The notes beneath the pieces were generated by a model, which saw only the letters and a list, made by a program, of their open reading frames with translations, did no database searches and was not told the DNA's origin. Positions 1 through 29,531 of a stretch of 29,531 bases of DNA are shown piece after piece. The position numbers and the translations under genes were made by a program. This stretch comes from an uncultured Lentimicrobiaceae bacterium. GTDB taxonomy: Bacteria; Bacteroidota; Bacteroidia; Bacteroidales; WCHB1-69. Numbering within the stretch: position 1 is the stretch's first letter; each line of letters starts with the position of its first letter. The DNA is taken from positions 1 through 29,531 of the forward strand of contig CAYZQG010000001.1 in the NCBI GenBank assembly GCA_964480685.1. Reading direction: 5' to 3'.

Positions 1-1160
1 TATCCGGCTAACACATAATCGGAAATCCATATAGGAATCAACTGCTTATTAAATGGATTGATAGCATAAGCACCTGTGAATACGCCGCTTATTTTTTTTA
101 CTTCCGATAAACGATCGCGTTCGCTTCGATTTTTTGCCCAGTGGAAATATTCTTCTGTTTCTTTCTTTTTTTCGGAAGTAACAATTTTATTAATTAACTC
201 ATGTTCAGGCGATAAAACCATGAATGTTACGCCAAAAATCGTATCGGGACGAGTTGTAAACACATCCAATGTATTAGCATGTCCTTGAATAGGGAATTGA
301 ACAAAAGCACCTTCGCTACGCCCAATCCAATTGCGTTGAATTTCTTTTAACGAATCGGACCATTCTACCCTATTTAATCCTTCAAGCAAACGTTCGGTAT
401 AAGCAGTAATACGAAGCGACCATTGTCGCATAGATCTTCGTTCAACGGGACATCCCCCACGAACCGATGTACCATTTACCACTTCATCGTTTGCTAAAAC
501 CGTTCCTAATTTTGGACACCAATTTACCATACATTCCGATAAATACACCAAACGATAGTGCATTAGAACGGTTTGTTTTTCTTCTTCGGATTTCATTTTC
601 CATTCGTCAGCCGTAAATGTAATTGTATTGGTTGTTGCCATATCCAAACCTTCCGTTCCTGTAGCTTCAAAAGCTTCCACCAGTTCGTCTATAGAAATGG
701 CTTTTTTTGCCTGATTGCAATAAGCATGGTTAAATAATTGAATAAAACCCCACTGTGTCCATTTGTAGTAATCAGGATTACAAGTTCTTACCTCTCTATC
801 CCAATCAAAAGATAAACCAATTTTATCTAATTGCTCACGATAACGTTTAATATTTTTTTCGGTTGTAATCGCCGGATGTTGTCCGGTTTGTATGGCATAT
901 TGTTCGGCAGGCAAACCGTAGGCATCATAACCCATGGGATGCAATACATTAAAACCTTTTAAACGTTTGTAACGAGCAAAAATATCGCTGGCAATATAAC
1001 CTAAAGGGTGCCCGACATGCAAACCCGCTCCCGAAGGATATGGAAACATATCCAAGACATAAAATTTTGGCTTATCCGATATATTTTCGGCTCTATATGT
1101 TTTGTTTTCCGACCAAAATTTTCTCCATTTATTTTCTATCTCATTGAAATTATATTCCAT
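1..1160 (-). CDS. leuS: Leucyl-tRNA synthetase, N-terminal part (runs off the window start; absent from the ORF track)
   Basis: Manual translation from ATG at 1160: [16 protein letters not shown]...[24 protein letters not shown] (HIGH motif as HVGH)...[23 protein letters not shown]...[15 protein letters not shown]...NWIGRSEG...[11 protein letters not shown]. The frame is open to the window edge. Confidence 0.97.
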
Positions 1161-1192
1161 ACGACTTATTTTGCTTTTATTTTTATGATATG

Positions 1193-1200
1193 CAAAGATA
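1193..1200 (-). promoter_or_regulatory. Bacteroidota sigma-ABfr -7 element (TATCTTTG) for leuS
   Basis: Exact TAnnTTTG match about 33 nt upstream of the leuS ATG. Confidence 0.7.
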
Positions 1201-1296
1201 CTCAATTCCTCGAAACAGATAAATACTAAGCAACAATTTTATAGCTTTTATTCTATTTTCCGACTATTTATTTACGACTTGTATAAGAAAAAAATC

Positions 1297-1304
1297 TACT
1301 TTTG
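1297..1304 (+). promoter_or_regulatory. -7 element (TACTTTTG) for the RluA-family gene, divergent from leuS
   Basis: Exact TAnnTTTG match 17 nt before ATG 1322. Confidence 0.7.
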
Positions 1305-1321
1305 CACCTTAATTCTATCCT

Positions 1322-2230
1322 ATGAAACAACCTATAAATAAAGATTCCAACTCAAAATATTTCCGTTTAAAAGTAATGGAGGACAGTCTTTTATTTGATT
1401 TTTTGAAAACCAAATTATCGCAACAAAGTATTTCTTCCATAAAATTACTTTTAAAAAATAAAAATATTTTACTCAATAATAATCAAATCATTACAAAATT
1501 TGATTATCTACTTAAATCCGGAGATGAAATTCGTATTATTTCCGATAAATCAAATAAAAACCAAGCATTTAGTCATCCTAAACTTAAAATTATTTTTGAA
1601 GACGATTCGATAATTGTTATCCACAAAAGAGAAGGTTTACTGAGTGTCGGCACATTAAAACATGAGGAAGAAACCGCTTATAATATTTTAAATAAATACA
1701 TCAAACTCACAAACAAACAAAATCGGATTTATTTATTACATCGTTTGGATAGAGATACTTCCGGTATCATGATGTTTGCTAAAAATCAAAGCATACAATC
1801 GCTATTGCAATCAAATTGGAATGAATATATTGTGGAACGGACTTATATTGCCATAGTTTATGGAACACCGGTTATTTCACACGACACGATTACCACCTAC
1901 CTTACCGAAGATAAATCGACAAAAATGCACTCGCATCAAAATGAAGTAGGTCAAAAAGCAATCACATCATACAAAACATTAAAAACAAATGGAAAATATA
2001 GTTTATTATCGCTTGAATTACAGACAGGTCGTAAAAACCAAATACGAATTCATTTACAAAGTATTGGAAATCCTATTGTAGGCGACCAAAAATATGGAAA
2101 CCAAAAAGACAAACAAGAACGTTTATTTCTTCATGCACAAATACTTGCATTTAAACATCCGATAACGAACGAAATCAATAGATTTGAAACTCCCATTCCG
2201 AAAAGTTTTTTAGAATGGCTTGAAAAATAG
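1322..2230 (+). CDS. RluA/RluD-family RNA pseudouridine synthase with S4-like N-terminus
   Basis: HRLDRDTSG catalytic motif, LQTGRKNQIRIHL and GNPIVGDQKYG. Confidence 0.95.
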   Translation: MKQPINKDSNSKYFRLKVMEDSLLFDFLKTKLSQQSISSIKLLLKNKNILLNNNQIITKFDYLLKSGDEIRIISDKSNKNQAFSHPKLKIIFEDDSIIVIHKREGLLSVGTLKHEEETAYNILNKYIKLTNKQNRIYLLHRLDRDTSGIMMFAKNQSIQSLLQSNWNEYIVERTYIAIVYGTPVISHDTITTYLTEDKSTKMHSHQNEVGQKAITSYKTLKTNGKYSLLSLELQTGRKNQIRIHLQSIGNPIVGDQKYGNQKDKQERLFLHAQILAFKHPITNEINRFETPIPKSFLEWLEK

Positions 2231-2236
2231 AATAAT

Positions 2237-4150
2237 TTAATATCTTATCAGTTTATACGTTCCCATGGATTTAGTTCCTTCTTTAACCACTAAAAAATAA
2301 ATCCCTGTTGAAAAGGAAGATAAATCAATGCGAAGGGAGTTGCCATTATTAAGAATTTCATTTTTAATAACTTTCCCATAAACATCAACCAACTGAATAT
2401 TAATAGTTGCTGCATCATTATTCTGTAATTGAACCATTACATAATCGGAAGCCGGATTTGGAAAAACCAACACACCTTTATCCGAAAGTTGAATATGTTG
2501 AAGACCCAAATAATTTTTTACGGCAAAATAATACTGATAATCCATTCCAAAATCACCATCAAACGATTTAAAAGGCAAAAAGGAAGTTCCGGCAGCATTA
2601 GCTTGTTTTATCGAAACCGAACCGGAAGTACCCTCCCCCTTTGGAGGCAAATTAGCCCAAAAACTTAGACCATCTTCACCCAAATCATGAATACGTAAAA
2701 CATAACAACCCTCTTGAAGTTCCATAATCTGCTGATATGCTGTATTTGCTGTTAAATTATTTTCATTTTGATAGCATACATTACCCCAAACATCCGAAAC
2801 TGTCCAAGAAGTTTCTAAGGGTGCATGATTGGTTTTAAAATCCAACCGAAATTTATTCACAGTTGCTTTTCTTGGCATTGTAAACGAGGAACTTAATTTA
2901 TTATTATAAGCTGTAGGATCCGTTTTCCCGTTAGGTTTACTTAATTCAAAAGTGAAAATTCCGGTAGTGGATGTAATTTCATTCCAATCGGGAACCGGCA
3001 AAATAACGGTATCTTTTTGCATAAAAGCCAGATTACCTTTCCAATGAAAGGTATTTGTACTTCCTCCTTCAAAATAATACTTTATATCTAAATCGGTTAA
3101 ATTATTGGCTCCTATATTTTTAACAACAATAATCGGATTTCCGCAAGTTGGATTATACCTTGTTTGCAAATAATCGTTGGTTGGAGCAATAATCATTTCG
3201 GCAGATACATCTTCTTGAAAATTAATATCACCGTAAGTTACCAATTCAACATGAGTTACATAATTACCACTTGGATCATACTCGATATCATAATCAAAAT
3301 TAATGGAATGGTTATTTATATATGGAGTTAAATCGAACTCTTGCAATGTTCCGCGTGTACCCGGACACCATCCCGCGCGATTATAAATCCATGTTCCTCC
3401 TTGAGGATATAAAGGATTATTAGAACAATTTTGAACAATCTGCCATTCCGCAATTTTAGCATTATTGGCTTTTACGGAATGAATATTTTCACAAAATTCT
3501 CCACAATTATTTCCCGTTCCAAAACCATGTCCGGTAACGGTTGTTCGTAATTTCACCGATTTAACCGATGTCTTTAATGCAAAAGTGGTATCGGTAACTA
3601 TGTTGTCAAAATCTTTTAAATTGTAACTCCCTTGCCAAACATTTTTAATTTCCAACACATTACGAGGTGGAGTTCCTTCAATAAATAGAAATTTCAGATC
3701 TAATTGTTCTTGAAAATTTCCATCTTGTAAGTGAACGCTATCCTTCAACAAATGAACAAAATCAGTTACATCATACACCCAAGTCCAACCATTTCCCAAA
3801 TCAATGCCATACCCGTAAGGAGTAATATAATTACCCAAACACCAATCAATAACCACTTCATTGGTATCTACATAATCACCTGTGTGCTGTTTTAATACGG
3901 TATTAAAAATATAATCCCATTCTCCACAAGCCGGATTCAAGCTATTGTCGCATTTTAAGGAATAGAGCATTAGAACTTTTTCGTAGGTTTTATTTCCATC
4001 TGGGAAAAGAAATTTACCATCACGAACAGTCCACGCTGCTTGTCTACCTTGATCGAACGTAAATGTTTGAACAATAGTGGTATCTCCGGGAGCACAAAAT
4101 ACAGAGGAAAAATACAAAACAAAAGATAAAACAAAAATATTTTTTTTCAT
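2237..4150 (-). CDS. Peptide-N-glycosidase F-related protein with signal peptide and T9SS C-terminal sorting domain
   Basis: Signal peptide, CGEWDY, ITPYG...YDVTDF, TGHG...CGEFC and GGTWIYNRAGWCPG motifs. The C-terminus VFPNPASD...GIYFLVV...YKLIRY is T9SS-CTD-like. Confidence 0.82.
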   Translation of the reverse strand: MKKNIFVLSFVLYFSSVFCAPGDTTIVQTFTFDQGRQAAWTVRDGKFLFPDGNKTYEKVLMLYSLKCDNSLNPACGEWDYIFNTVLKQHTGDYVDTNEVVIDWCLGNYITPYGYGIDLGNGWTWVYDVTDFVHLLKDSVHLQDGNFQEQLDLKFLFIEGTPPRNVLEIKNVWQGSYNLKDFDNIVTDTTFALKTSVKSVKLRTTVTGHGFGTGNNCGEFCENIHSVKANNAKIAEWQIVQNCSNNPLYPQGGTWIYNRAGWCPGTRGTLQEFDLTPYINNHSINFDYDIEYDPSGNYVTHVELVTYGDINFQEDVSAEMIIAPTNDYLQTRYNPTCGNPIIVVKNIGANNLTDLDIKYYFEGGSTNTFHWKGNLAFMQKDTVILPVPDWNEITSTTGIFTFELSKPNGKTDPTAYNNKLSSSFTMPRKATVNKFRLDFKTNHAPLETSWTVSDVWGNVCYQNENNLTANTAYQQIMELQEGCYVLRIHDLGEDGLSFWANLPPKGEGTSGSVSIKQANAAGTSFLPFKSFDGDFGMDYQYYFAVKNYLGLQHIQLSDKGVLVFPNPASDYVMVQLQNNDAATINIQLVDVYGKVIKNEILNNGNSLRIDLSSFSTGIYFLVVKEGTKSMGTYKLIRY

Positions 4151-4183
4151 ATTAATTGAATTAAACTATTAAAATTCAAATAA

Positions 4184-6103
4184 TTAATCATGGAACCGCC
4201 AAGAAGCTCCTACTTTAAAATTCAAGCCTTTCGCCGGATAATGCGGTAATAAATAATAGGTTTTTTGAAATACATCAGCTAAAAAATTTCCCAACACAAA
4301 ATGAAAATAAAATCGGCTTACTTTTACATTAGCAAAAAAATCGAAGTACCCATAATTGCCAATTTTCTTATCATTTTGGTAATAAAATTGCTGCATAACA
4401 GGGTTATATCCATTCGCATAAAAAGAAGTATTATATAACATTTCCAAACCCAATTGTAAAAACATAGCTTTTTTAAACATCGGAAATCCATAAAAGACAC
4501 TGCCTCTACCGGCAAACCACGGCATGGGTATATATTTTTGATCACAATATTGCACAAACATTGTGGCATCGAATCCAAATCCCTTGTATCGAAAAGGAAC
4601 CAAAGCAGCAAATTGCATGATATTGGCGGCTTTGTCTAATTGATTGGGCAACATATCTTCGCCAATTATCATGGTGTTTTGAAGGGTGTAATAATTTATA
4701 TCTACCTTATATTTATCATATTGCCATTCTAACCCAACTTGGAAATGTTGTTGCTTTTTTAAATTTTCATTTTTCCAATTATAGGTGTTTGCAAAATAAT
4801 TCGTATAAAAATAATCGGGTTGATATCGATAAAAATTTGAATTTATTGATAATGCGTGATATATATCTTTTTCGTTTTTAAATTGCCATGATAGATTCAA
4901 GCCTGCGGTAATATCGTTTGAATTATATCCGTGAAAAGAATATAAACCATTCAATTTCAACTCAAGATAGCGAATAATTCGAATATGTATATTAGTAAAA
5001 GGTGTTAAAGAATAGGTATAGTAATTAGAACAACTATCTCCCGTTTTACTGTAGGCATGCGATACTCCGAAGACTAAATGAACAAAATGGTTACGATTTA
5101 CTAATGAGGTATCATCATTCATATAATTTGTCCACATCAAGCTGTTTCTCAATTGATAAGAAGATAATGAATCAAACGTAAAGAGAGAATCGTAATTAGC
5201 AATATTATAATATTCAAGATTTAAATCATGATCGTTATATAAAGATTTTAATGTTGAAAATTCAAAATCATGAACAAGATATCCCAAATAGTAATAATTT
5301 GTTACATTAATGGTTTTATTTTTTGAAAGATTTAAATATTGTCTAAAAAAGACATCATGATCCTGATTATTACTTTGAGCATTTTCAAATTTCACAGATA
5401 TACTTCTCACTTTCAATCCCGTTTCAAACAAGGTATCGTTTTCAATTCCTCCATTCTCATTTAAAGAAAATAAATTAAAAATATACGCTAAATCAAACCC
5501 ATAGCGATTTTTATTCGTATGATAGGATACTCGTGTACCCACATTTATATCACGAACGGCTTGACGTACATAAAGTCCTTCGGCTATCATGGAAGTAAAA
5601 TCCAATTCAAACGAAAAATTATTTATGGTTTGAGCATGTACAACATTGAATAAATTTTCTTTTCCCGAAGCCCATTCATAATCAATACGCGTATAGGATT
5701 CGGGAGCATAATGCCATTGCCAGTTATCAAAACTTCTATGATATAATGTATAAGGCATTGTTTTATAAATAAATCCATGCGTTCTATGAAAGGAATAATT
5801 CATAGTATAATTGGCTTGACCTATTAATCCGGTTTGGGCATATAAATTACGCGAAGCAGATAAAATTTCAGCTCTATGTACATTGTAAATCGAAGTATCA
5901 ATCAACGAATAAGAATGTATTTCAGGATACCATTTATTATACGTATAGGAATAAGCCGGCACATAATTTTTAGACGATTTGTCTCCCATTGGAACGCTTG
6001 CCGTATCAGTTGTTGCCTTTTTCTGTGCATACATATTTAGGCAAAAAGAACATAAGAACGCTATTATTAAGTGTTTATTATTTAACATATAGTTATATTT
6101 CAT
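4184..6103 (-). CDS. Bacteroidota 'putative porin' outer-membrane beta-barrel protein
   Basis: Signal peptide, aromatic-rich amphipathic strands and a C-terminal FKVGASWRFHD beta-signal. YPMPW/LLPHYP-type motifs are typical of this family. Confidence 0.75.
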   Translation of the reverse strand: MKYNYMLNNKHLIIAFLCSFCLNMYAQKKATTDTASVPMGDKSSKNYVPAYSYTYNKWYPEIHSYSLIDTSIYNVHRAEILSASRNLYAQTGLIGQANYTMNYSFHRTHGFIYKTMPYTLYHRSFDNWQWHYAPESYTRIDYEWASGKENLFNVVHAQTINNFSFELDFTSMIAEGLYVRQAVRDINVGTRVSYHTNKNRYGFDLAYIFNLFSLNENGGIENDTLFETGLKVRSISVKFENAQSNNQDHDVFFRQYLNLSKNKTINVTNYYYLGYLVHDFEFSTLKSLYNDHDLNLEYYNIANYDSLFTFDSLSSYQLRNSLMWTNYMNDDTSLVNRNHFVHLVFGVSHAYSKTGDSCSNYYTYSLTPFTNIHIRIIRYLELKLNGLYSFHGYNSNDITAGLNLSWQFKNEKDIYHALSINSNFYRYQPDYFYTNYFANTYNWKNENLKKQQHFQVGLEWQYDKYKVDINYYTLQNTMIIGEDMLPNQLDKAANIMQFAALVPFRYKGFGFDATMFVQYCDQKYIPMPWFAGRGSVFYGFPMFKKAMFLQLGLEMLYNTSFYANGYNPVMQQFYYQNDKKIGNYGYFDFFANVKVSRFYFHFVLGNFLADVFQKTYYLLPHYPAKGLNFKVGASWRFHD

Positions 6104-7337
6104 TTGGCAAAATTACTCTTTTTTTTTCAAAAATTCGAAAATCTTGTTTGTTTCTCCAAGAATCTTCTTCATTGGCTAAAAAGTTCCTGATTGATTGTAA
6201 TTTATCTATTGTAGAAATATCAAAAGAAATCGGATTCATATCAAAGAATTTTAAAGGATAAAATGCTGTAAGATAATCTTGTAGACAAATTTCATCGGTT
6301 TTATTGATAGCAATTTGCCTATTTCGCAAAAACTGAAACAAGCGTAAGCCGTCAATTTTTTGATGAAAGGCTTTTGTAAACAGAGGAAGTGTCTTGTAAT
6401 TCGTTCGCAATTTACCCCATAAATCTTGTTCAATAGAGTTATAATTCAGAAATTCAATAAATTCCGAAACAATATCTTTATTGAAAATTTCATGCATACG
6501 TTGATAGGTTTCTGCAATAACATCGAACGATGAAAAATGAAAAATCGGATAGCGGTTAAAGTTATTGTTTTGAAAATCAGCAATGGCAGTTCCCGTACCA
6601 TAGAGCACTCTTTCCGAAATACGTGAAGACGGATAAACATGGGTATCGGTATATAACTTTAAATTCCCGTATTTTACCATTTTTTGCAAGAAATAAAAAT
6701 CCTCGCCGGCAGTTTGACCATCAAAACCTCCTATTGCGTTATAATCTTTTATCCGACAAGCAATTGCTGAACCAAAAGCCGTAAATGCATACGGACTATT
6801 AATACGCAACATATTAAGCATATAAGTTCGTAAATAGATTTCATATCGAAGTAAAGCTCTGTCTTGTATATCATTTCCACACAAAGAATGATAATATGGA
6901 ATATTCAAAGCAACAGCTTTCGGATTCGATTGAAAAGTTTCGACTATAGTTTCTACAAAACATTCATTAAACGTGGTATCGGCATCCATACTAATTAGTA
7001 TATCCGATTCGGAAGCCTGTTGTAAAATATTGTTTACAATCGTTTTACGTGCGATTCCAACCCCTTTTTTCTTTTCCGACCATCCCTTTCCTTGACTTGT
7101 TTTATCTATTACATGGATATTCAAATTTCGATAGCCATTTTGTAATCGAGATAATGTTAATTGATTACGGAAGCAAACAACTGATTTATCGTTTTTCCAC
7201 CACGAATCAGGTTGATTGACACATAAATAAACATATATTTTACCCTTAAATGTTTGGTCTGCTATGCAATCAAGCGTAGTAAAAAGGTAGTCGTTTTCAT
7301 CCAATACCGGAATTGAAAAATATACGGATGTCTTCAT
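6093..7337 (-). CDS. Glycosyltransferase family 2 (GT-A fold) protein
   Basis: GVGIARK, DADT (DxD), GSAIACR and AGEDFYFLQK motifs. It overlaps the porin start by 11 nt. Confidence 0.78.
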   Translation of the reverse strand: MKTSVYFSIPVLDENDYLFTTLDCIADQTFKGKIYVYLCVNQPDSWWKNDKSVVCFRNQLTLSRLQNGYRNLNIHVIDKTSQGKGWSEKKKGVGIARKTIVNNILQQASESDILISMDADTTFNECFVETIVETFQSNPKAVALNIPYYHSLCGNDIQDRALLRYEIYLRTYMLNMLRINSPYAFTAFGSAIACRIKDYNAIGGFDGQTAGEDFYFLQKMVKYGNLKLYTDTHVYPSSRISERVLYGTGTAIADFQNNNFNRYPIFHFSSFDVIAETYQRMHEIFNKDIVSEFIEFLNYNSIEQDLWGKLRTNYKTLPLFTKAFHQKIDGLRLFQFLRNRQIAINKTDEICLQDYLTAFYPLKFFDMNPISFDISTIDKLQSIRNFLANEEDSWRNKQDFRIFEKKRVILPNEI

Positions 7338-7408
7338 TCGATTTCAATCAAGGAAATAATCAATCATTGAAATTATCACCTTGTAAATATTTTGGTATTA
7401 ATCAAGCA

Positions 7409-7990
7409 TTAGCCATTAAAACGTTTATTAATTTCATCCCAATTAATAATATTCCATAAAGCATTTAGGTAATCAGGTCTTCTATTTTGATAATCAAGAT
7501 AATAAGCATGTTCCCAAACATCAAAAGTTAAAATAGGTTTCAATCCCTTTGTCATTGGATTTCCGGCATTGCTTTCTTTTACAATTTCCAATTTCCCTTC
7601 TTTATTTTTCACCAACCAAGCCCAACCGGAACCAAATAAACTGACTGCATTTGCATTGAATTCTTTTTTACATTCATCTAAAGTATTCCATTGTTTTTGA
7701 ATAGCTTCCAATAATTCATGAGAAGGATTTCCTTTCCCGTCAGGAGCAAATTGAAAAAAATAGAAGGTATGATTCCATACTTGAGCGGCATTATTAAAAA
7801 TTCCACCTTCCGAAGTTTTAATAATTTGTTCCAAATTTTGCTTTTCAAAAGCAGTATCTTTAATTAAATTGTTTAGATTATTCACATACGTTTGGTGATG
7901 TTTCCCATAGTGGAATTCCAAGGTTTTTTGAGTAATAACAGGTTCTAAATCATTTAATTCATACGGTAATTTAGGTAATTCAATAATCAT
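7409..7990 (-). CDS. sodB: Fe/Mn superoxide dismutase (Fe-type or cambialistic); start corrected to MIIELPKLPY at 7990
   Basis: HYGKHHQTY, NNAAQVWNHTFY, FGSGWAWL, NAGNP and DVWEHAYYLDY motifs. The longer 8062 start only adds a non-homologous 24-aa leader. Confidence 0.95.
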   Translation of the reverse strand: MIIELPKLPYELNDLEPVITQKTLEFHYGKHHQTYVNNLNNLIKDTAFEKQNLEQIIKTSEGGIFNNAAQVWNHTFYFFQFAPDGKGNPSHELLEAIQKQWNTLDECKKEFNANAVSLFGSGWAWLVKNKEGKLEIVKESNAGNPMTKGLKPILTFDVWEHAYYLDYQNRRPDYLNALWNIINWDEINKRFNG

Positions 7991-8072
7991 AAAGTTTAAT
8001 TTAAAAAAATGAAAGTGCCTCAATAAACTAAAACGAAAACTGCCGGCACTCTTCTTCAGCATTCGTTATCTG

Positions 8073-8080
8073 CAAAAATA
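8073..8080 (-). promoter_or_regulatory. -7 element (TATTTTTG) for sodB
   Basis: Exact TAnnTTTG match about 83 nt upstream of the corrected ATG. Confidence 0.65.
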
Positions 8081-8192
8081 CACTTTTAATTTGAAACTAT
8101 CAAGAAAACTTTTATTTCAGCAATATCTATTTAAACTGTCAATAAACCAATAAATAATAAAAATAAAACGAAAAAGATACGCAAAAAATGAT

Positions 8193-8200
8193 TACTTTTG
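8193..8200 (+). promoter_or_regulatory. -7 element (TACTTTTG) for the RluB-like/dapF unit
   Basis: Exact TAnnTTTG match, divergent from the sodB promoter. Confidence 0.65.
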
Positions 8201-8293
8201 CGAAATTCCATCATTTTGCGTTTAATAATTTTATTAATTACATTTTATGGATGGAATTTAGAGAAAATATTAAACATATAACACAGGAATAAA

Positions 8294-9805
8294 GTGGTTT
8301 ACATTAAAAAAAATAAGGAAACTCCGGGCAAGAAAACGACTGCTGACGAACGAAAAAGAACCCCCAGAAAAACGAACAAAAATCCGTTAAAAGATGCATT
8401 ATCTTCCGAACGACCGGATAAACGTAATGCCCGAAAAGATTTTTTTATTCAAAAAACATCCGATTCAACCTCGCGTGATGATAAAAAAACGACTTGGGGT
8501 AAAGCCGGTGATTCGCCACAACGCAAACAATATAACGACGATAATCCACATCGCAATAACAACAGACGGGATGACGAAAAACGCCCTTATAGACGCAATG
8601 ATAGCAAGGATTCCGACAGACCATCCCGCAACAATAACAGAAACGAAGACGAAAAACGTCCCTATAAACGCAATGACAGCAAGGATTCCGACAGACCATA
8701 CCGCAACAATAACAGACGGGATGACGAAAAACGCCCCTATAAACGCAATGACAGCAAGGATACGGACAGACCCTATCGTGAAAATAACCGACGAGAGGAT
8801 ACAAGACGTCCCTTTAAACGCGATGATAACAAAGAATCCGACAGACCATACCGCAACAATGACCGACGGGATGACGAAAAACGTCCCTATAAACGCAATG
8901 ACAACAACGCGTATGAAAAACCATACCGTGAAAAAAGAAATAATTACGATGACCAAGCTCCTACCGTTCGTAAAAGAAGAAGAAATGTTACCGCCGAATC
9001 GGAAATTCTTACCGATATTGTCCGTCAACGACGTTCGGAAGGTCGTGTAGGTGAACGCAAACCGATGATTCTTTCCTTAAATTGGAGTGAAGAACGCGGT
9101 CCTATTCGCTTGAATAAATACATTGCCAATTCCGGTATTTGTTCTCGCCGTGATGCCGATAAATTGATTGAAGCCGGAGCGGTAACCGTAAATGGTGTTG
9201 TTCTTACCGAATTGGGTACCAAAGTAATGCCTACCGATGAGGTTCGTTATGAAGATAAAATCCTTCAACGTGAAAAACCTGTTTACATTCTTCTCAATAA
9301 ACCCAAAGATTTCATAACCACTACCGAAGATGAAAAAGACAGAAAACATGTAATGATGTTGATTAAAGATGCTTGCGAAGAACGCGTTTACCCCGTAGGA
9401 CGATTAGACCGTAACACTACCGGCTTATTGTTATTTACTAACGACGGTGAGATGGCTAAAAAGCTCACTCATCCACGTTACGGTGTTCGCAAAATTTATC
9501 ATGTTGAATTAAATAGAAACTTAGAATTAGCTGATTTTGAAAAAATTGTCGCCGGAATTGAACTCAGCGACGGACCTATTGTCCCCGATGAAGTAGCTTA
9601 TGTAGGCGAAAGTAAAAAAGAAATCGGCATCACCATACATTCCGGTCAAAACCGAGTTGTTCGTCGTATTTTTGAACGCTTAGGCTATGATATTGAAAAA
9701 CTTGACCGCGTTTCCTACGCCGGACTTACTAAAAAAGATTTACCACGCGGACATTGGCGTTTTCTTAAAAAAGAAGAAATAAATATTCTAAAAATGAGTC
9801 TGTAA
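8294..9805 (+). CDS. RsuA/RluB/RluF-family pseudouridine synthase with a long charged, repetitive N-terminal extension
   Basis: S4 domain (RLNKYIANSGICSRRDAD), LNKPK, VGRLDRNTTGLLLFTNDG and GQNRVVRRIF. The GTG start is uncertain. Confidence 0.93.
   Translation: MVYIKKNKETPGKKTTADERKRTPRKTNKNPLKDALSSERPDKRNARKDFFIQKTSDSTSRDDKKTTWGKAGDSPQRKQYNDDNPHRNNNRRDDEKRPYRRNDSKDSDRPSRNNNRNEDEKRPYKRNDSKDSDRPYRNNNRRDDEKRPYKRNDSKDTDRPYRENNRREDTRRPFKRDDNKESDRPYRNNDRRDDEKRPYKRNDNNAYEKPYREKRNNYDDQAPTVRKRRRNVTAESEILTDIVRQRRSEGRVGERKPMILSLNWSEERGPIRLNKYIANSGICSRRDADKLIEAGAVTVNGVVLTELGTKVMPTDEVRYEDKILQREKPVYILLNKPKDFITTTEDEKDRKHVMMLIKDACEERVYPVGRLDRNTTGLLLFTNDGEMAKKLTHPRYGVRKIYHVELNRNLELADFEKIVAGIELSDGPIVPDEVAYVGESKKEIGITIHSGQNRVVRRIFERLGYDIEKLDRVSYAGLTKKDLPRGHWRFLKKEEINILKMSL
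8552..8926 (+). repeat. Five tandem 75-bp (25-codon) imperfect repeats within the pseudouridine synthase N-terminus
   Basis: Units start at 8552, 8627, 8702, 8777 and 8852. Consensus peptide RNNNRRDDEKRPYKRNDSKDSDRPY. Confidence 0.95.
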
Positions 9806-9809
9806 TTGT

Positions 9810-10589
9810 ATGCAAAGTTTTTTTAAATATCACGGTGCCGGTAATGATTTTATTTTTATTTATAATATAAATAAATTATTTACAGACAGTTCTGCATATA
9901 TTCAAGCCTTATGTAACCGCCGAACCGGAATTGGAGCCGACGGACTTATCTTATTGAACCCTCCCCAAGAAAGCGATATTGATTTTGAAATGCGTTACTT
10001 CAATGCCGATGGCTTTGAAGGTACTATGTGCGGTAATGGCGGTCGCTGTGCCATTGCCTTTGCTCATAAACTTCAACTTATTAAAAATGAAGCTACTTTT
10101 AAAGGAATTGATGGTCTTCATACAGGAAAAATCATTGCCGAAAACGCTAATCAAGTCGAGGTTGTTTTAAAAATGAAAGATGTAAACGAAATCGTTTCAT
10201 ACAAAGACGGTTATTTTTTAGATACAGGCTCTCCTCATGTTGTGAAATTCGTGAAAGATGTTGAAAAAATGGATGTTATCACTGAAGGCAAACGCATTCG
10301 TCATCATACCGATTTTCCCCAAGGAACCAATGTGAATTTTGTGGAAATCAAGGAAAATTATTTATTTGTTCGCACTTTTGAACGTGGTGTAGAAGACGAA
10401 ACCTTATCGTGCGGAACCGGCGTAACTGCTTCTGCCCTCGCCTATTCGTTAATTCATCCCGTTTCCGAGGTTGAAGTAAAAACCTTGGGAGGTCAACTTA
10501 AAGTTACATTCCAACGTCAAAACAATGCCTTCAAGCATGTTTTTTTGCAAGGTCCGACTTGTTTTGTTTTTGAAGGATATCTTCCTTAA
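9810..10589 (+). CDS. dapF: Diaminopimelate epimerase
   Basis: KYHGAGNDF, GIGADG, MCGNGGRC, GSPH, NVNF and RTFERGVEDETLSCGTG. Confidence 0.97.
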   Translation: MQSFFKYHGAGNDFIFIYNINKLFTDSSAYIQALCNRRTGIGADGLILLNPPQESDIDFEMRYFNADGFEGTMCGNGGRCAIAFAHKLQLIKNEATFKGIDGLHTGKIIAENANQVEVVLKMKDVNEIVSYKDGYFLDTGSPHVVKFVKDVEKMDVITEGKRIRHHTDFPQGTNVNFVEIKENYLFVRTFERGVEDETLSCGTGVTASALAYSLIHPVSEVEVKTLGGQLKVTFQRQNNAFKHVFLQGPTCFVFEGYLP

Positions 10590-10602
10590 AACTATTAAAT
10601 AA

Positions 10603-10629
10603 AAAAGTGAACGATTTTCGCTCACTTTT
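10603..10629. terminator. Probable bidirectional intrinsic terminator between dapF and the convergent ABC operon
   Basis: AAAAGTGA-A-CG-ATTTT-CG-C-TCACTTTT inverted repeat with A/T tails. Confidence 0.7.
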
Positions 10630-10650
10630 AAATAAAAGTATCCTAACACT

Positions 10651-10881
10651 TTATTCTATACTATCGTATTTAATTTCAATTTTTGATGAATCGACATCTG
10701 AAATTTGAATATTCATTTGATTCATTATAGAATCATTTTGCTGAATTTTAGGCATTTCAAAAAGAAATTTATAAATACTACTATTACTTCCACCTCTTGT
10801 TATAATGGTTGCCGTAATAAAATTGGCAAATAAAATCACACATCCGCTTATAATTAAAATTTTATTCGTTAACTTTTTCAT
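10651..10881 (-). CDS. Small hypothetical protein with an N-terminal hydrophobic segment (last gene of the ABC/GntR operon)
   Basis: ATGA-type 4-nt overlap with the GntR stop. It has a basic N-terminus followed by a hydrophobic stretch. Confidence 0.65.
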   Translation of the reverse strand: MKKLTNKILIISGCVILFANFITATIITRGGSNSSIYKFLFEMPKIQQNDSIMNQMNIQISDVDSSKIEIKYDSIE

Positions 10882-11276
10882 TTTTGAATATTATTTTCGT
10901 TTAAATACTTATTTTGATTGTGTTTATATTCATTGTATTGTTGTTCGATTATAGTAAAACTAATATCAAGTAAAAGAATATTTTTTAGAAATACAGGCAA
11001 TTCTTCTTCCATAAATCGCTGTTTACGAAAGTCTTTAATTCGATTTACTGCTTCATTATCCACAAAAAAACCGATGCCTCTTTTGTTGTTTAAAATATTT
11101 TGTTTCAGTAATAAATCGTAGGTACGCATCACCGTATTCGGGTTAACTTCGAGTTGAACAGCCAATTCTCTTACCGATAAAACTCGTTCGTTTGTTTTCA
11201 AATTCCCGAATAAAATGCGATCACACACATAATCGGCTATTTGCAAATAGATAGCTTGCTTTTCTTTGAATTCCAT
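10878..11276 (-). CDS. GntR-family (YtrA subfamily) transcriptional regulator
   Basis: AIYLQIAD...SVRELAVQLEVNPNTVMRTY...KRGIGFFV with a short C-terminal domain. Confidence 0.95.
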   Translation of the reverse strand: MEFKEKQAIYLQIADYVCDRILFGNLKTNERVLSVRELAVQLEVNPNTVMRTYDLLLKQNILNNKRGIGFFVDNEAVNRIKDFRKQRFMEEELPVFLKNILLLDISFTIIEQQYNEYKHNQNKYLNENNIQK

Positions 11277-11277
11277 A

Positions 11278-11991
11278 TTATACCTCCGATTCTCTTAATC
11301 GTAAATAACTAAGAACCCAAAAGAAGCTAATAATTATAAATGAAAAAATGAATGGAATGTATTCCTTTATCCACAAAATATGGGGTGATTTCATATTAAT
11401 ATTATCAACTGTAAATAACAAATTTGTTGAATGATCAATATTTACATAAATAGTTATTATAAAAACAATTCCCATCATAAGTAGTGTACTAAAAATACTT
11501 ATTATCGTTTTTAATAAAGCGTTCTTTTTGAAATATATGGAACCAAACATTAAAATCGATTGAATAACAAAAATAAATAACATTTGATTTACATTAAACT
11601 GACTAAAATAAACGGACGATACGTTTAACAAATTCATATTCTTATTATATATAATAAAGGAAAGAATTTCTTTGAAAAGAACTCCGAAAAATAATGTTAA
11701 AACAAAAAGAAATGTCAAATAAATATAAATTAAAAATAGATTTACTGTAAATTTCTCAAAAGTGCTTGCCGGAATTAAAAAATAATGCGTATTTTGTTCA
11801 GTTTTTGAAAAATTATAAAAATAAGTTCCTGTAAAAATGCATAATACTATCACATAAATCGGCATTGCTACAGATAATAGCCCTAATATAAATATTGGAA
11901 CTAAAAAAAATACGTTAATTTTCCAATTTTCAACAAAATAACGCATTAATAAAAGTTTTACTCTTTGTAAAGAAAATGTTGTATTCATCAT
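11278..11991 (-). CDS. ABC transporter permease-like membrane protein
   Basis: About six hydrophobic segments and an IPASTFEKF motif, lying between the ATPase and GntR genes. Confidence 0.8.
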   Translation of the reverse strand: MMNTTFSLQRVKLLLMRYFVENWKINVFFLVPIFILGLLSVAMPIYVIVLCIFTGTYFYNFSKTEQNTHYFLIPASTFEKFTVNLFLIYIYLTFLFVLTLFFGVLFKEILSFIIYNKNMNLLNVSSVYFSQFNVNQMLFIFVIQSILMFGSIYFKKNALLKTIISIFSTLLMMGIVFIITIYVNIDHSTNLLFTVDNINMKSPHILWIKEYIPFIFSFIIISFFWVLSYLRLRESEV

Positions 11992-11995
11992 TCAA

Positions 11996-12841
11996 TTAAT
12001 TTTCGGGGTTAAAAATTTCTTTAATTTTTGATTTATTCACCATTACGGCATTGAAGAAAAGTTCCAAATCGAGTTTTGTTTCAATATGTTCGGTATTTTC
12101 GGCAACAATAGCCGAGCCTCGCAAATTATCTTCCGCATACAAAACAGTTGTTTCATCAACCGTAGTTTCCGTAAATTGAAAGACTAATTTTTCAGTAATA
12201 CGCTCATCGGTTTCATTGATCACAATTTCACCGTTTTCTAAGATTATCACCGAATCAATCAAACTATGCAAATCTCTAACTTGATGAGTAGAAATAATCA
12301 CCATTTTATCTTCGGTTGCTATCGATGCCATTATCCGACGAAACGTACTTTTTGAGGGAATATCCAAGCCGTTAGTAGGTTCATCTAACATCAAAATTTT
12401 TGTGTTACAAGCTAATGCGAAAGCTATCATTACCTTTTTCTTTTGACCTTGCGATAATTTGTTGATATAAGAACCATCATTTGCAACTTCAAATTCATGT
12501 AAGTAATGCTCAAATTGTTCCTTACTGAATTTCGGATAAAACGGAGCATAGACCGTTTCAAACTGTTTAATTTTTAAATTCGGAACAAAAATTTCTTCCG
12601 GGAGAAAATACAATTCACTCATCATTTCCGGTTTACGAAATTCGGCTTTACAATCCATTACCATTGTTGAACCTTTTTGCGGGAAAAGTAATCCTGCCAT
12701 AATTTTTAACAACGTAGTTTTTCCCGCTCCGTTTTTGCCCAACAGACCATAGATATGTCCTTCTTTTAAATCAAGACTTAGGTCTGAAAACAATTTTCGA
12801 TTTTTCTTATATGCAAAATCTATGTTTTTAATTTCTATCAT
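11996..12841 (-). CDS. ABC transporter ATP-binding protein
   Basis: Walker A GKNGAGKT, signature LSQGQ, Walker B LMLDEPT and H-loop STHQ. Confidence 0.96.
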   Translation of the reverse strand: MIEIKNIDFAYKKNRKLFSDLSLDLKEGHIYGLLGKNGAGKTTLLKIMAGLLFPQKGSTMVMDCKAEFRKPEMMSELYFLPEEIFVPNLKIKQFETVYAPFYPKFSKEQFEHYLHEFEVANDGSYINKLSQGQKKKVMIAFALACNTKILMLDEPTNGLDIPSKSTFRRIMASIATEDKMVIISTHQVRDLHSLIDSVIILENGEIVINETDERITEKLVFQFTETTVDETTVLYAEDNLRGSAIVAENTEHIETKLDLELFFNAVMVNKSKIKEIFNPEN

Positions 12842-12859
12842 GTCGGTTAATTTTTAAAT

Positions 12860-12883
12860 AGTGTGTTAGTTTATTAGTACACT
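12860..12883. promoter_or_regulatory. Candidate YtrA/GntR operator AGTGTG-N12-TACACT
   Basis: Near-palindrome immediately downstream of the operon's -7 element. It resembles the AGTGTA-N13-TACACT YtrA box. Confidence 0.7.
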
Positions 12884-12884
12884 G

Positions 12885-12892
12885 CAAAAGTA
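12885..12892 (-). promoter_or_regulatory. -7 element (TACTTTTG) for the ABC/GntR operon
   Basis: Exact TAnnTTTG match 44 nt upstream of ATG 12841. Confidence 0.7.
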
Positions 12893-13168
12893 TAATCTTA
12901 TTTTTACTAATTTACATACATTTTAAAATTTTTTATCCTTGATTTTTAGCTAATTAAATATCAATGCGAAATATTCATCGTTTTTACATATTTTTTTTGG
13001 AAGGATTTACGTATAAAAATAAAAAACACGTATTAAAATTGATTTAAAACAAGAGAAAAAATACAAATTTAAAGCGAGAAAATAACATAAAAACAATTTA
13101 ATTTTACTGATATACAATATATTAAAAAATAATTAAAAACAAATTTAATTCTTTGTATTAATATAATG

Positions 13169-13176
13169 TACTTTTG
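13169..13176 (+). promoter_or_regulatory. -7 element (TACTTTTG) for the topA unit
   Basis: Exact match. It overlaps the ORF-track start at 13174, which supports the later ATG. Confidence 0.7.
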
Positions 13177-13206
13177 CAGCAAATTTTAAAGATAAAAATT
13201 CCATAC

Positions 13207-15681
13207 ATGAGTAAGAACTTAGTCATCGTAGAATCACCGGCGAAAGCAAAAACGATAGAACGTTTTTTAGGAAAAGAATTTACCGTAAAGTCGTCCATGG
13301 GACATGTAAGAGATTTGCCGGAAAAACAATTGGGTATAGACATAAAAAACGATTTTGAGCCGAATTATGTTTTGCTTCCAAATAAATCAAAGATTATCAA
13401 TGAATTGAAAGAAGCCATCAAAGAAGCGGAAGTCATTTGGCTTGCTACTGATGAGGACCGTGAAGGAGAAGCTATTTCCTGGCATTTATTAAAAACCTTA
13501 AATATCCGAGAAGAACAAACCAAGCGAATTGTTTTTCATGAAATCACAGAAAATGCGATTTTAAATGCCATTAAAACACCTCGCTCATTAAACATCGATT
13601 TGGTTAATGCACAACAAGCACGAAGAGTATTAGACCGTTTAGTAGGTTTTGAACTATCGCCATTACTTTGGAAAAAGGTAAAACCATCGCTTTCTGCAGG
13701 TCGTGTTCAATCGGTTACTGTACGGCTAATTGTTGAACGAGAAAAAGAAATCAACCAATTCAATTCCACTCCTTTATATAAAGTTTATGCAAAATTTATA
13801 GGCGATACGGATACCATTATTCAAGCAGAATTAAACACCCGTTTTAAAACGCAGGAAGAAGCCGAAGCATTTCTTGAAAAATGTAAAAATGCCTTATTTG
13901 TTATCCATTCCGTTGAAAAACAACCGGCAAAAAAGACACCCGCTCCCCCATTCACCACATCAACACTGCAACAAGAAGCAGCTCGAAAGCTTAATTTTAC
14001 GGTTGCCAAAACCATGTTAGTAGCTCAACAGCTCTACGAATCGGGACATATTACCTATATGCGTACCGACTCTGTTAATTTGTCGGAATTGGCATTAGCC
14101 ACGGCTAAAAAAGAAATCACCGAAATTTACGGAAAAGAATATGCTAAAACTCGAAAATATCAAACCAAATCAAAAGGAGCACAAGAAGCACACGAAGCCA
14201 TACGACCAACCTATATCAACAAACACAGTATTCAAGCCGGTGATACAGCACAAGAACGTCTTTATGATTTGATTTGGAAACGTACTATTGCTTCTCAAAT
14301 GAGTGATGCCGAAATAGAGAGAACAACAGTAACTATTGATATTTCAACAACCAACGAAAAATTTGCTGCCATTGGTGAAGTTTTACTTTTCGACGGTTTT
14401 TTAAAAGTATATATTGAATCGGACGATGATATTGAAGAAGAAAGCACATCGATTAAACTTCCTACTTTAGTTCAAGGTAAATTATTAGAGATGGATCAAA
14501 TACAAGCTATTGAAAAATATGCTCAACAACCTTATCGTTATACTGAAGCGAGTTTGGTTCGTAAACTCGAAGAATTAGGGATTGGTCGTCCTTCTACCTA
14601 TGCCCCTATTATTTCCACCATTCAGAAAAGACAATACGTAATAAAAGGAAATAAAGACGGTTTTGAACGTGATTATAAAACACTTACGCTTAAAAAAGAC
14701 AAAATTACCACATTAATTAAAAAAGAAAAAGTAGGTTTTGAAAAAAACAAACTCATGCCAACCGATATTGGAAATGTAGTTAATAACTTTCTAATGATGT
14801 ATTTTCAAGACATTATGAATTATAATTTTACGGCCGGTGTTGAAAAAGAATTCGATGAGATAGCACAAGGCAATATCGAATGGAAAAAAATGATTCGCGA
14901 TTTTTACGAAATTTTTCATAAACAAGTACAAACAACCATGGAAACTTCCGAAAAAGCAAGCGGTGAACGTTTGCTTGGCATAGACCCTGTTTCCGGAAAA
15001 AATATTTTTGCCAAATTAGCACGTTTTGGTCCTGTAGTTCAAATTGGAAATTCCAATTCAAAGGACGAACTAAAATTCGCCAAATTATTACAAAGTCAAA
15101 GCATTGAGACTATTACTATTAATGAAGCACTTGATTTATTTAAACTACCACGAACAGTTGGTATGTATGAAAATGAAGAATTGGTAGTAAATATAGGTAA
15201 ATTCGGACCTTATGTTCGGTATCAAGGAAAATTCTATTCCGTTCCGAAAACAGAAAATCTGTTAGAAATTACCATTGAGCGTTGTTTGGAAATTATTAGT
15301 AAAAAAATCGAGACCGATAAAGCCAAAGCACCGATAGTAATTGGCACATATAACGAAAATGAAATTTCGGCTGCAATTGGAAGATTTGGACCTTATCTCT
15401 TGTGTAATAAACATTTCTACAAAATACCTTCCGGTTTTGACATCCATTCCGTTTCGCTGGATGAAGCCATTAAAATCATTAAAGAAGCCGAAGATAAAAA
15501 TACATTAAAAGGTTTTCCTCAGGATACCAGTCTACGAATTGTTAAAGGGAAAACAGGTCCTTATTTAACAGATGGAAAAAGTAATTATCGTTTACCGAAA
15601 GATAAAAAATACGATGAATTCACGTATGAAGATTGTTTACAAATTATAAAGGAAAGCACATCAAAGAGCAAAAAAAAATAA
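13207..15681 (+). CDS. topA: DNA topoisomerase I (type IA) with Cys-free C-terminal repeats; start corrected to MSKNLVIVESPAKAK
   Basis: Toprim ESPAKAK...ATDEDREGE, SAGRVQS, active site ITYMRTDS, AQEAHEAIRPT and GIGRPSTY. Four G(R/K)(F/T)GP(Y/V) C-terminal repeats. Confidence 0.97.
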   Translation: MSKNLVIVESPAKAKTIERFLGKEFTVKSSMGHVRDLPEKQLGIDIKNDFEPNYVLLPNKSKIINELKEAIKEAEVIWLATDEDREGEAISWHLLKTLNIREEQTKRIVFHEITENAILNAIKTPRSLNIDLVNAQQARRVLDRLVGFELSPLLWKKVKPSLSAGRVQSVTVRLIVEREKEINQFNSTPLYKVYAKFIGDTDTIIQAELNTRFKTQEEAEAFLEKCKNALFVIHSVEKQPAKKTPAPPFTTSTLQQEAARKLNFTVAKTMLVAQQLYESGHITYMRTDSVNLSELALATAKKEITEIYGKEYAKTRKYQTKSKGAQEAHEAIRPTYINKHSIQAGDTAQERLYDLIWKRTIASQMSDAEIERTTVTIDISTTNEKFAAIGEVLLFDGFLKVYIESDDDIEEESTSIKLPTLVQGKLLEMDQIQAIEKYAQQPYRYTEASLVRKLEELGIGRPSTYAPIISTIQKRQYVIKGNKDGFERDYKTLTLKKDKITTLIKKEKVGFEKNKLMPTDIGNVVNNFLMMYFQDIMNYNFTAGVEKEFDEIAQGNIEWKKMIRDFYEIFHKQVQTTMETSEKASGERLLGIDPVSGKNIFAKLARFGPVVQIGNSNSKDELKFAKLLQSQSIETITINEALDLFKLPRTVGMYENEELVVNIGKFGPYVRYQGKFYSVPKTENLLEITIERCLEIISKKIETDKAKAPIVIGTYNENEISAAIGRFGPYLLCNKHFYKIPSGFDIHSVSLDEAIKIIKEAEDKNTLKGFPQDTSLRIVKGKTGPYLTDGKSNYRLPKDKKYDEFTYEDCLQIIKESTSKSKKK

Positions 15682-15693
15682 GTTAATTCATCT

Positions 15694-16875
15694 ATGGATA
15701 TTAAAAATTATTTCAAGCCTGTATCTCCCGAAGAATTGGATTTCTTTTCATCAGAGCAACCAAGTAATCTATTGGGCGACAATATTTTAATTCACACAGA
15801 GAAACAAGGTTTTCCACAAGTTGAAACTTGTAAAATTGCTATTTTCGGTGTTTCGGAAGAAAAAAATGCGTTTAACAATATGGGATGTTCGGAAGCTCCG
15901 GATGAGATCAGGAAACAATTCTATCAGCTTTTTAAACACAACAACATGCCTCCTATTGTTGATTTGGGAAACTTCAAAATCGGCAAAACCGCTAACGACA
16001 CCTATATTGCCCTTAGTGAAATATTAAGCACCTTGATTGAAGCAGGTATTACACCGATCATTCTTGGTGGCAGTCAAGATTTAACGTATGCAAATTATTG
16101 TGCGTATGAACAATTAAATCAAACTATCAATATTGTTTCGATTGATTCAAAATTTGATATTGGAAATGAAAATAAATTGTTTAAATCAAACAGTTATCTT
16201 TACAAAATAATCTTAAAACAACCCAATTATTTATTCAATTACAGCAATATCGGATTTCAAAGCTATTTAGTTGACAATGATGAAATTGTTTTAATGGATA
16301 AATTGTATTTCGATGCTTATCGCTTAGGTTTGGCACAAGAAGATATAATTGACTGTGAACCCATTATTCGAAATGCAGATATGCTTAGCTTAGATATGTG
16401 TGCACTTCGATTTTCCGACTCTCCGGGATGCAAACATGTTTCGCCCAATGGATTTACCGGCAAGGAAATTTGTCAATTAGCACGTTATGCCGGAGGAAAC
16501 ACAAAACTGACTTCTTTCGGAATTTACGAATATAATCCATCTTATGATATTGCCAATCAAAGTGCTAAACTAATTTCTCAAATAATTTGGTATTTTATCG
16601 ACGGATATAGTATGCGTCAAAATGATGCACCGGATATTATTAAGAAAAATTTCTATAAATATTTTGTTTCTTTACATGACAATGCGTATGAAATTATTTT
16701 TTATAAGAGTAAAATAAGCGGACTTTGGTGGATGGAAATACCTTGTGAAAACAAAAATCCAAAATTCAGTCGTCATTATATAGTTCCCTGCACTCTGAAA
16801 GATTATGAAACAGCTTGTAAAAATGAAATTCCGGAAAGGTGGTTACAAACTTACAAAAAGATAAAAATCAAATAA
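15694..16875 (+). CDS. Arginase/formimidoylglutamase-fold protein with degenerate metal-binding motifs
   Basis: Ureohydrolase fold motifs present but altered: ILGGSQD, SIDSKFD, SLDMCAL, SPNGFTG and YEYNP. Confidence 0.82.
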   Translation: MDIKNYFKPVSPEELDFFSSEQPSNLLGDNILIHTEKQGFPQVETCKIAIFGVSEEKNAFNNMGCSEAPDEIRKQFYQLFKHNNMPPIVDLGNFKIGKTANDTYIALSEILSTLIEAGITPIILGGSQDLTYANYCAYEQLNQTINIVSIDSKFDIGNENKLFKSNSYLYKIILKQPNYLFNYSNIGFQSYLVDNDEIVLMDKLYFDAYRLGLAQEDIIDCEPIIRNADMLSLDMCALRFSDSPGCKHVSPNGFTGKEICQLARYAGGNTKLTSFGIYEYNPSYDIANQSAKLISQIIWYFIDGYSMRQNDAPDIIKKNFYKYFVSLHDNAYEIIFYKSKISGLWWMEIPCENKNPKFSRHYIVPCTLKDYETACKNEIPERWLQTYKKIKIK

Positions 16876-18387
16876 ATGCCTCTCATTAACCCACTATTAA
16901 AAACATATTTTCAATCGAAAAACAACAATATACAAAAAATTGTTGAAGAACCTTTTCGCTGTCAAAATAAATGTTTTCAATATTTAATACATGCAGCAAA
17001 TAATACAGAATGGGGAAAAAAATATGATTATAAAAAGATTCAATCACACAAAGATTATTGCGAGAAAGTCCCAATAAACTCTTATGAATCAATCTATCCA
17101 TATATTGAAAGAGCCATAAAAGGGGAATCAAATATTTTATGGAGAGGAAAAACCCGTATGTTTTCCAAATCATCGGGAACAAGTGGCAGTAAAAGCAAAT
17201 TCATACCTGTTACATTAGAATCCTTGATTGATTGTAATTTTAAAGGAGGCAAAGAAAGTCTATCGTTATATGTTAAAAACAGACCCGATACACGGTTATT
17301 TTCAGGGCAAACACTTTCATTAACCGGTTCTTTGCGAGAATCGGAAATCAATACAAAAGTAGTCTGCGGTGATGTGTCGGCTATTTTAATTAAGTATATA
17401 CCCGATTGGGCAAATAAACTACGAACGCCTCCTAAAAACATAGCACTGCTGCCCAATTGGGATGAAAAATTAGAATTATTTGCAAATTATACTAAAAAAC
17501 AAAATATTACGGCTTTAGCGGGTGTTCCTTCTTGGATTTTAGTTATTTTAAAACGTATTATGGAAATTGAACAAATAAATACCTTAACTACTATATGGCC
17601 TAACCTTGAATTGTTTATGCACGGAGGCGTAAACTTCTGTCCTTATTTACCACAATTTAAAGCTATTACAAATAACGACCAACTTTGGTACTGGCAAATA
17701 TACAATGCTTCCGAAGGGTATTTTGCTACGCAAGATCTCCCCAACAGCGACGACATGCTTCTGCTTCTCAACAATGGTGTTTTCTTTGAATTCATTTCTC
17801 TATCCGATTATATGAATGATAAATATGAAGCCATTGATTTAGAACAAGTAAAAACAGGCATTAATTATGTAATGCTTATTTCAACAAATGCCGGTTTGTG
17901 GAGATATATTATCGGAGATGTTATTCGATTCACATCCACAAATCCGTATCGTATTATCATTACAGGACGTACTACGCACTATATTAATGCGTTCGGAGAA
18001 GAATTGATTATTGATAATGTAGAAAAAGCATTAGCTGCAACATGTAAACAAACAAAATCTATCGTTACCGAATATACGGCTGCTCCGATATATTTTCAAA
18101 ACAATGAACAAGCTTCTCATGAATGGTTAATTGAATTTAAAAAAACTCCGGAGAATTTAGATGTTTTTACAACTATATTAGACATGGAATTGATGAAACT
18201 CAATTCCGATTACGAAGCCAAGCGTTCTTTCGATCTATTACTAAATAAACCCATTATTCGTGCAGTTCCTGAAGGTACATTCTTGAAATGGATGTCGGCA
18301 AAAGGTAAATTGGGTGGTCAATTTAAAGTAACACGTCTTTCCAATAACCGAACTATTATTGAAGAAATTAAAAAAACAATAGGTTAA
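16876..18387 (+). CDS. GH3 (acyl-acid amido synthetase, 'auxin-responsive promoter') family protein
   Basis: SSGTSGSKSKFIP P-loop, YNASEG, WRYIIGD, GRT and GGQFKVTRL. It starts directly after the upstream stop (TAAATG). Confidence 0.92.
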   Translation: MPLINPLLKTYFQSKNNNIQKIVEEPFRCQNKCFQYLIHAANNTEWGKKYDYKKIQSHKDYCEKVPINSYESIYPYIERAIKGESNILWRGKTRMFSKSSGTSGSKSKFIPVTLESLIDCNFKGGKESLSLYVKNRPDTRLFSGQTLSLTGSLRESEINTKVVCGDVSAILIKYIPDWANKLRTPPKNIALLPNWDEKLELFANYTKKQNITALAGVPSWILVILKRIMEIEQINTLTTIWPNLELFMHGGVNFCPYLPQFKAITNNDQLWYWQIYNASEGYFATQDLPNSDDMLLLLNNGVFFEFISLSDYMNDKYEAIDLEQVKTGINYVMLISTNAGLWRYIIGDVIRFTSTNPYRIIITGRTTHYINAFGEELIIDNVEKALAATCKQTKSIVTEYTAAPIYFQNNEQASHEWLIEFKKTPENLDVFTTILDMELMKLNSDYEAKRSFDLLLNKPIIRAVPEGTFLKWMSAKGKLGGQFKVTRLSNNRTIIEEIKKTIG

Positions 18388-18417
18388 TTTATTTATTTTC
18401 AAAATACTATAAAAAGA

Positions 18418-18455
18418 AAAAATCACAACTCATTTATTTACAAGTTGTGATTTTT
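18418..18455. terminator. Probable bidirectional terminator between the GH3 and RRM genes
   Basis: Perfect 13-bp inverted repeat AAAAATCACAACT...AGTTGTGATTTTT with a 12-nt loop. Confidence 0.75.
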
Positions 18456-18474
18456 AGATACTAAAACAACACGA

Positions 18475-18798
18475 TTAATAACTTCTATTTCCCCTTGGTG
18501 ATTGTCCTCTTCTTTTGTTACCGCCATCAAATGATGATGATGATCTGTTATTTTCAGTTCTTTCGCGAGCTTCATTAACAACGATAGTACGATGATCAAC
18601 TTCTGCTCCGTTTAATTCTTGAATAGCACGTTTTGCTTCTTCATCGTTAGCCATTTCCACAAAACCAAAACCTTTGCTTCTGCCTGTAAATTTGTCTGTG
18701 ATGATTTTCGCTGATGATACTTCTCCGTATTCTTCAAATACTTCTCTTAATTCGCCTTCCTTAATTGTAAAAGGTAAGCTTCCAATAAAAATGTTCAT
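18475..18798 (-). CDS. RRM-domain RNA-binding protein (Bacteroides Rbp-like)
   Basis: RNP2 IFIGSL and RNP1 KGFGFVEM, with a Gly/Arg/Ser-rich tail. Confidence 0.95.
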   Translation of the reverse strand: MNIFIGSLPFTIKEGELREVFEEYGEVSSAKIITDKFTGRSKGFGFVEMANDEEAKRAIQELNGAEVDHRTIVVNEARERTENNRSSSSFDGGNKRRGQSPRGNRSY

Positions 18799-18828
18799 TA
18801 TGATTAAAATATATTAAAATTATGAAAG

Positions 18829-18836
18829 CAAAAGTA
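18829..18836 (-). promoter_or_regulatory. -7 element (TACTTTTG) for the RRM gene
   Basis: Exact match about 31 nt upstream of the ATG. Confidence 0.7.
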
Positions 18837-19339
18837 CATTTAAAATCAAACACTAGATCAAATTCTTAGAATATTATATATAATAAATTGATATTCAACT
18901 TATTTATTTTAAAAAATCTTATTTTCAATAGGTTTTTCAACCCTTTATTACAGGATATTTAGTTCGGAAAATCAATAAATAAGTTATGTTTTGGCATCAA
19001 AACATGTAGTTTATCATAATTTATTTATTTATTATTTATTTAAAACAACTTAATTTAAATGAAATTATTTCTATTTTTGCAAAAAATAATTTATAATCTA
19101 TAGTTTTGATAGTGTGAAAAAATATTTTCACTTATTAGTTTTAGTCCTATTTTACATTACCATGAGGAATGGTCAAACGCCACAAACCTACTTATACGCT
19201 TTATAAGACACTCACCATTTGAATATGGATGTTTTTCAACCTTTAAATCAACGAGACGATAAGACCAACAGTCTATGTGTTTGAAAAAAAATAATAATAA
19301 TTTAACAAATTAAATCTAATTTGTATTCATTTTATTCAT

Positions 19340-19347
19340 TAACTTTG
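19340..19347 (+). promoter_or_regulatory. -7 element (TAACTTTG) for the C10 peptidase
   Basis: Exact match 48 nt before ATG 19396. Confidence 0.6.
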
Positions 19348-19395
19348 TAAAATAAATTCAATACAAAATAAAATAATTAATAACATACAAATCAA

Positions 19396-21918
19396 ATGAA
19401 AACAATTATAAAAAGCAAATTTTTAGGAGTATTATGTTTCCTTTTTTTAATAAATATACTTTATGGAAATGCAATAGATACAAACACGGCTAAAACGGTA
19501 GTTGAAACATTTTGGAAATCAACTTATTTATCAAATATTCAAAAAAACACTAATGATTTTCAACTTGTTTACCAAGCAAAAGCCACACAAAAAGACTACA
19601 ACCAAGAAACCTTTTATTATGTATATAATGTTTCGGGTCAAGGTTTTGTCATAATTTCGGGTGATGACAGGGTTACGCCAATTTTAGGATATTCAAACGA
19701 AAATTCCTTTGACCCGAATCAAATTCCACCCGCACTTGCCGAAATTTTAAAACAATATCAGCAAACCATTGAATATGTTATAAAAAATAATGTACCGGCA
19801 TCAAACGAAATTACAGTTTCGTGGCAAAATCTAAAAACCGGACATCCTTTATGTCAAAAAGCCACACAAACATCGGTTGAGCCATTAATAAAAACCAATT
19901 GGAGCCAGAGCAAGCCATATAATAATTTATGCCCTTTAGATACTTCTCAAATGAAACACTGTGTTACCGGATGCGTAGCAACTGCTATGGCACAAATGTT
20001 ATATTATTGGAAAAAACCCACACATGGATACGGAGCACATTCCTATATTCTTTATCCATACGGCACCTTATACGCTGATTTTCAAAATACGGTTTATCAG
20101 TACGATTCTATGCTTCCTACATACGCCGATACAAATGCTATATTAGGAAAAGATGAAATAGCCACATTAATGTATCATTGTGGTGTTAGTGTAAATATGA
20201 ATTACGGTGTTGAAAGCAGCGGTGCACAATTAATTGAAAATCAATACAATTATCAAAATGCGGAAAAAGCGTTAAAAAATTACTTCGGATTTTATGAAGT
20301 CATAGGAAAATCCAAGTACGAATTTACCGATTCGGAATGGATTAACTTGATTAAAAACGACTTGGATTCGGGTCGTCCGGTATTGTATGCCGGTTCTAAT
20401 ATCGGTTCACATGCTTTTATTTGTGACGGGTATGATGAAAACGATTATTTTCATTTTAATTGGGGATGGAACGGTCATTATAACGGATATTTTTTACTCT
20501 CAAATTTAACTCCTACCGATTGTGACTTTTCAGGAAATCAGCAAGCTATCTTTAATATTAAAACCGTTTCATTTACTTTAACTCCCGATTCAACGAATAT
20601 TGTTTATGTTACACCGGAAGGTGCGGGCAATGAAGATGGTTCATCATGGGATAATGCTACACCAAATTTAGCGTTTGCTCTTGGAAATTGCATTGATTAT
20701 CCACATACAATTTGGGTAAAAAAAGGTATATATCATGGGGATACCAATTCAAATACTGCATTTATACTTGCAGGTGGAAATAAAATGTACGGTGGTTTTG
20801 CCGGAAATGAAGGGTCCGATTATGATGTATCGTTACGTACATTGGATTCTAATAAAACCGTATTAGACGGTCAAAAAAAACAACAGGTACTTACTATATT
20901 GGAATCCTCGGACGAAAAAAGCCTTTGTGATGGATTTGTAATCTGCAATGGTTTTTTGGCAACTTCATATGCATTAGGTGGTGGTGTATTTATGGATAAA
21001 AACAGTTTATTGAAAAATTGTATCATTGAAAATAATTCATGTACAGGTGATTACAGCTTTGGTGGGGGCGTTTTTACATTCGGAGACTTACTGATCAATT
21101 GTATTATTCGTGCCAATTCATCCGAAAACTGCGGAGGCGGAATATACAATAACTCCGAAAGTTTCACCTTAATAAATAGTGTAGTTGCTTCCAATACAGC
21201 CACATCAGGCGCAGGTATTGTTTCATCCGGCAATGGAACATACATTAATTCTGATATTATCAACAATATAGCCTACGAAGATGGCGGTGGATTTATGATA
21301 AATAATTATGAAAATGAAGAAGTTATAAATTGCATTCTCTGGGGTAACTATCCGAATCAATGTACCAATAATTCGAATCTTGAATATTCAAATTGTGCCC
21401 TTCAAGATATAATTAGCGGATTTGGCAACTTTACACTCGAAGCCGAAAACAACGGAATAGATACCTCTAAAAATTATGTTCGTTTTGAAGATTTTGCTAA
21501 TGGCAATTATCAATTAATGAAGAACTCTGCTTGTATTGATGCCGGAAGTATGGAAAATTATCCTTTCGACACCTTAACCGGTGATTTATATGGTAACGCA
21601 CGTATAATTAACAACTTAATTGACATTGGTGCTTGTGAATATACTTATTATCAAGCTATTACCGATTTTACTACTAATGAAAGTATAATAATTTATCCTA
21701 ATCCCATTACTTCATTTTTTAATGTTTATATTTCCGATATTTCAAACCATAGCTATTTTCTTACACTCTATGACAATGAAGGGAAAATAATTCTTAATCA
21801 ATCTATTAATTCAAATTTATCTCGAATAAATTTACCCATTGTTAGCAAAGGCTTATATTTCGTTCAACTTCAAAACGAAAATTTGGAACAGAAAACGTAT
21901 ACAATAGTTATAAAATAA
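19396..21918 (+). CDS. C10 (streptopain/SpeB-like) cysteine peptidase with propeptide, beta-helix region, choice-of-anchor-Q-like motif and T9SS CTD
   Basis: Propeptide GFVIISGDDRVTPILGYS, W(S)Q..PYN, catalytic GCVATAMAQ, HAFICDGY and HFNWGW. GGG-repeat helix, SACIDAG...DIGACEY and C-terminal IYPNP...KGLYFV. Confidence 0.92.
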   Translation: MKTIIKSKFLGVLCFLFLINILYGNAIDTNTAKTVVETFWKSTYLSNIQKNTNDFQLVYQAKATQKDYNQETFYYVYNVSGQGFVIISGDDRVTPILGYSNENSFDPNQIPPALAEILKQYQQTIEYVIKNNVPASNEITVSWQNLKTGHPLCQKATQTSVEPLIKTNWSQSKPYNNLCPLDTSQMKHCVTGCVATAMAQMLYYWKKPTHGYGAHSYILYPYGTLYADFQNTVYQYDSMLPTYADTNAILGKDEIATLMYHCGVSVNMNYGVESSGAQLIENQYNYQNAEKALKNYFGFYEVIGKSKYEFTDSEWINLIKNDLDSGRPVLYAGSNIGSHAFICDGYDENDYFHFNWGWNGHYNGYFLLSNLTPTDCDFSGNQQAIFNIKTVSFTLTPDSTNIVYVTPEGAGNEDGSSWDNATPNLAFALGNCIDYPHTIWVKKGIYHGDTNSNTAFILAGGNKMYGGFAGNEGSDYDVSLRTLDSNKTVLDGQKKQQVLTILESSDEKSLCDGFVICNGFLATSYALGGGVFMDKNSLLKNCIIENNSCTGDYSFGGGVFTFGDLLINCIIRANSSENCGGGIYNNSESFTLINSVVASNTATSGAGIVSSGNGTYINSDIINNIAYEDGGGFMINNYENEEVINCILWGNYPNQCTNNSNLEYSNCALQDIISGFGNFTLEAENNGIDTSKNYVRFEDFANGNYQLMKNSACIDAGSMENYPFDTLTGDLYGNARIINNLIDIGACEYTYYQAITDFTTNESIIIYPNPITSFFNVYISDISNHSYFLTLYDNEGKIILNQSINSNLSRINLPIVSKGLYFVQLQNENLEQKTYTIVIK

Positions 21919-21988
21919 TTTTACTATTTTTGCTTTTTTATTGCTCTATTAAGAATATTTTTATTCTTATTATTTCATTTATTTTAAT

Positions 21989-21996
21989 TACTTTTG
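21989..21996 (+). promoter_or_regulatory. -7 element (TACTTTTG) for the small-gene cluster
   Basis: Exact match 38 nt before ATG 22035. A second match, TATTTTTG, lies at 21925-21932. Confidence 0.6.
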
Positions 21997-22034
21997 TAAA
22001 GAAAGAACAATTGACTTCCATTAAACATAAGACT

Positions 22035-22745
22035 ATGTCCGACAATATTATATCTCAAATAAAAGAAGCATTAACGACCTATTCCGATGAAAAAACGAAA
22101 GCTTCTACCCTACATTTTTTCAAAGAAAAAATCGAATTTTATGGAGTTGCCAGCTCGACCGTCCAAAAAATCGCTAAATCCTTTTATCAACAAATAACCC
22201 TTTTAAGTAAAAACGAAATTTTTAAACTATGCGACCAATTATGGAAATCGGGTATGATCGAAGAATCGTTTATAGCCTGCAGTTGGTCGTGTAGCCTTCA
22301 TAAACAATTTACCACTAATGATTATTTTCGTTTTCAAGAATGGGTCGAAAAATATGTAACTAATTGGGCTTCATGTGACACATTATGTAATCATACCCTT
22401 GGAAGATGTATTGAAATGTATCCCGAGCACCTTGTCGATTTAAAAAAATGTGCAACATCCCATAATCGTTGGGTACGACGAGCCGCTGCCGTTAGCTTGA
22501 TTATTCCTGCACGAAAAGGAAAATTTCTCAACGATATTTTTGAAATTGCCGATATTTTATTGCTTGATAAAGACGATTTGGTTCAAAAAGGCTACGGTTG
22601 GATGTTGAAAGCTGCATCGCAAGCTCATCAACAAGATGTGTTTGAATATGTTGTAAAAAACAAAGCAAGTATGCCTCGTACCGCACTACGCTATGCCATT
22701 GAAAAAATGCCAAAAGAAATGAAAATAATTGCTATGCAAAAATAA
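22035..22745 (+). CDS. AlkD-like DNA alkylation repair protein (HEAT-repeat); start corrected to MSDNIISQIK
   Basis: FYGV, NWASCD, WVRRAAAV, DDLVQKGYGWMLK and MPRTALRYAIEK. The ORF-track start at 21930 overlaps promoter elements. Confidence 0.9.
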   Translation: MSDNIISQIKEALTTYSDEKTKASTLHFFKEKIEFYGVASSTVQKIAKSFYQQITLLSKNEIFKLCDQLWKSGMIEESFIACSWSCSLHKQFTTNDYFRFQEWVEKYVTNWASCDTLCNHTLGRCIEMYPEHLVDLKKCATSHNRWVRRAAAVSLIIPARKGKFLNDIFEIADILLLDKDDLVQKGYGWMLKAASQAHQQDVFEYVVKNKASMPRTALRYAIEKMPKEMKIIAMQK

Positions 22746-22770
22746 GGTAATCCTGTATAATTAATAATTT

Positions 22771-23145
22771 ATGAATAAAAAAATCGACTATAAACAATAC
22801 ATGAACATTAAATATAAACATCAAGAAATTATTGATGTTCCCTCCGTGATAAATGAATGTACGGACAAATGGTTCAACCAAACACTTTCCAAAGTAAACG
22901 ATAGTGTGGTAAGAATCGGAATTGTTGAAGGAGAATATCACTGGCATAAACATGATAACGAAGATGAATTCTTTTTTGTGTTAGAAGGAATGCTTTACAT
23001 TGACTTGGAAGATAAAACAATTGAATTAAATAAAAATCAAGGCATTACTATCTCTAAGGGCATTTTACATCGTCCCAGAGCAACACAAAAAACAATTATG
23101 CTTATGGTTGAAACCGATAGTATTGACCCCATAGGAACCAATTAA
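22771..23145 (+). CDS. Cupin-domain protein
   Basis: GEYHWHKHDNEDEFFFVLEG and KGILHRP cupin motifs. Confidence 0.9.
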   Translation: MNKKIDYKQYMNIKYKHQEIIDVPSVINECTDKWFNQTLSKVNDSVVRIGIVEGEYHWHKHDNEDEFFFVLEGMLYIDLEDKTIELNKNQGITISKGILHRPRATQKTIMLMVETDSIDPIGTN

Positions 23146-23156
23146 TAAGTTATTGA

Positions 23157-23633
23157 ATGAAATACATTTGCTCATTAATTACGGTAAGCGATATTCAACG
23201 TTCTCGGGAGTTTTATGAACATTGTTTGCATCAAAAAGTAAAATACGATTTCGGCGAAAATGTAACCTTTCACGGTGATTTTGCTTTACATTTACAATCA
23301 CATTACAAACAACTTATTGATAACAAAGAAATAAAAACCGGAAGCAATAATTTTGAACTTTATTTTGAATTTGACCAATTGGAAGAAATGGTTAGCGATT
23401 TAAAAGCAAAGCATGTTGAATTTATCCATGAAATTAGAGAACAACCTTGGAGACAAAAAGTTGTACGTTTTTATGATCCGGATCAAACCATTATTGAAGT
23501 TGGAGAATCGATGGAACACCTTTGTTTCCGTTTACATAACGATGGAATGTCAACGAATAAAATTTCCAAAGCCACCGGGCTACCGCTTGAATATGTTGAA
23601 ATAAGTATAAAAAACACTAAAAATAATGTATAA
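23157..23633 (+). CDS. Glyoxalase/VOC-family protein with a short C-terminal helical extension
   Basis: VSDIQRSREFY, NFELYFE, EQPWRQKVVRFYDPD and IIEVGE. Confidence 0.88.
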   Translation: MKYICSLITVSDIQRSREFYEHCLHQKVKYDFGENVTFHGDFALHLQSHYKQLIDNKEIKTGSNNFELYFEFDQLEEMVSDLKAKHVEFIHEIREQPWRQKVVRFYDPDQTIIEVGESMEHLCFRLHNDGMSTNKISKATGLPLEYVEISIKNTKNNV

Positions 23634-24636
23634 TCCATTAAAAAATTATAACAATATGTTACCTTTAAAAAACACTCGCAGTCTTGTAATCATTATCTCA
23701 ATTTTATCTATTATCAATGGATTACAAGGGCAAAATAAAAATGATAGCCTTTACACCGCTACCGAAACGACCTTACAAACCACAACCGGTTCCTTATATG
23801 GAACATTAACCATCCCAAAAGAACAATCCACGATGCCGGTAGTCCTTATTATAGCCGGTTCCGGTCCCACCGATAGAGATGGAAATTCTATATTAGGAGT
23901 TAAAACCGACACCTATAAACAACTTGCAGAAGCTTTAGCCAACAATGGAATTGCCTCATTACGTTACGATAAACGAGGTATTGCTGCTAGCAAAGATGCC
24001 ATGGAAAGTGAAGAAGATTTGGTTTTTGAAACCTACATTAACGATGCTAAAGCATGGATTTCGCTTTTAAAAGCAGACAAACGTTTCTCGAAAATTATTG
24101 TACTCGGACATAGTGAAGGTTCGTTAATAGGTATGGTTGCCGCTCAAGAAAGTGGTGTAGATCAATATATTTCCATTGCAGGAATTGGCAGACGTATAGA
24201 TTTTGTGTTGAAAGAACAATTAAAAGGCAAATTACCTACTTATTTAGAGGAAGAATCGAATAAAATTCTTGAAAACCTAACAAACGGATATGAAGTTTCG
24301 GAGGTAAGTAAAGACCTTTATGCTTTGTACCGACCAAGTGTTCAACCTTATATGATTTCGTGGTTAAAATTTAATCCGGTTGTGGAAATCCAAAAACTCA
24401 ATATTCCTATTTTAATTATTCAAGGTACAACCGATATACAAGTTACTGTAAATGATGCTCAATTACTTGCAGCAGGAAAACCGGAGTCCACGTTGGTAAT
24501 CATCAAAAACATGAATCATGTTTTAAAAAAGTCAAGTGTTGAACTGAAAGAAAACAAGGCAACCTATAATAAACCCGAATTACCCTTAATAAAAGGTTTA
24601 GTTAAAAAAATCGTAACATTTATCTATCCACACTAA
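23626..24636 (+). CDS. Secreted alpha/beta hydrolase (start may be 23656)
   Basis: GSGPTDRDGN, RYDKRG, nucleophile GHSEG, QGTTD and MNHVLK (Ser-Asp-His triad), plus a signal peptide. Confidence 0.9.
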   Translation: MYNPLKNYNNMLPLKNTRSLVIIISILSIINGLQGQNKNDSLYTATETTLQTTTGSLYGTLTIPKEQSTMPVVLIIAGSGPTDRDGNSILGVKTDTYKQLAEALANNGIASLRYDKRGIAASKDAMESEEDLVFETYINDAKAWISLLKADKRFSKIIVLGHSEGSLIGMVAAQESGVDQYISIAGIGRRIDFVLKEQLKGKLPTYLEEESNKILENLTNGYEVSEVSKDLYALYRPSVQPYMISWLKFNPVVEIQKLNIPILIIQGTTDIQVTVNDAQLLAAGKPESTLVIIKNMNHVLKKSSVELKENKATYNKPELPLIKGLVKKIVTFIYPH

Positions 24637-24641
24637 TCATT

Positions 24642-25052
24642 ATGCAAAAATTTAAATCAACAATTGAATGGAAAATATTTCTTACCGTTCTGATTTTCAT
24701 CGGAATATTTTCTATTATTATGATTTACAAACAAATATGGGTCGGTTTAACCATTAATATAATCGTATTTGCTTTCATTTTTTACATTTTATTTTTCACC
24801 TGTTATATCCTTAAAAATAATGAATTGATAATAAAAAGCGGATTTTTTATTTTAAAAACAATTCGAATTAGTTCCATACATAAAATTGTTGATACCGACA
24901 AATCCATTGGAAACACTACCCCTTCACAGCATCGAATTATAATATATTACAATGAAAAAGATTCTGTTTTGATTTCACCTATAAACAAAACCGAATTTTT
25001 AAACCGATTAAGGCAAATAAACCCGAAAATTAACATTGCCATTAATCCATAA
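24642..25052 (+). CDS. Bacterial PH-domain membrane protein
   Basis: Two N-terminal TM segments, then Y.L...LIIKSG...I.I..I.KI and VLISP.NK..F...L...NP.I. Confidence 0.78.
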   Translation: MQKFKSTIEWKIFLTVLIFIGIFSIIMIYKQIWVGLTINIIVFAFIFYILFFTCYILKNNELIIKSGFFILKTIRISSIHKIVDTDKSIGNTTPSQHRIIIYYNEKDSVLISPINKTEFLNRLRQINPKINIAINP

Positions 25053-25097
25053 ACATTTTTTGGATATTAGCAATGTATACTTTACTAATCACAATGT

Positions 25098-25420
25098 ATG
25101 AAAGAATTTTCTATTATTATTTTAGGCACTTGTTTTTTTTATATTTTTACGGATGTAATACATTATAAATCAAATACAATATCAACAAAACCGGTGATGC
25201 AACAGGTCAAGTTATCGGCAAATTTGCTTCGGGAGTCTCTAATGGTTAAAAAAAGCTATTAAACCTAGTATTGAAACAAAGGAAACGATAAAAGATAAAG
25301 GGATTAACTTCGGTTAAATGTCAATTATTCCGGATTCACTTGGATTTGACAATACGTTGATTGTCTATGTAATTTTAAACAAACCCTTTCAACGGCAAAA
25401 GTTTGCTCATAAGCATGATG
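25098..25420 (+). pseudogene. Decayed lipoprotein gene
   Basis: Across frames it reads MKEFSIIILGTCFF/LYFYGCNTL*IKYNINKTGDATGQVIGKFASGVSNG*/KAIKPSIETKETIKDKGINFG*MSIIPDSLGFDNTLIVYVILNKPF. It has a lipobox-like FYGC, at least 2 frameshifts and 3 stops. The end coordinate is approximate. Confidence 0.55.
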
Positions 25421-25699
25421 GTAATTTAATGTAATACATACGACCGGTTTTTGATTAGTTTCAAGTGATTGGTAAAAAGCTCGTCTTTCCATTCCAATAT
25501 AAAAAATAAGATCGAATTTCCAACAAGTGAACCTTCGTACTTGAAAATTAAATACGATTTACTATTGATTTTCACTATACAATGCTTATTTACCGTGAAG
25601 ATTATTCGGATATTATCGGCAAGTTCATCGGAAATAATGACATTGAAATTAACTACACCCCATTTGATAAGTTTTTTTATCAAAGCCTCTTAGTTCGAA

Positions 25700-26219
25700 T
25701 TAATCAATCATTACCAAAAGGCACCAAAGCATTTGTAAACCAACGAAGAGGCAAAGGCATGGGAGAGCAAGTCAGCAATGCTTTGTAGCTTTTCAAAAAG
25801 CATAAAGTCGTTTTTGGATTTTCTTCCATGATTACCCATCTGAATATAAACGATGTATTAAATATCAATTGGCTTCATTCCCTATGGACTTACGGTGCTA
25901 AATTCGAATGTGTCATTGACTATATTCCCTCCCCTAAAACAATAGACAAAAGCTTAATCCTCAGCGAGTAAAATAAAACATCCAAACGAAATAAAATAGC
26001 AGATTTAAACAAAACATCTAATTTACCCTCTTTAATTTTCCGGAAGACGAGTACAAACGAACAGTCTGTAAATCAGCTTGAAACGGATTTATCCACATCA
26101 ATGCCAACGGCAATGTGGAACCTTGCCCCTTTTCGCAGTATGCTGCCGACAACATCCGCGATAAATCTATTTTATAAATCCTTAACTCACCGTATTTCAT
26201 CCAATTACGCACTGAATTT
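25700..26219 (+). pseudogene. Radical SAM/SPASM protein remnant (central and C-terminal part only)
   Basis: QRRGKG...L*LFKKHKVVFGFS...DYIP...F(fs)PEDEY...CKSA*NGFIHINANGNVEPCPFSQYAADNIRDKSIL*ILNSPYFIQLR. Stops at 25786, 25969, 26079 and 26175, with a frameshift near 26038. There is no CxxxCxxC. The start coordinate is approximate. Confidence 0.8.
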
Positions 26220-26501
26220 GATGATGCCGGTTTTCGCACCTTCGATTCGGTATATCGCCTGAATGCCATTTTCGGGCAAACGAGTTTTACCGTTATTTCT
26301 CAAGAATTTTACAATCGAAGAGCTATTTATATTGCAAAATCTCTGCATTTGAATGCCGTAGGTTTTAATGCCAATGACGTTGATGCTTACAATGGCTTTA
26401 AAACCAAACTTCGTGAAAAATTTGCTTGCGTAAAAGCCCTTTTAGATATTGCCTTTCGTCAACAACCTAAATTCTTAGGCGAAAAAATTAGTATTGAATA
26501 A
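26220..26501 (+). pseudogene. sanA: SanA/YdcF (DUF218) C-terminal fragment without a start codon
   Basis: DAGFRTFDSVYRLNAIFGQTSFTVISQEFYNRRAIYIA...GFNANDV...KTKLREKFACVKALLD...QPKFLGEKISIE* matches the SanA C-half (D-Y-A-G-F-R-T, SQxFHxxRA, PKFLG). Confidence 0.85.
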
Positions 26502-26620
26502 TATTCCCCTTTATTAGGAAAATACCACTACAAACAGGGATTCTCAAACCTTTTTAATATACGGATTTTAAAATTTCAAACAATAATTATTGATAAATCG
26601 TACTCATTTTAGTAGTCTCT

Positions 26621-26711
26621 ATCCGTATTGTCCGATAAAAACTGAGGCATTCTGAACAAAGTAAAGCGAAGAATCACAACCTATCTATAAATTTTATCGG
26701 AGAATACGGAT
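26621..26711. repeat. 91-bp element bounded by 20-bp inverted repeats (19/20 identity); MITE/REP-like
   Basis: ATCCGTATTGTCCGATAAAA (26621-26640) versus TTTTATCGGAGAATACGGAT (26692-26711), with a 51-nt spacer. Confidence 0.8.
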
Positions 26712-26761
26712 TCTCCATTACCCATTTTTTATTTAACATGTTATTTGTTATTTTTTTTTTA

Positions 26762-26769
26762 TATCTTTG
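26762..26769 (+). promoter_or_regulatory. -7 element (TATCTTTG) for the DUF2147/DUF1295 genes
   Basis: Exact match 27 nt before ATG 26797. Confidence 0.72.
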
Positions 26770-26796
26770 CAGTCTTAATTTTAAAAATATATTTGT

Positions 26797-27234
26797 ATGA
26801 AAAAGACATGTTTCTTGATTTTTGCATTAGCAACCTTAACGTTAAGTGGATTTTCTCAAATCGATAAAATCTTAGGCAAATGGAAAACCATTGATGATGA
26901 AGATGGTACAGCCAAATCCATCGTATACATCTACAAAGCCACCAATGGAAAATATTACGGAAGAATTGAAAAACTATTTAAAGATGCCGACAAAACATGT
27001 ACGGAATGTCAAGGTTCTAATAAAAATAAACCTATTTTAAACATGGTTATTATAAACGGTATGGAATTAAAAGACAATGAACTCACCGGAGGAACCATTT
27101 TAGATCCAAATAATGGAAAAGTCTATTATTGTACCATTAGTTATGATCCTCAAACAAAAAAATTAAAAGTCCGCGGATCGTTAGACAAAGGTGGCTGGAT
27201 AGGTCGTAATCAAACCTGGATACGCGAACAATAA
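26797..27234 (+). CDS. DUF2147-family exported beta-barrel protein
   Basis: Signal peptide, GKWKTIDD, YYGRI, GGTILDPNNGKVY, LKVRG and GRNQTW.R. Confidence 0.9.
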   Translation: MKKTCFLIFALATLTLSGFSQIDKILGKWKTIDDEDGTAKSIVYIYKATNGKYYGRIEKLFKDADKTCTECQGSNKNKPILNMVIINGMELKDNELTGGTILDPNNGKVYYCTISYDPQTKKLKVRGSLDKGGWIGRNQTWIREQ

Positions 27235-27300
27235 TCCAATGTTAAAAGTGTACGATGTATGTACACTTTTTTTTATTGTAACAATCTAATAACAAATATC

Positions 27301-28227
27301 ATGAAAATCTCATCAACAGCAATTTTACTTTTTATTACACTATTTGCCGTTCCCGTGATTGCCTATTTTTTTGGTACTTCATTAGGCGTTTTAGAATGGC
27401 AAGCACTTCATACACTAATATTAATTGCCATTATTGCCATTGCTTACTCATTTATTGTAGGTGAATTAACCGGTAATAACAGTCAAGTAGATAAATTATG
27501 GAGTATATTACCCATTGTGTATGTTTGGGTAGTTGCCGGATACGGAAGTTTTACCCCACGCTTGGTTTTAATGGCTATTTTAGTTAGTTTGTGGGGCATA
27601 CGCCTTACAACCAATTTTGCCATGAAAGGTGCTTATCAATGGCGTTTCTGGACGGGTGAAGAAGACTATCGTTGGAAATACCTTAGAGCTAAACCCGAAT
27701 TTCAACCTCGTTGGAAATGGATGCTATTTAATTTCTTTTTTATTTGCATTTACCAACACACACTCATTCTTCTTTTTTCACTCCCTTCGTTAATAGCCCT
27801 TCAATTCAACCACACTCCCCTGCAATGGTTTGATTTTATTATTGCCGGAGCTATCCTCTTTTTTATTCTTTTTGAAATGATTGCCGATATTCAACAATGG
27901 AATTATCAAAGTAAAAAATGGGCGTTGATTAATTCCGGCAAGCTATTAATCGATGATTATAAAAAAGGCTTTTTAGATAAAGGCTTGTGGGCTTATAGCC
28001 GTCATCCTAATTATTTCGCCGAACAAACGATCTGGATATGTTTCTATTTCTTTGGCGTAGCTGCCGGCGGGCAATGGTTAAATTGGTCTATTGCCGGTTG
28101 CTTGTTGCTTATCGTACTCTTTCAGGGAAGTGCTACTTTCAGTGAAAGTATTAGTGCTGAAAAATATCCTCAATATAAAGACTATCAAAATAAAACATCA
28201 CAATTTATCCCTTTTCTTAAAGGTTAA
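27301..28227 (+). CDS. DUF1295 / steroid 5-alpha-reductase-like membrane protein (start probably 27301 rather than 27259)
   Basis: NNSQVDKLWS, WGIRLT, EDYRW, EMIADIQQW, GLWAYSRHPNYFAE and Y..YQ..TS.FIP. Confidence 0.88.
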   Translation: MKISSTAILLFITLFAVPVIAYFFGTSLGVLEWQALHTLILIAIIAIAYSFIVGELTGNNSQVDKLWSILPIVYVWVVAGYGSFTPRLVLMAILVSLWGIRLTTNFAMKGAYQWRFWTGEEDYRWKYLRAKPEFQPRWKWMLFNFFFICIYQHTLILLFSLPSLIALQFNHTPLQWFDFIIAGAILFFILFEMIADIQQWNYQSKKWALINSGKLLIDDYKKGFLDKGLWAYSRHPNYFAEQTIWICFYFFGVAAGGQWLNWSIAGCLLLIVLFQGSATFSESISAEKYPQYKDYQNKTSQFIPFLKG

Positions 28228-28275
28228 TTTGTAATTCAATTTTTATTCTTCGATTTCAATTTTCGGCATTATTAT

Positions 28276-28290
28276 TGCAACATTGTTGCA
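28276..28290. promoter_or_regulatory. Perfect 7-1-7 palindrome TGCAACA-T-TGTTGCA; candidate operator of the adjacent Fur-family regulator
   Basis: Exact inverted repeat ending 18 nt before ATG 28309. It overlaps a one-mismatch -7-like sequence (TATTATTG). Confidence 0.7.
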
Positions 28291-28308
28291 TTTGAAACAC
28301 TGTTGAAT

Positions 28309-28719
28309 ATGAAATCTGATAAAATTTTAAGCGACCATCAATTGAAGCGAACTTCTTGTCGAGAAGGTATTATTGACGTGATGATGGAATCGAAAGAAGC
28401 TCTTTCGGAAAATGAAATTCGGGAACAATTGCAAGGGAATTATGATCGCACCACCTTTTACCGCTCGTTTAAAACATTAGAAGAGAAGAAAATAATTCAC
28501 AAAATAGTGGTTGATAATCAAATCATAAAATATGCCCTGGATAATCAACATACACAGTCCGACCAACATCCGCATTTTTATTGCAATCAATGCAAAACCG
28601 TGCAATGTTTAAATACCATCAACCTTCAAACTCCTTCGCTACCCGACGGATTTGTTGAAACCGAAATGCATGTCATGATAAAAGGAATTTGCAATCACTG
28701 CCAAAAAAACAACGGATAG
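28309..28719 (+). CDS. Fur-family metalloregulator (start probably ATG 28309)
   Basis: LKRTSCR, DRTTFYRSFKTLEEKKIIHK winged helix, HPHFYCNQC and C-terminal GICNHC (two CxxC). Confidence 0.92.
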   Translation: MKSDKILSDHQLKRTSCREGIIDVMMESKEALSENEIREQLQGNYDRTTFYRSFKTLEEKKIIHKIVVDNQIIKYALDNQHTQSDQHPHFYCNQCKTVQCLNTINLQTPSLPDGFVETEMHVMIKGICNHCQKNNG

Positions 28720-28723
28720 ATAA

Positions 28724-29068
28724 ATGAATACTAAGAAATATATTGCTTTTATTTGTGTCTGGATATACATATTTCCTCTTGTATATCAACCAATTCACAT
28801 TTACAAGCATCCTATTCATTTCGATAAGGAAGAAAAAAATATTATTATCGCTTCCGAAACAAGCAAGCAAATCTTTCAATTTCATGCTACGCATAAAAAA
28901 TGTCCGATTTGTGAATTTACGTTTTTTATCCGGACATTACCTCCCTTTTCGGTATTTGAAAGCAAATTAAATCAACTAAAAATCATCTTCCACGAAAACA
29001 TAACAAAACGTTTGTTTACTGTTTTCACCATTAACATATCACAACGAGCTCCGCCGGCAATATTCTAA
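28724..29068 (+). CDS. DUF2946/CruR-like leader protein: TM segment, His cluster, CxxC, C-terminal RAPP
   Basis: Hydrophobic residues 6-21, H25/H29/H32/H54/H57, C60-P-I-C63 and R108-A-P-P111 three codons before the stop. It lies directly upstream of a TonB-dependent receptor. Confidence 0.75.
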   Translation: MNTKKYIAFICVWIYIFPLVYQPIHIYKHPIHFDKEEKNIIIASETSKQIFQFHATHKKCPICEFTFFIRTLPPFSVFESKLNQLKIIFHENITKRLFTVFTINISQRAPPAIF

Positions 29069-29120
29069 ATTACGTATCTTAGAATAATTTTCACGTTTTT
29101 TTTTAACTTCTTATACATAC

Positions 29121-29531
29121 ATGAGAAATAAATTAATTATGCTTTGGATAGGCATACATATAACGATGGTAAGCGGAGTAGCTCAATCTTTATACACTAT
29201 TTCGGGGACAATTAGGGATGAACATAATCAAGCGATTGTGGGGGCATCGGTCTATGTTGTTTCGCATAATATGGGTTGCATCAGCGACCGTAACGGCAAC
29301 TATTCCATTCACAGCTTGGAAAAAGGCACCTATTATATTCAGGTGTCGTATGTAGGCTATCAAACACATAACGATACACTTATACTTCATAAAGACACTG
29401 TTCTCCCTGTTCGTTTATTCCTTACAAGTCAAATTTTGGATGAAATAGTAATAAAAAACGATTATATTGAAAATTATAAAAAAGTAATTCCACTTCCAAT
29501 TCAAACCATTGATAATATTTATATTAAGCAA
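29121..29531 (+). CDS. TonB-dependent receptor, N-terminal part (signal peptide plus carboxypeptidase-regulatory-like domain; runs off the window end; absent from the ORF track)
   Basis: Manual translation: MRNKLIMLWIGIHITMVSGVAQSLYTISGTIRDEHNQAIVGASVYV...SDRNGNYSI...GTYYIQVSYVGYQT...LDEIVI. The frame is open to the edge. Confidence 0.85.
   Translation, partial: MRNKLIMLWIGIHITMVSGVAQSLYTISGTIRDEHNQAIVGASVYVVSHNMGCISDRNGNYSIHSLEKGTYYIQVSYVGYQTHNDTLILHKDTVLPVRLFLTSQILDEIVIKNDYIENYKKVIPLPIQTIDNIYIKQ

Follow-up and report, generated by a model that had tools for sequence, protein, structure and literature searches.

A conserved module of Fur-family repressor, RAPP leader and TonB receptor in Bacteroidales as a candidate two-layered metal-uptake operon

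Leader peptides of the DUF2946 family are defined by an export signal, a CXXC motif and a RAPP motif that is three residues away from the C-terminus; the spacing between both motifs is 45 and conserved within one or two residues (PMC9426467). One of them is CruR (Bp2923) from Bordetella pertussis, the leader of the cruR-crtA(bfrG)-bp2921 operon (PMC9426467), whose arrest at the RAPP motif has been shown in vitro; a global survey has also located, throughout the Gram-negative bacteria, RAPP-containing upstream ORFs that precede genes for TonB receptors (PMC12992588). Another member, CutF from Rhodobacter capsulatus, is a leader that is exported during its own synthesis and carries a Cys motif as well as a proline stall motif at its C-terminus (PMC9973294). 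As a nascent chain, it controls the next gene of its metal operon, a copper-detoxifying oxidase being induced when a stem-loop that covers the ribosome-binding site is melted (10.1101/2025.02.05.636593). The RAPP arrest peptides ApdA/ApdP and the SecM-type monitoring substrates likewise combine a C-terminal RAPP motif with an N-terminal localisation signal and are encoded 5' of the gene they regulate, but they are monitors of Sec/YidC that have no metal motif at a fixed distance (PMC7897499, PMC10951233). Regarding transcription, Zur regulons bring together a Fur-family repressor, a palindromic box over the promoter, outer-membrane receptors and COG0523 genes (PMC6103462; for Caulobacter, PMC4176598). 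Finally, the non-SusC TonB transporters of Bacteroides represented by BT1419/BT1420 consist of a receptor followed by DUF4625 lid lipoproteins, and the work describing them names no substrate, does not speak of copper or zinc, and describes neither a leader nor a Fur-family regulator (10.1101/2023.03.17.533168).

Elements of several of these systems are found side by side at the end of a 29,531-nt stretch of DNA (hereafter, the window) from a sludge Bacteroidales bacterium. Sequence comparison supports the existence here of a compact, co-oriented and phylogenetically conserved module formed by an operator, a Fur-family repressor, a RAPP leader and a TonB receptor, which are tightly packed with gaps of 18, 4 and 52 nt; the gaps, the common orientation and the coordinates given in a preliminary description of the locus were all found again in the window sequence. 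That description had counted an attenuator as a fifth part, which is not conserved, whereas the operator, the repressor, the membrane-targeted leader and the receptor are. To its knowledge, the arrangement of repressor and RAPP leader lacked experimental characterization in Bacteroidota. The class of RAPP leaders was already known from CruR and the parts are of known kinds, but their combination in this phylum, where zinc is the probable metal, is not known from earlier descriptions. We consider it rather probable that these genes form a self-contained operon for metal uptake, with zinc as the most probable metal, under two layers of control.

The module begins with a degenerate Bacteroidota -7 element, TATTATTG (28270..28277, + strand), which departs from the consensus TAnnTTTG by one mismatch and overlaps the left arm of the first operator box. 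This box is a perfect 7-1-7 palindrome, TGCAACA-T-TGTTGCA (28276..28290), recognized by its sequence and its conservation in the clade; it ends 18 nt before the ATG of the regulator (28309) and, in a pattern search, was the only perfect copy in the assembly. The second box, TGAAACACTGTTGAA (28293..28307), is degenerate and was retrieved by allowing two mismatches; it begins 2 nt past the first one and stops 1 nt short of the start codon, a position where relatives carry a TGAAA...TTGCA element. The palindrome TGCAACA-N-TGTTGCA, with no or few mismatches, precedes every regulator of the clade that was examined, in all three of the operon types presented below, and is fused to or overlaps the -7 element. 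In 14 of the 17 related regulator-leader-receptor loci, an exact TAnnTTTG fused to the box lies 39-41 nt 5' of the regulator start codon. A 7-1-7 inverted repeat over the regulated promoter makes this a candidate operator of the Zur-like kind, with a sequence that is, however, unlike the Zur and Fur boxes described so far.

The repressor itself has 136 residues (28309..28719, + strand) and belongs to the Fur family according to its Pfam FUR domain (40.9 bits against a cut-off of 23.1; 2.7e-10) and its C-terminal structural pair of CxxC motifs (C92xxC95 and C128xxC131). It reaches none of the NCBIfam equivalogs for Fur, Zur or PerR, and its nearest solved structures are Fur and PerR. Besides both CxxC motifs, the clade alignment reveals conserved C17 and H87-x-H89, and the usual sensor His of the N-terminal domain is missing. 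Contrary to described Zur proteins, this regulator lacks several canonical sensor-site residues, carries a clade-specific Cys17 and is the first gene of a transporter operon, its zinc response being a prediction. It is the sole Fur-family gene found in the assembly, which is 85% complete, and among 401 genomes, 26 besides this one have an orthologue, with identities of 50-64%. Its sequence places it in a tight, Zur-like clade of Bacteroidales, for which the box described above would be the first predicted operator and the genes presented below the first predicted regulon.

A survey of Fur-leader-receptor synteny, proposed as a check in the preliminary description, recovered this gene order in about 16 of the 27 genomes having the orthologous regulator, and three public contigs with unrelated flanks show it too, two of them with two DUF4625 genes after the receptor. 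Since the synteny recurs across genomes and unrelated contigs, the arrangement is more than chance. Among 33 loci with a leader, a receptor follows in 31, and the regulator precedes the leader in 18, plus one locus cut at a contig end. In the window and about 19 loci, the operon thus opens with the regulator and the leader takes second place, and in more divergent loci the leader comes first and has a -7 box of its own. Between regulator and receptor, as already pointed out in the preliminary description, no TAnnTTTG element is present: the exact motif is absent on either strand from 27528 to the end of the window, and no -7 box lies within 200 nt 5' of the receptor start in the 17 regulator-leader-receptor loci, window included. 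The promoter distribution in these 17 loci makes regulator, leader and receptor a candidate single transcription unit. Two RNA-library runs yielded just three short contigs on the stretch, which cover parts of the regulator gene and the end of the window.

Three operon types are found under orthologous regulators: leader-receptor-DUF4625, receptor-DUF4625, and COG0523 GTPases. ZnuD-like receptor operons are headed by such a regulator in about 22 genomes, six of which have receptor and DUF4625 genes but no leader. In five genomes, regulators with at least 55% identity and the same operator stand directly before CobW/COG0523 GTPases, and in one of these operons two more genes follow, one for an ABC ATPase and one lacking a Pfam match. 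COG0523 genes recur in Zur regulons (PMC6103462). The 85%-complete assembly of the window yielded no COG0523 gene, the association being known through orthologues elsewhere, and neither znuABC nor ribosomal paralogue sites were found. Box mining in five genomes returned, besides the regulator promoters, one convincing site, before an ABC/FtsX transporter in genome G138; the other near-matches that were followed up turned out to be intragenic or not assignable to a gene. Taken together, the regulon would be Zur-like and points to zinc rather than copper, because orthologues of the regulator head COG0523 operons and the receptor is ZnuD-like.

The receptor gene is cut by the contig end, so that the window holds only its 5' part of 137 codons (29121..29531, + strand), encoding a signal peptide and a CarboxypepD_reg domain, a start typical of Bacteroidota TonB receptors. 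This part matches residues 4-136 of an 805-residue receptor from a related genome, G035. A second contig of the same assembly, C100, begins with a receptor fragment corresponding to residues 343-801, 53% identical to the G035 receptor, and continues with two DUF4625 lipoprotein genes; it probably carries the rest of the window receptor, together with its lid lipoproteins. Thus, the downstream sequence that the preliminary description had wished to see retrieved is probably available as the barrel and two lipoprotein genes. Whereas that description had regarded the substrate as impossible to infer with the barrel outside the window, the choice can now be narrowed, the COG0523 association of the regulon and the likeness to ZnuD pointing to zinc. 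The full-length G035 receptor scores 151.6 bits with the ZnuD-type model NF038289 (cut-off 950) and 151.9 bits with TonB-hemin (cut-off 316.85), its TonB-copper score is far below the corresponding cut-off, and among solved structures it matches ZnuD best (4rdr, 6e-24), along part of its length. Therefore, the receptor resembles the ZnuD-type group, to which the curated thresholds do not admit it. By homology, the predicted cargo of the operon is shown to be a ZnuD/haem-type TonB receptor plus two His-rich DUF4625 surface lid lipoproteins, whose sequences contain His clusters. Both in the relatives and on C100, the receptor is followed by DUF4625 lipoprotein genes, as in BT1419/BT1420; contrary to the latter, the loci described here add a regulator, an operator and, mostly, a leader. 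They would thereby suggest a likely substrate class for DUF4625-lidded TonB transporters.

The leader ORF starts 4 nt after the regulator gene (28724..29068, + strand) and encodes 114 residues. It displays a K/R-rich N-terminus, a membrane helix, a His-bearing linker within a His/Cys-rich stretch, a CPIC motif, a 44-residue spacer, RAPP, three further residues (AIF) and the stop codon, its C-terminus reading QRAPPAIF. The codons for C60-P-I-C63 (28901..28912, + strand) form a candidate metal-binding motif whose first Cys is invariant, the second one being present in 106 of 108 database relatives and replaced in 7 of 33 genome loci. The copper motif of CruR is also a CxxC, and copper would be compatible with the motif of this leader. 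The codons for R108-A-P-P (29045..29056, + strand) represent a candidate arrest site on the basis of motif conservation and the analogy with CruR; judging by CruR toeprinting, the stalled ribosome would have 29051-29053 in its P site and 29054-29056 in its A site. Among the 108 relatives, the motif reads RAPP in 101, RGPP in six and RSPP in one. All four RAPP codons vary synonymously among loci; therefore, the constraint is on the peptide. In the source genome, RAPP was observed 0 times against 1 expected, counts that are too small to test avoidance.

A word-based homologue search with the leader alone returned the leader itself only, and an exhaustive HMMER search of the library was required to recover its relatives, 70 in number; the family amounts to some 110 proteins of 105-140 residues with full-length similarity. 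Pfam and NCBIfam were uninformative for the window leader, which has no match to the DUF2946 model PF11162 (117 positions, gathering score 23.7 bits) at E <= 1; nothing anywhere in the source genome matches the model at E <= 10. Three relatives do exceed the cut-off, namely P0102 (34.1 bits) and P0103 (39.0 bits), both covering model positions 3-117, and P0098 (25.9 bits; 13-117), and all three match the leader family profile at about 1e-19. Sub-threshold matches were obtained for 15 of 64 family members, far above any other family. Because the window leader lacks a match of its own, its DUF2946 membership would be transitive, through these homologues and the motif geometry. The leader has the CXXC, the near-C-terminal RAPP, the fixed spacing and the N-terminal export or membrane segment of DUF2946. 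The latter would consist of KK and the hydrophobic residues that come next, from about position 6 to about position 27; a hydrophobic 19-residue segment above 1.6 on the Kyte-Doolittle scale, with about two Lys/Arg ahead, is present in 94 of the 108 relatives. Homology and motif geometry thus suggest a divergent CruR-type arrest peptide, not a new kind.

Nevertheless, the 114-residue product could be a stable inner-membrane metal-binding accessory, engaged, for example, in periplasmic metal hand-off or as a partner of the TonB complex, with RAPP as a structural or interaction motif. The conserved membrane helix with its invariant Pro and His, the His/Cys-rich segment and the close coupling to the neighbouring genes would suit such an ordinary operon member, as would the existence of operons under the same regulator that do without the leader and the lack of an RNA element tying the leader to receptor expression. 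In the 64-sequence alignment, however, invariance is limited to P18, H25, C60, R108, P110 and P111, and the other columns have a mean identity of 33%. In all 108 relatives, the distance from the invariant Cys to the R of R[AGS]PP is exactly 48 residues. The 44 residues in between are poorly conserved in sequence and fixed in length, which suits a ruler better than a fold. The tail after the motif is variable, with 2-5 residues in 97 of the 108 relatives, 1-11 overall, and 25 in one protein. Moreover, the homologous CruR and CutF act as nascent chains, and few intrinsic stalling sequences are as strong as RAPP and RGPP, which proteomes generally avoid (PMC12992588). We consider a role as an accessory protein quite improbable.

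The preferred reading, a repressor plus an arrest leader, would work as follows. We infer the first layer from family knowledge and conservation: the metal-loaded Fur-family repressor is predicted to occupy the two adjacent 7-1-7 boxes (28276-28290 and 28293-28307), which overlap the -7 element and the transcript start, so that binding would shut down the whole operon, including its own gene. The second layer, which we infer by homology with CruR, would begin with the 4-nt gap coupling translation of the leader to that of the regulator gene. The N-terminal helix would then bring the nascent chain to the membrane, and the ribosome would stall on reaching R108-A-P-P, at which point the CxxC, 44 residues upstream, would just have cleared the exit tunnel. 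Metal occupancy of this motif would decide between persistence of the stall and release. By analogy with CruR, metal scarcity would result in a lasting stall that allows transcription and translation of the receptor gene to continue, whereas bound metal would free the ribosome, with premature termination or polarity as the result. Since the leader lies after the regulator gene, the switch would gate the transporter genes only and spare the repressor. The idea of one mRNA integrating two signals, raised in the preliminary description, fits the published CruR and CutF paradigms (PMC9426467; 10.1101/2025.02.05.636593).

CruR and the window leader share a small, exported or membrane-targeted protein with a CXXC, a fixed spacer (45 residues in CruR, 44 in the window) and a RAPP motif three residues short of the stop, both encoded directly 5' of a TonB-dependent transporter gene, and members of the family described here reach the PF11162 cut-off. 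They differ in several respects. The window protein is under Pfam detection, its host belongs to the Bacteroidota, and its metal is probably zinc. CruR is always the first gene, and its promoter has no Fur box (PMC12914433), whereas the leader presented here is second, behind a Fur-family repressor. The spacer to the receptor has 162 nt and a Rho site in CruR as opposed to 52 nt here, and CrtA, accompanied by PepSY_TM, contrasts with a ZnuD/haem-like receptor with DUF4625 lids.

These likenesses also bear on the metal, since the same architecture could harbour a copper-sensing leader, either for copper import or as a copper veto on a zinc receptor, with some other metal being reported by the Fur-family protein. 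The CxxC and its distance to RAPP equal those of CruR, whose Cys residues are required for copper control (PMC9426467), and most DUF2946 leaders head copper-related operons. Contrary to this, the receptor is neither CrtA- nor OprC-like, its best matches being ZnuD and haem receptors and its TonB-copper score lying far under the cut-off, orthologues of the regulator of this same operon presumably control COG0523 GTPases, and the second Cys is missing in 7 of the 33 loci. The His-rich linker and the His-rich lids suit zinc at least equally, and upstream ORFs before copper-related genes have not been found in Bacteroidota (PMC12992588). Overall, we regard a copper-sensing leader as unlikely. A zinc-sensing nascent-chain arrest switch nested in a Zur-type operon, where the repressor gene would be transcribed whenever the promoter is and only the receptor and lids would be gated again, with a read-out independent of both a stem-loop at the start codon and a long spacer for Rho loading, is a tentative proposal, possible and still on the doubtful side.

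How the state of the leader might be read out was explored in the 52-nt spacer between leader and receptor (29069..29120, + strand), which is A/T-rich, contains 8 C against 3 G and has no -7 box. Minimum-energy folding predicts a weak 8-bp A/U hairpin followed by T9 (29061..29104, + strand), in which 29061-29068 pair with 29079-29086, overlapping the leader stop codon, and T9 spans 29096-29104. The preliminary description had interpreted it as an attenuator. The hairpin and the T tract exist, but the fold is no better than that of shuffled sequences (z -1.25), no equivalent conserved hairpin or terminator is present in the 17 short-spacer loci, window included, and a consensus scan for intrinsic terminators found none on the + strand; the attenuator was consequently rejected. 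Short spacers of the relatives contain 143 C against 74 G, with C exceeding G in 14 of 17, a count taken without comparison to other 5' leaders that gives a weak hint of a Rho site; at 30-60 nt, they could hardly accommodate a Rho loading site, contrary to the 162-nt spacer of CruR.

A logic like that of CutF would be the reverse of the one preferred here: metal would induce the stall, and the stalled ribosome would unmask the translation start of the receptor. CutF, a DUF2946 member, controls the copper oxidase CutO in this manner (10.1101/2025.02.05.636593), and a weak hairpin in the window includes the receptor AUG. However, it would be senseless for metal to induce a receptor that serves uptake and is controlled by a Zur-like repressor, the cargo here being an uptake system and not a detoxifying oxidase, and no stem-loop like that of CutF is predicted. 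About 65 nt separate the stall site from the start, and shuffled versions of the spacers are more structured than the spacers themselves. When the footprint of a stalled ribosome was imposed in the model, the receptor start did not open: the mean unpaired fraction over 31 loci was 0.47 free, 0.46 stalled and 0.47 in the control. Unmasking of the receptor start in the manner of SecM or CutF was therefore rejected, and we consider induction by metal through such a stall most improbable. Because the modelled stall leaves the accessibility of the receptor start unchanged, no read-out mechanism is supported. Bacteroidota initiate translation without being led by Shine-Dalgarno sequences.

To our knowledge, metal-sensing arrest peptides have been demonstrated so far for copper only and in Proteobacteria only. 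The loci described here would represent a new lineage for such leaders, with an unusually clean, invariant 44-residue ruler; if the zinc-sensing proposal is true, the CruR/CutF class would also gain its first metal other than copper and its first case in Bacteroidota. They would also display a layered design, where a classical metalloregulator and a candidate nascent-chain sensor share one predicted transcript and the second layer spares the regulator gene. The leader is carried by about a fifth of the sampled genomes of the order, and the natural operons with and without it under the same regulator constitute ready-made comparisons.

The source assembly is 85% complete and comprises 260 contigs, of which C1 is the window in full, and a reading of the sequence and ORFs at its 3' end bore out every element that the preliminary description had placed there. 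The first operator box (28276-28290) is a perfect palindrome, TGCAACA-T-TGTTGCA, followed by a second, degenerate box (28293-28307) and by the ORF of the Fur-family regulator (28309-28719; Pfam FUR at 40.9 bits, cut-off 23.1). After a gap of 4 nt comes the leader ORF of 114 codons (28724-29068), whose product ends in QRAPPAIF, and, behind a 52-nt spacer, the receptor ORF, which begins at 29121 with a signal peptide and a CarboxypepD_reg domain and runs off the contig. The described lack of a promoter element between regulator and receptor also holds, both strands being free of an exact TAnnTTTG between 27528 and the window end. The 5' neighbour, encoding a DUF1295 membrane protein (27259-28227; Pfam 1.9e-44), stops 42 nt short of the -7-like element and is probably unrelated to the module, since the flanks differ in all relatives.

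A word-based search with the leader protein returned no match but the leader itself. By exhaustive HMMER search, 70 representatives of 105-140 aa were aligned end to end. Across 64 aligned sequences, in which column identity averages 33%, P18, H25, C60, R108, P110 and P111 are invariant, and A109, C63, Q22 and H29 nearly so. The geometry of the family is strict: among 108 distinct relatives, a cysteine lies exactly 48 residues N-terminal of the motif arginine in all 108 and a second one 45 residues before it in 106; the motif itself reads RAPP in 101, RGPP in six and RSPP in one. The tail behind the motif measures 2-5 residues in 97 of these 108 relatives, 94 have a hydrophobic N-terminal helix with Lys/Arg ahead of it, and the segment between helix and CxxC holds a mean of 7.5 His and Cys residues. 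Since the RAPP codons vary synonymously among loci, the constraint is on the peptide.

Seven leaders (L028, L029, L031, L043, L044, L049 and L052) lack the second cysteine of the CxxC, with motifs such as CPIGEY, CLIREY, CIIMEY, CVIADY, CAIIEY and CIILEF, and retain the first one, the 44-residue ruler and RAPP/RGPP; they form a single-Cys sub-branch whose metal ligands must differ. Judging by contigs of one wastewater run, the tail is variable between strains: 29058 C>T and 29060 A>G change the two residues directly after the motif (A112V, I113V) and leave RAPP intact.

The PF11162 profile does not detect the window leader. Weak matches to it come from 15 of the 64 family members, which matched no other family consistently, and three relatives (family-profile match of about 1e-19) score above the Pfam cut-off along the full model. 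On the basis of this transitive homology and of the motif geometry, the leader is assigned to the CruR class as a divergent branch from Bacteroidota. This class, with CruR, CutF and the RAPP arrest peptides, is already known: in CruR, expression of the downstream TonB transporter needs the RAPP motif and copper control needs the cysteines; arrest at the CruR RAPP has been demonstrated in vitro, where the P and A sites hold the two proline codons, and a domain-wide survey found RAPP uORFs before TonB receptor genes across Gram-negative bacteria (PMC12992588). However, cruR genes are reported as first in their operon, behind a promoter without a Fur box, whereas the window leader follows a Fur-family gene. 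The Bacteroidota branch, its placement behind a co-transcribed (predicted) Fur-family repressor, the operator and regulon of this regulator clade, and the probable zinc context are not described in the literature that could be searched.

The gene order recurs in relatives, as the preliminary description would require: a homologous TonB receptor lies directly 3' of the leader in 31 of 33 non-redundant loci, and a Fur-family gene directly 5' of it in 18, with one more truncated where its contig ends. The order FUR, leader, receptor is also present on three public contigs whose flanks are entirely different; on two of them, two DUF4625 genes come next. The downstream sequence that had been called for is most likely found on contig C100, where positions 1-2389 (L069) open with receptor residues 343-801, at 53% identity to the relative G035, followed by two DUF4625 lipoprotein genes; the window holds residues 4-136 of the G035 orthologue, and the assembly has no other close receptor paralogue. 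The operon would thus continue as in relatives, with about 200 codons missing between the two contigs.

Leader homologues occur in 88 of 401 sampled genomes of the same order, which is presumably Bacteroidales, as the relatives that bear names are Lentimicrobium and Carboxylicivirga. In the phylum-wide sample the family extends to another order of the class and to another class, always before a receptor. Neither leader nor regulator clade was found in the other sampled genomes of the window's family or genus (G001-G024, seven of the same genus), and both are scattered across many other families of the order, a patchiness consistent with gain by transfer or frequent loss. In another order, 13 of 15 genomes of one genus (g255; L085-L093) carry one to three pairs of leader and receptor each, for the most part ending in SLRGPP and without a regulator alongside; TGCAAC...TTGCA-like boxes upstream of several of these loci suggest control by the same type of regulator encoded elsewhere in the genome.

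All regulators of the clade share upstream TAnnTTTGCAnCAnTGTTGCA and then the second, degenerate box. The -7 element lies 39-41 nt 5' of the regulator start codon in 14 of 17 regulator-leader-receptor loci, and in the window it reads TATTATTG (28270-28277, one mismatch), so that a repressor bound to the boxes would block both promoter and transcript start. This operator-over-promoter arrangement is that of classical Fur-family systems, but the box sequence is unlike the Fur box. The clade retains the structural CxxC pairs and H-x-H, carries Ala where an N-terminal sensor His would be usual, and has a Cys17 specific to it; no Fur-family gene besides its member here was detected in the 85%-complete assembly.

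The preliminary description does not hold where the read-out is concerned. The attenuator is weak: the stop-codon hairpin and T9 are present (z -1.25), no conserved terminator was found from RAPP to the receptor AUG in 17 short-spacer loci, and this segment is, if anything, less structured there than shuffled sequences, L039 excepted. With the footprint of a RAPP-stalled ribosome forced to be single-stranded in the model, the predicted openness of the receptor start did not change (0.47 vs 0.46, control 0.47). The short spacers are skewed towards C over G, which hints no more than faintly at a role for Rho. Spacer lengths are bimodal (30-60 nt or 130-480 nt); the regulator-linked loci L022, L034, L027 and L031 have 210-351 nt instead of the usual ~50 nt, and G035 shares a near-identical 210-nt insert with another relative, G297. 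The 200 nt ahead of the receptor start hold no -7 box in any of 17 loci, which is consistent with a single regulator-leader-receptor transcript.

Regarding the metal, 27 genomes of the order carry a regulator orthologue (at least 50% identity), and comparison of coordinates, with exceptions fetched, separates three types of operon that share the operator: leader, receptor and DUF4625 (about 16 genomes), receptor and DUF4625 with no leader (six), and one or two CobW/COG0523 GTPases (five). In this last type (L073, L074, L076, L078 and L081), the regulator has 55-63% identity and often two boxes, the GTPase genes come directly after it, and no receptor lies behind them; in L081, two COG0523 genes precede a gene for an ABC ATPase and another that matches no Pfam family. 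COG0523 GTPases recur in Zur regulons (PMC6103462). A relative's full-length receptor comes closest to the ZnuD and haem/haemoglobin receptor families, without reaching any curated cut-off, and does not resemble CrtA or OprC. The DUF4625 proteins, a family proposed to act as lids of non-SusC transporters (10.1101/2023.03.17.533168), have His clusters. Together, the COG0523 operons, the ZnuD/haem-like receptor and the His-clustered lipoproteins favour a Zur-like zinc regulon, though they fall short of proof that zinc, not copper, is what the leader itself senses. In the complete genome of the relative G138 (L061/L095, C1:3418200-3424500), a second perfect operator copy is fused to a TATATTTG -7 box, ahead of an ABC ATPase gene, a MacB_PCD/FtsX permease gene and an ORF of 154 aa without Pfam match; genes of this kind, here and in L081, may add an inner-membrane part to the regulon.

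Follow-up and report, generated by a model that had tools for sequence, protein, structure and literature searches.

The window analyzed here, the whole of a 29.5-kb contig, belongs to a 1.81-Mb MAG that is 85% complete, and the contig is found in sequencing runs from activated sludge and wastewater. At the end of the window, a putative leader open reading frame (ORF) lies between a Fur-family repressor gene and the start of a TonB-dependent receptor gene. The positions of these genes and of the features discussed below are listed in Table 1.

Table 1. Positions in the window of the leader ORF, its parts, and the neighboring features
Feature	Position	Strand	Remarks
Perfect 7-1-7 palindrome TGCAACA-T-TGTTGCA	28276..28290	.	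Candidate operator of the Fur-family repressor, just upstream of the fur gene
Fur-family repressor gene	28303..28719	+	Pfam FUR, E=2.8e-10; 138 aa from TTG at 28303 or 136 aa from ATG at 28309
Leader ORF	28724..29068	+	114 aa; divergent DUF2946/CruR-like candidate arrest peptide
N-terminal helix, residues 3-33	28730..28822	+	Hydrophobic signal-anchor; positive N-flank (KK), P18, Q22, H25, H29
C60PIC63 (CxxC)	28901..28912	+	Exact in the window
14-residue block C60-P-I-C-E-F-T-F-F-I-R-T-L-P73	28901..28942	+	Contains the CxxC
Linker, residues 74-107	28943..29044	+	Invariant length, poorly conserved sequence; ends I-S-Q before the Arg
RAPP motif R108APP111 (CGA GCT CCG CCG)	29045..29056	+	Read from the sequence
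Predicted stall site	P-site codon 29051..29053, A-site codon 29054..29056	+	Prediction based on CruR toeprinting and on ApdA/ApdP structures (PMC12992588, PMC10951233)
Tail AIF (three codons) and TAA stop	29057..29068	+	Read from the sequence
Weak A/U-rich hairpin	29061..29086	+	8 bp, 10-nt loop; 5' arm has the stop codon; in the MFE and centroid folds
Spacer	29069..29120	+	52 nt, 50% T, 5.8% G, without a terminator or conserved fold
Receptor, N-terminal 137 aa	29121..29531	+	CarbopepD_reg_2, E=4.9e-19; cut by the contig end

The leader carries five His residues (positions 25, 29, 32, 54, and 57) before C60, and H25 and H29 form an H-x3-H pair. The CxxC and the RAPP motif are separated by 44 residues, the distance from the first Cys to the Arg is 48 residues, and the last residue of the 14-residue block (P73) is located 35 residues before R108. 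The coordinates and features that the first-pass annotation had given for the leader (the ORF, the five His residues, C60PIC63, RAPP, and the 52-nt gap to the receptor) were all exact. An AlphaFold2 model of the leader contained a helix at residues 3-33 (pLDDT 83-93) and coil elsewhere, and hydropathy peaked at residues 7-25. Based on the positive-inside rule, this signal-anchor would adopt an N-in/C-out orientation. The leader protein of the window had no Pfam or NCBIfam match above noise and no DUF2946 match at E<=1, and a word-index homologue search returned the leader itself as the sole match. Matches to LIC10965 and Pallilysin were weak and were dropped.

An exhaustive search of 1.84 billion representatives yielded 70 relatives of the leader, and a profile search added more. 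R[AGS]PP was present in all 80 family proteins (72 RAPP, 7 RGPP, and 1 RSPP) and was located 1 to 10 residues from the C terminus in every one of them, most often with a tail of 3 or 4 residues. The CxxC was kept in 78/80 members, and its first Cys was 48 residues from the Arg in 78/78, as well as in 23/23 named Bacteroidales loci. The conservation of RAPP, CxxC, and their spacing in homologues had been singled out beforehand as a point on which the first reading could fail, and these counts showed that all three were conserved. In 35 loci collected phylum-wide, the motif and the CxxC were likewise kept, with Cys-to-Arg spacings of 47 to 50 residues.

The family consensus of the CxxC block was CP[IV]C[ED]YxF[SA][IV]NxLP, and columns -47 to -35, counted from the Arg, had low entropy. 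The linker columns mostly had entropies of >3 bits, while the linker did not vary in length in any of the 78 members. Directly before the Arg, K-S-P was conserved in the family, and the window leader has I-S-Q at these positions. In the N-terminal helix, P18 and H25 were invariant and Q22 and H29 were at least 90% conserved. Unlike the fixed Cys-to-Arg distance, the distance from H25 to the first Cys varied from 28 to 49 residues (a loop range of 21 residues). This loop was composed of 16.6% His and 4.5% Cys, compared to 2.2% and 1.0%, respectively, in the linker.

Every synonymous form of the RAPP codons was used across the relatives, which argues that selection acted on the peptide and not on the RNA. 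In the 1.81-Mb window genome, the leader was the sole ORF of at least 60 aa to carry R[AG]PP no more than 12 residues from the stop, and RAPP and RGPP were absent from the 1,370 ORFs of at least 150 aa. In Bacteroidota proteomes, the observed/expected ratios of RAPP and RGPP are 0.137 and 0.173, a depletion of about 7-fold (PMC12992588 source data), and this depletion suggests that Bacteroidota ribosomes may stall on RAPP. The pattern of motif and spacing in the leader is more than chance.

These results bear on the idea that the leader is an ordinary small membrane metal-binding protein (a chaperone or accessory protein), in which RAPP serves a structural or sorting role and no regulatory stall occurs. 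The conserved TM helix, the His-rich loop, and the CxxC would fit a metallochaperone, and the CutF protein was initially interpreted as metallochaperone-like (PMC9426467 discussion). However, R-x-P-P is invariant and terminal in the leader family although RAPP and RGPP are strongly avoided in proteomes (PMC12992588), the length of the linker is invariant while its sequence drifts, and the model is mostly coil. Furthermore, translational coupling of the leader to the receptor is impossible because the spacer between them is always at least 29 nt. We consider it very unlikely that the leader is simply a metal-binding protein. Separately, the mature leader product may have a second function.

The neighborhood of the leader was compared in 30 close loci, namely the window, 6 relatives, and 23 loci found with a six-sequence sub-alignment. 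All of the named relatives were Bacteroidales or "Bacteroidetes" MAGs, and they included Labilibaculum, Mariniphaga, Perlabentimonas, and MAGs of Prolixibacteraceae and Paludibacteraceae. The first-pass annotation had placed the ATG of a TonB-dependent receptor gene 52 nt after the leader stop, and this was borne out by the ORF that starts at 29121, which opens with CarbopepD_reg_2, the domain usually found at the N terminus of such receptors in Bacteroidota. A receptor gene directly followed the leader in 30/30 close loci (including all 23 of those found with the sub-alignment) and in 29/35 loci phylum-wide. Another contig of the MAG (C100) opens inside a receptor that is 51% identical to residues 343-803 of the orthologue at related locus L023. 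Two DUF4625 genes follow the receptor on C100, and this contig very likely carries the rest of the leader-receptor operon. DUF4625 lipoproteins, which may act as lids on the surface side of transporters other than SusC (bioRxiv 10.1101/2023.03.17.533168), were encoded after the receptor in 21/23 loci.

Upstream of the leader, a Fur-family gene was present in 27/30 close loci, and the window protein was 57-67% identical to the product of the gene at the same position in relatives. An assignment to Fur, Zur, or PerR was dropped, as the protein is distant from every characterized one. The fur stop codon and the leader start codon overlapped as TTGA in 13/27 loci, and the gap between the two genes was never >12 nt. 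The leader started with TTG in 24/27 loci; the window is an exception, with an ATG after a 4-nt gap. The perfect palindrome upstream of the fur gene was found as one exact site in the window, compared to 0.1 expected by chance. The same box, in the form TGCAnCAnTnTTGCA, preceded the fur start by about 35 nt in 7/7 and 21/23 related loci, and in relatives it overlapped a TAnnTTTG -7-like element. The sequence TGCAACATTGTTGCA is a candidate target box for the Fur-family protein. The order conserved in Bacteroidales is a putative 7-1-7 operator, the Fur-family gene, the leader, a ZnuD-like receptor gene, and DUF4625 lipoprotein genes. The leader family is patchy in the phylum, with members in 19/401 sampled genomes, among them 12/15 of one other genus. 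Distant leaders lacked a Fur gene and preceded a receptor gene, a DUF4625 gene, or an ABC ATPase gene.

As for the ancestry of the leader, sub-threshold matches to DUF2946 (PF11162) were found in 13/69 family members (best, 1.3e-4). One member, P0080, scored 34.1 bits against the DUF2946 cut-off of 23.7, with a match that covered model positions 3-117 of 117, and it matched the leader family profile at E=6e-20. In addition, DUF2946 accounted for 68/100 of the nearest named ESM-Atlas clusters. A DUF2946 profile search of the window genome yielded no match. Judged by these sequence comparisons, the leader family appears to form a divergent branch of DUF2946/CruR in Bacteroidota. The likeness to CruR that the first-pass annotation had pointed out was upheld, but its description of the leader as an analogue was not, as these matches point to a distant homologue.

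CruR (Bp2923) precedes the gene for the TonB-dependent transporter BfrG/CrtA in Bordetella pertussis, and it combines an export signal with a CXXC that is essential and a RAPP located three residues from its end; 45 residues (within 1-2) separate the two motifs (PMC9426467). In vitro, CruR was shown to arrest at RAPP, where its two Pro codons occupy the P and A sites (PMC12992588). The leader in the window resembles CruR in its spacing (44 intervening residues compared to 45), in its three-residue tail, in its position before a TonB-dependent transporter gene and a non-coupling spacer, in the C>G RNA at its 3' end, and in what appears to be remote sequence homology via the bridging members. 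CruR is also poorly structured, as is the predicted coil of the leader.

The two leaders differ in several respects. The window leader falls below the Pfam threshold, and its host belongs to the Bacteroidales and not to the Proteobacteria. Whereas cruR comes first in its operon, the window leader is second and is joined to an apparently autoregulated Fur-family gene; a Fur site is absent from the cruR promoter. Spacing does not vary in the leader family but differs by 1-2 residues among CruR-type proteins, and a conserved H-x3-H and a loop rich in His are found in the leader. The ZnuD-like receptor is accompanied by DUF4625 partners here, whereas CrtA is accompanied by PepSY_TM there, and no PepSY_TM or copper genes were found beside the leader in the close loci. 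Finally, the spacer is 52 nt and A/U-rich in the window and 162 nt and G+C-rich in the case of CruR.

We next consider how the leader might be coupled to the receptor gene. The spacer was 41-67 nt in 23/28 related loci (41-58 nt in 22), and its full range in relatives was 29-301 nt. No intrinsic terminator was called between the leader and the receptor: the hairpin at 29061-29086 is weak, unconserved, and separated by 9 nt from a U9 run at 29096-29104. This hairpin is probably non-functional.

Initiation in Bacteroidota relies on unstructured start regions, which counts in favor of a model in which the stall acts on translation and the stalled ribosome melts RNA that masks the receptor start, as in SecM, MifM, and CutF. 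CutF is known to use such a mechanism (PMC9973294). The Fur-less distant leaders behaved as this model predicts; in these loci, the stall footprint lowered the opening cost by 1.7-6.5 kcal/mol and beat nearly all shuffles in 9/11 cases. In contrast, the stall footprint in the window lowered the opening cost of the receptor start by 1.08 kcal/mol, a value that 23% of shuffles equaled, and stall-dependent unmasking of the receptor start was seen in 1/24 Fur-linked loci. No conserved RNA pairs were found by RNAalifold in 22 aligned leader-receptor junctions, and neither stall-footprint folding nor RNAalifold revealed a CutF-type stem-loop at the window locus. The two Bacteroidota subfamilies differ in the pairing of the leader end with the receptor start, and we view unmasking of the receptor start as an unlikely mode of action in the window.

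Rho-dependent polarity is moderately favored at the window locus because there is no terminator and no supported masking of the start, Rho is encoded in the window genome, and the 3' end of the leader and the spacer are unstructured with a C/G ratio of 2.0-2.4. This ratio is at about the 97.5th percentile of sense-strand windows, while the skew was modest in the family as a whole (median of 1.46, compared to 1.04 in receptors). The C>G skew could stem from amino acid composition. No rut site or pause site could be called at the leader 3' end or in the spacer. In public RNA runs, only low-depth contig fragments, which are possibly DNA, were found over the fur gene and the receptor end, and these did not bear on the leader.

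Taken as a whole, the ORF at 28724-29068 is probably a regulatory leader of the CruR/DUF2946 kind that stalls at RAP/P, is released by metal, and gates the receptor, likely via Rho; we place the probability of this reading at roughly 70%. Specifically, we infer the following series of events. The leader would be translated directly after the Fur-family repressor gene, and its N-terminal helix, which would emerge long before the stall, would direct the growing peptide to the membrane. Once 110 residues are joined, the ribosome would stall; R108-A-P110 would then be attached to the P-site tRNA, and the A site would hold Pro111-tRNA. In this state, the CxxC block (residues 60-73), which would end 37 residues from the peptidyl-transferase center, would have just cleared the exit tunnel of about 35 residues. 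The invariant 48-residue ruler would set this geometry between the stall and the CxxC.

When metal is scarce, the stalled ribosome would stay on the last codons of the leader, and transcription and translation would run into the receptor and DUF4625 genes. When metal binds to the CxxC, with H25/H29 and the loop rich in His probably taking part, the chain would fold or be pulled and the stall would be released. Release by metal-induced folding or pulling is a proposal carried over from CruR. The ribosome would then terminate three codons later, and receptor expression would fall. The coupling step would be Rho-dependent polarity on the C-rich, G-poor, unstructured RNA of the 3' leader and spacer, as in CruR. 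Since the gate would be located after the repressor gene, synthesis of the repressor would continue while the receptor is shut off.

It is uncertain whether H25, H29, and the two Cys residues could share a His2Cys2 site during the stall, because N-in insertion would make H25 and H29 periplasmic while the CxxC would still be at the tunnel exit or translocon. As for the part that the first-pass annotation had assigned to the membrane segment, the helix and its hydrophobic core are present, and the export signal of CruR was dispensable (PMC9426467).

The sign of the regulation could also be the opposite, with logic like that of CutF, a protein of Rhodobacter capsulatus that senses periplasmic copper via a delayed export step (PMC9973294). 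CutF is similar to the leader in that it is an exported nascent-chain metal sensor that controls the next gene and that has both a Cys motif and, at its C terminus, a stalling motif rich in proline. It differs in that it has a CxxxC and controls a multicopper oxidase, and in that copper turns expression on by delayed export and stem-loop melting. Applied to the window, metal bound on the exported side would prolong the stall, or release would feed re-initiation at the receptor ATG, and in either case metal would turn the receptor on. The short, length-constrained, and unstructured spacer would allow re-initiation, and the 48-50 residues between the CxxC and the peptidyl-transferase center would also fit the tunnel plus translocon. 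However, if an uptake receptor is encoded behind a Fur-type repressor, its metal should shut it off and not induce it, and the more closely related CruR has the reverse logic to CutF (PMC9426467). A leader that turns the receptor on in response to metal therefore seems quite improbable.

A further possibility is that the leader monitors export, like SecM, VemP, or ApdP, and that its release reports Sec/YidC insertion capacity and not metal. An N-terminal signal-anchor combined with a C-terminal RAPP is a hallmark of monitoring substrates (PMC7897499, PMC10987492). The leader shares with ApdA, ApdP, and SecM the core RAPP (RAGP in SecM) near the C terminus of a membrane-targeted leader (PMC10951233, PMC7897499). 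In contrast to the leader, these peptides monitor Sec/YidC, precede protein-localization genes, and have no CxxC or metal context. The genes downstream of the window leader encode the TonB-dependent receptor and lipoproteins and no Sec or YidC components, and the CxxC, the H-x3-H, the His content of the loop, and the Fur gene point to metal. We consider export monitoring extremely unlikely.

If the leader responds to metal, as we favor, the nature of the receptor provides some indication of which one. Among solved structures, the receptor was closest to ZnuD, a transporter of zinc, although the link is weak (E=2.6e-18 across 156 residues). Its best NCBIfam similarities were to the hemin and ZnuD subfamilies, well below the cut-offs, and the NCBIfam model for copper receptors scored far lower. 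A heme receptor was rejected: TonB-hemin was the top similarity but was below its cut-off, and the FRAP and NPNL boxes were absent. A reading of CP[IV]C as a Cys-Pro "heme regulatory motif" was without support. The His2Cys2 pattern suits zinc and also copper, and the H-x3-H plus C-x2-C can be likened to a reversed zinc finger. Zinc is slightly favored over copper as the likely metal, based on the ZnuD-nearest receptor, the Fur-family partner gene, and the 16.6% His loop.

These leanings can be combined into a more specific and tentative model, which we regard as rather doubtful. In this model, the locus would be a two-tier sensor of a metal other than copper, likely zinc, with a His2Cys2 nascent site at a fixed 48 residues, re-initiation from the Fur gene (TTGA), and a Rho gate without an RNA switch. 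If it were correct, the repressor could build up while production of the receptor stops within seconds. The locus would then provide the first example of zinc sensing by a nascent chain, and also the first arrest-peptide switch demonstrated in a phylum whose ribosomes largely ignore Shine-Dalgarno sequences.

Devices of this kind are already known from CruR in 2022, CutF in 2023, and a 2025 survey, and the leader was largely anticipated by them. In the lists of the survey, Fujiwara et al. report small proteins, either secreted or membrane-bound, whose C-terminal region contains RAPP or RGPP, including 5,450 RAPP cases upstream of TonB-dependent receptors, an enrichment of DUF4625 genes downstream of RGPP leaders (61 vs 0), and examples from Bacteroidota (PMC12992588). 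The signature strings of the leader family were not among the survey entries listed (PMC12992588). The survey is a list, and the Bacteroidales family, the Fur-linked operon, the exact ruler, and the mode of coupling are not described in its listed entries (PMC12992588).

So far, the demonstrated cases of nascent-peptide metal sensing (CruR and CutF) all concern copper and all come from Proteobacteria, and the window locus and at least 50 relatives would represent the same device in Bacteroidota, where it is known here from sequence. The exactly invariant 48-residue ruler in the leader family is new, and it would make the leader a clean system for studying the release of a RAPP stall by a ligand that binds beyond the tunnel. 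Also new is the architecture in Bacteroidales, with the leader behind and translationally joined to a putatively autoregulated Fur-family gene that has its own operator, as is the difference between the two Bacteroidota subfamilies in the pairing of the leader end with the receptor start. The position of the leader behind such a repressor would mean that a single transcript combines metal sensing at the transcriptional and the co-translational level. Because Shine-Dalgarno sequences are little used in Bacteroidota, the locus would also be suited to testing by what means a stall affects the gene that follows. As the first-pass annotation had predicted, the sources label relatives of the leader "hypothetical protein" or give them no name. 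The locus provides an annotation rule for this widespread label: a TM segment, a CxxC, 44 residues, R[AG]PP, and the end of the ORF, located before a TonB receptor gene.

As shown in the table, the window contained a perfect palindrome upstream of the Fur-family gene (fur), and two other genes were located 5' of it. The palindrome was the window's copy of a box, TGCAnCAnTnTTGCA, that was conserved 5' of fur and was located about 35 nt from the fur start in the related loci L004, L005, L023 to L026, and L053 to L075. The box overlapped a TAnnTTTG -7-like element in the relatives, and to our knowledge it bears no likeness to any known Fur, Zur, or PerR box. The box is likely to be the operator of an uncharacterized Bacteroidales Fur-family regulator.

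Features at and 5' of the candidate operator in the window
Feature	Position	Remarks
DUF2147 gene	within 26797-28227	145 aa; signal peptide; same strand, directly upstream of operator
DUF1295 gene	within 26797-28227	322 aa; membrane; same strand, directly upstream of operator
TGCAACA-T-TGTTGCA	28276-28290	perfect 7-1-7 palindrome; window copy of box TGCAnCAnTnTTGCA

We also compared the fur/leader junctions of the relatives, including L004, L023, L025, L026, and L055 to L070. The leader start codon was TTG in 24 of the 27 relatives, and in 13 of the 27 it overlapped the fur stop codon as TTGA. Because of these TTG starts and overlaps, the junction sequences imply that leader translation is coupled to repressor translation by termination-reinitiation in the relatives. 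The window junction (28717-28726) differed, as the leader started with ATG after a 4-nt gap.

Further downstream, most Fur-linked relatives (spacers of L053 to L068 and L023) shared a spacer motif, TTTTCAGGTG(T/G)TTTAAnCTCAAT, located about 30 nt 5' of the receptor ATG. The AGGTG in this motif was Shine-Dalgarno-like, and it was also complementary to Ala-Pro-Pro spelled GCA-CCU-CC. The window spacer (29086-29110) carried a degenerate form of the motif, TTTTCACGTTTTTTTTTAAC.

When Fur-linked loci were set against L020, L028, L029, L035, L040, L042, L043, and L051, the last codons and stop codon of leaders without a Fur gene paired with the receptor start region, significantly so in 9 of 11 cases, whereas such pairing was observed for only 1 of 24 Fur-linked leaders. 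The two Bacteroidota leader subfamilies appear to differ in their mode of coupling.

Contig C100 of the window's own genome (positions 1-2374; L077, L080, and L081) opened inside a receptor orthologous to that of the operon, at residues ~343 to 803, and this partial receptor was followed by two DUF4625 lipoprotein genes. C100 probably carries the rest of the window's operon, separated from it by a gap in the assembly.

Loci L045 to L047, which came from one genus, represented a distant subfamily of the leader family. In L046, RAPP leaders of the family were followed by an ABC-transporter ATPase gene and then a siderophore-type receptor, with spacers of ~280 nt; no receptor was found directly downstream of the leader in L045 or L047. 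Elsewhere in the family, two homologues, P0055 and P0068, had lost the second cysteine (CPIR and CPVY, respectively). Both retained RAPP and the 48-residue register despite this loss, perhaps as one-cysteine sensors or as sensors in decay.
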